A stretch of DNA of 64,000 bases, from positions 28,846 through 92,845 of the IMG/VR virus record IMGVR_UViG_3300042691_021691. The stretch is one strand, 5' to 3'. Positions 1 to 64,000 of this stretch are shown piece after piece; the first letter of the stretch is position 1, and each line of letters opens with the position of its first letter. The position numbers and the translations under genes are program-made. The notes under the pieces were generated by a model. That model was not told the origin of the DNA, did no database searches, and saw only the letters and a list, made by a program, of their open reading frames with translations. This DNA comes from a virus.

Positions 1-17
1 AAAGTTATAATAAATTT

Positions 18-596
18 ATGCAGTTAATTGAAGCAGATCCGCGCTCAGAACTACTGAAGAAGATGTATGAAAATTTCTCGGATCAGCTATCGATTGCTCC
101 TGCATCGTCTAAGTATCATTATCATAATGCATTTCCAGGAGGCTATCTCTGTCACGTAGTTCACGTAGCCGAGATTGCCGTGAAGTTAACTAAAGTGTAT
201 AGTGAAATGGATGGTAACGTAGACTATACTAAAGAAGAATTGGTATTTGCCGCGCTACATCATGATCTTGGCAAGCTAGGAACAGAAGATACTCCATATT
301 ACTTGGATCAAGATTCTGATTGGCATCGTAAGCGTGGAGAAATGTATAAGCACAATGATGCTATTCAGTATATGAAAGTGACGGATAGGGCACTATATAC
401 TCTACAAAAATATAATATTCCAGTAACAGAAAAGGAATTTATTGCTATCAAGCTTTCCGATGGATTGTATGATGACAGTAATAAATCATATTTAGTAAAT
501 CATTCGGTGTTTCCTATGAAAACAAATCTGCCATATATTATTCATTGGGCGGATCATATGGCTACATCGGCGGAAAGAGATTCTGCAAGATTTTAA
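18..596 (+). CDS. HD-domain metal-dependent phosphohydrolase (YhaM/Cbf-like HD fold)
   Basis: HNAFPGGYLCHV, ALHHDLGK and HWADHMA give the H...HD...D metal ligands. Confidence 0.85.
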   Translation: MQLIEADPRSELLKKMYENFSDQLSIAPASSKYHYHNAFPGGYLCHVVHVAEIAVKLTKVYSEMDGNVDYTKEELVFAALHHDLGKLGTEDTPYYLDQDSDWHRKRGEMYKHNDAIQYMKVTDRALYTLQKYNIPVTEKEFIAIKLSDGLYDDSNKSYLVNHSVFPMKTNLPYIIHWADHMATSAERDSARF

Positions 597-611
597 TGGT
601 TATGTAATATT

Positions 612-619
612 TATTTATA
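612..619 (+). promoter_or_regulatory. putative late promoter TATTTATA upstream of hsp20
   Basis: The same octamer recurs in intergenic gaps across the window; an overlapping TATTTATT lies at 608-615. Confidence 0.55.
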
Positions 620-672
620 GTCTCGCACCAACAATGGTGGAGACAACCAGGTATGCTCACTAATGAGATACC
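620..672 (+). promoter_or_regulatory. two tandem bulged-G hairpins in the hsp20 5' UTR
   Basis: GTCTC-G-CACCA-[ACAA]-TGGTG-GAGAC (620-644) and GGTAT-G-CTCA-[CTAA]-TGAG-ATACC (650-672). Confidence 0.7.
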
Positions 673-690
673 ATTTCTTAGGAGTCTTAT

Positions 691-1182
691 ATGACTAAAA
701 ATTCTTTATTGGTACGTCCGAGAAGTTGGGTGGGATCGGTTTTTAATGAACGTGATTCGTTTGTTAATTCATTTGATCAAATTTTCGATGAAATGCTTAA
801 GACACAGTTCCCAGAAGCATTTACCGAAATTGGCGCAAATCCAATTGGTAGAGCAGCGTATCCAAAGGTTAATGTAGTAGCAAAAGAAAATTCATTGGTT
901 ATTGAGGCGGAGCTAGCAGGACTGAAAAAGGAAGAAATTGATCTAGATGTTAAGGATACGATTCTAACAATTTCAGGAAAAGCTACTTCCACCGAAGCGG
1001 CAGAAAATACGGTTTATGTAATTAGAGAATTAAAGCGATCTGGTTTTAGTCGTGCATTTGTGCTTGGTAAACAATTTGATACTTCTAAAATTAGTGCAAC
1101 ATTTGAAAACGGGTTACTGACAATTGAAATTCCAAGATTTATTAAGGAAGACAGTAACCCACAAAAGGTTACGATTAAGTAA
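691..1182 (+). CDS. small heat shock protein (Hsp20/alpha-crystallin family)
   Basis: YPKVNV...AELAGLKKEEI...FSRAFVL...ISATFENGLLTIEIP and a C-terminal V-T-I (IXI) motif; SD AGGAG. Confidence 0.95.
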   Translation: MTKNSLLVRPRSWVGSVFNERDSFVNSFDQIFDEMLKTQFPEAFTEIGANPIGRAAYPKVNVVAKENSLVIEAELAGLKKEEIDLDVKDTILTISGKATSTEAAENTVYVIRELKRSGFSRAFVLGKQFDTSKISATFENGLLTIEIPRFIKEDSNPQKVTIK

Positions 1183-1201
1183 AAACCTTAAATAACTAGG
1201 A

Positions 1202-1302
1202 GGGCTAACGTAATGATTCGTAGTTTTAAATCAGCAGTAGTTAATCACAAAAACTATAACCGATATAACTAGGAGGTGATCCACATCGGTTATATTTAGC
1301 CC
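1202..1302 (+). ncRNA. structured RNA element displaying a 13-nt complement of the 16S rRNA 3' end in a hairpin loop
   Basis: Outer stem GGGCTAA(1202-1208)/TTAGCCC(1296-1302); inner stem TATAACCGAT(1255-1264)/ATCGGTTATA(1285-1294); loop contains AGGAGGTGATCCA (1271-1283). Confidence 0.6.
1213..1272 (+). CDS. 19-aa small ORF / leader-like peptide MIRSFKSAVVNHKNYNRYN
   Basis: Strong SD AGGAGG at 1198-1203, 9 nt before the ATG; stop TAG at 1270-1272; below the ORF-track size cutoff. Confidence 0.5.
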   Translation: MIRSFKSAVVNHKNYNRYN

Positions 1303-1325
1303 AAAACGTTAACCATGGAGATACT

Positions 1326-1360
1326 AACGGGGTCATTGAGAACCACTCTTTGACCCCGTT
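1326..1360 (+). terminator. terminator-like hairpin
   Basis: AACGGGGTCA/TGACCCCGTT 10-bp stem with an inner GAG/CTC; the U-tract is weak (TTCATTCATTT). Confidence 0.55.
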
Positions 1361-1383
1361 CATTCATTTGAATAGAGAAAATT

Positions 1384-2439
1384 ATGATAACACTACATAG
1401 ATTGATAGTATTTACGGCATTTTGTATAGCAGCGGCAGCAGCATATTTTTCAGTTACAGGAATAGGAAAATTATTTGCAGGTGCAGCTATGTCGGCAATG
1501 GTTATGGCAAGTGCGTTAGAATTAGGAAAGCTGGTATCGGTTTCATTCTTATATCGATATTGGAAAATTATACCTCGTGCATTAAAAACTTATATGACTG
1601 CTGGCAGTATAGTTTTAATAGCTATAACATCCGCTGGTATATATGGATATCTTTCATCTGCGTATGCTACAGTTGCCGCTACGCCATTAAAAATGAACGC
1701 AGATATACAAATTTTAGATGCACAGGCAAAAACTTTAGATGAAGAAATTCAAAGAAAGACAAATAGATTAGATCAAATTATTTCTCTTCGTGGACAGCAA
1801 GAATCTAGAATTGATAATTTGATTGCAAAAAGTACAACTGGTTCTAATACTACAATTAGAACGGCGCAAAATTCATTGCGAGAATTAGATAGAACAGCAT
1901 CGGCGTTACAACAAGAAATAAACAAAACATCCGCTCAACGTGATAGCCTACGGGCAAAAAGTCTAACAACAGGTGTTGAAATTAATACTAATTCCGACAT
2001 AGGAACTTTTATGTATATTGCAAATGCAATAGGAGTTCCATTAGATACTGTAGTTAAATGGTTTATATTAGTTATTGTCTTGGTGTTTGATCCTTTGTCT
2101 ATTAGCTTAGTATTAGCATATAATTTTCTAAAAATGCAAGAAACTAAAAGTGTGGAATCCAAGCCTATAGAAGATGAAAAGGAATTGCCGTTGTATACAC
2201 CGGAGCCAATAGCAGAAAAAATAGAATTGGTGGAAGCAGAAGAACTTACACCAGACATACCTGCTGTATTAGATTTGCCAACCGAAGAAGTAATTAATAA
2301 AATTGATTATAATCAAATATATAATGATCCAATGCCATATTATATGAATTCAAAATATGATTGGAACAAAGATCAACGATGGGAAACCGACCCATCTGCT
2401 ATAGCATTCAAAAGATATTTAGATAACAAAACCATATAA
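1384..2439 (+). CDS. multi-pass membrane protein with a long coiled coil, function unknown
   Basis: Three N-terminal hydrophobic helices, a heptad-rich middle, a further TM (WFILVIVLVFDPLSISLVLAYN) and an acidic tail. Confidence 0.8.
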   Translation: MITLHRLIVFTAFCIAAAAAYFSVTGIGKLFAGAAMSAMVMASALELGKLVSVSFLYRYWKIIPRALKTYMTAGSIVLIAITSAGIYGYLSSAYATVAATPLKMNADIQILDAQAKTLDEEIQRKTNRLDQIISLRGQQESRIDNLIAKSTTGSNTTIRTAQNSLRELDRTASALQQEINKTSAQRDSLRAKSLTTGVEINTNSDIGTFMYIANAIGVPLDTVVKWFILVIVLVFDPLSISLVLAYNFLKMQETKSVESKPIEDEKELPLYTPEPIAEKIELVEAEELTPDIPAVLDLPTEEVINKIDYNQIYNDPMPYYMNSKYDWNKDQRWETDPSAIAFKRYLDNKTI

Positions 2440-2443
2440 GCCC

Positions 2444-2472
2444 TTGACAAATACTAAATTATATAGTATATT
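2444..2472 (+). promoter_or_regulatory. sigma70-type promoter TTGACA-N17-TATATT
   Basis: TTGACA 2444-2449 and TATATT 2467-2472, in the gap before the UV endonuclease gene. Confidence 0.75.
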
Positions 2473-2515
2473 TTAGTATATTCTAATTCTTAGTATACTC
2501 TAGCTCAAGGATTTT

Positions 2516-3412
2516 ATGTCGCATCAAGTTGGTTACTGCTGTATTAATCTAACTCTACAAGATACTCGTAAAATTACAACTAATCGTGGCATGATTCAAC
2601 GAACGTTCCTTGAGCGAGGCGTTAATTATGCATCAGAGCTTGCATTACAAAATGCGCGTGACTTAGTAGAAATTATTAAATGGAATGCAGAAAATAATAT
2701 TAAAGTATTCCGACTATCATCCAATCTATTCCCTTGGAATTCTAAATATAAGCTATCAGACTTGCCCGACTACGATGCTATCTGTCAACATCTTCTAGCA
2801 GCGGGTAATCTTGCGCGTAATACGGGACAGAGAATTACTGCACATCCTGATCATTTTGTTAAGCTAGGTTCTACTAAGCCAGACGTAGTAGATAATGCCA
2901 TTCATGATCTCGAACACCATTCAGAAGTATTTGATCTTATGGGACTATCTGCTACGCATTATAATTGCCTTAACATTCACGTGGGTATGAATTTCGCAAC
3001 TGATACAGTTACTCGTTGGTTGCATGCATTTGATCGTCTATCCGATAACTGCAAAAAGAGACTAGTTGTAGAAAATGATGACAAAGCTTCGGCGTTTTCT
3101 GTTCAACAACTCTATGATAATATTTACAAGAATATTCGTATTCCAATTACATTTGATTATTTCCATCATCAATTTCATTCTGATGGGATTACCACAAAAG
3201 ATGCGGCAGTATTGTCGGCGTTTACGTGGGATGTTCGACCGCTGTTTCACTATAGTGAATCAAAAAATCTGAATGAAAACGTATCTGGTAACCCACGAGC
3301 ACACGCAGACTATGTGTTTAGTAAGATTGATGATTTTGATCTTAATATCGATGTAGATTTGGAAGCAAAAGCAAAAGAACTCGCACTATTAAAATACCGG
3401 AATCTATCATGA
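2516..3412 (+). CDS. uvsE: UV-damage endonuclease (UvdE/UVDE family)
   Basis: GYCCINLTL, FRLSSNLFPW, RITAHPDHF, NIHVG, RLVVENDD, FDYFHH, HYSES, AHADY and DLEAKAKELAL motifs. Confidence 0.95.
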   Translation: MSHQVGYCCINLTLQDTRKITTNRGMIQRTFLERGVNYASELALQNARDLVEIIKWNAENNIKVFRLSSNLFPWNSKYKLSDLPDYDAICQHLLAAGNLARNTGQRITAHPDHFVKLGSTKPDVVDNAIHDLEHHSEVFDLMGLSATHYNCLNIHVGMNFATDTVTRWLHAFDRLSDNCKKRLVVENDDKASAFSVQQLYDNIYKNIRIPITFDYFHHQFHSDGITTKDAAVLSAFTWDVRPLFHYSESKNLNENVSGNPRAHADYVFSKIDDFDLNIDVDLEAKAKELALLKYRNLS

Positions 3413-4041
3413 TTAGTTTTGCTATAACCACTCACAATGAAGGTGAGTATATTCAACAATTATTAAATCAGCTTATAACCCATACTAAAGTAACAGATAG
3501 CGAAATTGTTATTTTGGATGATTTTTCTGATGATGAACGAACGAATGACATATTGAATTGGGCACAACTCCAACCCAAAGTCACAGTAGAAAAGAGAAGT
3601 TTAAATAATAATTTTGCAGAACAAAAAAATTATTTAAATTCTCTTTGCAAAGGAGACTACATCTTTCAAATTGATGCGGATGAAATGCTACATCCGCATC
3701 TATTGTCGCATATAGATGCTATAATTAAATCAAATGCGGAAGTAGATTTGTTTATGGTTCCTAGAGTAAATATGGTCGAAGGATTAACGCCATCTGATAT
3801 AGAACGATGGGGATGGGTTGTTAATGAAAATAATTGGGTTATGTGGCCTGATTATCAAACTAGAATTTATAAAAATACTCTATCAATCAAGTGGGAAAGT
3901 GCAGTTCATGAAAGAATTTCTGGATATGATGTGGTGGCGAAATTACCTGCCGCAGAAGAATGGTCAATTTATCATATAAAAGATATTGATAGGCAGCGTA
4001 AACAAAATGATTATTACGAAACAATTCAACGGAAAATGTAA
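3409..4041 (+). CDS. glycosyltransferase family 2
   Basis: ISFAITTHNE, ILDDFSDD, FQIDADE (DxD), WPDYQTRIY and VHE motifs; ATGA-coupled to uvsE. Confidence 0.9.
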   Translation: MISFAITTHNEGEYIQQLLNQLITHTKVTDSEIVILDDFSDDERTNDILNWAQLQPKVTVEKRSLNNNFAEQKNYLNSLCKGDYIFQIDADEMLHPHLLSHIDAIIKSNAEVDLFMVPRVNMVEGLTPSDIERWGWVVNENNWVMWPDYQTRIYKNTLSIKWESAVHERISGYDVVAKLPAAEEWSIYHIKDIDRQRKQNDYYETIQRKM

Positions 4042-4043
4042 GT

Positions 4044-5078
4044 ATGTATGAATGCCTAACATATGATGATATAAATCTAGTTCCCGCCTATAGTGAGATC
4101 GAAAGCCGTCAAAATATTGATCTTACGACACAATTAACTACTAATTATAGTTTAATGGTTCCGCTCATCGCAAGTCCTATGGATACGGTATGTGATGTTG
4201 ATATGGCTATTGCAATGGCTGAAATGGGTGGTGTAGGATGTATTCATCGATTTATGTCCATTGAAGAGCAAGCGGAGCAAATACGGGATGTAAAATTTTC
4301 TATACGCGACAGCATCTATTATGAAAGATGGAACGGTATGGAAATTCCCTATATGGCTGCGGTTGGAGCCAATGGTGATTATTTAGAACGGGCACAAGAG
4401 TTGACAAATAAAGGTGCAAATGTTATATTAATTGATGTGGCACACGGACATCACAAATTTGTCAAAGATGCTATTGAAAATTTAAAGAACAAGCTACCAT
4501 CACACGTTGATATTATTGCTGGGAATGTAGCTACTGCTCAAGCTGCAATGGATTTAGAGGATTGGGGAGCTAATGCAATTCGAGTGGGTATAGGCGGCGG
4601 ATCATTATGCACAACCAGAATTAAAACTGGATTCGGTGTTCCTAATATTACATCACTAGAACAATCTTCTAATTCGACATCGGTTCCAATTATTGCATGT
4701 GGTGGAATTCGTTCAAGTGGAGACATTGCGAAAGCACTGGCTGTTGGGGCAAGCTCTGTAATTCTAGGTTCTTTATTAGCAGGAACAAAGGAAGCGCCTG
4801 GGGCAATTATTGAGAAGTCTACTGGTTTATATAAGCGTTATCGTGGGGCAGCTTCTTTGGAAACCAAGACAGTGCATGGTCAAGTGCAACGTAACGTGGA
4901 AGGGGAATCCACCGTAGTTCCGTTCAAAGGTGGGGCAAAATTTGTTATAGAAGGGTTATTGGATGGGCTTAGGTCGGCACTGTCATATGCAGGAGCACAA
5001 AGCTTATCTAAATTTAATCCTGAATATGTCAGAGTAACAAATGCAGGAATAACAGAAGGAAGACCGCATTTGTTATAA
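4044..5078 (+). CDS. IMPDH/GMP reductase family enzyme without CBS domains, more likely GMP reductase
   Basis: LTYDDINLVP, SPMDTV, IDVAHGH, AGNVAT, GIGGGSLCTTR (catalytic Cys), GGIRSSGDIAKALA, GLRSALSYAGA. Confidence 0.9.
   Translation: MYECLTYDDINLVPAYSEIESRQNIDLTTQLTTNYSLMVPLIASPMDTVCDVDMAIAMAEMGGVGCIHRFMSIEEQAEQIRDVKFSIRDSIYYERWNGMEIPYMAAVGANGDYLERAQELTNKGANVILIDVAHGHHKFVKDAIENLKNKLPSHVDIIAGNVATAQAAMDLEDWGANAIRVGIGGGSLCTTRIKTGFGVPNITSLEQSSNSTSVPIIACGGIRSSGDIAKALAVGASSVILGSLLAGTKEAPGAIIEKSTGLYKRYRGAASLETKTVHGQVQRNVEGESTVVPFKGGAKFVIEGLLDGLRSALSYAGAQSLSKFNPEYVRVTNAGITEGRPHLL
4401..4429 (+). promoter_or_regulatory. intragenic sigma70-type promoter TTGACA-N17-TATATT with extended -10 TG
   Basis: TTGACA 4401-4406, TG 4421-4422, TATATT 4424-4429; the first 10 nt (TTGACAAATA) are identical to the 2444 promoter. 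Confidence 0.55.
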
Positions 5079-5095
5079 CTTAATATGGAGATTAT

Positions 5096-5629
5096 ATGCT
5101 AATCAAAAAAACAATTATTTTAGTTTTTGTGGTGATCGCATTAATAACTACTAATCGTGTAGAAGCTTGGTTCCATATTCCTACACAAGCTATAAAATCA
5201 CAACCAACTGAATTGGAAAGATTTTTATCTCATATGGCATGGCGTGAGAGTAAAAATACATCTAGAATTGTCAACCAATTTGGTATGATGGGTAAATACC
5301 AGTTCAGCCCATCAACTGTTAGAGGATTAGGATTCAACGTTTCTCAGTCACAATTCTTACGGGACAGCGATTTACAAGATTCCGTTATGGTTGCATATAT
5401 GCGATCAAATAAGAAAGATTTGATAAAAATTATCAATCGATATGACGGACGAGTACACAAAGGCGTAAAGATCACCGAGGCAGGAATGCTCGCCGCTGCA
5501 CATTTGGGAGGAAGCAATAGTGTTGTAGCATGGTTTAATGATGATAGCTATTCTGGGAGAGCAGACGCAAATGGTACCAGTATTAGAAATTATATGTCAG
5601 AATTTAGTAAATATAAATTGGAGTTATAA
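5096..5629 (+). CDS. lysozyme-like / lytic transglycosylase-fold protein with an N-terminal signal peptide
   Basis: RES (catalytic Glu) ...GMMGKYQF...LAAAHLGG...DANGTSIRNY; hydrophobic N-terminus ending VEA. Confidence 0.75.
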   Translation: MLIKKTIILVFVVIALITTNRVEAWFHIPTQAIKSQPTELERFLSHMAWRESKNTSRIVNQFGMMGKYQFSPSTVRGLGFNVSQSQFLRDSDLQDSVMVAYMRSNKKDLIKIINRYDGRVHKGVKITEAGMLAAAHLGGSNSVVAWFNDDSYSGRADANGTSIRNYMSEFSKYKLEL

Positions 5630-5914
5630 ATGTTGCAAATGATAATTACAGTATTAATTGGAGTATATGTAGCGGGTAGTGTGTATATTATATGGAATCT
5701 GTTGAAGAAAACAGAAACTCAAGAGTTAGCTTTGATGTCTATGTATGCACAAATTTCTACCGTTTTATATACAATGAAAGTGTTAGATGAACGGCAAATG
5801 TTTGAATCCGATGATGAAGTTGGAACCGTATACGCCCAAGTATCAAATACTGTAAAGAGCTTACAAATAATCTTGGGAGAAAATATTGATGGAATTGAAA
5901 CAACAGAGGAATAA
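5630..5914 (+). CDS. small single-TM membrane protein
   Basis: N-terminal hydrophobic helix; directly abuts the upstream stop codon. Confidence 0.7.
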   Translation: MLQMIITVLIGVYVAGSVYIIWNLLKKTETQELALMSMYAQISTVLYTMKVLDERQMFESDDEVGTVYAQVSNTVKSLQIILGENIDGIETTEE

Positions 5915-6635
5915 ATTAGGAAGAGTATACTTTACAGATGAAACGGAAAACGCGATTGTAAAATACAATGAATCTAACGATCTCGACGAACGCGAAGAGA
6001 TTTTTAGAGAATATATTCATGCGCCATTGGATAAAATGGCAGAAAACATAATTAATAGATTTAAATTTCCTTATATGGATGGTACATTTGAGGAAATTAA
6101 GTCACAAGTAGTTGCATACTTAGTTATGAATTTACACAAATATACCGCCGACAAAGGAAAGGCGTTTTCGTATTTTTCAATTGTAGCAAAAAATTATTTA
6201 ATATTAAACAATAATAATTTTTACAAAGAAGAAAAGCGAGTTATCTATTTAACGGATAAAGAAGATGATACGCATTCAATAGAAGAATTACTAGTGGTGG
6301 ATACGCATCAGACCGAAATACGAAATGATTTACGAGACTTTTTAGAGTTATCTATTCAATTTTGGAATTTTAACATCCCAAGATTATTTAAAAAGAAGCG
6401 AGATGTAGAAATCGCATTTGCTGTAGTAAGATTAATGGAAAGAATAGATAGAATAGAGAATTTCAACAAAAAAGCTCTATACTTAATGATCCGAGAGATG
6501 ACCGATTATAAAACCTCTCACATTACAAAGGTCATCAATAAAATGAAAGGGATTATATTTAGACAACTAAATGAGTTTAGGCAAACTGGACACGTTTCAG
6601 ATCCCTCCAACTATTTTGTATATAAAAACAAATAA
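5889..6635 (+). CDS. phage late-transcription sigma factor (T4 gp55-like)
   Basis: YFTDETENAI...KMAENIINRFKF...LHKYTADKGKAFSYFSIVAKNYLI resembles sigma region 2 of gp55; second Met taken as the start. Confidence 0.7.
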   Translation: MELKQQRNKLGRVYFTDETENAIVKYNESNDLDEREEIFREYIHAPLDKMAENIINRFKFPYMDGTFEEIKSQVVAYLVMNLHKYTADKGKAFSYFSIVAKNYLILNNNNFYKEEKRVIYLTDKEDDTHSIEELLVVDTHQTEIRNDLRDFLELSIQFWNFNIPRLFKKKRDVEIAFAVVRLMERIDRIENFNKKALYLMIREMTDYKTSHITKVINKMKGIIFRQLNEFRQTGHVSDPSNYFVYKNK

Positions 6636-6641
6636 ATCTTA

Positions 6642-6649
6642 TATTTATA
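6642..6649 (+). promoter_or_regulatory. putative late promoter TATTTATA heading the baseplate operon
   Basis: Exact octamer in a 38-nt gap. Confidence 0.65.
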
Positions 6650-6673
6650 TAAGATACACTCTTACAAAATATT

Positions 6674-7057
6674 ATGTTTAATACAGAACTATTCCAGGGA
6701 AAGACGCTATCTGATGTGTTTGCGGACATCTATAAAAACACAGACGCCAAGCGCAGTCAAATAACTACATTTATTACCAAACTGGTGACCTTAATTAGGA
6801 CACCAGAGGATGCCACTATCATAGGTCCAGTTATAAAAGAATTTTTAGACGTATCTGTGAAAAATGATGAGCATATCGTGCGTCTAGCACAGATTGTACA
6901 GAGACTTGAATTGGTAACTGCTAAAGGGTCATCTACCGGCGATTTATTGAGCGATGAAGAAAAACTTCAATTGCTGGCAAATATAAATGAAGAGGTAGAA
7001 GCAGTACATAGACAAGTTTTAGAAGATGAAATTACCAATTTAAAAAGTAATATTTAA
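6674..7057 (+). CDS. hypothetical helical protein
   Basis: Clean ORF, first gene after the late motif. Confidence 0.75.
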   Translation: MFNTELFQGKTLSDVFADIYKNTDAKRSQITTFITKLVTLIRTPEDATIIGPVIKEFLDVSVKNDEHIVRLAQIVQRLELVTAKGSSTGDLLSDEEKLQLLANINEEVEAVHRQVLEDEITNLKSNI

Positions 7058-7059
7058 TT

Positions 7060-9273
7060 ATGGTAAGAAATCCGAATCGAAGTAGCGTATTTGGCAGTGA
7101 ACACATAGCCGATGGCATGTCCGGAATGTCAACGACAACTAACTCTCCGAAGTTTTATGAGGGTATAGTCGTTGATATTATTTTGAACGAAAGCAGAGAT
7201 GGCGAAGACGGATATGGCGCAAACGGATTTAATATAGGGGCAGCTAAAATTCGCCCATTGAATAATCCATTAGCGAACACGGCAGATTCGGATGATAAGT
7301 TAAATTGGATAGAACCACTGGAAATGCGATTCGCAGATTATCCAGTTATTGGTGAAATGGTATTGGTGTATGTCATTGCAGAAACTCCATTTTATACTAG
7401 ACCACTGCCCATAGGCAAAAAGCCAACAGAAAACGCTTTTCTAAATACCCATACAGTTTTAAAAAATTCATACGCAACTAATTCCCCCGACGCTCCGCCA
7501 AAGCCAACAGGCCAACATAAATTTGGTCAGTATTTTAAGCCACTAAAAAACGCCCATTTCTTGCGACCATTCGAGGGCGATGTAATATTACAAGGTAGAT
7601 TTGGTAATACTATAAGATTTGGTTCTAGTCAAATTGGACCGGATTCTTTAGGACTAAATCCTAACATATTAATTCGCGTAGGAGAGCCACCAAACAAACC
7701 AAAAGTTAAGGGTGTAGATAACCCACACGGTTTGATTTACGAAGATGTTAATTTAGATGCATCATCGTTATATTTAGTTTCTGATCAGAGAATTCCACTT
7801 GAACCAGCCACCAAAACAGGAACATCTCACTTACGCTCCGCAAACGAAGCAAAAGGTCAACTATTTGCCGGAAGTCAAATTTTATTAAATTCCGATAGAA
7901 TTATAATAAACTCCAAACGATTTCAAACATTTTTATTTTCTGCGGAAGGCATACACGGGAATGCATTAAAAGATATAACATTTGATACGGATCAAAATTT
8001 TAAAGTTAGTACAAATATTGATACCAAATTTTTAATTGGAAAAAATCTTTCTATTAATGCTAGAGAAGATGCGTTTATTACCATTGGCAGAAATACAGTA
8101 TTAACATCTAAAACTAGATTGGCATTACACGCCAATAAAATTTTTGTTGGAAGCAAAGAAGACGATAAGGAACCTATAGTGGGTGGCACATCGCTTTCTA
8201 AATTTTTAGCACGATTGATTATGGCACTGGTAAACACTAGCCTACCAGAACCACCAGCTGCATTTACAGTTGGACCTAATCAACAACTTCACGTAATCGG
8301 CACAAAATTAGCGCCAGGTGTAGTATCATCACTATTGAAACTATATACCGAGTTAGTAAAGCCTAATTCCGGTCAAGATTCTCCGAAACCCTTTGCGGGT
8401 GCTCCATTTAATAGTAAAGATAATTTCGTTTCATTGGATAATGCGGATCCTGAAATAGATGCAGTACAACAACCGCTAACCGCCGAAGAACGTCAGTCGC
8501 TAGAAGTATATAAAGCAGAAATTGACAATCAGATTGCACTAACGTCTCCAAATGATCCTGGTATAGAAACTGCTCGTGAGGAAGCAAGCTTTGTTCAAGA
8601 ACAACTTGATACAAATGAACCTGCCGCAGATCCAGCGCCATCGGAACCAATATCAACGGATATTGAAGGAATTTGCAAGAGAATCGTAGAAGAAGCCAAA
8701 AAGGATATTGGATTGCGAGAACTTTCACTTCCAGATACGGTAAATACAAATCCACCAATAAGAAAACCATTTAATAGTAATAGACACCCGGACATTGATG
8801 CGATGCACAGAGCATGTGGATTAGATAACGCGACACAGTTCAATACGACTGGAACAGGATACCATTGGTGTGCATCGGCGGTATCTAAATGGTGGAGAGC
8901 AGCAGGAGCACAAGTTCCTCCGTTTGGAATAACAACTCCACAAGGAAGAAAAATTGCAGGTGGTCCTGCGTCATGTCAATTCTGGTATGATTGGGCTAGA
9001 GCATTTGGATATCTAAGTGATGTACCTGTTGTTGGTGCGGCAATTTTGTATTATGGAAAAGGCAAATATCATCATATTGGCATAGTTTCCTCCGTATCCC
9101 CACTTCGCACTATCGAGGGAAATACATCCGATCCTTCGGGGGGATTTAATAGAAATGGAGTTACGTGTGCCGAGAAGTCCCCGAGAGGTGGAAGAAGCGT
9201 TGTATACGTACTGCCAGTACAAGGTAATAAAATTACTCCATGCGCATTAAAACAATTAGGAAGAACTCAATAA
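7060..9273 (+). CDS. baseplate hub/spike (gp5-like) protein with a C-terminal CHAP peptidoglycan hydrolase domain
   Basis: N-terminal YPVIGEMVLV OB-fold-like segment, EGDVILQGRFGNTIRFG, beta-rich spike region; CHAP motifs HWCASAVSKWW, HHIGIV, TIEGNTS. Confidence 0.75.
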   Translation: MVRNPNRSSVFGSEHIADGMSGMSTTTNSPKFYEGIVVDIILNESRDGEDGYGANGFNIGAAKIRPLNNPLANTADSDDKLNWIEPLEMRFADYPVIGEMVLVYVIAETPFYTRPLPIGKKPTENAFLNTHTVLKNSYATNSPDAPPKPTGQHKFGQYFKPLKNAHFLRPFEGDVILQGRFGNTIRFGSSQIGPDSLGLNPNILIRVGEPPNKPKVKGVDNPHGLIYEDVNLDASSLYLVSDQRIPLEPATKTGTSHLRSANEAKGQLFAGSQILLNSDRIIINSKRFQTFLFSAEGIHGNALKDITFDTDQNFKVSTNIDTKFLIGKNLSINAREDAFITIGRNTVLTSKTRLALHANKIFVGSKEDDKEPIVGGTSLSKFLARLIMALVNTSLPEPPAAFTVGPNQQLHVIGTKLAPGVVSSLLKLYTELVKPNSGQDSPKPFAGAPFNSKDNFVSLDNADPEIDAVQQPLTAEERQSLEVYKAEIDNQIALTSPNDPGIETAREEASFVQEQLDTNEPAADPAPSEPISTDIEGICKRIVEEAKKDIGLRELSLPDTVNTNPPIRKPFNSNRHPDIDAMHRACGLDNATQFNTTGTGYHWCASAVSKWWRAAGAQVPPFGITTPQGRKIAGGPASCQFWYDWARAFGYLSDVPVVGAAILYYGKGKYHHIGIVSSVSPLRTIEGNTSDPSGGFNRNGVTCAEKSPRGGRSVVYVLPVQGNKITPCALKQLGRTQ

Positions 9274-9282
9274 TTATATAAT

Positions 9283-9807
9283 ATGACCAATCCATTTTCA
9301 CTACCGCCATTGCCAGTAGCTAAGGGAATCTTAGGTAAAATACAAATGGCATTGACTATCAAAACAATGATAGAAGATAAAAAGAAATCAGCGGAAGCTA
9401 TTAAAAATGCTGCCGTTGCAATGGCTTTGCAAAAAGCCAATGAGATTAAGGATAAAAAAATACAAGAACTGCGGGAAAAGGGAGAAGTAGCAGTATCAGA
9501 TAAAACCAAAGCTATACAAGAAAGAAAGCAACAAGCAACAAATTCCGTGACTTCTGCTAAAAATTTTTCCCAGCGGATGGCTGATGTTGATAAGAATCCA
9601 AAAATACAGCAATTGCGAAGAGAAGAAGCGGAGTTGGGTGCTAGACTCACAGCATTAAATGCTGACATTTTAAGTGACCCAAATCCACAAAGCAAAGCTA
9701 CAAAATTGGTTGAATACAGAACGTTATTAAGTAAAAAGGTTAATATTACAAGAGAAATACTTTCCGAAAGAAGTCGATTGTTAAATGAAATTAGGCAAGG
9801 TCTTTAA
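9283..9807 (+). CDS. hypothetical coiled-coil protein
   Basis: ORF within the operon, Lys/Glu/Ala-rich helices. Confidence 0.7.
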   Translation: MTNPFSLPPLPVAKGILGKIQMALTIKTMIEDKKKSAEAIKNAAVAMALQKANEIKDKKIQELREKGEVAVSDKTKAIQERKQQATNSVTSAKNFSQRMADVDKNPKIQQLRREEAELGARLTALNADILSDPNPQSKATKLVEYRTLLSKKVNITREILSERSRLLNEIRQGL

Positions 9808-9825
9808 ATATACAAGGAGATATGT

Positions 9826-10161
9826 ATGGATAAGAAACTATTAAAGGCATATATAAGAACTATAGTAGAAGAAGAAGTTGAGCGCATTTTACCAAAAATG
9901 ATAAAGGAACAAATAGAATCGGTAGTAGATACCAACGCAAATACCAAAATGGTATCGGAATCCACCACTAAAAAAGCACCGATTTCCAAGCAAGATTTGG
10001 CATCATTGTTGGGAATAACTCGCGATGGTGATACTTTGCGGGCAACGACCTCTGGGGTAAAGCAAGCCCATAATCTACCATCTAATGTACCAGATTATAT
10101 AGAAAGCGCAATCACCAGAGATTATTCTGCTTTAATGAAAGCAATGAATAAGAAAAATTAA
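9826..10161 (+). CDS. hypothetical protein
   Basis: SD AAGGAG; N-terminal LKAYIRTIVEEE amphipathic motif. Confidence 0.75.
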   Translation: MDKKLLKAYIRTIVEEEVERILPKMIKEQIESVVDTNANTKMVSESTTKKAPISKQDLASLLGITRDGDTLRATTSGVKQAHNLPSNVPDYIESAITRDYSALMKAMNKKN

Positions 10162-10164
10162 TAT

Positions 10165-10584
10165 ATGCTAAAGCGCAGAAGAAATTTTGGTATAGGAGTT
10201 ACTCTGCCATTTAGGCGGGGTAATTCTGGCTATTTTGAATCCTCAACGGAAATACTTCCACAAATCAAATCAAATTTTAAAAATTTGATTATGACACGAA
10301 TTGGGGAGCGGTTAGGCCAACCAGAATTTGGATGTAGAATTTGGGAATATATATTTGAACAATGGAATCCTGATACCGTTAGAGGTGTTAGGGATTCTGT
10401 TATTGATGCTGTAGATAGATGGATGCCATTTTTGGAGCTACTACAAATTGATATACAAAGTGGCAATGATAACAAAGCAATTGATAATCATACTATAAAT
10501 CTTTATGTTAGATATAGAATAAGAGAAAACGCAGATTTAGAGGATGAAATCGTTATTCCTGTATCTAATTTTAATGTGGAGTAA
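10165..10584 (+). CDS. baseplate wedge protein (gp25/GPW family)
   Basis: IKSNFKNLIMTRIGERLGQPEFGCRIWEYIFE...AVDRWMP signature. Confidence 0.9.
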   Translation: MLKRRRNFGIGVTLPFRRGNSGYFESSTEILPQIKSNFKNLIMTRIGERLGQPEFGCRIWEYIFEQWNPDTVRGVRDSVIDAVDRWMPFLELLQIDIQSGNDNKAIDNHTINLYVRYRIRENADLEDEIVIPVSNFNVE

Positions 10585-10588
10585 ATAA

Positions 10589-12517
10589 ATGGCAATAACC
10601 AATCCTATCCGACGAGATTATAGCCCAAATGTAAAGGATATAAATTATCTAAATAAAACATTTCCTGAGTTTCGTCAGAGTTTAATAGATTTCGTTAGAT
10701 CATATTATCCAGATTCATATCAGGATTTTAATGAATCTTCGCCTGGTATGATTTTCATAGAAATGGCATCATACGTAGGCGATGTATTAAGTTTTTACAT
10801 AGATAATCAATTTAAAGAAAATTTATTATTACATGCCGATGAACAGAAAAATATTATAAATATCGCACAAGGATTGGGGTATAAGCCAAAACTATCGGCG
10901 GCGTCTTCAGTAGATGCGTATATATATCAAGTTGTGCCTGCGCTAGGATTGGTGGATAACTATGAACCAGACCCGTCGTATTATTTGAAAATTGGAGCCA
11001 ATTCTTCATTTAGAAGTGATACTAATCCAAGTGTAATTTTTAGATCTTCTGAAGATGTAGATTTTTCCGATCCAATTGATAGAGATATAACTATTAAAAC
11101 GACAACAGGAACTATTCCGACTACATATCTAGTTAGAAAAAAAGTAAAATTAATATCCGGTGAAGTCAAGGTAACCAATGTAACATTTGGAAGTCCGCAA
11201 AAATTTTCAAAAATTGTTCTTCCTGAAAATAATGTCATTTCTATATTAAACGTATTTGATTCCGATGGGTTTACTTGGAACGAAGTAGATTATCTAGCAC
11301 AAGACGTATTATTAGATGAAAGAGAAGTGTCTGGAAATACAGAAGACGGAATTCCTCCATCAAAGTTATTTAATTATGTCAGATCGCCTAGAAGATTTAT
11401 CAGTAGAATCAATGATAGATTAGAAATGGAAATGATGTTTGGTTCAGGAACGGATAACGTGGCAAATGAAATAGTTACTCTGGATTCCAGACAAATAGCA
11501 ACCGATACGTATGAGCAGAAGATTGCAAATACCGCATTAAATCCAATTAATTTCTTAAGCACAGAAACATACGGACTTGCGCCTGCAAACACGCAAATAA
11601 CCGTAGAATATTTGGTCGGTGGCGGAATTAAAACTAACGTTCCATCTAGAAGCATTACGAAAATTGAAAGTATAAATATATTAAATTCAATACAAGATTA
11701 TCCAACAAACGAACTACGAGCGATTTTTGATGCTGTTGTAGACTCGGTGGCAATCATAAACGATGAACCTGCTACTGGTGGTGGTGATGGCGAAACTATA
11801 GAAGAAATTAGACAAAACGCATTGGCATTTTTCGCCGCTCAAAATAGAGTAATGACGGCTGATGATTATGTGGTAAGAACATACGCACTTCCAGCTAAAT
11901 TTGGAAAAGTTGCTAAGGCATTTGCTATTAGAGACGAACAAATAAATGCTGTAATAACCGCCGAGCAAACCAATACCAGAACAGAAAGAACTTTCGTAAG
12001 CGATCCGGCGGCACCAAATGCAATAAATTTATATGTATTGGGATACAATAAAGATGGGAAGCTTACAGTATTAAATTCATTGGTAAAGAAGAATTTAGCT
12101 AAATACTTAGAATCGTACAGAATGCTAACAGATGAAGTTAATATTTTGGATGCGTTCGTAGTTAATATCGGAGTTAATTTCGATGTTATAGTGTATAAAA
12201 ACTATAATATGAATGATGTTTTAGGAAGATGTATAGATGCAATTGTAAATTTCTTTGATATTGATAAGTGGAAAATACAACAACCAATTATATTAGCAGA
12301 TTTGCGAAATACTATAGGATCCGTTGAAGGAGTACAATCGGTAATATCAGTAGACATTACAAACAAGTATCAATTCAAAGATGGCAGTGATTACCAAAAT
12401 TACAGATATCCAATCGATGAAGCTATAGTAAATGATGTTGTATATCCGTCATTGGATCCTTGCATTTTTGAAATTAGATACCCAGAAACCGATATAGTAG
12501 GGAGAGCAAGACAATGA
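10589..12517 (+). CDS. baseplate wedge subunit (T4 gp6 / baseplate J-like)
   Basis: DFNESSPGMIFIEMASYVGDVLSFYID and ATGGGDGETIEEIRQNALAFFAAQNRVMTADDY. Confidence 0.9.
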   Translation: MAITNPIRRDYSPNVKDINYLNKTFPEFRQSLIDFVRSYYPDSYQDFNESSPGMIFIEMASYVGDVLSFYIDNQFKENLLLHADEQKNIINIAQGLGYKPKLSAASSVDAYIYQVVPALGLVDNYEPDPSYYLKIGANSSFRSDTNPSVIFRSSEDVDFSDPIDRDITIKTTTGTIPTTYLVRKKVKLISGEVKVTNVTFGSPQKFSKIVLPENNVISILNVFDSDGFTWNEVDYLAQDVLLDEREVSGNTEDGIPPSKLFNYVRSPRRFISRINDRLEMEMMFGSGTDNVANEIVTLDSRQIATDTYEQKIANTALNPINFLSTETYGLAPANTQITVEYLVGGGIKTNVPSRSITKIESINILNSIQDYPTNELRAIFDAVVDSVAIINDEPATGGGDGETIEEIRQNALAFFAAQNRVMTADDYVVRTYALPAKFGKVAKAFAIRDEQINAVITAEQTNTRTERTFVSDPAAPNAINLYVLGYNKDGKLTVLNSLVKKNLAKYLESYRMLTDEVNILDAFVVNIGVNFDVIVYKNYNMNDVLGRCIDAIVNFFDIDKWKIQQPIILADLRNTIGSVEGVQSVISVDITNKYQFKDGSDYQNYRYPIDEAIVNDVVYPSLDPCIFEIRYPETDIVGRARQ

Positions 12518-13515
12518 TAATAACACTAACTGCTTCGGCAGACGCCAGTATATATCAAAGATTCCCTACATTAAACACAGGGTATGATGAGATATTAGAA
12601 ATAGGAAAATTAAAAAAGCAAGGAGATGATGATACGGTTTATTCTGGAAGTAGTACTGTAGTATCATTGATAAACTTTGATGTAAGTGATCATGCAAATT
12701 GGGCACCTACTGCTAGTATCTATTTAAATTTAAAAATTGCTAGCGCATCTTCATTGAATAAAAATCAAAGTGTTGTGGCATATTTAATGTCAAGTTCATG
12801 GGAAGAAGGGAGTGGATATTATCTACAACAGCCATATAATAAAGAAGATGGGGCTACTTGGACCAGTGTAAACGGATTATACTCAAGTAGTGTCTCTGCC
12901 AGTTATACCATTTCAACCTATCCAATCCAAGATATAAAATTTGATATTACATCTTTAGTAAATTATGGAATATATTCTGCTAGCTGGAATGGATTGGCGA
13001 TCACCCTCCCAAGTGCATCGTTGGTAGATGGGAATAATAGTTCTAATATAAAAGTATTTTCTTCTCAAACGCATACTATATATCAACCTACACTCACTGT
13101 GGAGTGGAACAATCAAACATATTCCACTGGGAGTTTGAAACCATTACCCACCGGAGATGTGGAAATATCATATAAAAATATAAAAGAACAATATGTATAT
13201 GGTACAAAGCAAAATGTATATTTGGTAGTAAGAGACAAATATCCTTCCAAATCATTCAATACCGTATTGCGGTATCAAAACAAATATTATTTACCAAAGA
13301 CTTCATATTATAGAATAGTAGATATTGCCGCGAATACTCTAATTAATGATTTTACTAGTGCGGCTACCGTAGATTGTTCCGATAATTCAAATTATATTTT
13401 GTTAGATACAACAAAATTGAGTAGAGGAAGATACTACAGATTAGAATTTAAAATAGTAAAATCCAATGGTGAAATTATATTTGTATCTCCTTTGGAAACA
13501 TTCACGGTAAGATAA
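12514..13515 (+). CDS. virion protein with a DNRLRE/CBM96-like beta-sandwich
   Basis: ADASIYQRFPTLNTG...SLINFD...SSWEEG...FDITSLV...PTLTVEW pattern. Confidence 0.6.
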   Translation: MIITLTASADASIYQRFPTLNTGYDEILEIGKLKKQGDDDTVYSGSSTVVSLINFDVSDHANWAPTASIYLNLKIASASSLNKNQSVVAYLMSSSWEEGSGYYLQQPYNKEDGATWTSVNGLYSSSVSASYTISTYPIQDIKFDITSLVNYGIYSASWNGLAITLPSASLVDGNNSSNIKVFSSQTHTIYQPTLTVEWNNQTYSTGSLKPLPTGDVEISYKNIKEQYVYGTKQNVYLVVRDKYPSKSFNTVLRYQNKYYLPKTSYYRIVDIAANTLINDFTSAATVDCSDNSNYILLDTTKLSRGRYYRLEFKIVKSNGEIIFVSPLETFTVR

Positions 13516-13516
13516 A

Positions 13517-13870
13517 ATGAATATAATTCAAATAGCTATTCCGCAAACTCGAATTGAAAGTACAAAGGAATCTCCCGATAAAGAATTAGTTACGGTAGAT
13601 TTATTCAATAATGGATTAAATCAATTCGAGTCATTTGAATTAAATAAAGATTTATTAAATCCTCCGATAATACCTATTTCTATAGAAACTACGGATCTAA
13701 AATTAGAAGATTCTATAAAGGTAGATTTAGATGCAAAAGTTGTAGTATTTTTAACGGAAGATAACACTAGATATGAAAATGAGCAAGAATATTTTTTCCC
13801 TATATTTAGAGAAATTATAAATCCTGATATATCATATACTAGATTTGACACAACTTTTTCGGAATTATAA
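13517..13870 (+). CDS. hypothetical protein (baseplate operon)
   Basis: Tightly packed ORF. Confidence 0.65.
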   Translation: MNIIQIAIPQTRIESTKESPDKELVTVDLFNNGLNQFESFELNKDLLNPPIIPISIETTDLKLEDSIKVDLDAKVVVFLTEDNTRYENEQEYFFPIFREIINPDISYTRFDTTFSEL

Positions 13871-13873
13871 TCT

Positions 13874-14707
13874 ATGGCTACTCAACAAAATTACACAGAA
13901 CTATTACAGCCCAATACAATTAGATACACGGTATCTCGTGTAGCAACGATTCCAACGGATGAATTGTTATTTGCAGTAGAGCCTGCTGATTTTGGGTTTA
14001 CTAATAAGGATAATATAGAAATACATTTTTATTCCAGATTGACCAAAGATTTAGCGTTTTCTCAGCGGATAGACTTAGTAGATGATATCTTAGGAATACG
14101 AACTATAGATTATATAGACAGTAAATTTAGAAATTATATAACTTTTGATTTTAATAAATACATTGAACTGTATCCGCTAAAAATATCACCGGGCGAATAT
14201 GAAATTGTAATTAATATATTTAGCGATGAAATTGGAAGTTATAGCGATAAAAAATTAATAATTAATGCAGTTTCTGATAGTAGAACCGAAGTCAATCTAC
14301 GTTTCAAAGAACAAACAGAAACTAATATTCTGGAATTGAATGAATTTGTGGCGCCTGCGATAAGCAAGCCATATTTAGATGGAATTTTACAAAATATTTT
14401 TATAACTGCTGGAAGACAGTCAGATTCCACTATTGGCGTTACTATAGGAGATATTTTATCTCAACTGTCGGAATCCGGTGAAACTGTAGATTTGAATAGA
14501 ACTAATCAGATAGGAAAACTTCAATCGGTACAGGCATTAATAGCAAACTTACTAGAAACGGTATATACTAGAATTAGAGAAATTTTGGTAAGTTATCCTA
14601 AGTTTCGTATCACAGAAGAGGAAGCCAAGCTAATTATAGAAAGAGTTTTCTTCGAAGAATTTAATAAAGTCAGAGACTCGTTGCGATCTGATATAATACT
14701 TACCTAG
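13874..14707 (+). CDS. hypothetical virion protein
   Basis: Tightly packed ORF with an INAVSDSRTEVNL segment. Confidence 0.7.
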   Translation: MATQQNYTELLQPNTIRYTVSRVATIPTDELLFAVEPADFGFTNKDNIEIHFYSRLTKDLAFSQRIDLVDDILGIRTIDYIDSKFRNYITFDFNKYIELYPLKISPGEYEIVINIFSDEIGSYSDKKLIINAVSDSRTEVNLRFKEQTETNILELNEFVAPAISKPYLDGILQNIFITAGRQSDSTIGVTIGDILSQLSESGETVDLNRTNQIGKLQSVQALIANLLETVYTRIREILVSYPKFRITEEEAKLIIERVFFEEFNKVRDSLRSDIILT

Positions 14708-14715
14708 GATTAGAT

Positions 14716-16428
14716 ATGATTAAAGTAAATAATTTGTTGCAAATCGACGAAGATTTGAGTTCACTATTAAAATTCGTATATTTGCGAGGTTCAAATACAG
14801 CACTTGGACAGGTGGGGTTTACAGCAAGAAACATACATACTAGAAGAATCAGAGCAAGTATAGCCGGAGATGCAGGAATTCAATTTATTCCTTCGACGTT
14901 TGAACTAGATCCTGGTCAAGTCAGAACTGTATTGCTAAATGTTGCTGACGTTGCGTTTTTAGAAACTCTTCCAGTAGGAACTACATCTGTAGATTTTAGA
15001 ATTTCTGCATCCGAAATTCTACCACCGGTGGTGCTATTGCCAGAACCAAGAGTTCCTGGTCTTCCTCCTGCGCCTGCAATCGTATTAGGGTGCTTGGATC
15101 CGAGCGCAACAAATTACAATCCATCTGCTAATATGAGCGATGGTTCATGTCAATATCCACCTATATTGCCTCCGTCGATTAGAGGATGCACAGATCCAAA
15201 TTCAATAAATTATAATCCGTATGCAACTTTAAATGATGGTAGTTGTATAGCTAGAAGTCCTATTCCTGATATACCACCGCCACCGGTATATGGATGTATG
15301 GATCCTTCTGCATTGAACTATAATCCAACAGCTACCGTAAATACCGGATGCCAATATAAACAACGAGTTCGTGGGTGTACAAATCCAAGAGCAACAAATT
15401 ATAATCCCAATGCGGAAATAGAAGATGGATCGTGTACGTTACCAGGACGTTGGGTTCTGGTGGAAACTGCACGACCATATTCCACTTCAACTACGGTAAT
15501 TACACAAAAATCTCCTGAAAATAGACAAGAGGCATCTGCAGATAATAACTTTGTTGGTGGCTACTATTATACGGAATATGGATATATAGAAACTACTACA
15601 TATGGAGCACAATATACATATCAATTAGAAGGTGATGCATCGGTGGCAGGACCAAGACCAACGGATCCTCCCAGAGAAGTAAATGTTATCAGAGGTGACA
15701 TAACTGTCATCGCAAATAGATTTATACGTGGCGATGATCCCGTATTTGAGGTATGTAATAGAATTGGAGAAGTTACACAAACTAGGGATATAGGAAATGG
15801 ATACGCCAATATATGTAGATTAATTCAACATGAATTCACTCCAGGAGGTTGTAGAGAATCTTGTGTGAATGAATTTGTTGGTGTATATGGATGTACAAAT
15901 CCACGAGCAAGAAACTATAACCCATCGGCAACCATAGATGATAATTCATGCATAGTTATCGAAGCTCCAATATACGGTTGTACCGATCCATCGGCAATCA
16001 ATTATAATAGTTCCGCAACGGTCAATGATAATAGTTGCACATACCAAGTGCGTGGATGTACCGATCCAGCCGCTCTAAATTATAATCCATCGGCTACTAT
16101 AAACGATGGTAGCTGCACGTATCAACGTATAACAACGACAGTTAGAGGATGCACAGATCCTGCAGCAACAAATTACAATCCATCCGCAACTCAAAATGAT
16201 GGCAGCTGTAATTATATCACTCCTTCGATTTATGGTTGTATGGATCCATCAGCGATAAATTATGATCCTAATGCAACTTCAAACCAAGGCGTAATTTGCT
16301 CTTATCCCACCGTAGGTGGTGGCGGCGGCGGTGGTGGAGGTGGTGGCTTTATTTATACAGGGATTAATGGAGATGAGCGTACCAATGCATTTGGTGGTGG
16401 TACTGTAAATGAACAATTTATGATTTAA
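14716..16428 (+). CDS. Cys-repeat protein with 9 GCxDPxAxNYNPxAxxDDGSC units
   Basis: Repeats counted in the translation; Pro-rich linkers and a poly-Gly C-terminus. Confidence 0.85.
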   Translation: MIKVNNLLQIDEDLSSLLKFVYLRGSNTALGQVGFTARNIHTRRIRASIAGDAGIQFIPSTFELDPGQVRTVLLNVADVAFLETLPVGTTSVDFRISASEILPPVVLLPEPRVPGLPPAPAIVLGCLDPSATNYNPSANMSDGSCQYPPILPPSIRGCTDPNSINYNPYATLNDGSCIARSPIPDIPPPPVYGCMDPSALNYNPTATVNTGCQYKQRVRGCTNPRATNYNPNAEIEDGSCTLPGRWVLVETARPYSTSTTVITQKSPENRQEASADNNFVGGYYYTEYGYIETTTYGAQYTYQLEGDASVAGPRPTDPPREVNVIRGDITVIANRFIRGDDPVFEVCNRIGEVTQTRDIGNGYANICRLIQHEFTPGGCRESCVNEFVGVYGCTNPRARNYNPSATIDDNSCIVIEAPIYGCTDPSAINYNSSATVNDNSCTYQVRGCTDPAALNYNPSATINDGSCTYQRITTTVRGCTDPAATNYNPSATQNDGSCNYITPSIYGCMDPSAINYDPNATSNQGVICSYPTVGGGGGGGGGGGFIYTGINGDERTNAFGGGTVNEQFMI

Positions 16429-16434
16429 TGATAG

Positions 16435-19400
16435 ATGATAATCGACGACGATATTAATAAATTTGTTGACGAACAAAGTGGCGGAGGCGGTGGATCTTCG
16501 TATGGCGGTGGTACAGTTGGTACCACCGTCGTATATGGTTGTACCGATCCAACGGCTTTTAATTATTCACCAGGCGCAAATGCGGATGATGGAAATTGTC
16601 AATATTATACACAAACGCCAATAGGACTTCCTCCTGCTCCAATTGTAGGCTGTACAGATTCCAAAGCATACAATTATAATTCATCGGCTACTCAAGATGA
16701 TGGAAGTTGTAAATATCCACCGGCTGTAATATTTGGATGTACGGATTCCACGGCACAGAATTACAATCCAACCGCAACGCAAGATGACGGATCGTGCATA
16801 AGGTTTATAGGACTACCCCCTATAGATTTAACAAAAACTATAGGATGTAAAGATCCTACGGCATTAAATTACGATCCAAATGCATTTGTATCGGATGATC
16901 GATTATGCGAATATCCACAAATTGAACAAATAAGAGCAGGATGTACAGATCCAAGAGCAAAAAATTATAATCCATCTGCTATTGCAGATGATGGGTCATG
17001 CCTTTTTTACCCAGCAGGAGATGATAATCCATCGCACATCTATGGGTGTACAAATGCCACGGCTGTAAATTATAATCCCGAGGCGACTCTAGATGATGGT
17101 AGTTGTACATTTGCAATTAGAGGATGTACCATATCATCGGCAATAAATTATAATCCATATGCTAGTATTGATGACGGTACATGTGTATTTGATGAGCAAG
17201 TATACGGATGTACCGATCCATCTGCAATTAATTATAATAGATTGGCGACGGTTGATAATGGTATATGTAGATATTTAGAACCTGTTGTCGGATGTAAAAA
17301 TCCAGAAGCATCAAATTATAATCCATCGGCGGCTATTCACGATGGTAATATGTGTGAATATCCCCCTCCGCCGTTGCCACCACCACAACAGCCTCCTGCA
17401 TTTGCTGCTGTAAATTTGAATGCAAATATTCAAGTGGTGGACAATCTACCAGTTCAAGTTACATTTAATGTAGTTGATCCTTCTCCTGCCGGGATAATTA
17501 CTATTGAAGTGGAACCAATCCAAATTGATGTATCTTCTGTTATACTTGGATTGATTAACTCATACATAACCGATGCATATATTACATTTATAGATCCATT
17601 ACGGTTCTATAAATTATTATTAAATTTTGGCGACGATGCACAAAATGTAATTGCAAACTATAGATTGAATCCTATAAGTGCAAACGAATTACAATTAAAA
17701 TTAACAGCGCCAATTCCAGAAGAATATGGTGTTAATTCGAATGTATTCTTATCAAGAGAAGTAGCAAAAACATTTATAGATGAAATTAAAGTTGCACTAG
17801 CCGCACCAAAAGACAAAACGCCATATCTTAGACCATTAAATACTAAAATTAAAGTTCCTGGTAACTATAAAGAAATCGCACAAGCCACATTACAGACATT
17901 ACAGCTTGACATAGGGGCAACCGGTAGAATTGAAAATGCAGCTTCATACGAGGATAGCATTTTTAGAAAATGGTATTCATATGATTGGAATTCATCGGAA
18001 TTAAATCAAGATTTTGCCGACTATAATAACTTCGTATTTTATGGTTCTGCGGAATTGCGACTGAAGGCGTTCCGAGAAAAACTACGTCAGCTTGAATTGG
18101 AACAAAATAAAGTAGTACAAACAGTATACCAAATTACGACAGGATCGGCATATACAGGATCAAATTCTCAAATAGCTGGACCTATTTCACTAGGTAGTTC
18201 TTATTCGGATGTGACGGTTGTTAGCGGTTCTCTTGCAACGTATAACACATTAGCTACTGCTTCATTAGGAGCGGCACTAAATATAGAAAAAATAATTAGA
18301 TCATTCGATCCATATGAACGGTATTTATTCTATTCTGATGGAACCACCCCATATTCCGCCAGCGCAGATTATGTAGCTGATGGATACGAATATTCTGCAA
18401 ATGGTGCATGGCCTAAAAACCAAGCAAATCAATTATATAGTTATACTTCATCTGTTGCGACTGCGTGGTTCACTACACAATCATTAATAGCACAAAGATT
18501 TGATGAGTTCAATCAAAACTCATTGATGTATACCATCCCAAATCATATCTATTATGATGATGATTCTCAATCATTTACTACATTTATTTTAACGGTAGGA
18601 CATTTCTTCGATAATATTAAACCATATATCGATCAAATGACTACGAACGTTTATGATAGAGGTTTTAATCCTGATGAGGGAATGTCAATCGATCTCATAT
18701 GGGAAATCGCAGAAACGTTTGGAGTTAAATTACCAAATCCATACAGTGTATACACATTACAAGAATATATTTTACCGAGCGCAACAAGTTCTACGCAGAT
18801 TCGTAATGTTTCTGCCGAGACATGGAAGAGATTCTTAAATAGTTTAATTTTCTTATTAAAATCTAGAGGAACTAAAACTGCAATTAATTCGTTCTTAAGA
18901 ATTTTAGGAATACATCCACAGGTAATATCAGTTAAAGAATCGGAAGTTAACACTACTTCTTCGTTCTTTATTACAGAAGAGTTTAGCAATGGATTAGAAT
19001 TTGATGGTGCAATTTCTTCTTATATAAAATTGCCAATGTCATCTTCATTACGAGATGCAAAGACCATTCAAATAAGATATGCAACTAATATAGAGCAAAA
19101 CGCAACGCTAGGAAATGCAGATACTAAATTTGCATTGAACATAAAAACATATCCGTCTGATAGTAGATACGGTAGACTTGAATTAATTAGCTCAAGTAAT
19201 GTTATAGTATCTAGCAGTTATATGAAGATGTTCGATAATGAATTTATAGATGTTATGCTGCGAAGATATCCGTCATATGTAGATATGACTGTTATAAAAA
19301 ACGATGGTGAAGAAGTAATATATTCGTCATCCAACGTATCTTCTACAGGAAACATTATTAATCTATGGACTTCTTCGCGAGATTTTTATGTAGGTGGATC

Positions 19401-22400
19401 GGGATCATTAAAACTGGCATCTAATTTTGATGGTATAATTGATGAAGTTAGAGTTTGGGGAGAATTAATAGAAGACGATACGTTCATACAACAAACGTTC
19501 GATCCAGGATCATACACGGGTAATACATATACATCCTCAATAAACGACTTATTCGTCCAGTTATCATTTAATAGAGAATATGATCTATCAACTAGATTCT
19601 TAGGAAACGAATCGCCATATTTTAACTTAAATGGTGTAAGTGATCCGTTAGATGTAATTGCTAGAACTAACATTGAACTAATTAATGCCGAAGGATTTAC
19701 ATCAACTTCTGCATATACCAGATTTAATAGAAAGGTAAGATTAAATATTCCAACATTTGGAGGATCGTCATACACTACTTCTAAAGTAAAAGTGGCAGAT
19801 GCTCCTGTATTTTCTCCCAGAGATTTGGATGCAAATAATGTTCCTGTTTTAAAGCGTAAGTCTAGTATCGTATCATTAAAAGATAAAGAATTGCGTCAAA
19901 GTACAAACATCGTAAGCATAACGATATCTCCTGCGGATTTCCAAAATCAAAATATAGCTCGTGCGTTTGGTGGATTTAATGTAAATAATTTAATTGGAGA
20001 TCCTGCAGAGATAGCTGCACCAGAATATAAAAAGTTAAAAGAACTGCAAAACATATACAGTAAATATTTTTATAGCAAAGTTGATACAAATAGATTGATA
20101 CGTATTTTTGAAACTGTATTAGATGGAATGACAGATTTTATTGATTTCTTAGTTCCGTTAAAATCAAAACTCCAAACAGGCATATTGATTGAGCCTAATA
20201 TGCTTGAGAGAGTTAAGGTTTCAAATTATAAGAGAATTTCTGTAGATGGATCTCAAACTAGAAATTCTATAAATTCTGCTAATACTGCAAGTCTTTTCGT
20301 TGCAACGGATCACATCTATTCGTTAGAAAAAACTATAAATACATTAGAAACATCATTCAATCCTGTATTAACATTTAATGAAAGTTCATCATACCAAGAT
20401 TATTATATTAATTTAACCGGATCCGCAGTAACTCCTGCGTTCTTTGATGAGAAATCAGTAACATCTAATTCTGTAGCTGACCGTTCATACTTGGTAAATA
20501 CTTCAAGTATTAATGTCAAAGATACCACGGATATAACGTCATCAATGTATTCAGATGGTAGAGATTTTATACTATTTGAAACTGGTGCGATATTTGATAA
20601 TAGTATGTCGATGCCAGGAATAACATTTGATTATAATTCACCATCGGAATTTGCTATAGAAGATGGCGGGGTATTCTTGCGAGATTTATTCACGACGGGA
20701 TCGGTTATTAATACAAGCGATATAGTCAACACGCGAGTAGACTATGGAACCACAGCAAAGTCAGGATCTACAGATGTAACGCACCAAGTATTAGATTTAG
20801 TAAAGGATGGAGTTACATTAGATCAAAAGCTTTCATACATAATTGGTGGAAAGGATTATTATGGTAACTATAATTCTGTAGGAGAACGTACCGAAAGTGA
20901 ATCGATAGAAACTATTGGTATGCATAACCTAAGAAATATAGAAATTGCATCCGGATCAATTCCTGGATCACACACTCCATACATAAGAAATTATATACAA
21001 AGAGAAAATATAATAGATATGAATACTAATAATATTCATAAATGGGGTATTGGATTTGACGGGAATAGAATAAAATATGTTACAGATGGAACCGGGCAAG
21101 TATATCCATTTGCTATGGGTATTGCATTAGGAAATGATGCATCAGGAAATCCATTGGATAGAACAAATATAAAATATCTATATGAAATAGGACCTATTAG
21201 TGATTTTACTGACTTAGGAGTTACTACATATTTTTATAAGAGCGATGGATTATATACATTCCCAACAAGAATATATTCGATAATCGGCAGAAATACTTAT
21301 AATTTCTTACCGGGCGCATATACAGATACTCGTATATTGAGTGGGTCATTTGCTGAATGGACATATGGAACTGCATATTCAGAAAATGATGTAGTGGTGC
21401 AAAATATTTCTTCCGTAACTGATATATCCGATCCAAATGTTTCTACATTAAAAACTCTAAATACTAAAGTAATTAATCAAATAGAAACTGTTAGATTAGC
21501 CAAACAAGAACTCGCAGGTGCCAGCGACGAAAATAGATCTACTCTGACCAATGCACTTAGAGATGCGGAACGAATACTAGACGTATATACCGAAGATTAT
21601 AACAAGTTTAGAGATGATTTACGAGCGGCAGCTGCCGGAAATAAATATTTCTTTAGATTTAAGAGAAAGACATCGATTTCTCCATACTACTCATATATTC
21701 CTCCATTCATAGATAGACAGAATTGGGAGTTATTGGTATACACGCCTAATCTACAACAAATTGCCAAGCGAGTGTTGCTAGATACAAATCAACTGGATAT
21801 TTATAGTAGAGCATTTTCCGGACTGACAGTTACAGATCCATCTAAAACTGGAGATATCATCGGAAGAAATGAATTTATTCTGAGAGATGATATAGTATTT
21901 GGTCCAAATCAAACCCTTCAAGGTGTGTTTAATTTGGCAAAGGTAGCTGAGTTATTAGCATTGAAGATGGAATCTTCGACAAATTATAGAATCAGATTAT
22001 ACAGAACAGCTACACAACGTGCAGATGACGCATCCAGAGCGTTTGGAGCAGAACCCACAGGAGATCATGGAGTATTATTCGACGGTATAGTAGAAAATAC
22101 GAGTTATAATATTTTAAGTCCATCTGTTAGACTGGTAAATGGAGATGCTCCTGAAGAATCTGCTATATATTATAGTATAACTAACTTAGATGCCACACCA
22201 AAAGTATTTAAAATTAAGCTATATTTATATGTTTATGAGGGAGAAAAGCGAGTTCCTCTTGGGTATTTGCCTAGACATTATAAATTTACCAGAGATAACG
22301 CAACGGCAACTAAGAGAAGAAATTATATAGGATGTTTGCAGACTAAACAAACTACAACTGACGGATTGGAGCCAATTGAAGTCAGTATTAGTTCAGGAAC

Positions 22401-22476
22401 GGATATTACGGTATCTAACACCAGCCCAAATGATTCTATAGTATTAGGCGGTGGTGGAACATTAAATGTCACGTAA
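16435..22476 (+). CDS. large baseplate/tail protein: 9 N-terminal Cys repeats, a gp7-like wedge segment and a LamG-like domain
   Basis: GCTDP repeats; WKRFLNSLIFLLKSRGTKTAINSFLRILG wedge-like motif; FDGIIDEVRVW LamG motif. Confidence 0.75.
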   Translation: MIIDDDINKFVDEQSGGGGGSSYGGGTVGTTVVYGCTDPTAFNYSPGANADDGNCQYYTQTPIGLPPAPIVGCTDSKAYNYNSSATQDDGSCKYPPAVIFGCTDSTAQNYNPTATQDDGSCIRFIGLPPIDLTKTIGCKDPTALNYDPNAFVSDDRLCEYPQIEQIRAGCTDPRAKNYNPSAIADDGSCLFYPAGDDNPSHIYGCTNATAVNYNPEATLDDGSCTFAIRGCTISSAINYNPYASIDDGTCVFDEQVYGCTDPSAINYNRLATVDNGICRYLEPVVGCKNPEASNYNPSAAIHDGNMCEYPPPPLPPPQQPPAFAAVNLNANIQVVDNLPVQVTFNVVDPSPAGIITIEVEPIQIDVSSVILGLINSYITDAYITFIDPLRFYKLLLNFGDDAQNVIANYRLNPISANELQLKLTAPIPEEYGVNSNVFLSREVAKTFIDEIKVALAAPKDKTPYLRPLNTKIKVPGNYKEIAQATLQTLQLDIGATGRIENAASYEDSIFRKWYSYDWNSSELNQDFADYNNFVFYGSAELRLKAFREKLRQLELEQNKVVQTVYQITTGSAYTGSNSQIAGPISLGSSYSDVTVVSGSLATYNTLATASLGAALNIEKIIRSFDPYERYLFYSDGTTPYSASADYVADGYEYSANGAWPKNQANQLYSYTSSVATAWFTTQSLIAQRFDEFNQNSLMYTIPNHIYYDDDSQSFTTFILTVGHFFDNIKPYIDQMTTNVYDRGFNPDEGMSIDLIWEIAETFGVKLPNPYSVYTLQEYILPSATSSTQIRNVSAETWKRFLNSLIFLLKSRGTKTAINSFLRILGIHPQVISVKESEVNTTSSFFITEEFSNGLEFDGAISSYIKLPMSSSLRDAKTIQIRYATNIEQNATLGNADTKFALNIKTYPSDSRYGRLELISSSNVIVSSSYMKMFDNEFIDVMLRRYPSYVDMTVIKNDGEEVIYSSSNVSSTGNIINLWTSSRDFYVGGSGSLKLASNFDGIIDEVRVWGELIEDDTFIQQTFDPGSYTGNTYTSSINDLFVQLSFNREYDLSTRFLGNESPYFNLNGVSDPLDVIARTNIELINAEGFTSTSAYTRFNRKVRLNIPTFGGSSYTTSKVKVADAPVFSPRDLDANNVPVLKRKSSIVSLKDKELRQSTNIVSITISPADFQNQNIARAFGGFNVNNLIGDPAEIAAPEYKKLKELQNIYSKYFYSKVDTNRLIRIFETVLDGMTDFIDFLVPLKSKLQTGILIEPNMLERVKVSNYKRISVDGSQTRNSINSANTASLFVATDHIYSLEKTINTLETSFNPVLTFNESSSYQDYYINLTGSAVTPAFFDEKSVTSNSVADRSYLVNTSSINVKDTTDITSSMYSDGRDFILFETGAIFDNSMSMPGITFDYNSPSEFAIEDGGVFLRDLFTTGSVINTSDIVNTRVDYGTTAKSGSTDVTHQVLDLVKDGVTLDQKLSYIIGGKDYYGNYNSVGERTESESIETIGMHNLRNIEIASGSIPGSHTPYIRNYIQRENIIDMNTNNIHKWGIGFDGNRIKYVTDGTGQVYPFAMGIALGNDASGNPLDRTNIKYLYEIGPISDFTDLGVTTYFYKSDGLYTFPTRIYSIIGRNTYNFLPGAYTDTRILSGSFAEWTYGTAYSENDVVVQNISSVTDISDPNVSTLKTLNTKVINQIETVRLAKQELAGASDENRSTLTNALRDAERILDVYTEDYNKFRDDLRAAAAGNKYFFRFKRKTSISPYYSYIPPFIDRQNWELLVYTPNLQQIAKRVLLDTNQLDIYSRAFSGLTVTDPSKTGDIIGRNEFILRDDIVFGPNQTLQGVFNLAKVAELLALKMESSTNYRIRLYRTATQRADDASRAFGAEPTGDHGVLFDGIVENTSYNILSPSVRLVNGDAPEESAIYYSITNLDATPKVFKIKLYLYVYEGEKRVPLGYLPRHYKFTRDNATATKRRNYIGCLQTKQTTTDGLEPIEVSISSGTDITVSNTSPNDSIVLGGGGTLNVT

Positions 22477-22502
22477 AATCAAAGAAAAACAATATTGTAT
22501 TA

Positions 22503-22510
22503 TATTTATA
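22503..22510 (+). promoter_or_regulatory. putative late promoter TATTTATA
   Basis: Exact octamer 24 nt before an SD-led ATG. Confidence 0.65.
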
Positions 22511-22534
22511 GACATACATTTAGGAGCATAAATT

Positions 22535-23176
22535 ATGGGATATCTTGACAAATCGGCAATCACAGTAGATGCGGTTCTTACCAAAAAAGGTAGAGAATTA
22601 TTGGCGAAGGGCAGACAGGGATTCAAAATCTCTCAGTTTGCAGTAGCAGATGATGAAGTAGATTATACGTTATACGACACGGCGCATCCGTTGGGAACCG
22701 CATATTACGGATCCATTATTGAAGGTATGCCATTATTGGAAGCAACTTCAGATGAAACGCAAGCATTGCGGTTTAAACTAGTAACACTTCCACGCGGAAC
22801 CAAGGAAGTTCCGATCATTTCTCTTGGCTATTCTTCAATAACATTGACATATGGCGTCTCGGCGGCGGTTACAATTGTACCGTCTACGTCACAAGGATTC
22901 AATGGTCCTGGATTTGGATATACGGCAGTGTTGTATGACAGTTCGGCTGGAATTCTATCTGGCACTGGATTAACCACATCACCAACTACTCCGGTATTTA
23001 TTGGAGAAGGTGTAACTAATAATGCAACCGTTGTGCGTGGTATTCAATTTACATTAGCGCCACGAGATGTGTCGGCACAAACCGAAACGCAATTAACAAT
23101 TATTGGAAACCAAACCGGTGCTTCGGTTACTATTCCAATTACTATAAAACCACAACCAGTAGCAACTCAAGGCTAA
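22535..23176 (+). CDS. probable baseplate/tail structural protein
   Basis: DAVLTKKGRELLA...FAVADDEVDY resembles fibre-attachment N-termini; SD AGGAG. Confidence 0.65.
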   Translation: MGYLDKSAITVDAVLTKKGRELLAKGRQGFKISQFAVADDEVDYTLYDTAHPLGTAYYGSIIEGMPLLEATSDETQALRFKLVTLPRGTKEVPIISLGYSSITLTYGVSAAVTIVPSTSQGFNGPGFGYTAVLYDSSAGILSGTGLTTSPTTPVFIGEGVTNNATVVRGIQFTLAPRDVSAQTETQLTIIGNQTGASVTIPITIKPQPVATQG

Positions 23177-23194
23177 TTCAGAGGATAATAACAT

Positions 23195-24346
23195 ATGTCA
23201 ATTTATAAGCAATTCGAAGATGATGATATAGTAGAAGCCAACGCGACAGTTATTACCACTGGTATTTGGACAGGTGATACGGGTTCGCTTTCCGGTGACA
23301 TCTATACATCAAGTGTTCAGGTAGGCAGAAGTGGTGAATATTATTATGATTGTTATCAAGCAAGCCCTCTTGCATCTAGTTCTGTCGCAGAAGTACAATT
23401 TGCGGTAACGTATGGACACGTCAGTGGTGGTGGTGCTCCTACACTATTGGATAATGATCTAGCAACTTTATCCACAAAGGCGATTTATAAGCAATATAAG
23501 AATTTATTGTTGGATACATCGGATGACTTATTTACCTTCTTGAATCACAATGCACAACATATCTATGTAATTAATTTCCAACGTGCACGTTTGAGAGAAA
23601 AATTAGATCCAGGCAATTGGGCGTTAACATTATCAGGATCTAACGGATTATTTACATTTATTGACGATAGCGGACAGACGCTTGGTGATTTGGCTGCAAA
23701 TAGTAAAGCAGGTAGAGTATTCAATGTAGTACAAGGATCATTAACGGGTCCATCTGGTAGCACAATCACTGCAATATCCGCCAGTGGACATGACGAGTTA
23801 AGCGGACAAGTTGGATTTGGATTGGTATATCCTGACCTAGGATTGATTATCTTGAACCCAGATGCAATTTCACCGGTAGTAGGTTTTAATCCGTTCAAAG
23901 GAACAAATACAGGATCATATAGTTCATCTATACAAAACTTTAAATATACTGGATCATACGTTCCGTTTGCACCGTTTACTGCATCGTTGGTTGCCGCATC
24001 TGGAAGTGTACATCAATATAATCACGAAGCATTAGTGCGTTCTATGCAAATTGCAATGAGAGCAGGATATGATTTCCAAGCACGTTCGTCGGAAACTATT
24101 GCATCTACTCATTATTTCGTGAGATTGCGTAACAAAGAATTTAATTATTCAAACAATCCAACATTCTATAATGCAAGCAATGGATCAATCATTTTAACGG
24201 ATTTCTATAAGGATCCTAAAGTGTTTGTCACATCAATTGGATTATATAATACACAAAATGAATTGTTGGCAGTAGCTAAATTAAGTAGACCATTAGAAAA
24301 GAGCTTTGACAAAGAAGCACTCATTCGAGTAAGACTCGACTTCTAA
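23195..24346 (+). CDS. structural protein with a tail-collar-like C-terminal domain
   Basis: VTSIGLYNTQNELLAVAKLSRPLEK. Confidence 0.7.
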   Translation: MSIYKQFEDDDIVEANATVITTGIWTGDTGSLSGDIYTSSVQVGRSGEYYYDCYQASPLASSSVAEVQFAVTYGHVSGGGAPTLLDNDLATLSTKAIYKQYKNLLLDTSDDLFTFLNHNAQHIYVINFQRARLREKLDPGNWALTLSGSNGLFTFIDDSGQTLGDLAANSKAGRVFNVVQGSLTGPSGSTITAISASGHDELSGQVGFGLVYPDLGLIILNPDAISPVVGFNPFKGTNTGSYSSSIQNFKYTGSYVPFAPFTASLVAASGSVHQYNHEALVRSMQIAMRAGYDFQARSSETIASTHYFVRLRNKEFNYSNNPTFYNASNGSIILTDFYKDPKVFVTSIGLYNTQNELLAVAKLSRPLEKSFDKEALIRVRLDF

Positions 24347-24361
24347 TACTAGGGGGTTACT

Positions 24362-25237
24362 GTGAGTACACACAAAGCAATAGGTAACAATGATTACAAA
24401 ATTGAAACCTATGTTGCATATGCTTCACAAAGCTTTGTTATAACGTCTGGGTCCGATGAAAATCCATCGGACCTAACGTTTAATGTAGCAACCGAACCTC
24501 CATATAATTGGCTAATTACGGGCAATCAAGGGACATTAAATATAGAATCACAGTTGTATTCAAATACGTTGTATAAATCCATATCACATCTATTTTATAC
24601 CCAGGGAAACCAGGTGTTTTATAGTGGATCGGTGTCAGACGTTACGCAATACACCCCAACAGGTTCATTTTATGTATTAAGTGCAGCTTCTACCGTAGTG
24701 GGAGATGAAATTAAACCCTCCTCGGTATTAATTAAGTTGAATAATTCTGCGTCTTATATAAGTGATACACCAACATCAACCCCACAATTAGGATTGCTAA
24801 AGGTTAGTGGATCGTCAAATGTTGTGGGGAATGTGTTCTATAAGCATGGAATATTTGTTTTAAAGGAAAATAGCTTACCAAATACAGTAAATTCGAACGG
24901 AATTAAACTGGAAGAAGATGATACGCTGACTGTAGAATTTCAATCAACTGGAACTATTTATAAGCATAGGGTATCATGTGAAATTGAACCAAATGAATTT
25001 AATTTGGCATGGTTTAATCCAACAATTAGTGCATCATATGCAGCTTCGGGTTCTGTAGATGGTCAAGGTGAAAAAATATATAGTTTAATGGCTAGTGGTA
25101 GTTTAACCCCATACATAACATCTATAGGGTTATACAATGATGAATTTCAACTGCTGGCGGTTGCTAAATTATCTTCGCCTATTAAGCGGTCATTCTATAC
25201 AAGACAAACATTTATAGTTCAGTTTGATACAAATTAA
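24362..25237 (+). CDS. paralogous structural protein with the same C-terminal domain (GTG start)
   Basis: ITSIGLYNDEFQLLAVAKLSSPIKR. Confidence 0.7.
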   Translation: MSTHKAIGNNDYKIETYVAYASQSFVITSGSDENPSDLTFNVATEPPYNWLITGNQGTLNIESQLYSNTLYKSISHLFYTQGNQVFYSGSVSDVTQYTPTGSFYVLSAASTVVGDEIKPSSVLIKLNNSASYISDTPTSTPQLGLLKVSGSSNVVGNVFYKHGIFVLKENSLPNTVNSNGIKLEEDDTLTVEFQSTGTIYKHRVSCEIEPNEFNLAWFNPTISASYAASGSVDGQGEKIYSLMASGSLTPYITSIGLYNDEFQLLAVAKLSSPIKRSFYTRQTFIVQFDTN

Positions 25238-25248
25238 CGGAGATTTTT

Positions 25249-25602
25249 ATGGGCCTAAAAGAAATATACGAAGCATCAACAAATTCTGTTGTTAAGGATG
25301 CACGAGACAAAGCCGCCACCCCAGCAGCCGATGCTGATGGTGTAAACTTTTATGACAAAGATAGCACTTATCAAGACAACTTTAAGAAACGTGATTATTT
25401 AAATAAAGTTGTTACACAGGCAACAACAGATGATGCAACGAATGGAAAGTTTAAATCAAAAGCTTTATTATTCTATGCAGATTTAGTTGGCGCAGCAGAA
25501 GAAGGCACTCAATTGTATAATCAACGCGACAGCAACACCTATTATACAGAAATAAATAAAGCCACACGCGGAGTCACTCAGACATATACTCCAGCTACAT
25601 AA
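25249..25602 (+). CDS. hypothetical protein
   Basis: SD GGAG; clean ORF. Confidence 0.7.
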   Translation: MGLKEIYEASTNSVVKDARDKAATPAADADGVNFYDKDSTYQDNFKKRDYLNKVVTQATTDDATNGKFKSKALLFYADLVGAAEEGTQLYNQRDSNTYYTEINKATRGVTQTYTPAT

Positions 25603-25619
25603 TAATTTATAGAGGTTAT

Positions 25620-25982
25620 ATGAAACCACGTAGTGCAAAAAATAAAGGAAAACGGTTACAGAATGCAATACGAGATTTAATTTTAGAGCACTTTCCGCAG
25701 CTAGAACCAGACGATGTGGTCTCCACATTAATGGGAGATAGTGGAACAGATATTAAACTGTCTCCTCTAGCACGGAAAGTGTTTCCGTATTCAGCAGAAT
25801 GTAAAAACCAAGAAAAGTTAAATATATGGTCAGCTTTAGAACAAGCCGAGAATAATACAAAGGATAATACAGATCCCGTTGTGTTTTTTAAACGAAACAA
25901 TACTAAAGTGTATGCAATTATAACGGCAGAACAGTTCTTTAAGCTGGTATCGCCACCAAAAGATAATACAGACGAGACTTGA
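25620..25982 (+). CDS. Holliday junction resolvase-like PD-(D/E)xK nuclease
   Basis: SAKNKGKRLQN...GTDIKL...SAECKNQE...PVVFFKRN. Confidence 0.8.
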   Translation: MKPRSAKNKGKRLQNAIRDLILEHFPQLEPDDVVSTLMGDSGTDIKLSPLARKVFPYSAECKNQEKLNIWSALEQAENNTKDNTDPVVFFKRNNTKVYAIITAEQFFKLVSPPKDNTDET

Positions 25983-26007
25983 CATACATTTACCTAATGA
26001 TTACATT
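25979..26007 (+). promoter_or_regulatory. sigma70-type promoter TTGACA-N17-TACATT, probably giving a leaderless primase mRNA
   Basis: TTGACA 25979-25984 and TACATT 26002-26007; ATG at 26013. Confidence 0.65.
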
Positions 26008-26012
26008 TAGGT

Positions 26013-26927
26013 ATGACTGATATTATCACTTTTCTATCCAAAAAATTAGGTAGATATAAGGCACATCCAAATAGTGAATATTATTTCACTTGTCCCTTTT
26101 GCCACCATTCTAAAGCTAAGTTTGCAGTAAACGTAGCTAAGGATAAGTGGCATTGTTGGCATTGTGGATCAAGTGGCAAAACAATTTTTAATTTGGTTAG
26201 AGTTCTAGATTTAAGCAAAAGTGAGATAGACGAGCTACGAGAACTACTTGGTAATTCACCAAAATTAAAAATATACAAAGAAAACACGGATAAAGTCGAA
26301 CTCAGATTACCGGCAGAATTTAAACCGCTATGGAAAGTTAATAATTCTATTGAATACAAGCATGCGCTGGCATATTTGAGGAATAGAAATATTAGTATGG
26401 TGGATATTATTCGTTACAGAATGGGATATTGTGAGACTGGAAATTTCGCTCACAGAATTATTATTCCTTCATATGATGCGGATAATAAACTTAATTATTT
26501 TGTAGCCAGATCGTATTTCGATGCAAATATGAAGTATAAAAACCCAACCGTCAGTAAGAATATAATTTGCTTTGAGAGTTTTATTAATTGGAATCTGCCT
26601 GTTGTCTTGTGTGAAGGTGTATTCGATGCAATTTCCGTGCGCCAGAACGCAATTCCATTGTTAGGTAAGCATTTGCCTAAAAAACTGGAGCTTGCGTTAT
26701 TAAAAAATAAAGTAAAGACGGTGTATGTATGCTTGGATAAAGATGCAGAATCGGAAGCAATGAAACTAGAAAATAAACTAAAGCAATATGATATTAATGT
26801 ATACAGAGTATCAATTGCTACGGGAGATGCGGGAGAGATTGGATTTACAAAGGTATGGGAATTTATTAAGAATTCCAAATCTACTAGCTTTAAAGAATTG
26901 ATAGAAAACAAATTATCTAATGTGTAG
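26013..26927 (+). CDS. DNA primase (zinc finger plus TOPRIM)
   Basis: CPFC...WHCWHC zinc finger; RIIIPSY; LCEGVFDAI; CLDKDA. Confidence 0.92.
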   Translation: MTDIITFLSKKLGRYKAHPNSEYYFTCPFCHHSKAKFAVNVAKDKWHCWHCGSSGKTIFNLVRVLDLSKSEIDELRELLGNSPKLKIYKENTDKVELRLPAEFKPLWKVNNSIEYKHALAYLRNRNISMVDIIRYRMGYCETGNFAHRIIIPSYDADNKLNYFVARSYFDANMKYKNPTVSKNIICFESFINWNLPVVLCEGVFDAISVRQNAIPLLGKHLPKKLELALLKNKVKTVYVCLDKDAESEAMKLENKLKQYDINVYRVSIATGDAGEIGFTKVWEFIKNSKSTSFKELIENKLSNV

Positions 26928-26933
26928 GTTATT

Positions 26934-29900
26934 ATGAAAATTAAAGTTCCATTTAAAAAATTAGAACGTATTGCACACTTAGCAGATGTTCATATTAGAT
27001 TATATAAGCGACACGATGAATATAAAGAATGTTTTGCTAAATTGTATGAACAAATTAAAACCTCCGACTTAACATCGGGGGTAATTGTCGTAGCTGGTGA
27101 TATAGTTCACGCAAAAACGGATATGTCTCCTGAAATGGTTGCCTTAGCATCTGAGTTTTTTAAATCATTGGCAGATATAGCACCCACGCTTGTAATCGCG
27201 GGGAATCATGATTTTAATATGGCTAATGCAAATAGATTGGATAGCTTATCACCAATTATTGAACTAATAAATCACCCTAATTTACATTATCTGCGAGATA
27301 GTGGTATTTATAAAGTAGCGGATACAGACTTTGCGGTATTTTCTATAGTAGATGGCAAAGATAAATGGCCTGGTGTAAAAGATTGTACGGCAAAAAATAA
27401 GATCGCACTATATCATGGACCTGTATACGGAGCCAACACAGGTACTAATTTCACAGTAACGTCTAGACATGTAGAAGCACAAGCATTCGATGGGTTTGAT
27501 GCGGTATTGTTAGGAGATATTCATACGTATCAGATACTACAGCAACGGGATATAAAAGAAAAGAAGCCTATCATAGTATATTCGTCGTCGTTAATTCAAC
27601 AAAACCACGGAGAATTGTTAAATAATCATGGATGGTGTCTGTGGGAGGTTGCTAATTTCGCCCATAAGTTTATAGAATTACCAAACGACTATGGATTTTA
27701 CACCTTCGAATGTACAGACAACGCAAAACTGCCTGTTCTACCAATTAAAAATGTAAGACTACGTATTTTCACGGGCGATGTCGATAGTGTATCTGTCAAA
27801 AAATTAATTGCTGCATTCAAAAAGAATTATAATGTAGTTGAATTAACTACAAACAAGCATAGATATGATGGGATTATCAAGCCTAAAACTGCAAAGCATA
27901 CCGAATTATTAGATGTAACGAACGTAAATATTCAAAATTCATTGATAACAGAATATTTAAATAACGCTTCGGCAGATATAGATGATAAGATAGTTGAAGA
28001 AATTTTACAAATTAATTCAAATGCCAACAATCAATTGAAGCATGGCGACTATTCACGTAGCATTCAATGGCGACCAATTGAATTTAATTTCTCAAATATG
28101 TTTTCATATGGAGAAAACAATAAGATTACATTTGATAATATGAAAGGTGTCTATGGAATATTTGCACCTAACGCCAGTGGCAAAAGTTCTATAATGGATG
28201 CGTTGATGTTTTGTCTATACGACAAGACTCCACGTGCATCTCGGGCAGGACACGTAATGAACAATAGAAAGAATACCTTCGACTGCCAGTTGACGTTGCA
28301 AATAAGCAATACGATATATGTTATCAAAAAAAGAGGAACTAGAAAGAAGGGAAATGAAGTAAAAGTTGATGTAGAATTTTTACGACAAGAGCTAGATGGC
28401 ACATTTGTAGCTCTAACAGGCCAAGAACGTAGAGATACCAACTCAATCATTCGTTCTTACATAGGAACGTATGAAGATTTTATTTTAACAACGTTTACAA
28501 ATAATATGTCGGGTGCATTGTTTATAGATACTTCGCATTCCGAGCGCAAGGATTTGTTGTCTCAATTTATGGGACTCAATATTTTTGATAAATTGCATGA
28601 AATTGCCAACGAAGAAAGTAAGCAATTGGCTGCGATTATTAAAAAATTTAATAAGACCGACATTTCTGATAAATTAGTCAGTGTGCAGAACGCAATTGAA
28701 AAATTACAGATGGAAGAAACCACAGTAATTAAAAAATTAGATTATATTAAATCTATTTTATCGGATAGCGAAGTTACAAAAAGTTTATTGCTCCGAGATT
28801 TATTGCCATTAGCAAAAGATTTAGAAGATCCTGATCTACTAAACACAAAAAAGGCAAAATATGAAACACAAATTCAATCCAACTTAACAGAAACGGATGC
28901 ATTAAAAGATAAGCTAGTTAAATTAATAGATTTAGAAAATAAACTGATACAGTCTACGGAGGCGGTGGATTTTGACGAATTGCAGAAAACTATAGCAAGT
29001 ATGCAAGCAATTCAAAATAAAATTACACAGCTACAGAATAAAAAGAAACAGTTGTCAGTTTCTATTATCGAAACGGAGCGATTGATTTCAAAGTTATCGG
29101 ATATTAAGTATAATAAAGAATGCGATATTTGTATACAAAATAATATTACATTTATCGATGAATTATCCGAGTCTAAGACAAAACTTGAAGATTTATCCGC
29201 ACAAATTATGACTATTGATTTGGAAGTAGAAGCATTAGCTCCTAAAATTCAAAATATGGATGTTATGACAGATGCATTTAATGAATATACTACTAATTTA
29301 AATAAATTAACTAGAATAGATGCGGAAAAGACCAAAGTATCATCGTCTATAGACTCCTTAAATTCTTTTATACAATTGTTGTATAAAAATATTGAAGATG
29401 TCGATTTTATGATACAGGAATACAATAACAATTTGGATGCTATTTCGCACAATAAACAAATAGAATCCAAATTGGTTATAGCAGAATATGATATTTCTTC
29501 AAATAAAAAGCAAATTGATAAGATACAATCAACTATATTGGATGTCTCATCGGAATTAAAAGTTGCCAAGAATATAAAATCCACGATGTTAACCGAGATG
29601 TCTGAGATGGAGGAAACCGAGCGCAAATTTAATATTTACAAGCATTATTTACAAGCTACGGGTAGGGATGGCATTCCAAGAATGTTGTTATCTAAAGTGG
29701 TACCAACTATCCAGAACGAAATAAATACAATATTATCGCAGCTGGTTGGATTTACTATTACCTTAGAGATGGAAGGTAAAAATATAAATGCATATTTAAA
29801 TTACGATCACGAGCGAGTTTGGCCTTTGGAAAATTGTTCTGGAATGGAACGATTTATTAGCGGAATTGCTATGAGAGTAGCTTTGCTAAATGCCTCCAAT

Positions 29901-30107
29901 TTGCCAAAAAGTAACTTCTTGTTGATAGATGAAGGATTTGGTACCTTAGATTCTGACCATTTATCTTCGATGCAGACACTTTTTAGCCTACTAAAGTCTC
30001 AATTTGAATTTATTTTGATAGTTAGCCATCTAGATACGGCTCGTGATATGGTAGATAATTCTTTAGAAATTAGGCACAAAGATGGGTATAGTTACATAAA
30101 CATTTAA
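26934..30107 (+). CDS. fused Mre11/SbcD nuclease and Rad50/SbcC ATPase (gp47-gp46-like)
   Basis: ADVH, AGDIVH, AGNHD, LGDIH phosphoesterase motifs; Walker [10 protein letters not shown]; CDIC zinc hook; CSGMERF signature; LLIDEGFG Walker B; IVSH. Confidence 0.92.
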
Positions 30108-30115
30108 TATTTATA
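30108..30115 (+). promoter_or_regulatory. putative late promoter TATTTATA
   Basis: Exact octamer immediately after the nuclease-ATPase stop codon. Confidence 0.65.
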
Positions 30116-30145
30116 GGTTGCAGATATTTTGTAACCAGGAATACT

Positions 30146-33100
30146 ATGCCAAGACAAAGAAAAGTATCTTTTAATCAAAAGTTAGTAACATATGACGTTT
30201 TAATTGAAGATACTTCCGAAAATTCACAGTATTTTAAAGTATCACAATTCCCAGAAGTGTTTACCGGCGGTAAGAATGGATTTCTAATCGCCGGTACACC
30301 ATTTCTATTGCCAAATTCTAGCGTTTTGGTCGAAGTTGTAAATTCTGAAAATCAAACAATATATCACCAGGCTATACAAAATTACACAGAAGGTGCCTCG
30401 AAATTAATATCATTCGAAGTATACAATGATACAAAGCCAGGATTATATAAAGTAATTTTATTAGGGCAGGCTAGGTATTTTCTCAATGGAGCATCTATTC
30501 CTGATAATTGGAATAATAAGTATAATGTTCGATGGTCGCGTGACGTAATTATAGAACCGCGCAGACGAAATACAGCCCCAATCAGATTTTTAAACCAACC
30601 TAGGTTAATTTTAGATGATGAACAGATCATTTATATTCCATCGTCATCATATACAGTTGTATCAGAACCAATCAATGCTAAATTATACCCTAGATATAAG
30701 TCGTCTCTGGTAGGCGGGTATAGTATTGAAGCGGTTAGCGGAAGTATTTTCTCAGGATCTATAACGGATTCCGCTACATTAGTTGGAGAAATAACAGCGT
30801 CAAACGCCACTAGCGGAGAAGTATATACTAAAGCTATAAATTTACAGTTAGATAAAATATTAAATTCTACACATGCTGAATGTACAAGTTCGCTTATACA
30901 ATTTAAAGACTATCTAGAATATCTTGATATAAAATCGGGAAGTTATTCATATTTTTCTGCACAGGATGGTGTAACATATAATATAACTTCATCGGTCGTA
31001 TTGCAATATCCGGTGTTAACTATAAATGATTCCGCACTGCTAGATACAGGATCATACGCTAAAATACGATTTGTTAATTTAGAAACTGCAACCGGCGAAA
31101 TATACAAAACCAATCTTTCATACAAAATCGCAGGTACTACTGGGGAATTTATAAGTGTTGCAAGAACTCCCATTCAAGTTTCCGAACTATTTGTAACATC
31201 ATCTACAATTGGCGATTATCATATTGGTAAATTTGTTAGCGGTGCATTGCGAGATACTAAAACACATTGGTATGCGGCACCGATTACCTCAAGTGGAAAT
31301 ATAACATATCCATATTCTGCATCGGGATTATATCTAACGGCATCAAACGTATATGGATTGGAATATGATGCGTCTGAATTATTCAATGGAGTATATCCTA
31401 TCGTTCCACTGACTGGATCATATATACCTCCTTATGTGTTCGGTACAAAGGATGCGTTTACATTATTTGCTACTTCGCAATATACGTTACAATTCAACGC
31501 AGTATACTCTTTATACACCGGATCGACAAGACTCAGCGATACTAGTGGTCAATTATACGTTTATCTGGCACCGACATCAGAATCTAGAATACTAGATACA
31601 AATCCTCTTGGGCAACTTATAGGTACCATAACACCGAACGATGGGACCGATAAGCAATATTTTGATGGCGTTTCATTTAATTTCAATCCGCAAGTAGTAG
31701 ATTCGGGAAGCGTAACATTTAGATTTTTAGCTACCAGTGGATTCTGGAAGTTTTCAAACATTACATTAAAGCCTGCCGAAGAATTTGCGTTCAATCCGGA
31801 CGAATCAATTATATTGATTCCAAATTTAGTGGATGGTAAGAGTTTAATTTATAAAGCAGAATTTTTTGATATAAATAACAATTCTACAAAGATTGAAGTA
31901 TTATCTGAACCTGTATATTTCGCTGGACCTAGAAAATATTTGACATCGGCTACCGTAGGTGCTTCTTCATTAGATGGATTAACTGATGTTACATTAAGTT
32001 CACCAACGCCTGGTCAAATTCTAGCATATAATGGAAGTCAATGGATTAACGCTGCAAACAGTGGTGCAACGGGGATACAAGGGGCGACAGGTCCCACTGG
32101 AATAAGAGGAGCAACTGGAATACAAGGTCCCACAGGACCTCAAGGAACCACAGGACCTACGGGCATTCAAGGTCCTACAGGTGCACAAGGTATACAAGGA
32201 CTCACAGGAACTACAGGACCCACTGGTATTCAAGGAACTACCGGACCCACTGGTATCCAAGGTCCAACGGGTATCCAAGGATTAACGGGCACTACAGGAC
32301 CTACCGGTGTTCAAGGTACCACAGGACCCACCGGTATACAAGGACCTACTGGTATTCAAGGATCTACTGGACCTCAAGGCACAACTGGTCCAACTGGTAT
32401 TCAAGGTCCAACGGGTGCACAAGGTATCCAGGGAACACAAGGAACTACGGGACCTACTGGATTACAAGGAACTACCGGACCTACCGGCATTCAAGGATTA
32501 ACCGGTGCTACTGGACCACAAGGAATTACAGGCCCAACAGGCCCAAATATACCTGGGTTAGTATCGTCATCCACATTCTCATCCCCTTCCCAGGGAACAG
32601 TTAGAGCAGTAATAAATTCAACAACAACTGATGTAGATACCGGACTGCAAACAGGCGATAGTCCAACCTTCGCAGGATTAACAGTTGATACAAATACACT
32701 ATATGTAGACGCGACAAACGACAGAGTGGGCATAGGAACCACCGTTCCAATTACAAAATTGGATATTAGAGGTGGTATACTTCGTACAAATACAAGAGTA
32801 GACGGTGGACAGAATTATCCTATGGGACATTATACTCCAGGAGAAACTGTATTTGAAATTGATTCAACGTGGAGTGAAGCGGAACTTCAGGAATACTTTA
32901 ACTCCTCCGCAGTAACATGGGCAAATGATTCCACTTCACCAGGCGGATATGCAATTTCTATAGCAGGCGCGGTAAATGTGGGAAATGGACCATACGGATC
33001 TGGATTTCCATACATTCCTGTAGATCAAGACGATGTATTTTATATGGAATGTTGGATCAAAAACACATCAGGAACTAATACCCATTATATGGGATCTATT

Positions 33101-33493
33101 GATTATAATTCATCGTTTACAAGCTTGGGAGGTAATCCTGGTTCATTTGGATATTGGGTTATGAGTAATACAAATCCAGGAGCATCATGGACAAGAGTAT
33201 CTGGATATATTGCAGGATTTGGTACTTCTACGGGACAATTCGTTGTGGGAACGAAATATTGGACTCCACAAGCATTGTTTAATTACACAGGCGGAGGTAC
33301 GTGTTATATTTCTGGATGGAAAGCTATAAATGTAACTGCCCGTGGTAATAGATATTTTATAAGTGGTAGCGTTGGTGTGGGCACGACAAGTCCCTCATAT
33401 ACACTTGATGTGAATGGTACAACTAGATCTTCAATAATGAGAGCACCTACGGCATTGGTGATTCCTGTAGGAACCAATATGTATGCTACGTAG
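30146..33493 (+). CDS. virion fibre-like protein with a collagen-like domain
   Basis: LDGLTDV...[11 protein letters not shown] fibre motif, G-X-Y run, [15 protein letters not shown]...LDVNG fibre repeats. Confidence 0.8.
32063..32548 (+). repeat. collagen-like (Gly-X-Y) repeat, 54 triplets by length
   Basis: GPT/GIQ/GTT triplets; 486 nt. Confidence 0.9.
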
Positions 33494-33504
33494 TAGTTTG
33501 GTTA

Positions 33505-33512
33505 TATTTATA
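33505..33512 (+). promoter_or_regulatory. putative late promoter TATTTATA
   Basis: Exact octamer in a 33-nt gap. Confidence 0.6.
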
Positions 33513-33526
33513 TACGAACACTTACA

Positions 33527-35695
33527 GTGAAATATATGAAATTTACTATATTAGAAGCCAACAATTCTTCAAATGATGATGCATTCAATAAAACTATATC
33601 AATTATGCAGATGATAGACAAGCATAATGAAATAGTTTCTGAGTTAGATGAAGAATCAAAGAAAAATTGCACCATTAGTTATACCGATTCCCCAAAAGCT
33701 ATGCGGAAAAAGTGCAAGCATGCCAGAAAAACTGGATATTTTCATATTCCATTGTATATGACGTTGTTTCCAAAGCATACTGAACCATCAACCACTGATA
33801 ATTCATCTGGCGAAACTGATAGTGGTTCCGCAGAAGGTGGAGATTCTGGTATGGCTACCGAAGAAATTATAACGGATGCAGAATCTAGTACTGAACGGGT
33901 TCGTAGATACTATAAGCGCCATCCTAAGAAAGTTAAGCAATACTTGCGTAAAACTGTAAAGGATAGAGCAGCTAGAAACCGTGATCGTAGAAAGGCTGTA
34001 AAGAAATATGGCAAATCCAAAATGAAAAACCACGATGTGCATCACCCAAATGGTGCCAAGAATGGTAACTGGAAGCTAGCTAGAAAGGATCATGGTAGAG
34101 ATACCAAGGATATGCAGAAGCGCAAAGCACAAGCGTTGGCTAAGATGAAGCAGAAGGCGCCACGACCAGCCGCTGCTCCTAAAGAAAAGCCAACGCCAGT
34201 AAAGAAATTAACATTCACCGCGCACATTTTCAAAAATTTGTCTCTTACGTTCGATGATGTTATCAAGATATTAGGCAGAGGGCTTGGAGAATTGCTAGGA
34301 ATGGGATCAAAGATAACGGATAAGCTATCGCGTGAGACCGTTACTATGACTGTAAAAAATGGAAAGCTATTATTAATTAAAAATAAGAGTGATGTGGCAG
34401 ATGTAGATAAGACAGGAGTATCTTCTAAGCAATATATCGATGCATTTGATGGTGATAAGCATCTAAAAACATCTATTGCCCAGACATTAGTAGATTTGGA
34501 GAAGATGATTCGAGCGGAAGGGAACACCGACGCAATGAAATCGGTGTTTGACAACGGGAAGAAGTTTATTTCATTCGATGTATATACTTCATCAGAAAAT
34601 AATATAACTCCAAGCAATAAAAATTTTGTAGTATTTAAAGATGTGGTGTCATATAACGAAGATTATAAAACTGATGCTACGTTAGAAAACGCCAGCAAGT
34701 TTATTATTAGTAATATGCTAAAGTATCAATACGCATTAGATCCAAATAAAGTTAATAATATCTATTTTAGCGAAGAGCAAACATACAAATTAGAAGCACA
34801 AATAAAAAAATTGGCAGCTTCTATGGAAAAGTTGGCATCCGAATATGAATTGACATCGGAAGATACACTTAGAGATTATTTAGTTCAAGTATGCAACGAA
34901 TTACTGATCAAATTAGAAAATGAAAATGATCTAGAGTTCACAGAACAAGAAAAAAATGATATCTTGTATCGATGGGTGGATAAAGAGGAGTTTGATTTAG
35001 ATACTCTTGATGATAAGAAGAAGGATGCCATTAAAAAATATGAAAAGGATGCGTTAAAGCAAGATATAATCGATGGTATGTCAAATATACAATCGGTCAT
35101 ATTAAAGGGATCGGTATTATTATTGCAAAGAATAAACAATACACTGGTGGGCAGCATACCACATAAGAAGAAAATCATCAATCAAGAAGTTTCAAAATCA
35201 GTTGATGCCTTGAATGACGCATATCTAGAAGGAAAGGATGTATACGAAACTCTCCAACGAGAATTAAAACGCTTAAAGTCAGTAGAAATAGAAACTGATG
35301 AGATAGTTTTCTATTACGATGGTGAATTTTATGTATTTTCTAAAGATTCATCATTAATTGGTGGATTGGATCAACTAGTTCCTAAAGATGCAGGAGATTC
35401 TACAGAATTAACCACCAATAAGAAAAAGAAAAAGGGTAATGCCAAGAATTCAATGAAAGGAATTCTGGCAAATTTATTCAAACAAGGGATACGAATTACC
35501 AATCCAAAGACAGGGCAACCTATTTATTTAAGAACGGCATTAGGATATGGACCTGGGCATCCTGCATATGATGCTGCACGAGAATGGTTAAAGAATAACG
35601 TTAAAGGAATTCCATTATTTAGAGATCCATCTGTCGCAATTTTACATAAACGACCACAATCAAAGGGATATAACAAGTATGGTTACTTCGAATGA
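33527..35695 (+). CDS. multidomain protein with a degenerate HNH-like segment, possibly head-associated (start may be ATG 33536)
   Basis: RAARNRDRR...HDVHHPNGAKNGNWKL; long acidic helical region; C-terminal ITNPKTG...TALGY...HPAY module. Confidence 0.6.
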   Translation: MKYMKFTILEANNSSNDDAFNKTISIMQMIDKHNEIVSELDEESKKNCTISYTDSPKAMRKKCKHARKTGYFHIPLYMTLFPKHTEPSTTDNSSGETDSGSAEGGDSGMATEEIITDAESSTERVRRYYKRHPKKVKQYLRKTVKDRAARNRDRRKAVKKYGKSKMKNHDVHHPNGAKNGNWKLARKDHGRDTKDMQKRKAQALAKMKQKAPRPAAAPKEKPTPVKKLTFTAHIFKNLSLTFDDVIKILGRGLGELLGMGSKITDKLSRETVTMTVKNGKLLLIKNKSDVADVDKTGVSSKQYIDAFDGDKHLKTSIAQTLVDLEKMIRAEGNTDAMKSVFDNGKKFISFDVYTSSENNITPSNKNFVVFKDVVSYNEDYKTDATLENASKFIISNMLKYQYALDPNKVNNIYFSEEQTYKLEAQIKKLAASMEKLASEYELTSEDTLRDYLVQVCNELLIKLENENDLEFTEQEKNDILYRWVDKEEFDLDTLDDKKKDAIKKYEKDALKQDIIDGMSNIQSVILKGSVLLLQRINNTLVGSIPHKKKIINQEVSKSVDALNDAYLEGKDVYETLQRELKRLKSVEIETDEIVFYYDGEFYVFSKDSSLIGGLDQLVPKDAGDSTELTTNKKKKKGNAKNSMKGILANLFKQGIRITNPKTGQPIYLRTALGYGPGHPAYDAAREWLKNNVKGIPLFRDPSVAILHKRPQSKGYNKYGYFE

Positions 35696-36242
35696 TCAAA
35701 TCAATGATGCAAGAAGAAAGATTAATGAAATAATTAATAAGGAAGAAAGCAGAATCGTAGTCGGGTGGCGTCCTACCGATATTGATAGAAAAGAAGGTGA
35801 CGTTTGGGAAGAAGCTGGTCGTAAATGGACTGTAAAAAATGGAATTAAACAATCCGTTACAAAGTTAGATGACGCAAAAACACCTTGGTGGTGCCCACAA
35901 TGCAGTAAACCTCTCAATCATAGAATTGATGTTAAGTTTTGGGGTATCCGTGGTAAGTGTATGGAATGTGTAACGGCAGAAGAAACCGAGTTAAAGAGAC
36001 TTGGTTTATATAAAGAATACGAAGAGAGTAAAGTAAAAGCAAATTACATAGCTACGTTGAAAGATAAGCTTCAAGAATTGGAACATTTACGAGATACAGT
36101 ATCGGCTCCGGAGATTGTACACGCCGATGAAGAGAAAATTTTAATGATTGAGAAGTGGAACGTAGATGTTAATAAGTTGCGAGCAGATATACAAGAGGAT
36201 ATTGATAAACTATATGCGGCGTTAGCCGAAGTGGATGTATAA
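35679..36242 (+). CDS. hypothetical zinc-binding protein
   Basis: CPQC...CMEC. Confidence 0.75.
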   Translation: MVTSNDQINDARRKINEIINKEESRIVVGWRPTDIDRKEGDVWEEAGRKWTVKNGIKQSVTKLDDAKTPWWCPQCSKPLNHRIDVKFWGIRGKCMECVTAEETELKRLGLYKEYEESKVKANYIATLKDKLQELEHLRDTVSAPEIVHADEEKILMIEKWNVDVNKLRADIQEDIDKLYAALAEVDV

Positions 36243-36930
36243 AATGAAAATATTAGAATCTTTATTAAAATTTGGCGCAGGATTCGATAAATTAACCGCA
36301 ATTGGAAAATATGCGGTGATTGGAGTGGCTATATTTTTAATTTCATATATGTTTGGGAAGTCAAACAGTAAAAATGAGTTTGCGGAGTTTCAAGCTAAAT
36401 ATGAAGAATATCAACGAACTTCGCAGAATGCAATTAAATATAGCGATTCATTGAAAACAGAAGTTAATTCTCTGCGAGATCAAAATACAAAGAAGGATTC
36501 TACAATTAAAACTTTAACAATTTCTATCTCGTTTAAAAACAAGGAACGAGCGCAGCTTAGAAATTCACTTGCTAGTTTAGAAAATAGAATAGATTCATCG
36601 GTAGCCAATGCAGATACGGCAACACTGTTGGTATTGAAAGATTCTGCTATCGTAAACTTAAAGGCGCAAGTAGAAACTGCCGATTCTGTGATTGTTCAAC
36701 AAGAATCTGTAGTAAAATTACAAAATGAAAAGATTGTAAATTTAAATTCTGCGCTATTATTATCCGAGACCAGAGCAGATAGTCTCACAAAAGTATTACA
36801 AGCATTACCAACGACACCAAAGAATCCAGATAAGTTTTTGTTTGGATTATTACCGAAGCCAAGCAGAACAGTAGTTGCGGTGGTATCATTTGCTAGTGGA
36901 GCAATATTAGCATCTCAATTAAGAAGATAA
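36235..36930 (+). CDS. membrane-anchored coiled-coil protein, possibly spanin-like
   Basis: N-terminal TM, long coiled coil and hydrophobic C-terminus. Confidence 0.6.
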   Translation: MYKMKILESLLKFGAGFDKLTAIGKYAVIGVAIFLISYMFGKSNSKNEFAEFQAKYEEYQRTSQNAIKYSDSLKTEVNSLRDQNTKKDSTIKTLTISISFKNKERAQLRNSLASLENRIDSSVANADTATLLVLKDSAIVNLKAQVETADSVIVQQESVVKLQNEKIVNLNSALLLSETRADSLTKVLQALPTTPKNPDKFLFGLLPKPSRTVVAVVSFASGAILASQLRR

Positions 36931-36933
36931 TAT

Positions 36934-38526
36934 ATGTCAGCGGTTACGAAAAATTCATCTGATAATTTGCGGGAAATAATTAAGCAAGAGTATAAAAAGT
37001 GCATAATAAGCCCGGCATACTTCTTAACAAAGTATTGTTATATCCAGCATCCTATCAAAGGCAAGCTATTATTTAATTTATACGATTATCAAAAAGATTC
37101 TATCTCGCAGTTTGAAGAAAAGGACTACAACATAGTATTGAAGGGTCGCCAGATTGGTATTTCTACACTAGTAGCCGGATATGCGTTGTGGTTACTACTA
37201 TTTCATGAAGATAAAAACATATTAGTAATCGCTACGAAGCAAGAAACTGCAAAAAATCTAGTAACTAAAGTTAGATATATGCATTCCAATCTCCCAGTAT
37301 GGCTTCGTGGGAACTGTACAACTGATAATAAACTATCATTACAATTTTCTAATGGGTCGCAAATTAAAGCGGTTGCTCGCAGTAAGGATGCTGGTCGATC
37401 AGAAGCACTTTCTCTGTTAATTCTAGACGAAGCTGCATTCATTGATGATGCAGAAGTAATTTGGACCGCCGCATCATCAACATTATCTACTGGTGGTAAG
37501 GCAATTCTATTATCTACTCCAAATGGCGTGGGTAATTTCTTCCATAAGATGTGGTTACACGCCCAAGAAGGAAGTAATAACTTTAATCCAATACTATTAG
37601 ATTGGAAAGTTCATCCTGAAAGAGATCAGGCATGGAGAGATAGACAAACAGAAATTCTAGGCGAAGCTCAAGCAGCACAAGAGCATGATGCAAGTTTTAT
37701 TTTCTCTGGTAATACAGTAATTAAACCAGAAATAATTGAATTTTATAGAAATACCTACTTAGAAGAACCAAAATCCAAGCAAGGATTTGACAATAATCTG
37801 TGGATATGGGAATACCCAGAAGCAAACCGAAGTTATGTGCTAGCAGGTGACGTAGCTAGAGGCGATGGGGAAGATTATTCGGCATTTCATATAATCGACA
37901 TAGAAAAATCCACACAAGTAGCAGAGTATAAAGGAAAATTAACTCCAAAAGAGTTTGGTAATTTGATGGTGGCTACGGCAACTATGTATAACGATGCCCT
38001 ACTGATCTGCGATAACAGTTCTATTGGGCATACCTCAATACAACAAGTAATAGATAGACAATATAAAAATTTATTTTATATGTCAAAAGACTTACAGGTA
38101 GTAGATGTAGCACATCAACATACAAACAGATATTATAGGGAAGAAAAGTCTATGGTTCCTGGGTTTAGCATATCCGCCAGAACCAGACCGTTGATTATTT
38201 CTAAGTTGGACGAATATATGAGAGATAATTCCTTTATAATTCGTTCAATCAGAACTATAACTGAGTTAGAAACGTTTATTTGGAAGAATGGTAGAGCCGA
38301 ATCGCTGTCAGGATATAACGACGATTTGGTTATGTCGTTGTGCATAGGGCTATGGGTAAGAGATACGGCGCTGAGATTGCGTCAGGAACAAATAGAATTA
38401 ACAAAGAAGAGCTTAGACTTGACGTATAGTAGCTATATGCCCCTTACTTCGAGGGATAGAAAGGAAGATAGTTATCAGATGCAAGTAGGAGATTCAGTCG
38501 AAGATATTCGATGGTTGTTAGGATAG
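36934..38526 (+). CDS. terL: terminase large subunit (T4 gp17-like)
   Basis: LYDYQ, LKGRQIGIST, LLILDEAAF, LSTPNG, AGDVARGDGEDYS, NDDLVMS. Confidence 0.97.
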   Translation: MSAVTKNSSDNLREIIKQEYKKCIISPAYFLTKYCYIQHPIKGKLLFNLYDYQKDSISQFEEKDYNIVLKGRQIGISTLVAGYALWLLLFHEDKNILVIATKQETAKNLVTKVRYMHSNLPVWLRGNCTTDNKLSLQFSNGSQIKAVARSKDAGRSEALSLLILDEAAFIDDAEVIWTAASSTLSTGGKAILLSTPNGVGNFFHKMWLHAQEGSNNFNPILLDWKVHPERDQAWRDRQTEILGEAQAAQEHDASFIFSGNTVIKPEIIEFYRNTYLEEPKSKQGFDNNLWIWEYPEANRSYVLAGDVARGDGEDYSAFHIIDIEKSTQVAEYKGKLTPKEFGNLMVATATMYNDALLICDNSSIGHTSIQQVIDRQYKNLFYMSKDLQVVDVAHQHTNRYYREEKSMVPGFSISARTRPLIISKLDEYMRDNSFIIRSIRTITELETFIWKNGRAESLSGYNDDLVMSLCIGLWVRDTALRLRQEQIELTKKSLDLTYSSYMPLTSRDRKEDSYQMQVGDSVEDIRWLLG

Positions 38527-38531
38527 TATAC

Positions 38532-38539
38532 TATTTATA
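38532..38539 (+). promoter_or_regulatory. putative late promoter TATTTATA
   Basis: Exact octamer just after the terminase stop codon. Confidence 0.65.
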
Positions 38540-38587
38540 GTATAAAGTAGTATTCCTGCTTAATCCAATATTTTGGAGATTTTTTGT

Positions 38588-39664
38588 ATGAGTGATAGCA
38601 AAATAAAGAAGTTAGTTAAAGAAGAATTAAAATCTATAGTCATAACTGAGGTTTTAAAAGAACATACCAAAGAATATAATGAATTCTTTGAATCTATTGG
38701 CATTTTTGACGCCAATGTTAAGCGGGATCTTTTGAAAGTATTATTAAAGAGGGATTTATCTGTATTGTCGGAAGCCATGACATTTAAAGATCTGCAAAAG
38801 AAAGCCGCCGAAGAAGGTGGTATAGATTCGTTAAAAGCAGATTTGAAAACAGATAAGCGAGATGACATATTACAGGCATTATTTAAGGGAAGAGAGACAG
38901 ACCCATCGATTGCGGGTAGATTTGCACGAGCGTTAGACGTATCTCCAGATGATGTAGAAAAAGCTGGATTTTCGGTACGCGCAGCGACACCAGAACCACC
39001 AAGAAAAGAGCCTAGTGGATCGGGAGCAGCAATTCGCGCCCGTGCCGCCACGCCACAAAAAACACCAGAAAAGCCAAAGCCCAAGGCTGCTGCTCCAGCT
39101 ACCCCTACAAAAGCGGAACCAAAATCAGAACCTGCCACTAAAAAAGCAGAGCCGAAGACAGCCGCACCACAAAAAGGTAAAAAGGGAAAGAAAGAAGCGC
39201 CACCGGCTGCTCCAAAAAAGAAAGAGCCACATAGAGGCAGTGCTAAAAAAGCAAAGGAAAGAGAACGCGAAGCCGGTCAAGGTGGTGGCAAATCAGATAA
39301 AGGACCTACTGTTCCTTATATTCATGGCAGAAAAATGTCACCTCGTGCAAAGGCAGAACGAGAACGAATTGGAAAGGAAATGTTAGGCGGTGGAAAGGAT
39401 AATGATGGCAAACCATTACCATTAGCAGGTCGTAGCAAAGCTATGAGAAACTGGAGTGCTAAGAAAAGAAAAGCCGCGAATAATCGAATGAATAGAGTAA
39501 AAGAAAAATTCAAGAGACGCGCAGTTAGATTTGGATGGCCTGCTTCTGCATGGAAAAGTTTCGTATGGGCAGCTGCAAGTGATATTGCTATTAAAAAATA
39601 TGGTGGATCTGCTACTCGTTCCGCAAATCCAATATCAGCAAGACCAAAGAAACCTAAAGAATAA
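38588..39664 (+). CDS. Lys/Ala/Pro-rich basic protein, probable head-internal protein
   Basis: ATG 38588 follows GGAG; low-complexity KAEPK-type linker; very basic C-terminus. Confidence 0.7.
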
Positions 39665-39687
39665 TATTTACATTCTGGAGATATAGT

Positions 39688-40368
39688 ATGATTAAATTGA
39701 TGGGATTGATAACACTGCCTGCAGTTACGCCCTTAACTAAAGAAGCAGAAGAAAAGTGGATACAGCAGGCAGTTCAAAAGCCAGGAGCTTTACATAAATC
39801 ATTAAAAGTTCCTTCTGGAGAAAAAATTCCTGTAGCTAAGTTAGAAAAAGCCGCGAAAGCAAAGGGTAAATTGGGCAAGCGAGCACGTTTGGCTATGACA
39901 CTTCGTAAATTAAGAGAAGAATTTGAATTAACGGAAGAGCAGATTGCAAAAATTGATGCAATCGAAGAAAGAATAGGCTTAACCTACGAAGAATTAGATG
40001 CAGTTGGTAAGGAAGATGCTGATGTAAACAACGACGGCAAGGTTGATTCTACTGACAAGTATTTAAAAAATCGCAGAGACACAATCGCCAACAAAATGCA
40101 AAAAGAATCACTCGAAGAAGAAGAAGTTGTAGATGATTCAGAAGGACCTATGGCAAAATCTGATTTATTGGCATTACATAAGCAAGCTGGTGAATTATAT
40201 AATATGCTTGGTGACAACGAAGAATTGGAAGGTTGGGTACAATCAAAGATTACACAAGCCGCAGATTATATTAATGCGGTTTATAATAGTATGCAATATG
40301 AAAAGTCCAAGTCGGCAACCGTAGGAAATGGTGCAGGTGCTCCTGCCGACAACCCTATGGGAAAGTAA
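39688..40368 (+). CDS. probable head-internal protein with an EF-hand-like loop
   Basis: [25 protein letters not shown] and [16 protein letters not shown] modules; SD GGAG. Confidence 0.7.
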
Positions 40369-40369
40369 T

Positions 40370-40735
40370 ATGGAAGCCGTAGCTAAGTTTATATCTACCT
40401 TGATGAGTAGTAGAAATCAATCTCATATTTTTCATTTACAGACTACTTCATTTGCCGCCCACAAAGCGTTAAATGAATATTACGATGGTATTGTTGATTT
40501 AATTGATTCATACGTTGAAACATTCCAAGGAAGATATGAAATTTTAACTGGATATAACATTTCTTCGCAAATTATAGAAACTCCTGATAAAGTAGTAATG
40601 TATTTTACAGGACTATCTTCATTCGTGGATAAAATTCGTACAGAATTACCACAAGATGGCGAACTTAACAATATTGTAGATGAAGTTGCAGGACTAATTA
40701 ATTCAACACTTTATAAATTGAAGTTTTTAAAGTAA
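40370..40735 (+). CDS. ferritin/Dps-like four-helix protein
   Basis: HIFHLQT.SFAAHKALNEYYD...DSYVETFQG...STLYKL; ATG 40370 follows the upstream stop. Confidence 0.75.
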   Translation: MEAVAKFISTLMSSRNQSHIFHLQTTSFAAHKALNEYYDGIVDLIDSYVETFQGRYEILTGYNISSQIIETPDKVVMYFTGLSSFVDKIRTELPQDGELNNIVDEVAGLINSTLYKLKFLK

Positions 40736-40736
40736 T

Positions 40737-40949
40737 ATGAAATATTTAGATTTTTTTCGAGATGTTTTATTAGAACATAAACTTACGGCTTTGGTTGAAA
40801 AAAATACTCCAACTAATCCTGCTAAATGGGCACGAGCCAAAGCCGCTGCTCGTGCTAAATTTAAAGTATATCCATCCGCATATGCCAATCTCTGGGCAGC
40901 TAAGAAATATAAGAGTATGGGTGGTGGATGGAAAAAGAGAAAAAAATGA
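40737..40949 (+). CDS. small basic protein
   Basis: KFKVYPSAYANLWAAKKYKSMGGGW motif. Confidence 0.75.
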   Translation: MKYLDFFRDVLLEHKLTALVEKNTPTNPAKWARAKAAARAKFKVYPSAYANLWAAKKYKSMGGGWKKRKK

Positions 40950-41266
40950 TCAAATTAGTTGATATAATATTGGAATTGGATGAGAAATATAAACCAAAAG
41001 GTGAATTGGGTAAGTGGTTGAAGCAAAAATGGGTTGATATTTCCAGAAAAGATTCTAAAACTGGCAAGCATCCTCCATGCGGAGCATCTGCTGGAAAAAA
41101 GGAACGAAAAGGTGGTTCCGCAAAATATCCAAAGTGCCGTCCGGCTAGATCAGCCGCTGCGATGAGCAAAGGCGAAAAGAGATCGGCAGTTACTCGTAAA
41201 AGAAAAGCAGGAAATCCAGGTGGAAAGCCAACAATGGTATCCACATTTAAGAAAAAGGAAAAGTAA
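40946..41266 (+). CDS. small basic protein
   Basis: ATGA overlap with the upstream gene; LGKWLKQKWVDI...CG...YPKCRP. Confidence 0.75.
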   Translation: MIKLVDIILELDEKYKPKGELGKWLKQKWVDISRKDSKTGKHPPCGASAGKKERKGGSAKYPKCRPARSAAAMSKGEKRSAVTRKRKAGNPGGKPTMVSTFKKKEK

Positions 41267-41267
41267 T

Positions 41268-41684
41268 ATGGAAAACTTAAATGAAGCCTGTTGGGAAGGA
41301 TATAGACAAGTTGGTATGAAAGAATTGGATGGTAGAATGGTCCCAAATTGCGTTCCCATCAATGAAGAAGATATAATCGACGAGTTCTGTCCACAATGTC
41401 TTGCCGTAGAAATGATACGAGCAAATAAAAAACCATTGGAAGAAGCGGAATATCATGGTCGTAAAGTTGCTTTGGGTAAGCCTATGCGAGGCGATGTAAA
41501 GAAATTTAAAGTATTCGTAAAAGACCCAAAGACAGGTAACATTAAAAAAGTAAATTTTGGCGACAAGAAAATGCGAATTAAGAAATCTATTCCTGCTCGT
41601 CGTAAATCATTTCGTGCAAGACATAATTGTGCAAATCCAGGACCAAGAACTAAGGCACGTTACTGGTCGTGCCGTAAATGGTAA
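41268..41684 (+). CDS. small basic Cys-containing protein
   Basis: CWEGY...VPNCVP and KKVNFGD...RRKSFRARHNC...YWSCRKW modules. Confidence 0.75.
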   Translation: MENLNEACWEGYRQVGMKELDGRMVPNCVPINEEDIIDEFCPQCLAVEMIRANKKPLEEAEYHGRKVALGKPMRGDVKKFKVFVKDPKTGNIKKVNFGDKKMRIKKSIPARRKSFRARHNCANPGPRTKARYWSCRKW

Positions 41685-41691
41685 CCTAATT

Positions 41692-41976
41692 ATGATTCTT
41701 TTATCTCATATATTATCAGAAGATGTCCCCAAAAAAGACACTCCATATGTAAGTGGGGATACTTATATCAGTAAGGAAGAAGTAAAGCGGATATATGATT
41801 ATATGGGGTATGATTTTGATTTCCAACAATTTTATATTGGAATGAATGTAGAATTGGAACATCAAGATGTAACAGATGGTAGTTTATCAAAGACTGCTAT
41901 GATTGCCGCAGCACATCTAAAAGAAGTTCCGAATTATTATACGCTTTTAAAGAAGTATGTGGAGAGAAAAAAATGA
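41692..41976 (+). CDS. small protein (DUF5661-like)
   Basis: GMNVELEH...IAAAHLKEVPNYYTLL; ATG 41692 avoids a long overlap. Confidence 0.7.
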   Translation: MILLSHILSEDVPKKDTPYVSGDTYISKEEVKRIYDYMGYDFDFQQFYIGMNVELEHQDVTDGSLSKTAMIAAAHLKEVPNYYTLLKKYVERKK

Positions 41977-42323
41977 TTAAATTGCATGACATTTTATTGT
42001 CGGAATCGATAGAAAATAAAATCACTACAACTAAAGTGGAAGTCGCTGTACAAAAGCTTCTACCTATGTTGAATGACAAAGAACAGGCAGATTTGATGTT
42101 GCTGTTTACTAGGTTTTTGCAAGGCGTGGATGTTATCAATTCCATGCCATATTCTATTTTTAATAGAAATGCGTTTCATATGGATGTATTATTTAATTTA
42201 GACAATCCTGTGAACGGTCTTAAACTGAAACTGGTTGAATGGCAACAGAAAAAAGATCAAAATTTGAATGTTGCAATTGAACAATTAGTAAAAGCATTGG
42301 ACGACATTTATACTATAAAATAA
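41973..42323 (+). CDS. hypothetical protein with an MIKLxDIL leader
   Basis: ATGA-coupled to the upstream gene. Confidence 0.7.
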   Translation: MIKLHDILLSESIENKITTTKVEVAVQKLLPMLNDKEQADLMLLFTRFLQGVDVINSMPYSIFNRNAFHMDVLFNLDNPVNGLKLKLVEWQQKKDQNLNVAIEQLVKALDDIYTIK

Positions 42324-42341
42324 TAGGATATCGGAGGAATC

Positions 42342-44234
42342 ATGGTAGATACCAGCGTATACGGTAGATTAAAACGTCTCTTTTCTACAAATACAATTGT
42401 TAGAAATATTGGTGGTAAGAAGCTAAGAGTAGCTGATACCGACAATATTCAATCATTTGTAAATCGAAGAGGAGTTGACAGATATAGTAGAGTTCATACT
42501 TCTGGTGGATCTGGAGGATACGGATCTGTCAATGGAAGATATGAACATGCCGCTGCGTTCCAAGGTTCCAGATTGCAACTGTTCAGAGACTATGATATGA
42601 TGGATGCGGATGCTATTATTTCATCCGTATTAGATATTTACGCAGACGAAAGTACCATCAAAGATGAATTTGGGCAAATACTAGGTATCAAATCTTCAAA
42701 TAATAACGTAAAAGAAATCTTACATAATCTATTTTATGATATTTTAAATATTGATTTTAATTTATGGCCTTGGGTCAGAAATATGGTCAAATATGGAGAT
42801 TTCTTTTTATATCTAGATATTGATCAAGAATACGGAATCGTTAATGTAGTGCCACTTTCTGTATACGAAACGGTTAGAATTGAAGGCGAAGATCCGGCAA
42901 ATCCGTTCGGTGTAAAATTTAAATTACAAAATGATTTTTTGAACTTAGGTAAAGACGAACTAGAAAATTTTGAAGTGGCACATTTTCGTCTATTGGCAGA
43001 TACTAATTTCCTTCCTTATGGCAAGGCGATGATTGAAGGTGGTCGCCGTGTTTGGAAGCAATTGCAGCTTATGGAAGATGCGATGTTAATCCATCGTATT
43101 ATGAGAGCACCAGACAAGCGCAAATTTTTGATAGACGTTGGAAATATTCCACCGGCAGAAGTTGATCAATTCATGTCTAGAATCATTGAAAAAATGAAAA
43201 AGACACCATTGGTTGATCCAAGAACCGGCGATTATAATTTGCGTTATAATATGATGAATATTACGGAAGATTTTTATCTACCGGTACGTGGTAGAGATAG
43301 CGGCACCGATATTCAAACCATGCAAGGTCTCTCGTTCAATGCTATAGAAGACATTGAATACCTCCGCAAAAAATTAATGGCGGCATTTAAAGTACCTAAG
43401 TCATTCATTGGATACGAAGAAGACTTAAGCGGAAAAGCCACATTAGCCTCACAAGATGTGAGATTCGCCAGAACAATTGAACGCATTCAGCGTATTATGA
43501 TTTCTGAATTAACTAAGATCGCAATCATTCATTTATATGTCCAAGGATTTAGAGATGAAGATTTGATCGATTTTGAGTTAACTATTTCTTCTCCATCAAT
43601 GATTTATGAGCAAGAAAAAATCAGTCTTTGGAATGAAAAGATTGGATTGGCGGATAATTTAGTAAATTCTAAGTTAATTTCGGAAGAATGGGTATACAAA
43701 AACATCTTTGAAATGACCGATGAAGAAATTTCAAATGAAAGAACGGCAATAGAATCGGATATTCGAAGAAAGGCAGAATTGAAGAGAATAGAAACGCAAA
43801 TATCTCAGCCGCCTGTATCCGTCGATAATCAAGCCGATATAGCAGAGCCACAGGCAGAAACTGAACCGGAGCAACAAAGTTCCGAAGAAGATGAATTACA
43901 ATCTGCAGAAAAGGAATTAGATGATACTTCTTCCGGCGATGAATTGGGAGAAGCGTTAACTGAACTGGATTTGTTAGAAACTGATGATGAAGATGAAGAA
44001 ATAGAAGAAGCCCGTCGAGTGGGAAGACCACGTGAAGGGCTGAAATATTCAAAAGATTCGCATCCATTCGGAAGAGATCCGCTGGGAAAGAAATCGGCAT
44101 TTGCAAGCAGAGGCGATGAACGAAATATAAAACACAAAAAATCATTGGTTAAAATATTAGCTAAAGAGTTGGAAGATATAACTATAGCCAATTCCGTCGC
44201 GCAAATTTTGACCGAAGATCTGGATAAATCATAA
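42342..44234 (+). CDS. portal protein (T4 gp20-like) with an acidic C-terminal extension
   Basis: QLQLMEDAMLIHRIMRAPDKRKFLIDVGNIPP, EDFYLPVRG, IEDIEYLRKKL. Confidence 0.95.
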   Translation: MVDTSVYGRLKRLFSTNTIVRNIGGKKLRVADTDNIQSFVNRRGVDRYSRVHTSGGSGGYGSVNGRYEHAAAFQGSRLQLFRDYDMMDADAIISSVLDIYADESTIKDEFGQILGIKSSNNNVKEILHNLFYDILNIDFNLWPWVRNMVKYGDFFLYLDIDQEYGIVNVVPLSVYETVRIEGEDPANPFGVKFKLQNDFLNLGKDELENFEVAHFRLLADTNFLPYGKAMIEGGRRVWKQLQLMEDAMLIHRIMRAPDKRKFLIDVGNIPPAEVDQFMSRIIEKMKKTPLVDPRTGDYNLRYNMMNITEDFYLPVRGRDSGTDIQTMQGLSFNAIEDIEYLRKKLMAAFKVPKSFIGYEEDLSGKATLASQDVRFARTIERIQRIMISELTKIAIIHLYVQGFRDEDLIDFELTISSPSMIYEQEKISLWNEKIGLADNLVNSKLISEEWVYKNIFEMTDEEISNERTAIESDIRRKAELKRIETQISQPPVSVDNQADIAEPQAETEPEQQSSEEDELQSAEKELDDTSSGDELGEALTELDLLETDDEDEEIEEARRVGRPREGLKYSKDSHPFGRDPLGKKSAFASRGDERNIKHKKSLVKILAKELEDITIANSVAQILTEDLDKS

Positions 44235-44285
44235 CTTGAAATAGAAGTTATATATTTAATATAGAGGGGTTATGAAAGTATTAAG

Positions 44286-44293
44286 TATTTATA
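44286..44293 (+). promoter_or_regulatory. putative late promoter TATTTATA
   Basis: Exact octamer 28 nt before the ATG. Confidence 0.6.
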
Positions 44294-44321
44294 TTGTACT
44301 TACACACAGAGCAAATTTTAT

Positions 44322-45197
44322 ATGAAAGATTCTTACAGACACAATAAGCTAAGAAATACGGGCATACTATTTGAATTATTAGCTCGTCAGATCACCAATG
44401 ATGTTATGGAAAAGAAAGATTTCAGCATCGCTGAAAAGTTATTGCGAGAGCACTTTTCTTCAAAAACAGAATTGGGGAAAGAATTAATTTTGTATAGAGC
44501 ATTTTTTAATACTCAACAATTAAGTGAGCAAAAGTCATTTGAATTTTTGCGATTAGTAGCAGAGCAAAGAAAAAAATTGAATGAAAGAATGCTGAATACA
44601 CAAAAATATCTTTTTATCAAGGAATTAAAAGAACATTATAATTTAAAAGATTTCTTAGCAGTAAGAATTCCGTCATATAAAATTTATGCAAGTATTTACA
44701 AAGTATTTGACGCCGCAACAAATGAATCGCTGGCATTCGATAATATTGAAGATATTGTAAATTCTAAGTTTACAATCGTAGAGCACTTAACAGGACAGAC
44801 TACACAAAAGCAAGTTCAACAAGAAAATGCAATTATGGAGTTGGTCAGAAAGCAAGAAGAAGATTTACGATTGTTATCATACAGTATGTTATTGAAAAAC
44901 TTCAACGAAAGATATACCAATCTAACAGAACAACAAAAGAAACTGTTAAGAGAATATATCTACAACGTTTCCAATTCGAGCACTATAAAAAATTATATTC
45001 TATCCGAAGCAACTTCTGTTATAAAGGAAATTTCATTAAAATTACCAAATATTAAAAATGAAGTTACCAAGATTAAATTACAAGAAGTTATTTCACAATT
45101 ACGTAAAATTAAGAATATTTCTGTTATAAAAGAAAACCATGTAACCGCTATGTTGATTGCATATCAAATTGTGCATGAGATGAGGAAATGTGATTAA
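44322..45197 (+). CDS. hypothetical head-module protein
   Basis: HNKLRNTGILFELL N-terminus; lies between portal and protease. Confidence 0.75.
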   Translation: MKDSYRHNKLRNTGILFELLARQITNDVMEKKDFSIAEKLLREHFSSKTELGKELILYRAFFNTQQLSEQKSFEFLRLVAEQRKKLNERMLNTQKYLFIKELKEHYNLKDFLAVRIPSYKIYASIYKVFDAATNESLAFDNIEDIVNSKFTIVEHLTGQTTQKQVQQENAIMELVRKQEEDLRLLSYSMLLKNFNERYTNLTEQQKKLLREYIYNVSNSSTIKNYILSEATSVIKEISLKLPNIKNEVTKIKLQEVISQLRKIKNISVIKENHVTAMLIAYQIVHEMRKCD

Positions 45198-45699
45198 TAT
45201 GAATGAAGAAGAAATTTTACGGCAATATTTGCGAGAAGAAATTAAAAGAATTTTAAATGAAATGTCCACTACTGGAAATGTAGCAGGATATTTAACACCG
45301 GCTGCGTTCCGTGGAAATTCTGAAAAAAATGTTGCCAGACTAAAGAAAATAGCAACGCAATTTGGATATGAATTGACACCAATTGGCAAGAAGCAAATGA
45401 GTGCACCTGCCGATAAAATGGAAATCGTAAAGAATAAATTAAATCCATTAGAAGAAAATCGATATTATGCATATCGAAATGATACTAGTAAACAACCACA
45501 TCAAAAATTGGGAAATGCTATATCAGAAATCAATAGACAGTTAACTGAAATACAAAAGTTAATTAAGATGAATGCTCGTTTAAAAAACGAATATAAAATT
45601 GATAGTTCTAAGATGTGGAAGCGTACTTTGACTGGCTTGGTTAAACTAGAAGCAAAGCTAATAGGATTAGCCCAACAAATACGGGAGATTCGTAATTAA
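45190..45699 (+). CDS. hypothetical head-module protein
   Basis: ILNE-MSTTGNVAGYLTPAAF; C-terminal coiled coil. Confidence 0.7.
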   Translation: MINMNEEEILRQYLREEIKRILNEMSTTGNVAGYLTPAAFRGNSEKNVARLKKIATQFGYELTPIGKKQMSAPADKMEIVKNKLNPLEENRYYAYRNDTSKQPHQKLGNAISEINRQLTEIQKLIKMNARLKNEYKIDSSKMWKRTLTGLVKLEAKLIGLAQQIREIRN

Positions 45700-45700
45700 T

Positions 45701-46288
45701 ATGAAAAATTTACTAGTAGAATACAATGTAATTCAATATTCACCGCAATTATTGAATGAAGCTGCGGATATAACAAAGCCATTATTGTTGAAGCATGTAG
45801 TTTTACAACGTGCAGATACTAAGAATCAAAATGGTAGAGTTTATCCACGGGAAATTTTAATGCGAGAAGCAAAAGCATATAAAGATAATTTTGTTTCGCA
45901 ACGCAGAGCACTTGGTGAATTAGATCATCCAGAAAGTCCAGTGGTCAATCTTAAAAATGTATGTTGTAACGTGGTGGATATGTGGACAGAAAATCAAGAC
46001 GTAGTGGGTAACATCGAAATTCTATCTACTCCAGCAGGTAATATAGTTAGAGAGCTAATCAAAAATAATATACGTCTTGGTGTTTCGTCAAGAGGAATGG
46101 GTTCTGTTCAGAGTGTTGGTGAAAATACATTAGAAGTTCAGGAAGATTTCAATTTAATTTGTTTTGATATCGTTTCTAACCCATCCACACAGGGTGCGTT
46201 TATAAATGAAAACACTGAACAAAAGATTATAACGCCATATTCTAAAATCGATACTTTAATTTATGACTTTTTATCGGAAGTTAAATAG
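45701..46288 (+). CDS. prohead protease (T4 gp21-like)
   Basis: NQNGRVYP, ALGELDHP, LGVSSRGMGS, FDIVSNPST. Confidence 0.95.
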   Translation: MKNLLVEYNVIQYSPQLLNEAADITKPLLLKHVVLQRADTKNQNGRVYPREILMREAKAYKDNFVSQRRALGELDHPESPVVNLKNVCCNVVDMWTENQDVVGNIEILSTPAGNIVRELIKNNIRLGVSSRGMGSVQSVGENTLEVQEDFNLICFDIVSNPSTQGAFINENTEQKIITPYSKIDTLIYDFLSEVK

Positions 46289-46297
46289 GAGATTTAT

Positions 46298-46600
46298 ATG
46301 TTAGGATTTGTATTAATAGCCGCTATCGTCGTAGGAATTGTGTGGTATGTTTTACGTGATATGAACGTATCTGTAAAGGACAAATTATCATCGACTGCAA
46401 AGAAAGCAGAAGCTTCAATTCATTCCGCTGCTGATGTAAATAACGATGGTAAAGTTAACGCATCCGATGCCAAAACTGCATTAGATGTCAATAAAGATGG
46501 TAAAGTTAACTTGAAGGATGTAAAGGAAGTAGCGGTTAAGACAAAGCGTGTAGCTAAAAACACTGCTAAAAAAATAAACGCAACTAAGAAAAAGAAATAA
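46298..46600 (+). CDS. small membrane protein with two dockerin/EF-hand-like loops and a Lys-rich tail
   Basis: TM helix; [12 protein letters not shown] and DVNKDGKVNLKD; SD AGGAG. Confidence 0.75.
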   Translation: MLGFVLIAAIVVGIVWYVLRDMNVSVKDKLSSTAKKAEASIHSAADVNNDGKVNASDAKTALDVNKDGKVNLKDVKEVAVKTKRVAKNTAKKINATKKKK

Positions 46601-46601
46601 T

Positions 46602-47036
46602 ATGCCTGCAATAAGTCGTGCTCAACAGAGATTATTCGGGTTGGTTAGGGGATTGCAGAAAGGAAAAATATCTGCTGCTTCTGTAAGTCCGCATGTCAGA
46701 AAATTGGCACGTAATCTTACACCAGCCGATGTAGAAAAATATGCAACTACACCGCACACAGGGCTTCCTTCCACGGTTAAAGAAATCTTATCAATTCAAG
46801 AAGATACATCCGATCTATATGAAGATGTAACTGAACGAGAGTTGGCAATTAACAATATATTGAAAGATAAGACTGCTAAGAAAATTGATGGAAAAACAGT
46901 CGATGGATTTACTGCGAAAATGATAGTAGACACATGCAATTCATTGAGTCCTGACAATAAAAAAACATTTTTGATGCAACCAATCGATAAAATGGTGGGT
47001 ATTGCTCATAAGATAAAAACTTTACAAAATAATTAA
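46602..47036 (+). CDS. hypothetical protein with a DUF3008-like N-terminus
   Basis: MPAISRAQQRLFG...KYATTPHTGLP. Confidence 0.65.
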   Translation: MPAISRAQQRLFGLVRGLQKGKISAASVSPHVRKLARNLTPADVEKYATTPHTGLPSTVKEILSIQEDTSDLYEDVTERELAINNILKDKTAKKIDGKTVDGFTAKMIVDTCNSLSPDNKKTFLMQPIDKMVGIAHKIKTLQNN

Positions 47037-47051
47037 TAGGAGATATAAGTT

Positions 47052-47270
47052 ATGTATGTTGAAGTAAAGGGGGATTCAAAGGATGACTTTGAACGCGCAC
47101 TAAAGCACTTTTCTAAGATAGTTAAAAAAAATGATATTGTAAATGAAGTTAAGAGACGGGAGTTTTATGTGACTCCCTCCAAGAAAAGAATATTAAAAAG
47201 ACAAGAATCTAAGCGAAGACAGATCAGAGATGCTCGCAAGATGCAAAAGAGAACGCAAACAGATTGGTAA
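47052..47270 (+). CDS. rpsU: phage-encoded 30S ribosomal protein bS21
   Basis: VEVK...FERALKHFSKIVKK..IVNEVKRREFYVTPSKKR matches the S21 consensus; 72 aa, basic; SD AGGAG. Confidence 0.9.
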   Translation: MYVEVKGDSKDDFERALKHFSKIVKKNDIVNEVKRREFYVTPSKKRILKRQESKRRQIRDARKMQKRTQTDW

Positions 47271-47299
47271 AAAAACCTATTTTTTGTAAAATAAGGATA

Positions 47300-47369
47300 T
47301 ATTTATCTTCAGTAGCTCTTTTCAATAAAAAGCTCGTATTGCTAAGTTAACCAATTATTTGCAAATAAT
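47300..47369 (+). promoter_or_regulatory. late-promoter variant TATTTATC followed by a hairpin and a 16-bp palindrome in the scaffold leader
   Basis: AGCT-C-TTTT-[CAAT]-AAAA-AGCT (47314-47334); ATTATTTGCAAATAAT (47354-47369). Confidence 0.5.
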
Positions 47370-47397
47370 GCAAATATAACTGTTTAGGGATAATATT

Positions 47398-48501
47398 ATG
47401 GCAGAAATAACAAATGAACTTCTAAAGAAAGCAGTGGCGGATGCCGAAGCAGTTCGTGAAACTGCAATTGCAAACGCAAGACTTGCTTTAGAAGAAAGTA
47501 TCACCCCAGCTATCAAATCAATGTTAGCAAAGCGCCTTCGTGCAGAAGCTGAAAAGCCAGCCGAAGAACTTCCAGCACCAGAAGGTGAAAAGGAAGTGGA
47601 AAAGAAAGAAGCAGATGCGGATCATAAAGAAATGAAGCAAGAAGAATTAGATTCTTCCGATGTATCTGCTGATAATAAGGAACCATCAGGGTTCGATTCT
47701 TCCGAAATCGGTGACGAAGGCGAAGAAGCACCTGAAGATGCTCCTGAAAGCGAAGATGATTGGTATGAAGATTGGGATGAATCAGATTTCGATCTTGATG
47801 AAATCTTGAAAGAACTCGAAGGTGATATTTCTGAAGACAGCTTATTTGAAAAGTCACACGACGAAGAAGAGAAGGAAGAAGATTCTATGGAAGAAAAGAT
47901 GGAATCTCCTGAACATGAAGCAGGTGAAAAGGAAGATCACCAAAAAGAAGCCAAGACTGTTGAACTTCCTAAGAAGGGAGAACCAGAACATGGTTCAGAA
48001 GAAGGAAAAGAAGAAGACAAGCTTGATCTTGAAGCTATTATTCGTGAACTTGTAGCCGAAGCCGATGATGAAGAAGGTGAAGATGAAGAAAACGGCAAAA
48101 TGGCGGCAGAAATTGCGGAACTCAAGTCGGAACTTTCTGAATACCAACGTGCAGTTAAAATGTTGAGCAGTAAGTTACAAGAAGTTCATCTTCTCAATTC
48201 AAAGTTACTCTTTACAAACAAATTGTTCCAGAAGGGTAAGCTTACAAATGAACAAACTGTTCGTGTAATTGAATCATTTGATCGTGCGAAGACGCTTCGC
48301 GAAGTGAAGATGGTATATGCACTTATGGTGGAAAACTTAAAGGCTATCCGCACAGAAGGTCGCACACCTTCACGTAAGGCAGTAGTAACAGAAGGATTGG
48401 CTTCACGCCCAACTCCATCAACTGCTCCAAAGAATGTGGAACAATTGCAAGAGAACACAGCTATCAAACGTCTACAATACCTAGCTGGTATTAACAACTA
48501 A
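47398..48501 (+). CDS. prohead scaffold/core protein (gp22-like)
   Basis: Very acidic, coiled coil, directly upstream of the capsid gene; C-terminal RLQYLAGI. Confidence 0.85.
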   Translation: MAEITNELLKKAVADAEAVRETAIANARLALEESITPAIKSMLAKRLRAEAEKPAEELPAPEGEKEVEKKEADADHKEMKQEELDSSDVSADNKEPSGFDSSEIGDEGEEAPEDAPESEDDWYEDWDESDFDLDEILKELEGDISEDSLFEKSHDEEEKEEDSMEEKMESPEHEAGEKEDHQKEAKTVELPKKGEPEHGSEEGKEEDKLDLEAIIRELVAEADDEEGEDEENGKMAAEIAELKSELSEYQRAVKMLSSKLQEVHLLNSKLLFTNKLFQKGKLTNEQTVRVIESFDRAKTLREVKMVYALMVENLKAIRTEGRTPSRKAVVTEGLASRPTPSTAPKNVEQLQENTAIKRLQYLAGINN

Positions 48502-48526
48502 AACAATTTTGAGGAGAATATAAAGT

Positions 48527-50089
48527 ATGTCAGTAAGCGATTTTATCAACGAAGCCCGTTCCGCGCATGATGTAATTTTGCAACAAACACGTGGCTTATC
48601 TAAGAAGTGGGAACGTTCAGGTCTTCTAGAAGGATTGAACGGATATGAGAAGCAAGGTATGTCAGTTATGCTTGAAAACCAAGCACAACAACTTATCTCA
48701 GAAAACTCAACAACAAATCCAGGTGGTGCTGGTTCATCAGGTGAAAACTGGGCAGGCGTAGCACTTCCATTGGTTCGTAAGGTCTTTGGTTCAATTGCAT
48801 CGAAGAATTTCGTATCAGTTCAACCAATGAATCTTCCAGCCGGACTTGTATTCTATATGGATTTCAAGTATGGCACAACTGTAAATGGTAAGACAGATGG
48901 TGGTTCACTCTATGGATTAACCAGCGGTGCAAATGCATTAACTGGTGGTTTATACGGAGCAGGATCATTCGGATATAGCATCAACGATCAAATCAAGACA
49001 GGTTTGAGCGTCACATCAGGCAGCACAGCTTCATTTGCTGATGTAAACTTCAATGCAACATATTCAGCATCAGTAGCAGCAGGCGGATTAACGGTATATT
49101 CAATACCTCTTTCAGGATTAACACGCCCAGATACAAACGCGGTACGTGTATGGGAACCATCAGGTTCAGGCGTAAACTTTGCTACGGCAACGTTGAAGGA
49201 ATTTACAAAAGTTGTTGGTTCAAACGTACAATTCGTTGTAAACTCAACAGCAACAGGTACAATTGCTAGCTTGAACTATGTAGAACAACCATCCGATACA
49301 ACTCGTGGCGACTTCGAAGATCGCACTGGTTCAGATATCGGTATTCCAGAAATCGATCTTGAACTTCGTTCAGAAACCATCGTTGCCAAGACTCGTAAAT
49401 TGAAGGCAGTATGGTCACCAGAACTTGCTCAAGACTTGAATGCATACCACTCAATTGATGCCGAAGCAGAATTGACATCACTATTGAGCGAATACATCTC
49501 AACAGAAATCGATCTTGAAATCTTGGACATGTTGGTCAGTGCAGCCGACACAACAGAATACTGGTCAGCTAAGATCGGTGATGTATGGAATGGTTCAACA
49601 TTCGCAGCTTCATCATTCGTAGGAACAGCTTGGACAAACATGACCTGGTTCCAAACACTTGGTCAGAAGATGCAGAAGGTATCAAACATCATCCACCAAA
49701 AGACAATGCGTGGTGGTGCTAACTTCGCAGTAGTTTCTCCAACTGTTGCAACAATCTTGGAAACAATCCCAGGATTCTTAGCCGATACAAACGGCGACAA
49801 GATGGAATTCTCAGCCGGAATCACTAAGGTTGGTTCATTCCAAAACCGCTTCACAATCTACAAGAACCCATACATGACCGAAAACGTAATGTTGCTTGGT
49901 TATCGTGGCGCACAATTCTTGGAAACTGGTGCTGTATATGCTCCATACATTCCATTAATTATGACACCTCTTGTATACGATCCAACTAACTTCACACCAC
50001 GTAGAGGCGTAATGACCCGCTACGCGAAGAAGGTAGTACGTCCTGAATTCTTCGGTAAGATCTTAATTGCCGACTTGAATTTAGTCTAA
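48527..50089 (+). CDS. major capsid protein (T4 gp23-like)
   Basis: VSVQPMNLPAGLVF, AKTRKLKAVWSPELAQDLNAYH, YAPYIPL, PRRGVMTRYA. Confidence 0.97.
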   Translation: MSVSDFINEARSAHDVILQQTRGLSKKWERSGLLEGLNGYEKQGMSVMLENQAQQLISENSTTNPGGAGSSGENWAGVALPLVRKVFGSIASKNFVSVQPMNLPAGLVFYMDFKYGTTVNGKTDGGSLYGLTSGANALTGGLYGAGSFGYSINDQIKTGLSVTSGSTASFADVNFNATYSASVAAGGLTVYSIPLSGLTRPDTNAVRVWEPSGSGVNFATATLKEFTKVVGSNVQFVVNSTATGTIASLNYVEQPSDTTRGDFEDRTGSDIGIPEIDLELRSETIVAKTRKLKAVWSPELAQDLNAYHSIDAEAELTSLLSEYISTEIDLEILDMLVSAADTTEYWSAKIGDVWNGSTFAASSFVGTAWTNMTWFQTLGQKMQKVSNIIHQKTMRGGANFAVVSPTVATILETIPGFLADTNGDKMEFSAGITKVGSFQNRFTIYKNPYMTENVMLLGYRGAQFLETGAVYAPYIPLIMTPLVYDPTNFTPRRGVMTRYAKKVVRPEFFGKILIADLNLV

Positions 50090-50113
50090 TACCAGAAGTT
50101 AGATAATAAAATA

Positions 50114-50149
50114 CCCCAGGGATAGCAATATCCCTGGGGGTTTTATTTT
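50114..50149 (+). terminator. Rho-independent terminator
   Basis: CCCCAGGGATA-[GCAA]-TATCCCTGGGG followed by GTTTTATTTT. Confidence 0.9.
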
Positions 50150-50199
50150 AAAGTAACGGTTCCATTTTATAGAAACTATTTATGTAAAGACCCATTTTA

Positions 50200-51378
50200 A
50201 TGGAAATTCATATGCAGAATAATGAACCATTAGTGTATGACGGAAGTGCAAGAAATCCTGTAAATTTAACACCATTTGGATTTTTTGATAATGAATTAGC
50301 CTTCCAAGTAGAAGCGCCTAAAGTAGCCAATTATATATCACATCGGTTAGGATATCCAGTAGTAGATGTGGAGCTTACCGACCAAAATTTATATACTTGC
50401 TTGGAAGAAGCTATTATTGCATATGGGGCACAAGTAAATCAATTTAATGCAAGAGAACACATGCTGTCTCTACAAGGAATTAGCACGGGTTCTGCAATTA
50501 CACAACGTAATATTGTTGGATCTTCTCTGCCACAGATAATTAATTTATCTTCAAATTATGGAACCGAAGCAGGATCCGGCGGAGATACTCCTCTAAAGAA
50601 AGGGTATATAACAACTGTCCCTGGTCAACAAGAATATGATTTGCAAGTATTGTGGGCAAATGTCAGTGAAAGTGGAAACAGAATAGAAATTAGAAAAGTA
50701 TATCACGAAATGCCGCCTGCAATTGCCAGATATTATGATCCATTTGCAACCACAGGATTAGGATTAACTAATCTTATGGGTGAATTTGGATTTGATGGAT
50801 ATTCCCCGCCAGTAACATTCGTTATGATGCCTGCATATGAAGATTTACTTCGTATTCAAGCAATCGAAGTTAACGATATGATTCGTAAGAGTCAATATTC
50901 ATTTCAAATTTACGATAATAAAATTAGATTCACTCCTATTTTTACTCAAGATAGATGGAATGGAGTAAAAATTTGGTTTGACTATATGGTAGAAAAAGAT
51001 AAATCCGCAAGCCAAATTGCATCAGGATCATCAGTAGTATCTGATATCAGTAATGTTCCATATGAACATATAAGCTATTCTACAATTAATTCAATTGGAA
51101 GAGCTTGGATTTACAAGTATGCATTATCTTCTGCTAAAGAAATGCTCGGAAACATTCGTAGTAAATATCAAACTATCCCAATTCCAAATAGAGAAATTAG
51201 ACTTGATGGTGATATTTTACGAAGAGAAGCTGCCGAAGAAAAACAACTTCTGTTAAAAGAATTACGAGATACATTAGAACAAACCGGATTACAGAAGCAA
51301 ATGGAAAAGCAAGCAGCAAATGCAGAGCATATGAGTCAAATTTTACAATACGTACCTACCATGATTTACATAGGATAA
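50200..51378 (+). CDS. neck/head-tail adaptor (gp13-like)
   Basis: RLGYPVVDVELTD, WIYKYALSSAKEMLGNIRSKY; preceded by TATTTATG at 50177. Confidence 0.8.
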   Translation: MEIHMQNNEPLVYDGSARNPVNLTPFGFFDNELAFQVEAPKVANYISHRLGYPVVDVELTDQNLYTCLEEAIIAYGAQVNQFNAREHMLSLQGISTGSAITQRNIVGSSLPQIINLSSNYGTEAGSGGDTPLKKGYITTVPGQQEYDLQVLWANVSESGNRIEIRKVYHEMPPAIARYYDPFATTGLGLTNLMGEFGFDGYSPPVTFVMMPAYEDLLRIQAIEVNDMIRKSQYSFQIYDNKIRFTPIFTQDRWNGVKIWFDYMVEKDKSASQIASGSSVVSDISNVPYEHISYSTINSIGRAWIYKYALSSAKEMLGNIRSKYQTIPIPNREIRLDGDILRREAAEEKQLLLKELRDTLEQTGLQKQMEKQAANAEHMSQILQYVPTMIYIG

Positions 51379-51379
51379 C

Positions 51380-51835
51380 ATGCCTAGATTTGTAACACCA
51401 CGAGATTTTGAATTTTTACAAAAATTAAATAGAGAATTAATGGTAGAGATTGTCGATAATTCGGTGATCTTGTATAAAGCACATCCAGAATATACAAAAG
51501 TTAATATCTATGGCGAAAGTACAGAAAAAATACGGTATACAGGTGTGCAATTATCGGCGTTGGTTAAGTATGGTGATAATGTTCCAGTAGATGATGGATT
51601 TGGATATGATACGAAACAAGAAGTAGAATTTCATTTTGTTCGTAGACTATTGGAAGAAGTGGATGTTATGCCAGATGAGGGTGATATTATTAAGTTTAAT
51701 GATCTGTATTATGAAATATTTAATACGTCAGAAACTCAACTTATCGCCAATCGACCTGAATTTACCGTTTCTATAATTTGCAAGGCATATCTAACTCGTA
51801 AGAGTAATCTTAATATTGAGGAACGTCAGGTATGA
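51380..51835 (+). CDS. neck/head completion protein (gp14-like)
   Basis: Position; NIYGE...PDEGDIIKFNDLYYEI. Confidence 0.7.
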   Translation: MPRFVTPRDFEFLQKLNRELMVEIVDNSVILYKAHPEYTKVNIYGESTEKIRYTGVQLSALVKYGDNVPVDDGFGYDTKQEVEFHFVRRLLEEVDVMPDEGDIIKFNDLYYEIFNTSETQLIANRPEFTVSIICKAYLTRKSNLNIEERQV

Positions 51836-52650
51836 ATAGAAATCCATATAAAGCATACGATCCAGAAATTCCTCGTCGGGTTGATGCAAAGCAATCTACA
51901 ATTGGTATAGAAAATAGAGCATCCGATGTAAAGCTATTAGAAGATACGGGGAATCCTGCATCTATTAGATTTTATACTGTAGATAGCACTATTATGAAGT
52001 ATCTAGAAAATAAAATAAATCCTATTGTAACTCAGGACGGAAGTGCGGTGAAAGTTCCTGTGGTATATGGAAATTCTGAACGGTGGAAGGGAGTTCAGAA
52101 AAATGGAGTTATACGAGACAAATTTAATAAGATTCAATTGCCCATAATTATGATACGCAGAACGGGCATAGAAAGAGGAAAAAATTCATCTCCTGTTAAC
52201 AAATATTTAACTACTAGCTTTAAAACTGGGTGGAATAGATATACTCCATATGATAAATTTAATGTTTTAAATGGAATAACACCAAGTCGCCAACACTATA
52301 ATTTAGTGGTTCCGGACTATTATGATTTTACATATGATTTATATATTTGGACGGAATACGTAGAACAAATGAATAAAATTATAGAAGAAATTACATTTGA
52401 ATTAGATGAGTTTTGGGGCGAAAAGAATGGGTATAAATTTAGAGTTACCGCAGATCAATTTAATATGCAGTTAGAAACTCCATCCGATGGGGAACGAATG
52501 GTTAGAACCAAAGCTACCCTCACTGCACATGCATATCTACTGCCAGAAAAAATGCTTGATAAAAATGGTATGCCGACCCCAGTTAGTAAGATTTCATATA
52601 GTCCTAAGAAGATCGTTACGTTCACTGAAATAGTAGATAATATTGATTGA
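51832..52650 (+). CDS. tail terminator / sheath stabiliser (gp15-like)
   Basis: KVPVVYGNSERW, LPIIMIRRT, YDLYIWTEYVEQMNKIIE. Confidence 0.7.
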   Translation: MNRNPYKAYDPEIPRRVDAKQSTIGIENRASDVKLLEDTGNPASIRFYTVDSTIMKYLENKINPIVTQDGSAVKVPVVYGNSERWKGVQKNGVIRDKFNKIQLPIIMIRRTGIERGKNSSPVNKYLTTSFKTGWNRYTPYDKFNVLNGITPSRQHYNLVVPDYYDFTYDLYIWTEYVEQMNKIIEEITFELDEFWGEKNGYKFRVTADQFNMQLETPSDGERMVRTKATLTAHAYLLPEKMLDKNGMPTPVSKISYSPKKIVTFTEIVDNID

Positions 52651-52686
52651 AAAAACTGATTTTCGAAAATATATTAAATATTTATG
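52647..52686 (+). promoter_or_regulatory. tandem sigma70-type (TTGAAA-N17-TATATT) and late-type (TATTTATG) promoters
   Basis: TTGAAA 52647-52652, TATATT 52670-52675, TATTTATG 52679-52686. Confidence 0.45.
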
Positions 52687-52719
52687 ATACGAGGACCATT
52701 ATAATCAAAAAGGGGTTAT

Positions 52720-52977
52720 ATGAGAAAATTAACACAAGAAGAACACTCAAGCGTTTTATCGATTCAGCAGAGAGTTGTAACTTTATTCACAGAAGTTGGG
52801 CAGCTTTATTTAAAAAAATCTGTATTGCAATCTGAATTAGACGTAATAGATGGTGAGTTAAAAACCAAACAAAACGAGTTCAGTCAAGTAGGAAAAGAAC
52901 AGAGTGAGTTATATAACAAGTTATTGGAAAAATACGGTGAAGGAGAATTTGATCCAGAAACCGGCGAGTTTAAATAA
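52720..52977 (+). CDS. small coiled-coil protein
   Basis: SD AAGGGG; ends LLEKYGEGEFDPETGEF. Confidence 0.75.
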   Translation: MRKLTQEEHSSVLSIQQRVVTLFTEVGQLYLKKSVLQSELDVIDGELKTKQNEFSQVGKEQSELYNKLLEKYGEGEFDPETGEFK

Positions 52978-53011
52978 ACCTGAAAATTAATAATCTGTTT
53001 GGAGACTCTGT

Positions 53012-55357
53012 ATGGCAGAAAGAATTGTAAGCCCCGGTGTGTTTACCCAAGAAAGAGATTTAAGCTTTCTTGAACAAGGTATTGCAGAAATCGGTGGTGT
53101 ATTTATCGGACCCACCGCAAAAGGTCCAGCATTTATTCCAACCGTAGTTGAAGGATCGAACGATTTCGTTCGAGTTTTTGGTGAAGCCGACAGTAATTCA
53201 TACATGGGATATACTGTTAAAAATTATTTACAAGAAGCAGGCCGCGCAACGATTGTTCGTGTTCTTGGATTGGAAGGGTATTCTGGATCAATAGCAAGAC
53301 CAAGATTCTTATATGCTACAGGTTCAAATGGTAAATATCTATACGCCATTTTACACCCAACCCAAACAGGAGCATCAATCACAGGTGCTACAGCTACGGG
53401 TAACACTGGATCATTTACATTAACATTGACCAGTTCCGCAGGTGTATCTTCGTCACAAGCAGGATTAAGTTCAGTGGCATCATCAACCTCATATATTCAA
53501 CAATATTTGGGCACTGATCCTGCTGGAGATAAAATTGCATATCTTTATGCATTCTTCCCAGAAGCATCAACATTAGCAGGAAGCGGTTCAAGCGTATCAT
53601 TCGTATCAGAAGCACCAACAGTTTCTGGTGCTACTGTAACAGAATTAGATTTTACTGGCGTTCAATATAGCAACGCATATACGCCTTGGATTCAATCTCA
53701 AACAGTAGGCGGAAATAGACTTGATTTGTTTAAGGTACACACATTAAGTGATGGTGTTGCTGCAAACAAAGACATCAAGATTTCTATCGTTGGAATCAAG
53801 CCAGATACGTTAGATGCGACCAACAACTTCGGTACATTCACACTTACAGTTCGTAGATTTGGTGATACCGATTCGAACGTAGAAGTATTGGAGCAATGGG
53901 ATGGATTATCATTAGATCCAAATTCGGCAAATTATATTGCTCGTAGAATCGGATCAAGTGCACCGTTCTATGATTCAGACACAGGTGAAACATATTACAA
54001 CGGTGAATTCAGAAACAACTCCAAGTATATTAGAGTTGAAATGGCAGAAGGAGTGATCCCACCTGCGGCATTACCATATGGATTTGGAACTATGTATGCT
54101 CCTGCAAACTTAGTTGCAAGCACATTCTTAACCGGTTCGTGGGTAACTACACGTTGGGTAGATGGTGAAACTCAAGGATGGTCAACTACTGCAACTGATA
54201 CGAAGAAGTATTATGGTTGGGATTTCACTGACACAAATTTGACAAACTTGTCATATTTGAATGCTATTCCTGAAAATGCAGACATAGTTGGAAGCGAATT
54301 TAGTTTAGAAAACGTACCTTCCACCGAAGCAGATGGCAGTCAAATTTCACTAACAACTACTTCTCATTTGAAGTATCGTAAGTTTACAGTTCCATTCCAA
54401 GGTGGGTTTGATGGATTAAATCCTGCTCGTGAATTTAAGTTAGGCGCAGATATTACTACGCAAAATTCACAAGGATTTAATTTACAAACTGCTGCTACGG
54501 ATGGATCACAAGCATATAAGAGAGCATTAACAGCAGTAAGTAATCCAGATTCAGTAGATATGAATTTGTTGATTCTACCTGGCGTAATCTATGAATTACA
54601 TTCTTATGTTGCAACAGAAGCTCTTACACTTTGTGAAGAACGTCAAGACTGCTTCTATATTATGGATTTAACACAATATAGTTCAACAATTGACAATGCA
54701 GTAAATAAAGCAGCAGAAATTGATAGCAACTATACAGCGGTATATTATCCTTGGGTAAAGGTAATTGACACAAATACCAACAAGTTTATCTGGGCACCAC
54801 CTTCAGTAGTATTGCCTGAAGTATATGCCTACAACGATAGCGTTGCCGCTGAATGGTTTGCACCAGCAGGATTAAATCGTGGTAGCATCGAAGGTGCAGT
54901 AGGTGTTGCTAAGAGATTAAACTTGGCGGGAAGAGATACCTTATACGAAGGAAAGGTCAATCCAATTGCATCATTCCCAGGACAAGGTATCTGTGTATGG
55001 GGTCAAAAGACATTACAACGTAGAAAGTCAGCTCTTGATCGTGTAAATGTTCGTCGTCTCTTGATCGCAGTTAAGAAATTCATTGCAAGTTCTTCACGTT
55101 ATTTGGTATTCGAACAAAACGTAGAAGCTACACGCAACCGTTTCTTAAACATTGTAAATCCATATCTGGCAAGCATCCAAGAACGTTCAGGATTGTATGC
55201 ATTCAAGGTAATTATGGATGAAACAAACAATACACCTGATGTAATTGATCGTAACTTCTTGGTTGGTCAATTGTATCTACAACCAACAAAGACTGCTGAA
55301 TTCATTTCATTAGAATTCAACATTCTCCCAACAGGCGCAACATTCCCTGGAGCTTAA
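53012..55357 (+). CDS. contractile tail sheath protein (gp18-like)
   Basis: VSPGVFTQERDLS, WFAPAGLNRG, WGQKTLQ, DRVNVRRLL, NNTPDVIDRN. Confidence 0.97.
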   Translation: MAERIVSPGVFTQERDLSFLEQGIAEIGGVFIGPTAKGPAFIPTVVEGSNDFVRVFGEADSNSYMGYTVKNYLQEAGRATIVRVLGLEGYSGSIARPRFLYATGSNGKYLYAILHPTQTGASITGATATGNTGSFTLTLTSSAGVSSSQAGLSSVASSTSYIQQYLGTDPAGDKIAYLYAFFPEASTLAGSGSSVSFVSEAPTVSGATVTELDFTGVQYSNAYTPWIQSQTVGGNRLDLFKVHTLSDGVAANKDIKISIVGIKPDTLDATNNFGTFTLTVRRFGDTDSNVEVLEQWDGLSLDPNSANYIARRIGSSAPFYDSDTGETYYNGEFRNNSKYIRVEMAEGVIPPAALPYGFGTMYAPANLVASTFLTGSWVTTRWVDGETQGWSTTATDTKKYYGWDFTDTNLTNLSYLNAIPENADIVGSEFSLENVPSTEADGSQISLTTTSHLKYRKFTVPFQGGFDGLNPAREFKLGADITTQNSQGFNLQTAATDGSQAYKRALTAVSNPDSVDMNLLILPGVIYELHSYVATEALTLCEERQDCFYIMDLTQYSSTIDNAVNKAAEIDSNYTAVYYPWVKVIDTNTNKFIWAPPSVVLPEVYAYNDSVAAEWFAPAGLNRGSIEGAVGVAKRLNLAGRDTLYEGKVNPIASFPGQGICVWGQKTLQRRKSALDRVNVRRLLIAVKKFIASSSRYLVFEQNVEATRNRFLNIVNPYLASIQERSGLYAFKVIMDETNNTPDVIDRNFLVGQLYLQPTKTAEFISLEFNILPTGATFPGA

Positions 55358-55367
55358 TTAAATAATG

Positions 55368-55400
55368 TATAATAGTGGGGTGAAATTCCCCACTATTATA
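55368..55400 (+). terminator. strong hairpin between sheath and tube (terminator or processing/stability stem)
   Basis: TATAATAGTGGGG-[TGAAATT]-CCCCACTATTATA, 13 bp; no clean U-tract. Confidence 0.65.
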
Positions 55401-55486
55401 TAAATTTGATTAAAATTTAGTATTGTAATATTTATTAATAATGGTTTCAAATAAACTAATAAAAATTCGCCGCCTCGGAGAATAAT

Positions 55487-55978
55487 ATGGCAAATCTAGT
55501 AAATGAACAAGAACTGTTTTTCAATTCGTTTGAACCAAAGACAAAAAATCGCTTCATCCTAACTATGGATGGAGTTCCATCATATTTAGTTAAAAAGATT
55601 AATCGTCCTAAGTTAACTCAAGAAGCACAAAAGATTGACCATATCAATCTCCAACGCTACGTTAAGGGTAAGAGCATTTGGGGCACAATGTCAATGACTT
55701 TATATGATCCCATTGTACCATCAGGTGCACAAGCTGTTATTGAATGGGTTCGTCTACACCACGAATCAGTAACGGGTCGTGATGGATACGCAGCATTCTA
55801 CAAGAAAGACCTAGTATTACATATGTTGGGTCCAGTAGGTGATAAAGTAGAAGAATGGATTATCAAAGGTGCACAAATCACAGAAGTAGATTTCCAAGAA
55901 TTAGATTGGGGTGATAATGGTGCTCCAATGGAATTCACAGTAACCATCCAACCGGATTACTGCTTACTTAACTACTAA
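55487..55978 (+). CDS. tail tube protein (gp19-like)
   Basis: FEPKTKNRF, TLYDPIVPSGAQAVIEW, GPVGDKVEEWIIKGA; follows the sheath gene; TATTTATT at 55429. Confidence 0.9.
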   Translation: MANLVNEQELFFNSFEPKTKNRFILTMDGVPSYLVKKINRPKLTQEAQKIDHINLQRYVKGKSIWGTMSMTLYDPIVPSGAQAVIEWVRLHHESVTGRDGYAAFYKKDLVLHMLGPVGDKVEEWIIKGAQITEVDFQELDWGDNGAPMEFTVTIQPDYCLLNY

Positions 55979-56000
55979 TAGTAGAGTATTAATTTTCAGG

Positions 56001-56040
56001 AAAATTCCCCCAGGTATAAATTATCTGGGGGAATTTTATT
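56001..56040. terminator. bidirectional Rho-independent terminator
   Basis: AAAATTCCCCCAG...CTGGGGGAATTTT. Confidence 0.85.
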
Positions 56041-56061
56041 ACACATTCGAATAAAATTTGA

Positions 56062-56069
56062 TATTTATA
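56062..56069 (+). promoter_or_regulatory. putative late promoter TATTTATA heading the fibre operon
   Basis: Exact octamer just after the terminator. Confidence 0.65.
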
Positions 56070-56094
56070 TTAAGGCACTATTTTAGAGATACTT

Positions 56095-56454
56095 ATGGCA
56101 GATATTACTAATTTTAATATAGGGCAAGGCGAAACTTTCAAGATATTAGTAGAAATAGTTAATGAAAGTAGACTTTCCCCGAGTAGTAGTGTAAATATAC
56201 CACAAGATCTAACCAATGTTAGCTTTGAGGGGGCGATTAGAGAATCATATTCCTCGGAAGATATCGCCACTAGTTTTACATTTACGAAAATACCGCCATA
56301 TGCATCAGGATCGGTATATATTAATTTAACAAAAGAACAAACGCTAGAACTAGATCAGAGAAAATACGTTTATGACGTATTAATGACCAGTGGATCATCT
56401 GCCAGACGCATTTTAGAAGGAAGTCTGCATATAAGACCCGCCGCGACGAGGTAG
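56095..56454 (+). CDS. small beta-sandwich tail/fibre adaptor protein (BppU-like)
   Basis: IGQGETF...GSVYINLTKEQT...YVYDVLM...RILEG. Confidence 0.7.
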   Translation: MADITNFNIGQGETFKILVEIVNESRLSPSSSVNIPQDLTNVSFEGAIRESYSSEDIATSFTFTKIPPYASGSVYINLTKEQTLELDQRKYVYDVLMTSGSSARRILEGSLHIRPAATR

Positions 56455-56457
56455 TAA

Positions 56458-57171
56458 ATGTCAAATACTTCTTTTGAATTATCTGACTTAAAAGTTTTCA
56501 TTAAAGAACAACCTGAAACAAGTATCGGTATAACGGAGCCAGATATTAAGGTTACGGTTGTACAAGATGGCGAAACAAAAGTCGTATTAACACAGCCATC
56601 AACTACTCAAATTGTAACGGGTTCATTTCTTGAGTTTGCAGAAAGTTCTTTAAGTTCTTCGTATGCAGTAAGTTCTTCATATGCACAAACATCTTCTTTG
56701 GCAATTACTGCAAGTTATGCAATGAATGCCGAAGCAGCTCCTGCGTTTCCATATAGTGGTTCTGCGGTTATTACTGGTTCGCTGCAAGTATCTGATTATG
56801 TAAAAGCGGATGAAGTTAAATTAAATGCAGGAAATGCAAGTCTAACATTATCAGGATCAATTACGTCTGGTGTGTTTGGTATATCAGAATATGTATTGCC
56901 ATACATTTCTACTCTAAATTATGCAGGAGTTTCGATTGAATATTTAGCTAGTAGACCAGGTGCTACACGAATGGGAATGATAATGGCTACATGGAGTGGA
57001 AGCAATATAGTATTTACCGACGTATCTACTGCTGATATTGGAGATACATCGGATATATCATTTACGTTTTTAAATTTTTCAAATGAATTTAGATTACGTG
57101 TAAATAGTGAAGGTAGTGGATCTGGAGCTTGGACGGTTCAAAGTTTATTTAAGTTATTTCCAAAGCTATAA
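56458..57171 (+). CDS. tail fibre-associated protein
   Basis: SSSYA repeats; C-terminal domain shared with the next gene. Confidence 0.7.
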   Translation: MSNTSFELSDLKVFIKEQPETSIGITEPDIKVTVVQDGETKVVLTQPSTTQIVTGSFLEFAESSLSSSYAVSSSYAQTSSLAITASYAMNAEAAPAFPYSGSAVITGSLQVSDYVKADEVKLNAGNASLTLSGSITSGVFGISEYVLPYISTLNYAGVSIEYLASRPGATRMGMIMATWSGSNIVFTDVSTADIGDTSDISFTFLNFSNEFRLRVNSEGSGSGAWTVQSLFKLFPKL

Positions 57172-57203
57172 AATACACATAGATATCGCGTAGGGAGAAT
57201 AAT

Positions 57204-58409
57204 ATGGCGAATGAATTCATTGCACGTAAGGGACTGATAGTTTTAGCAAATGGAACGAAGATAACAGGCTCATTACTTGTAAGTGGAAATATAGATGCAA
57301 CAGGATTTTCAGTAGCAGCCACATCGTTTACAGGCTCATTTGTTGGTGACGGGTCTGGATTAACGAATATTGCCTCTACGTTAACTATTACAGGTTCTAC
57401 CGGAAGTGATGTATTAAATTTAAAAACTGAATCACTTACCATCACAGGTTCTAACGGAATAACTACCGCTGTAACAGATAATACTGTTACTATTTCCATC
57501 CCCAGTAATTTTACAACTACAGGTTCTAATAATTTTACTGGAATACAAACCATATCCAACACAACAAATAGCACAAATTATACAGACGGTGCGTTAATAG
57601 TTGGTGGTGGGGTGGGAATAGCAAAAGATGTTAACATTAGTGGAAGCCTAACAGTTACAGGATTGCTAACTGCAGTTTCTCAATCTATTCAATATGTAAC
57701 TTCATCGCAACTTAATATTGCGGACAATAGAATAGTTGTAAACACTACGGAAGCTCTTAGATTTGGAGGTATATCCGTAAATGATTCGGGTTCTGCACTG
57801 CCAACATCCGGATCTTTGTATTGGGATAGTTTTACAAATCATTGGTTATATGAAAATGCATCGGGATCTTCATATAATAGTGCAATATTAATAGCGGGTC
57901 CGAAGAACACAGGATCTCTAGGCGACGAGCAAGTATTAATTTCAAATAGATTTACTGTTGCAACGGGCGATGATCATATTGATAATAGAAGTTCTGTTTC
58001 AAAACTTCGAATGGATAGTGATGTTGTACATGTAGAAAATGGAATGTATGTTACAGGATCCATAACTGCAACAGGAAATGCAATTATAAACAATGTATTG
58101 TATACCTATGCAACTAATGCGGATATTGATTCTGGAACAGAAGTTGTAGCAACAGTTGCTACTGGTAGTTATGATGCTGCATTTTTTGATTATGTAGTAA
58201 AGAATGGAGCTAATTATAGAGCAGGAACAGTAATGGCAGTTTGGCAACAAGGAACTAGTAACGTAGAATATACAGATACATCTACTAATGATTTAGGAAA
58301 TACAGCAGAAGTAGTATTTACTGTAGATTTAGTTGGTGGAAATGCACGATTGAAGGCAACAGTAACTACAAATAATTGGATAGTCAAAACCGCAATTCGA
58401 GCACTATAA
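57204..58409 (+). CDS. tail fibre protein
   Basis: TGSFVGDGSGLTN and GALIVGGGVGIAKDVNISG fibre repeats. Confidence 0.8.
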   Translation: MANEFIARKGLIVLANGTKITGSLLVSGNIDATGFSVAATSFTGSFVGDGSGLTNIASTLTITGSTGSDVLNLKTESLTITGSNGITTAVTDNTVTISIPSNFTTTGSNNFTGIQTISNTTNSTNYTDGALIVGGGVGIAKDVNISGSLTVTGLLTAVSQSIQYVTSSQLNIADNRIVVNTTEALRFGGISVNDSGSALPTSGSLYWDSFTNHWLYENASGSSYNSAILIAGPKNTGSLGDEQVLISNRFTVATGDDHIDNRSSVSKLRMDSDVVHVENGMYVTGSITATGNAIINNVLYTYATNADIDSGTEVVATVATGSYDAAFFDYVVKNGANYRAGTVMAVWQQGTSNVEYTDTSTNDLGNTAEVVFTVDLVGGNARLKATVTTNNWIVKTAIRAL

Positions 58410-58449
58410 AATATACTTAACTACCTTTGGATAATGAAAAAGGGGAATT

Positions 58450-61400
58450 ATGGCAAATGAATTTATAGCCAGAAAAGGGCTTATAGTTTCTGGCAGTACA
58501 AATATTTCTGGATCGGTAACTGCATCATATTTCGTTGGTGATGGTAGTCAATTAACAAATCTCCCAACGCCAGGTGCACAAGCATTTAATATTGATACGG
58601 TAGAATTTGCAGCAAATGGTGTTGCATCTACATTTGATATCACGCAATCATATGATATCAATTCATTAATAGTATCCGTGGATGGCTTAACATTTAATCC
58701 CACGGAAGATTACACAATCTCCGGAAGTAATTTACAATTCACAAGTCCTCCCCCATCAGAATCCATAATTTTAGTTAGAGCTTTTGTTAACGCAACGCAA
58801 GGTGTAACTGGATCTTTTAGTGGATCATTTTTTGGTACTTTCTCGAATAGCGTAACATCAAGTTATTCAGAGGTAGCAGAATCTGTATTGGGTGGAGAAG
58901 AAAATTATATTCCCTTATGGAACACTAGCTCTTCATTATCATCTAGTTTATTATATCAATCAGGATCTAGTATACTCTTAGGAGCGACTACTCAACACAC
59001 TCCAGAGGCACCAGATAGATTTGGTGTGTTTGCAGGGGTAACCGATTCATATAATCTTATCTCTGCACATGGTGAAATAGATGATTATCTCCAGGTAAAT
59101 CTAAAAAATTTTAGTAGTGGTGCAAATGCATCAACGGATTTGGTTGCCACGGCAGATGTTGGAGATGAAACCAGTGGATATATTAATCTGGGTATAAATT
59201 CCAGCTTATATAACATCCCAGGATCTGTAGGAAACGCATTAGATGGATATTTGTATGTTACGGGAAGTGATCTTCTCATCGGTAACGTAACTCCAAATAA
59301 AAAAGTTATCATCTTTGCAGGTGGAGAAAATGCGTCCGACAATGCGCGTGTATATATCGACGGTGGTGGTACAGTTGGTGTTAATACAACTAGTATTACT
59401 ACAGGTGATCCTGAGTCATTATATGTCGGTGCATTAAATACATCATCTATCAACTTAATTACCGCAGTTAGTAATGTAGACAACTATAGTCAATTTAATT
59501 TAACAAATCAAAATGCTGGTGCAGAAGCATCCGCTGACCTTGTTGCTACGGCAGATAATGGAACAGAAACTGCCAATTTTATCAATTTTGGTATCAACAG
59601 CAGTAATTATGCCGTAACAAATTCTATAGGCGGTCCAAATGACGCATATTTGTATTCTACTGGGCGAATGTTGCATATTGGAAATGCAACTCCAGGCGAA
59701 CATCTTATGTTTTTTGCGGGTGGTGATGATGCGGAGGCAAATAATAAATTAACATTAGATCCGTTTAATAATCATGAAATGACAGGATCATTGATTATAA
59801 GCGGTGCATTAACCGTATTAAATGCCATCACCGGATCGTTATATGGTACCGCCAGTTATGCTCTAACTCCTGCTGGACCAACGGGACCACAGGGAATAAC
59901 AGGTCCAACAGGCCCTCAAGGTGTAGCCGGAATACAAGGTGCAACAGGACTTGCAGGAGTAACTGGACCTACAGGTATGCAAGGTGCAACTGGTATACAA
60001 GGCATAACAGGTGCAACAGGCATTCAAGGAGTCGCTGGTGCAACGGGTATTCAAGGCACCACAGGTCCAACAGGCCCTCAAGGTATTGACGGAGCCACAG
60101 GTCCAATTGGTATAACAGGACCAACAGGGGTAACAGGCCCCCAAGGGTTGACGGGAGCAACAGGACTTGCAGGAGTTACCGGATCCACAGGACCACAAGG
60201 ACCAACAGGACTACAAGGAGTTACAGGTCCAATCGGAGCAACGGGTATCCAAGGTGTGACCGGATCCACGGGAATTCAAGGAACAACAGGTCCCACTGGA
60301 CCTATTGGTTTAACAGGTCCTACAGGATTACAAGGCACAACGGGACCAACTGGTATACAGGGAAATACAGGAGCAACAGGTCCACAGGGAACTACAGGAA
60401 ACACAGGCGCAACGGGAGTTCAAGGAACAACCGGACCCACTGGTATTCAGGGTAATACAGGTGCTACTGGACCACAAGGAATCACAGGACCAACAGGTGT
60501 AACAGGTCCTACGGGTATACAAGGTAACACAGGGTCTACTGGTCCTGAAGGCGCAACCGGACCTCAGGGAATAACGGGATCTACAGGACCCCAAGGAACT
60601 ACTGGACCCACAGGAGTAATTGGACCTGATGGAGCTACAGGTCCAACTGGTATTCAGGGCTTGACAGGAACTACCGGACCCACAGGACCACAAGGTAGCG
60701 TAGGAACAACTGGACCAACGGGAGTTCAAGGAACAACAGGACCAACAGGACCCCAAGGAACTACGGGACCCCAAGGAACTACAGGTGCAACCGGACCTAC
60801 TGGTATCACAGGAACTACCGGACCCACAGGTATTCAAGGATTAACCGGTACAACAGGTCCAACTGGATTACAAGGAATAACCGGACCTACTGGATTACAA
60901 GGAACCACAGGACCTCAAGGAACAACAGGTCCCACAGGTATACAAGGGGATACCGGTCCCACAGGCCCAATTGGTATTACCGGACCCACAGGCGTTCAAG
61001 GAACCACAGGACCCCAAGGAACTACCGGACCTACAGGATTACAAGGAACAACTGGACCGCAGGGCACAACTGGACCAACGGGAATCCAAGGAACAACAGG
61101 TCCCACTGGTATACAGGGAATCACCGGTCCTACAGGCATTCAGGGAACAACTGGACCAACTGGATTACAAGGCACTACTGGACCTACCGGAGCTATTGGT
61201 GTAACAGGACCAACTGGAGTTCAAGGTGACACAGGCCCAACTGGCATACAAGGAACTACAGGACCTACTGGATTACAAGGCATCACTGGTCCCACAGGCG
61301 TTCAGGGAACAACAGGTCCTACAGGCATTCAGGGAACAACTGGACCAACTGGTGTACAAGGAACTACAGGACCAACGGGCATTCAAGGAACAACAGGACC

Positions 61401-64000
61401 AACAGGACCTCAAGGCACCACAGGCCCTACCGGACCTATTGGAGTAACAGGTCCTACAGGTATTCAGGGTATTACAGGTCCAACAGGCCCACAAGGAACT
61501 ACAGGTCCTACTGGATTACAAGGAACAACAGGACCAACAGGACCAATTGGTATTACAGGTCCAACGGGCATTCAAGGAACAACAGGACCAACAGGACCAG
61601 AAGGAACAACAGGACCAACAGGTCCAATTGGTATAACTGGACCTACTGGACCTCAAGGAACCACCGGTCCAACAGGTCCCATCGGTATTACAGGCCCAAC
61701 AGGCATTCAGGGAACTACAGGTCCTACAGGTCCTCAAGGGACAACGGGACCAACAGGAATTCAAGGTGCCACAGGTCCAGAAGGACCAAATATTCCTGGA
61801 TTAGTGTCCGCGTCATCGCAAATATCATATACTGGAATATCGGATATACCTGCAAATATAGTTTCTTCATCCGCACAAGTAATACAATTTCTCCCAACCG
61901 GAACTGTCAGTAGTTCTCTGCAAATTAATACTGGATCGTTTAGTGGATCATTTATTGGCACGGCAAGTTTTGCGAATAATGCTACATCTGCATCATTTGC
62001 ACCGCCAACATTTATAGATAACTTGGTAACCGTAGGACTTCCTGGAAGCGACACAAATTATACCTCTGTAAAAACTGCAGTAGATAGTATTACGGATGCT
62101 ACCGCAACAAACACTTATACTGTGCGTGTGTATCCAGGTGTCTATGTTGAAGATACAATTACATTAAAACCATATATTGCAATTAAAGGTGATTCATCAA
62201 CATCTACAATTGTTTCTGCATCAAATCCAAGTTCTAGTATCTTTATCATGGCTGACCAAACAATGGTCATTGATATGGGAATACAAGGGTCTACTGCACC
62301 AAACGTTTCGGCTATTGTATACTCATCACCAACTACACCACAAACAAATGCAATTGCATATGTAGAAAATGTTCGCTTTGGAACAAACTATACTAATGCA
62401 AAAGTAATTGGTAGTGGAAGTAGTGGTAATTGTATCTTACAATGTTCCAACGTTAAGTATGGTGGATTTACATCAGGAAGTAAATCGTTTGATGTAGGGT
62501 TTCACGTTACATCAGGTTCTTCAGGTGGTATCGGTCGTATGCAATTACGTAACGTTACCTCTACGAATGGTGGTGTTGCAGGAACGGATGACGATCAAAT
62601 CTTCGCCCTAGCCGATGCACCGGGATGTACCTTCATTGTCAACGGATGTCTCTTAACGAGAGCAACGGGAACTGCTCGTGGAACAGGATTTAAAGTATAT
62701 AACGGTGGACAACTCCGATTAACTGGTGTCAACTTCCAACGTTGGATTCGTGGTATTTGGGCACCACAAACGGGATCCGCACCAAGTATTGATGCTATTG
62801 CCTTAAACTTTGAAAATTGCACCACGGACGTACAAATAGATCACACTGGTTCTCTTGGAAAAGTACAAGGTACCGACAACTTCTTAAAGACGCAAATTGC
62901 ATTAAACGCACCATTATATGAAGTCGGACAAGACCCGCGAAAAATTTCCGTTGCGAAGAAGGGTGGAGACTTCTCATCTATCAGTGCATCGGTTGCGTGG
63001 ATTACGGATGCTGCGGAAAACAACCGATATATAATTGAAGTCGGTCCTGGTCAATATACCGAAAATATGATTGACCTTACTGGTAAACCATACGTCAGTA
63101 TCGTTGGCAGTAACATTCAAACTACTGAAATTTTCCCAAGTCAATCAAATCATCCCATCATTAAGATGGGTATTAATAACGAAATATCATTTTTAACATT
63201 AAGAAACGCCGGTTCCAATCAAGCAGCAATTTATGTAGATGATGTTGGTGACTTTGCCCAAGTACACAAAATATCCATCTACGACTCGGATATCGGTGTG
63301 TATGTTAACGCAAGTACTACGGATACGCAGTTCTATGGCGAATATATTGATATCAATGGTACATTTAGTTACGGTACGTTTGTTTCCTCTTCCAACGGGG
63401 CAACCGCACAATGTAACTTAGAAAATTATTACCTCTTCCCATCAGCGAGTGCTGCAATTGGAAATTACGCAGTTGGACCAAGTTCCAGTTTAAGTTTATA
63501 TACGACAAAATTCCAAGGTGATGGAACTGCAGGGTCTACGGCAATTAAATTGGAAAAGGGGTCTGAATTAGAATCTACAGGTCTTGACATTCAATTTCCT
63601 GATTATGGTATCGTAGTTCCTGCTGGTGGTGATGGTCCAAACTTTAGAGTCGTCGGCGCGATGATTCATAATTCGGTCACTTATGATTTTGATATTCAAA
63701 ATTCAACCACTCGCGGACGATATCAAGGCGTCTCTGACCACTCAAAAATTAATAATAATAGTCAAGATTTCTATTGGAATTTCTTGGATGACACGGATGG
63801 TGAAAATGACGTAACTCGTAAACTCTCCGTTACCTTTGCCGATGGTACCCACACTGACGCAACAACCCTTATCTTTAAGGGGTCACCGATGGGTGTCATG
63901 CAAGGTGGAACCATTACTACAGGCAGTGGTTTTGGTATTACTGCGGCAAGTGGATTCGGATACTTACAAGATACCATAGATACAGATGTATACAAGAGAT
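58450..64000 (+). CDS. very long tail fibre/adhesin with collagen-like and beta-helix-like domains; 3'-truncated by the window and absent from the ORF track
   Basis: ATG 58450 after AAGGGG starts [13 protein letters not shown]; the same frame reads [13 protein letters not shown] at the window end and no stop was seen (about 1850 codons in view). Confidence 0.9.
59875..61791 (+). repeat. collagen-like (Gly-X-Y) repeat, about 213 triplets
   Basis: First and last Gly are in 9-nt register over 1917 nt; [12 protein letters not shown] triplets. Confidence 0.9.

Follow-up and report, generated by a model that had tools for sequence, protein, structure and literature searches.

The window analyzed here, a stretch of 64,000 nucleotides of viral DNA, contains a module of about 170 nt composed of a small open reading frame (ORF) led by a Shine-Dalgarno (SD) sequence, its stop codon, the motif GGRGGUGAU(C/U) within a covarying hairpin (P1), and an intrinsic terminator. 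The module lies on the + strand, as do all of the phage genes, and its features and neighbors are as follows.

691-1182, + strand: hsp20 gene (Pfam HSP20, 2e-20; PHROG 432), the usual upstream neighbor
1192-1204, + strand: stop-rich cassette with the first copy of a 12-mer and the SD of the small ORF (SD1, AGGAGGG, 1198-1204)
1202-1208, + strand: 5′ half of an outer stem, a perfect 7 bp with 1296-1302 (-11.9 kcal/mol), window specific
1213-1272, + strand: small ORF of 19 codons (MIRSFKSAVVNHKNYNRYN), with a TAG stop that overlaps the SD-like motif
1255-1294, + strand: hairpin P1 (5′ arm, 1255-1264; 20-nt loop, 1265-1284; 3′ arm, 1285-1294)
1271-1283, + strand: start-less extended SD, a 13/13 complement of 16S rRNA ...UGGAUCACCUCCU (nt 1528-1540, Escherichia coli numbering)
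1296-1302, + strand: 3′ half of the outer stem, pairing with 1202-1208, window specific
1311-1321, + strand: linker motifs, AACC (AACCUY in relatives) and a nearly invariant second GGAG(A) at 1317-1321
1326-1360, + strand: terminator-homologous hairpin (stem 1326-1335/1351-1360), with a U tract that is degenerate in the window
1384-2439, + strand: membrane/coiled-coil protein gene, the usual downstream neighbor
47052-47270, + strand: phage ribosomal protein bS21 gene (PF01165, 52.8 bits), outside the module

An earlier sequence-only reading of this DNA had described a duplicated 12-mer, the first copy of which serves as the SD of the 19-codon ORF, and a stop codon that runs into a complement of the 16S rRNA 3′ end, displayed in the loop of a perfect stem. 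In the window, these observations were confirmed. The 12-mer ATAACTAGGAGG occurs exactly at 1192-1203 and 1265-1276 and nowhere else in the window, AGGAGGG precedes the ORF, the TAG overlaps the motif, and the 10-bp stem 1255-1264/1285-1294 is without mismatch and is the minimum-energy structure of the local fold (-11.4 kcal/mol; z, -2.75).

Distribution and conservation of the module

About 50 distinct versions of the module were found in related uncultured freshwater myoviruses, with one copy per genome, and 49 distinct versions comprising both the ORF and the loop were counted. In about 65 of 78 viral loci, the homologous gene is preceded by the hairpin and motif, which also occur in further metagenome loci. 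Matches in a pattern scan of 2.9 million viral contigs were confined to this phage family, and neither a model search nor the pattern scan found a second copy in any genome. The element is absent from the cultured relatives Flavobacterium phage immuto, Microcystis phage Mel-JY01, and huge phage LR756508, and a nucleotide search of the phage collection returned no match. Rfam covariance models gave no hit at the gathering score in the window, only sub-threshold noise in region 1150-1420 (tpke11, 19.7 bits versus a cutoff of 43), and only tRNAs in six relatives, which agrees with the earlier remark that no named element of this architecture is known. Conservation and covariation in related phages, which the sequence-only reading had set among its tests, were both found, the latter as compensatory changes in P1. 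The observed architecture is real and not a product of chance.

The module does not follow its neighbors strictly. The hsp20 gene is not upstream of it in L043, L053, L063, and L071, and a search of viral contigs with the hsp20 protein found no relatives. The membrane-protein gene has more than 3,800 homologs in metagenomes and belongs to no Pfam or PHROG family; another gene intervenes between it and the module in L079 and L050, and the gene downstream in L050 is convergent. Dependence of the module on hsp20 or the membrane gene is unsupported. Because it can stand without hsp20 as well as without the membrane gene as its next downstream neighbor, the module is a self-contained, conserved phage RNA element, structured on the + strand.

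All relatives with a complete leader have a GGAGG-type SD1 located 6 to 9 nt before the ATG, and TAAC-N-AGGAGGT between SD1 and the loop is common to several of them. The window ORF is homologous in position to ORFs of 14 to 26 codons in the relatives, which are mostly Cys rich (CxCxxCxC). Most of the peptides have 4 to 8 Cys residues in 16 to 26 codons, encoded by both TGT (156) and TGC (88). The ORF and the terminator are present in nearly all versions and the Cys bias in most, and at least seven lineages, including the window, have 0 or 1 Cys, yet retain the stop, motif, and hairpin. The window ORF contains no Cys and is in a shifted frame and still ends at the motif. The offset from stop to motif ranges from -1 to +3 nt in 49 of 49 versions, and the adjacency is kept with TAA, TAG, and TGA, with unrelated peptides, and with shifted frames.

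The 5′ arm of P1 is formed by the last codons of the small ORF. Among 33 sequences, 94% of the cells in P1 were paired, compared with 23% to 35% in slid controls, with compensatory changes in 4 of 11 pairs and with G-U pairs that fit the + strand only. When 201 nt were folded, the minimum-energy structure favored pairings other than the local 10-bp stem, but the region still beat shuffled sequences (z, -3.2). Display of the motif in the loop holds for the window but is not universal, since the context differs by clade: the motif is either displayed in the loop or, in two subclades, masked by the 3′ arm or by the codons that end the ORF. The loop and an invariant RGUUAY in the 3′ arm are kept as sequence in L059, L060, and L071, where the 5′ arm is lost. 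In 96% of cells, the motif could pair with GUUAYGUY in a G-U-rich masking helix, which shows no compensatory change.

The relatives' terminator is a GC-rich stem followed by a T run (-14 to -26 kcal/mol), with compensatory changes in four to five pairs, and lies 8 to 15 nt before the SD of the next gene. The strong hairpin noticed at 1326-1360 is the homolog of this canonical intrinsic terminator, but its U tract is broken in the window (TTCATTCATTT), and a consensus terminator scan does not call the window copy. The linker motifs are conserved columns in A2/A6/A7, and no conserved start codon is found 3′ of the second GGAG. The other helices proposed around P1 fared less well. The outer stem, which joins the SD1 region to the region after P1, is perfect in the window but not conserved (relatives' mean z versus shuffles, -0.31), and RNAalifold predicts none, with the pairing also strong in a few relatives. 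The weak pairing CGTTA/TAACG, suggested as a competitor of the terminator hairpin, is window specific. For an antiterminator between the 3′ arm of P1 and the 5′ arm of the terminator, the best duplexes ranged from -2 to -11 kcal/mol (mean z, -0.45), a median of 31% of shuffles were as good, cognate pairings (-6.6 kcal/mol) were barely better than swapped ones (-5.7 kcal/mol), and RNAalifold predicted no such helix on the alignment. Attenuation of the membrane gene, which the earlier reading had suggested, is not supported by way of competing helices, and attenuation of this gene by the module is unproven because neither the antiterminator nor a conserved outer stem is supported.

The start-less motif and the 16S rRNA tail

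The 13-mer AGGAGGTGATCCA at 1271-1283 has no second exact copy in either the window or the 92.8-kb record, and its chance expectation, by arithmetic from base composition, is about 0.001 per window. The 13/13 match to 16S rRNA pointed out previously is exact in the window, but the conserved complementarity is 10 to 12 nt, and the 13th base varies freely. Pairing was judged on the E. coli-numbered 16S 3′ end, the candidate host metagenome-assembled genomes (MAGs) being without a 16S 3′ end. The predicted duplex between the motif and 16S rRNA has an energy of -24.9 kcal/mol, compared with -5 to -8 kcal/mol for the real SDs of the phage, and at 7 nt the SDs of real genes in the record reach their greatest length. 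As claimed before, there is no start codon at SD distance; none is conserved 4 to 13 nt 3′ of the motif in 45 aligned versions.

The core GGRGGUGAU(C/U) is invariant in pattern across 64 versions. On the gene tree of these versions, 15 changes were placed in the 10-nt core, 14 of which are A-to-G or C-to-U transitions and leave the motif able to wobble pair with 16S GAUCACCUCC. The transitions are confined to three positions where wobble pairing survives, no change occurred at the five G positions, and near-miss core variants are found in no locus. Of the 64 versions, 61 have a purine (A or G) directly before the motif and 55 a pyrimidine (C or U) directly after it. These patterns suggest that the loop evolves as if obliged to keep pairing with the invariant 16S 3′ tail. 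With only three core positions varying, this substitution argument for an rRNA partner is suggestive rather than proof, and a protein tolerating the core transitions is not excluded as the partner. That the motif stays fixed in spite of clade-to-clade differences in its intramolecular setting suggests that its partner is external.

A candidate mechanism and its rivals

The reading that we favor, with a probability of about 0.5, is that the start-less extended SD pairs with the 16S 3′ tail after being opened and handed over by termination of the small ORF. The strong SD1 would drive translation of the small ORF, and the ribosome completing it would unwind P1 and, in some clades, also the helix that masks the motif. 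Opening by translation is invoked because a 12- to 13-bp duplex within a closed 20-nt loop would be sterically awkward. Termination at the edge of the motif would leave the latter single stranded, and a 30S subunit, in the simplest case the one that has just been released, could then form with it, through its anti-SD, a 10- to 13-bp duplex that involves nt 1529/30 to 1540 of the 16S rRNA 3′ tail. The outcome would be a long-lived 30S-RNA complex just 5′ of the intrinsic terminator, which may protect the RNA, occupy it before the terminator, or hold or prime the ribosome. Conservation, a loop that keeps its pairing, stop adjacency, and the absent start codon fit stem-opening termination and binding of a free anti-SD, from which we infer the rRNA tail as partner, capture after termination, and a role for the complex. 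Precedents for this reading exist in STAB-SD, a 30S-binding SD without a start codon (PMC4113751), and in the extended SDs of Bacteroidia, which can engage a sequestered anti-SD (PMC9976891). The second GGAG, the AACCUY motif, and the Cys-rich peptide are unaccounted for by the start-less SD reading.

Other readings give bS21 a central place. This protein is encoded by the phage and by four of five large relatives, and about 55% of the phage genes have SDs. The host lineage is probably Chitinophagaceae, which does not use SDs, and the candidate host MAGs carry AAAGGAGGT before rpsU. A1534 of 16S rRNA is held by Tyr54 of bS21 (PMC7797042, PMC9723584). The phage bS21 is without a Tyr54 equivalent, with Arg55 aligning with Tyr54 of Chitinophagaceae bS21. 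It is conceivable, if rather unlikely, that the module is a phage tool that reprograms the SD-blind Bacteroidota ribosome for exclusive translation of SD-led phage genes. The motif would then pair with 16S nt 1530 to 1534, including A1534 held by Tyr54 of host bS21, and would pull the tail from its pocket on the ribosome just finishing the small ORF; such ribosomes might be primed or marked for exchange to the phage bS21, which is without this Tyr, or the host rpsU leader might be outcompeted. Also unlikely is a trans-acting decoy, a terminator-bounded small RNA whose loop would soak up ribosomes with a free anti-SD. In a Bacteroidota host, it would target bS21-less ribosomes that use the extended SD of host rpsU to translate this mRNA and would block replenishment of host bS21, with phage bS21 taking over. 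Such a decoy agrees with a self-contained module that ends in a strong terminator, with the bS21 genes of the phage and four of five large relatives, with the AAAGGAGGT of rpsU in the probable host lineage, as described for Bacteroidia (PMC9976891), and with the greater length of the phage motif, which covers the base held by Tyr54 (PMC7797042, PMC9723584). However, one gene copy would face thousands of ribosomes as well as the phage's own SD-led mRNAs, a pure sponge needs neither conserved stop adjacency nor a translated ORF, and the host assignment is based on one auxiliary gene and GC content.

The Cys codons could be taken for a Cys-sensing leader, in which stalling at these codons would remodel P1 and control terminator read-through, with the SD-like loop secondary. 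The abundance of both Cys codons in most versions, the position of the terminator shortly before the next gene's SD, and the precedent of polycysteine short ORFs as Cys-responsive attenuators (bioRxiv 10.1101/834739) accord with this, but the lineages with 0 or 1 Cys that keep the stop, motif, and hairpin, the unsupported antiterminator, and the convergent downstream gene in L050 make it improbable, and it would leave an invariant 10-nt rRNA complement unexplained. Retention of the loop and RGUUAY even without the 5′ arm would suit a site bound by a protein, such as bS21 itself or a translational repressor of the phage, or by another RNA, the SD likeness being incidental or mimicry. That is a doubtful reading, as the register fits the 16S tail over 10 to 12 nt, variation is wobble preserving only, and no conserved complementary sequence was found in the phage genomes, where only chance-level 9-mers occur, which also removes a phage-encoded complementary partner. 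Recognition of the RegB (GGAG) or CsrA (GGA) type was rejected because 15 of 64 versions read GGGGG, without GGAG or GGA. Least probable is that the motif serves, or once served, as a normal ribosome-binding site of a tiny ORF downstream. In the main clade, an ATG in the 3′ arm does open a frame of 4 to 13 codons, but it is the nearest ATG and lies 15 nt from GGAGG inside the stem, it covaries with its stem partner (CAT/ATG versus CGT/ACG) and is ATA in the window, the frame is conserved in neither length nor sequence, and the codons 7 to 10 nt after the motif are AUC, AAC, AAA, ACC, or CUG. Further candidates were rejected: a bypass of the T4 gene 60 type (codons downstream match the last sense codon no more often than by chance, and not at all in the window), mimicry of the 16S 3′ end by RNA from the minus strand (on which the G-U pairs would turn into A-C mismatches and which carries no gene), mimicry or invasion of helix 45 by the stem UAACCG/CGGUUA (a distant clade has UAACUG/CAGUUA), and a ROSE or fourU RNA thermometer (the element is 3′ of hsp20 and without a start codon).

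Relation to known elements

At ribosome standby sites, such as those in the tisB and zorO leaders, a 30S subunit waits without initiating on an upstream single-stranded region; such sites do not resemble an SD, and the start site that they serve is structured and nearby. In contrast, a terminator and about 100 nt lie between the phage motif and the next start, which is not always that of the same gene. The trp leader is the textbook model of transcription attenuation. The module resembles the trp and his attenuators and mycobacterial polycysteine ORFs (bioRxiv 10.1101/834739) in that a short ORF biased towards one amino acid ends inside a hairpin and a terminator stands before the next gene. 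Unlike attenuators, it has no supported antiterminator, its Cys bias is dispensable in several lineages, and it carries an rRNA-complementary loop, which they lack.

TURBS are likewise viral RNA structures with an rRNA-complementary motif beside a stop codon, and they tether the small subunit after termination (PMC6393290, PMC3035654, PMC11921876), as may the phage motif. However, TURBS lie upstream of the stop, pair with 18S helix 26, and serve reinitiation at an overlapping AUG, whereas the phage motif lies downstream of the stop, has the anti-SD as its putative partner, and is without a conserved restart codon or frame. The extended SD of rpsU in Flavobacteriales and Chitinophagales also forms up to 13 bp with the 16S tail in a lineage that ignores SDs, giving tight 30S-mRNA complexes and bS21 autoregulation (PMC9976891); a comparable complex is predicted for the phage, which encodes bS21. 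The rpsU SD precedes a start codon and drives translation, whereas the phage motif follows a stop codon and has no start codon with a conserved frame 4 to 12 nt downstream. In addition, the rpsU SD extends towards the rRNA 3′ terminus (AAAGGAGGU) and the phage motif in the other direction (GGAGGUGAUC).

STAB-SD of Bacillus thuringiensis cry3A is a start-less SD that binds and holds the 30S subunit on the RNA (PMC4113751), as the phage motif may do. Like STAB-SD and the SP82/aprE-type 5′ stabilizers, the phage motif shows SD-like complementarity to the 3′ end of 16S rRNA but does not direct initiation, and it has no start codon at SD distance. For both it and STAB-SD, some 100 to 130 nt separate the element from the next start codon downstream (PMC4113751). 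STAB-SD, 9 nt long, occupies a processed 5′ end and blocks RNase J1, whereas the phage element follows a translated ORF. The upstream translated ORF, the enclosing hairpin, and the following terminator are all present in the phage module and absent from STAB-SD, and the phage motif extends towards helix 45 (UGAUC), whereas STAB-SD is a polypurine tract.

To our knowledge, ribosome-holding SDs without a start codon have been described in only a few Gram-positive mRNAs, and the bS21 gene of Bacteroidia is the only known case of an extended SD that engages a hidden anti-SD. An abundant family of uncultured freshwater phages conserves a more elaborate start-less SD, tied to termination of a tiny ORF. 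It looks like a candidate new RNA device for grabbing ribosomes, in phages with their own bS21. If 30S capture is borne out, the module would also supply a small natural building block with which ribosomes could be tethered to RNA, and it provides an easily synthesized handle on how bS21-encoding phages redirect host ribosomes.

A proposed start-less extended SD in a conserved hairpin

Reading of positions 1 to 2400 of the window together with the ORF listing bore out all of the sequence items of the sequence-only reading. The features of the element are as follows.

1192-1203 and 1265-1276, + strand: 12-mer ATAACTAGGAGG, the only two exact copies in the window
1213-1272, + strand: small ORF of 19 codons, preceded by AGGAGGG
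1271-1283, + strand: 13-mer AGGAGGTGATCCA, complement of the 16S rRNA 3' tail
1255-1264/1285-1294, + strand: hairpin P1, a perfect 10-bp stem with a 20-nt loop
1202-1208/1296-1302, + strand: outer stem of 7 bp
1326-1335/1351-1360, + strand: hairpin of 10 bp in the terminator position

AGGAGGTGATCCA occurs only once in the window and in the entire 92.8-kb record, with approximately 0.001 chance matches expected per window from base composition, and the longest match to the anti-SD upstream of real genes in the whole record is 7 nt. The duplex of the motif with the 16S tail is predicted at -24.9 kcal/mol, versus -5 to -8 kcal/mol for ordinary SDs of the phage. The 51-nt core, folded in isolation, forms the proposed hairpin.

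Loci around homologues of the downstream membrane gene were fetched from viral contigs (80 loci) and metagenomes (23 loci). Conservation in related phages, on which the sequence-only reading was made to depend, was found: a hairpin with GG(A/G)GGTGAT(C/T) lies approximately 100 to 120 nt upstream of the membrane-gene start in about 65 of 78 viral loci, and hairpin and motif are kept down to approximately 40% protein identity of the neighboring membrane gene. A covariance model of P1 found a single copy per genome in four large relatives (estimated completeness, 72%, 89%, 51%, and 45%), the 45% one giving a weak partial match only. Among 2.9 million viral contigs scanned for the pattern, only this phage family matched, and Rfam had no match, in keeping with the earlier statement that no named element has this architecture. 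The element was not found in the cultured relatives, Flavobacterium phage immuto and Microcystis phage Mel-JY01, or in one huge phage. A search of the motif-less loci for near-miss versions found none, the entire leader being missing there. The element is thus conserved and not peculiar to one genome. Since the sequences are related by descent, counts of distinct versions here and below overstate independence.

Three alignments of the leaders (A2, A6, and A7) share one order, comprising the SD of the small ORF, its ATG, the ORF, a stop codon at the motif edge, P1, an AACCUY and GGAG(A) linker, an A-rich tract, an intrinsic terminator, and the next SD and ATG. The terminator of the aligned leaders is of the canonical intrinsic type; in the window hairpin at 1326-1360, the U tract is interrupted and the terminator scan makes no call. 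The upstream neighbor is usually hsp20, and in four loci (L043, L053, L063, and L071) the module instead follows an HD-domain gene or another gene with its terminator. On the other side, a 263-aa gene is inserted between the module terminator and the membrane gene in one locus (L079:1689-2480), and in another (L050:1501-2397, minus strand) a convergent 298-aa gene shares the hairpin, which serves as terminator in both directions. Because the neighbors on both sides vary, the module is a self-contained unit, namely, a small gene whose 3' part is structured, and not strictly a leader of the membrane gene. Homologues of the membrane/coiled-coil gene itself (1384-2439) number more than 3,800 in metagenomes, and its protein matched no Pfam or PHROG family. 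Relatives of this protein occur in jumbo phages of Xanthomonas, Stenotrophomonas, and Ralstonia and in a pelagiphage.

Structure, strand, and alternative helices

P1 is 94% paired across 33 sequences, versus 23 to 35% for slid controls, and 4 of its 11 pairs show compensatory changes, such as C-G to U-A and A-U to G-C. The picture is unchanged in a wider sequence set, in which the terminator stem also shows compensatory changes. Where only one side of a P1 pair changed, the + strand shows A-U to G-U or C-G to U-G; read on the opposite strand, such changes would give mismatches. That pairs are kept only on the + strand, where all of the phage genes lie, indicates that the element is an RNA of that strand.

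For the main clade, RNAalifold predicts P1, a 3-bp intraloop helix, and the terminator and nothing else. The outer stem, though strong in the window, does not generalize to the relatives. The weak competitor pairing noted earlier was generalized as a possible antiterminator between the 3' arm of P1 and the 5' arm of the terminator; it did not hold up, as its energies of -2 to -11 kcal/mol are no better than those of shuffles (mean z, -0.45) and swapped pairs do almost as well as cognate ones. In 96% of alignment cells, the motif could form an alternative helix with the 3' arm (GGA-GUGAU with GUUAYGUY), which may be the reason for the invariant RGUUAY; the changes seen allow no compensatory support for this helix.

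An ORF that ends at the motif edge

All complete leaders contain an ORF that begins with ATG behind an SD. Its stop codon is placed at -1 to +3 nt relative to the motif's first G in all 49 of the distinct versions. This adjacency spans TAA, TAG, and TGA, ORFs of 14 to 26 codons, and unrelated peptides, and by reading of the sequences it is kept even by the three-codon ORF of L059/L060. Most of the peptides, encoded by homologous ORFs (L002 to L101), are Cys rich, with a MCxCxxCxC...C pattern and 4 to 8 Cys in 16 to 26 aa. The use of both Cys codons (156 TGT and 88 TGC) indicates that selection acts on the amino acid. Such a peptide resembles a mini metallothionein or a polycysteine leader. Only zero to two Cys occur in the window, L042, L059/60, L063, L065, L067, L068, and L071, the window ORF having none. 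The latter looks like a former Cys-type ORF in which the Cys codons mutated and a one-base frameshift arose upstream of the stem; a new TAG that overlaps the motif restores the adjacency. Since the shifted frame still stops at the motif, the comparison indicates that the conserved property is translation up to the motif and not the peptide itself. With its usual 5' context (TAACTAGGAGGTGA), the motif has stops in all three frames.

The sequence-only reading saw no start codon at SD distance in the window, and across the relatives none is conserved after the motif, the triplets 7 to 10 nt downstream being AUC, AAC, AAA, ACC, or CUG. An ATG in the 3' arm of many relatives was rejected as a start, being 15 nt away, covarying with its stem partner, and reading ATA in the window. 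The linker (1311-1321; A6 columns 60 to 85), located between hairpin and terminator 6 to 17 nt before the terminator stem, combines AACCUY, an anti-SD look-alike, with a nearly invariant GGAG(A), after which no start codon is conserved.

Proposed pairing with 16S rRNA and the phage-host setting

Changes per motif position were counted on a tree of the neighboring gene with 64 distinct versions. Five G positions and one U position are invariant, while position 3 shows seven A/G switches, position 10 six C/U switches, position 8 one A-to-G change, and position 6 one U-to-C change. Pairing with GAUCACCUCC, which is near universal at the bacterial 16S end, is preserved in 14 of the 15 events, though only 3 of 10 positions permit it; positions 3, 10, and 8 are exactly those at which a transition retains a wobble pair. 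Because only three motif positions vary, this test is suggestive. The base 5' of the motif, facing U1540, is a purine in 61 of 64 versions, and the base 3' of it, facing G1529, is a pyrimidine in 55 of 64, the next base being free. The folding context of the motif varies by clade. In the window and the main clade it lies in an open loop; in the L048 clade it forms a 7-bp helix with AUCAUCU of the last ORF codons; and in L059/L060, which lack the 5' arm, it pairs with the 3' arm in a G-U-rich helix of 10 bp. No conserved complementary sequence was found within the phage genomes. The fixed motif, its shifting intramolecular contexts, and the wobble-compatible transitions suggest that it pairs with an invariant external RNA, the evident candidate being the 3' tail of 16S rRNA.

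The best supported reading, with a probability of about 0.5, is that the motif is an extended SD lacking a start codon, which pairs with this tail and is coupled to termination on the small ORF. A ribosome on the small ORF would open P1 or the masking helix and would halt at the motif edge, so that it never traverses the sequence that would arrest it. This would leave the motif accessible to an anti-SD, in the simplest case the one on the just-released subunit. The resulting complex could protect the RNA, as in STAB-SD (PMC4113751), occupy the stretch ahead of the terminator, be handed over to the nearby GGAG, or act in trans on ribosomes whose anti-SD is free. The module might instead be an attenuator that senses Cys, or the motif might be a protein-binding site or a vestigial RBS, but each of these explanations fails to account for at least one conserved feature.

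The phage is a T4-like myovirus of approximately 200 kb, with a major capsid protein 57% identical to its counterpart in phage immuto. Two of its genes bear on this setting.

4044-5078: IMPDH/GMP-reductase-family gene, 64 to 69% identical to Chitinophagaceae genes
47052-47270: bS21 gene

All 13 nearest genome matches of the former (64 to 69% identity) are in Chitinophagaceae, Chitinophagales, or Bacteroidota MAGs, some on contigs of 0.36 to 1.8 Mb, and it is probably an auxiliary metabolic gene acquired from the host lineage. The G+C content is 36.7% in the phage and 37.9% in the MAGs. Based on this one auxiliary gene, the G+C content, and the capsid kinship, a Bacteroidota host is fairly likely.

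SD motifs precede 54 to 56% of ORFs in this phage and 49 to 55% in element-bearing relatives (background, 8 to 10%), 5% in Chitinophagaceae MAGs, which equals background, and 3 to 5% in immuto. Distant relatives lacking the element (L075 to L078 and L080) have an SD motif before 0 of 12 ORFs versus approximately 55% in element-bearing loci, a hint that the element goes along with SD usage and perhaps with bS21, 12 ORFs being far too few to conclude. bS21 is encoded by this phage and four of five large relatives. In F. johnsoniae, Tyr54 of bS21 stacks on A1534 and aids anti-SD sequestration (PMC7797042, PMC9723584), and in alignment with Chitinophagaceae bS21 the phage protein has Arg55 opposite Tyr54. 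An extended SD before rpsU is described for Bacteroidia, in which SDs of this extended kind alone engage ribosomes, with a preference for ribosomes that lack bS21 (PMC9976891). The rpsU genes of the MAGs are preceded by the extended SD AAAGGAGGT, whereas the phage motif is extended the opposite way and spans 1530-1534, including A1534. From these comparisons, the phage appears to depend on SDs in a host that is blind to them and to bring its own non-sequestering bS21.
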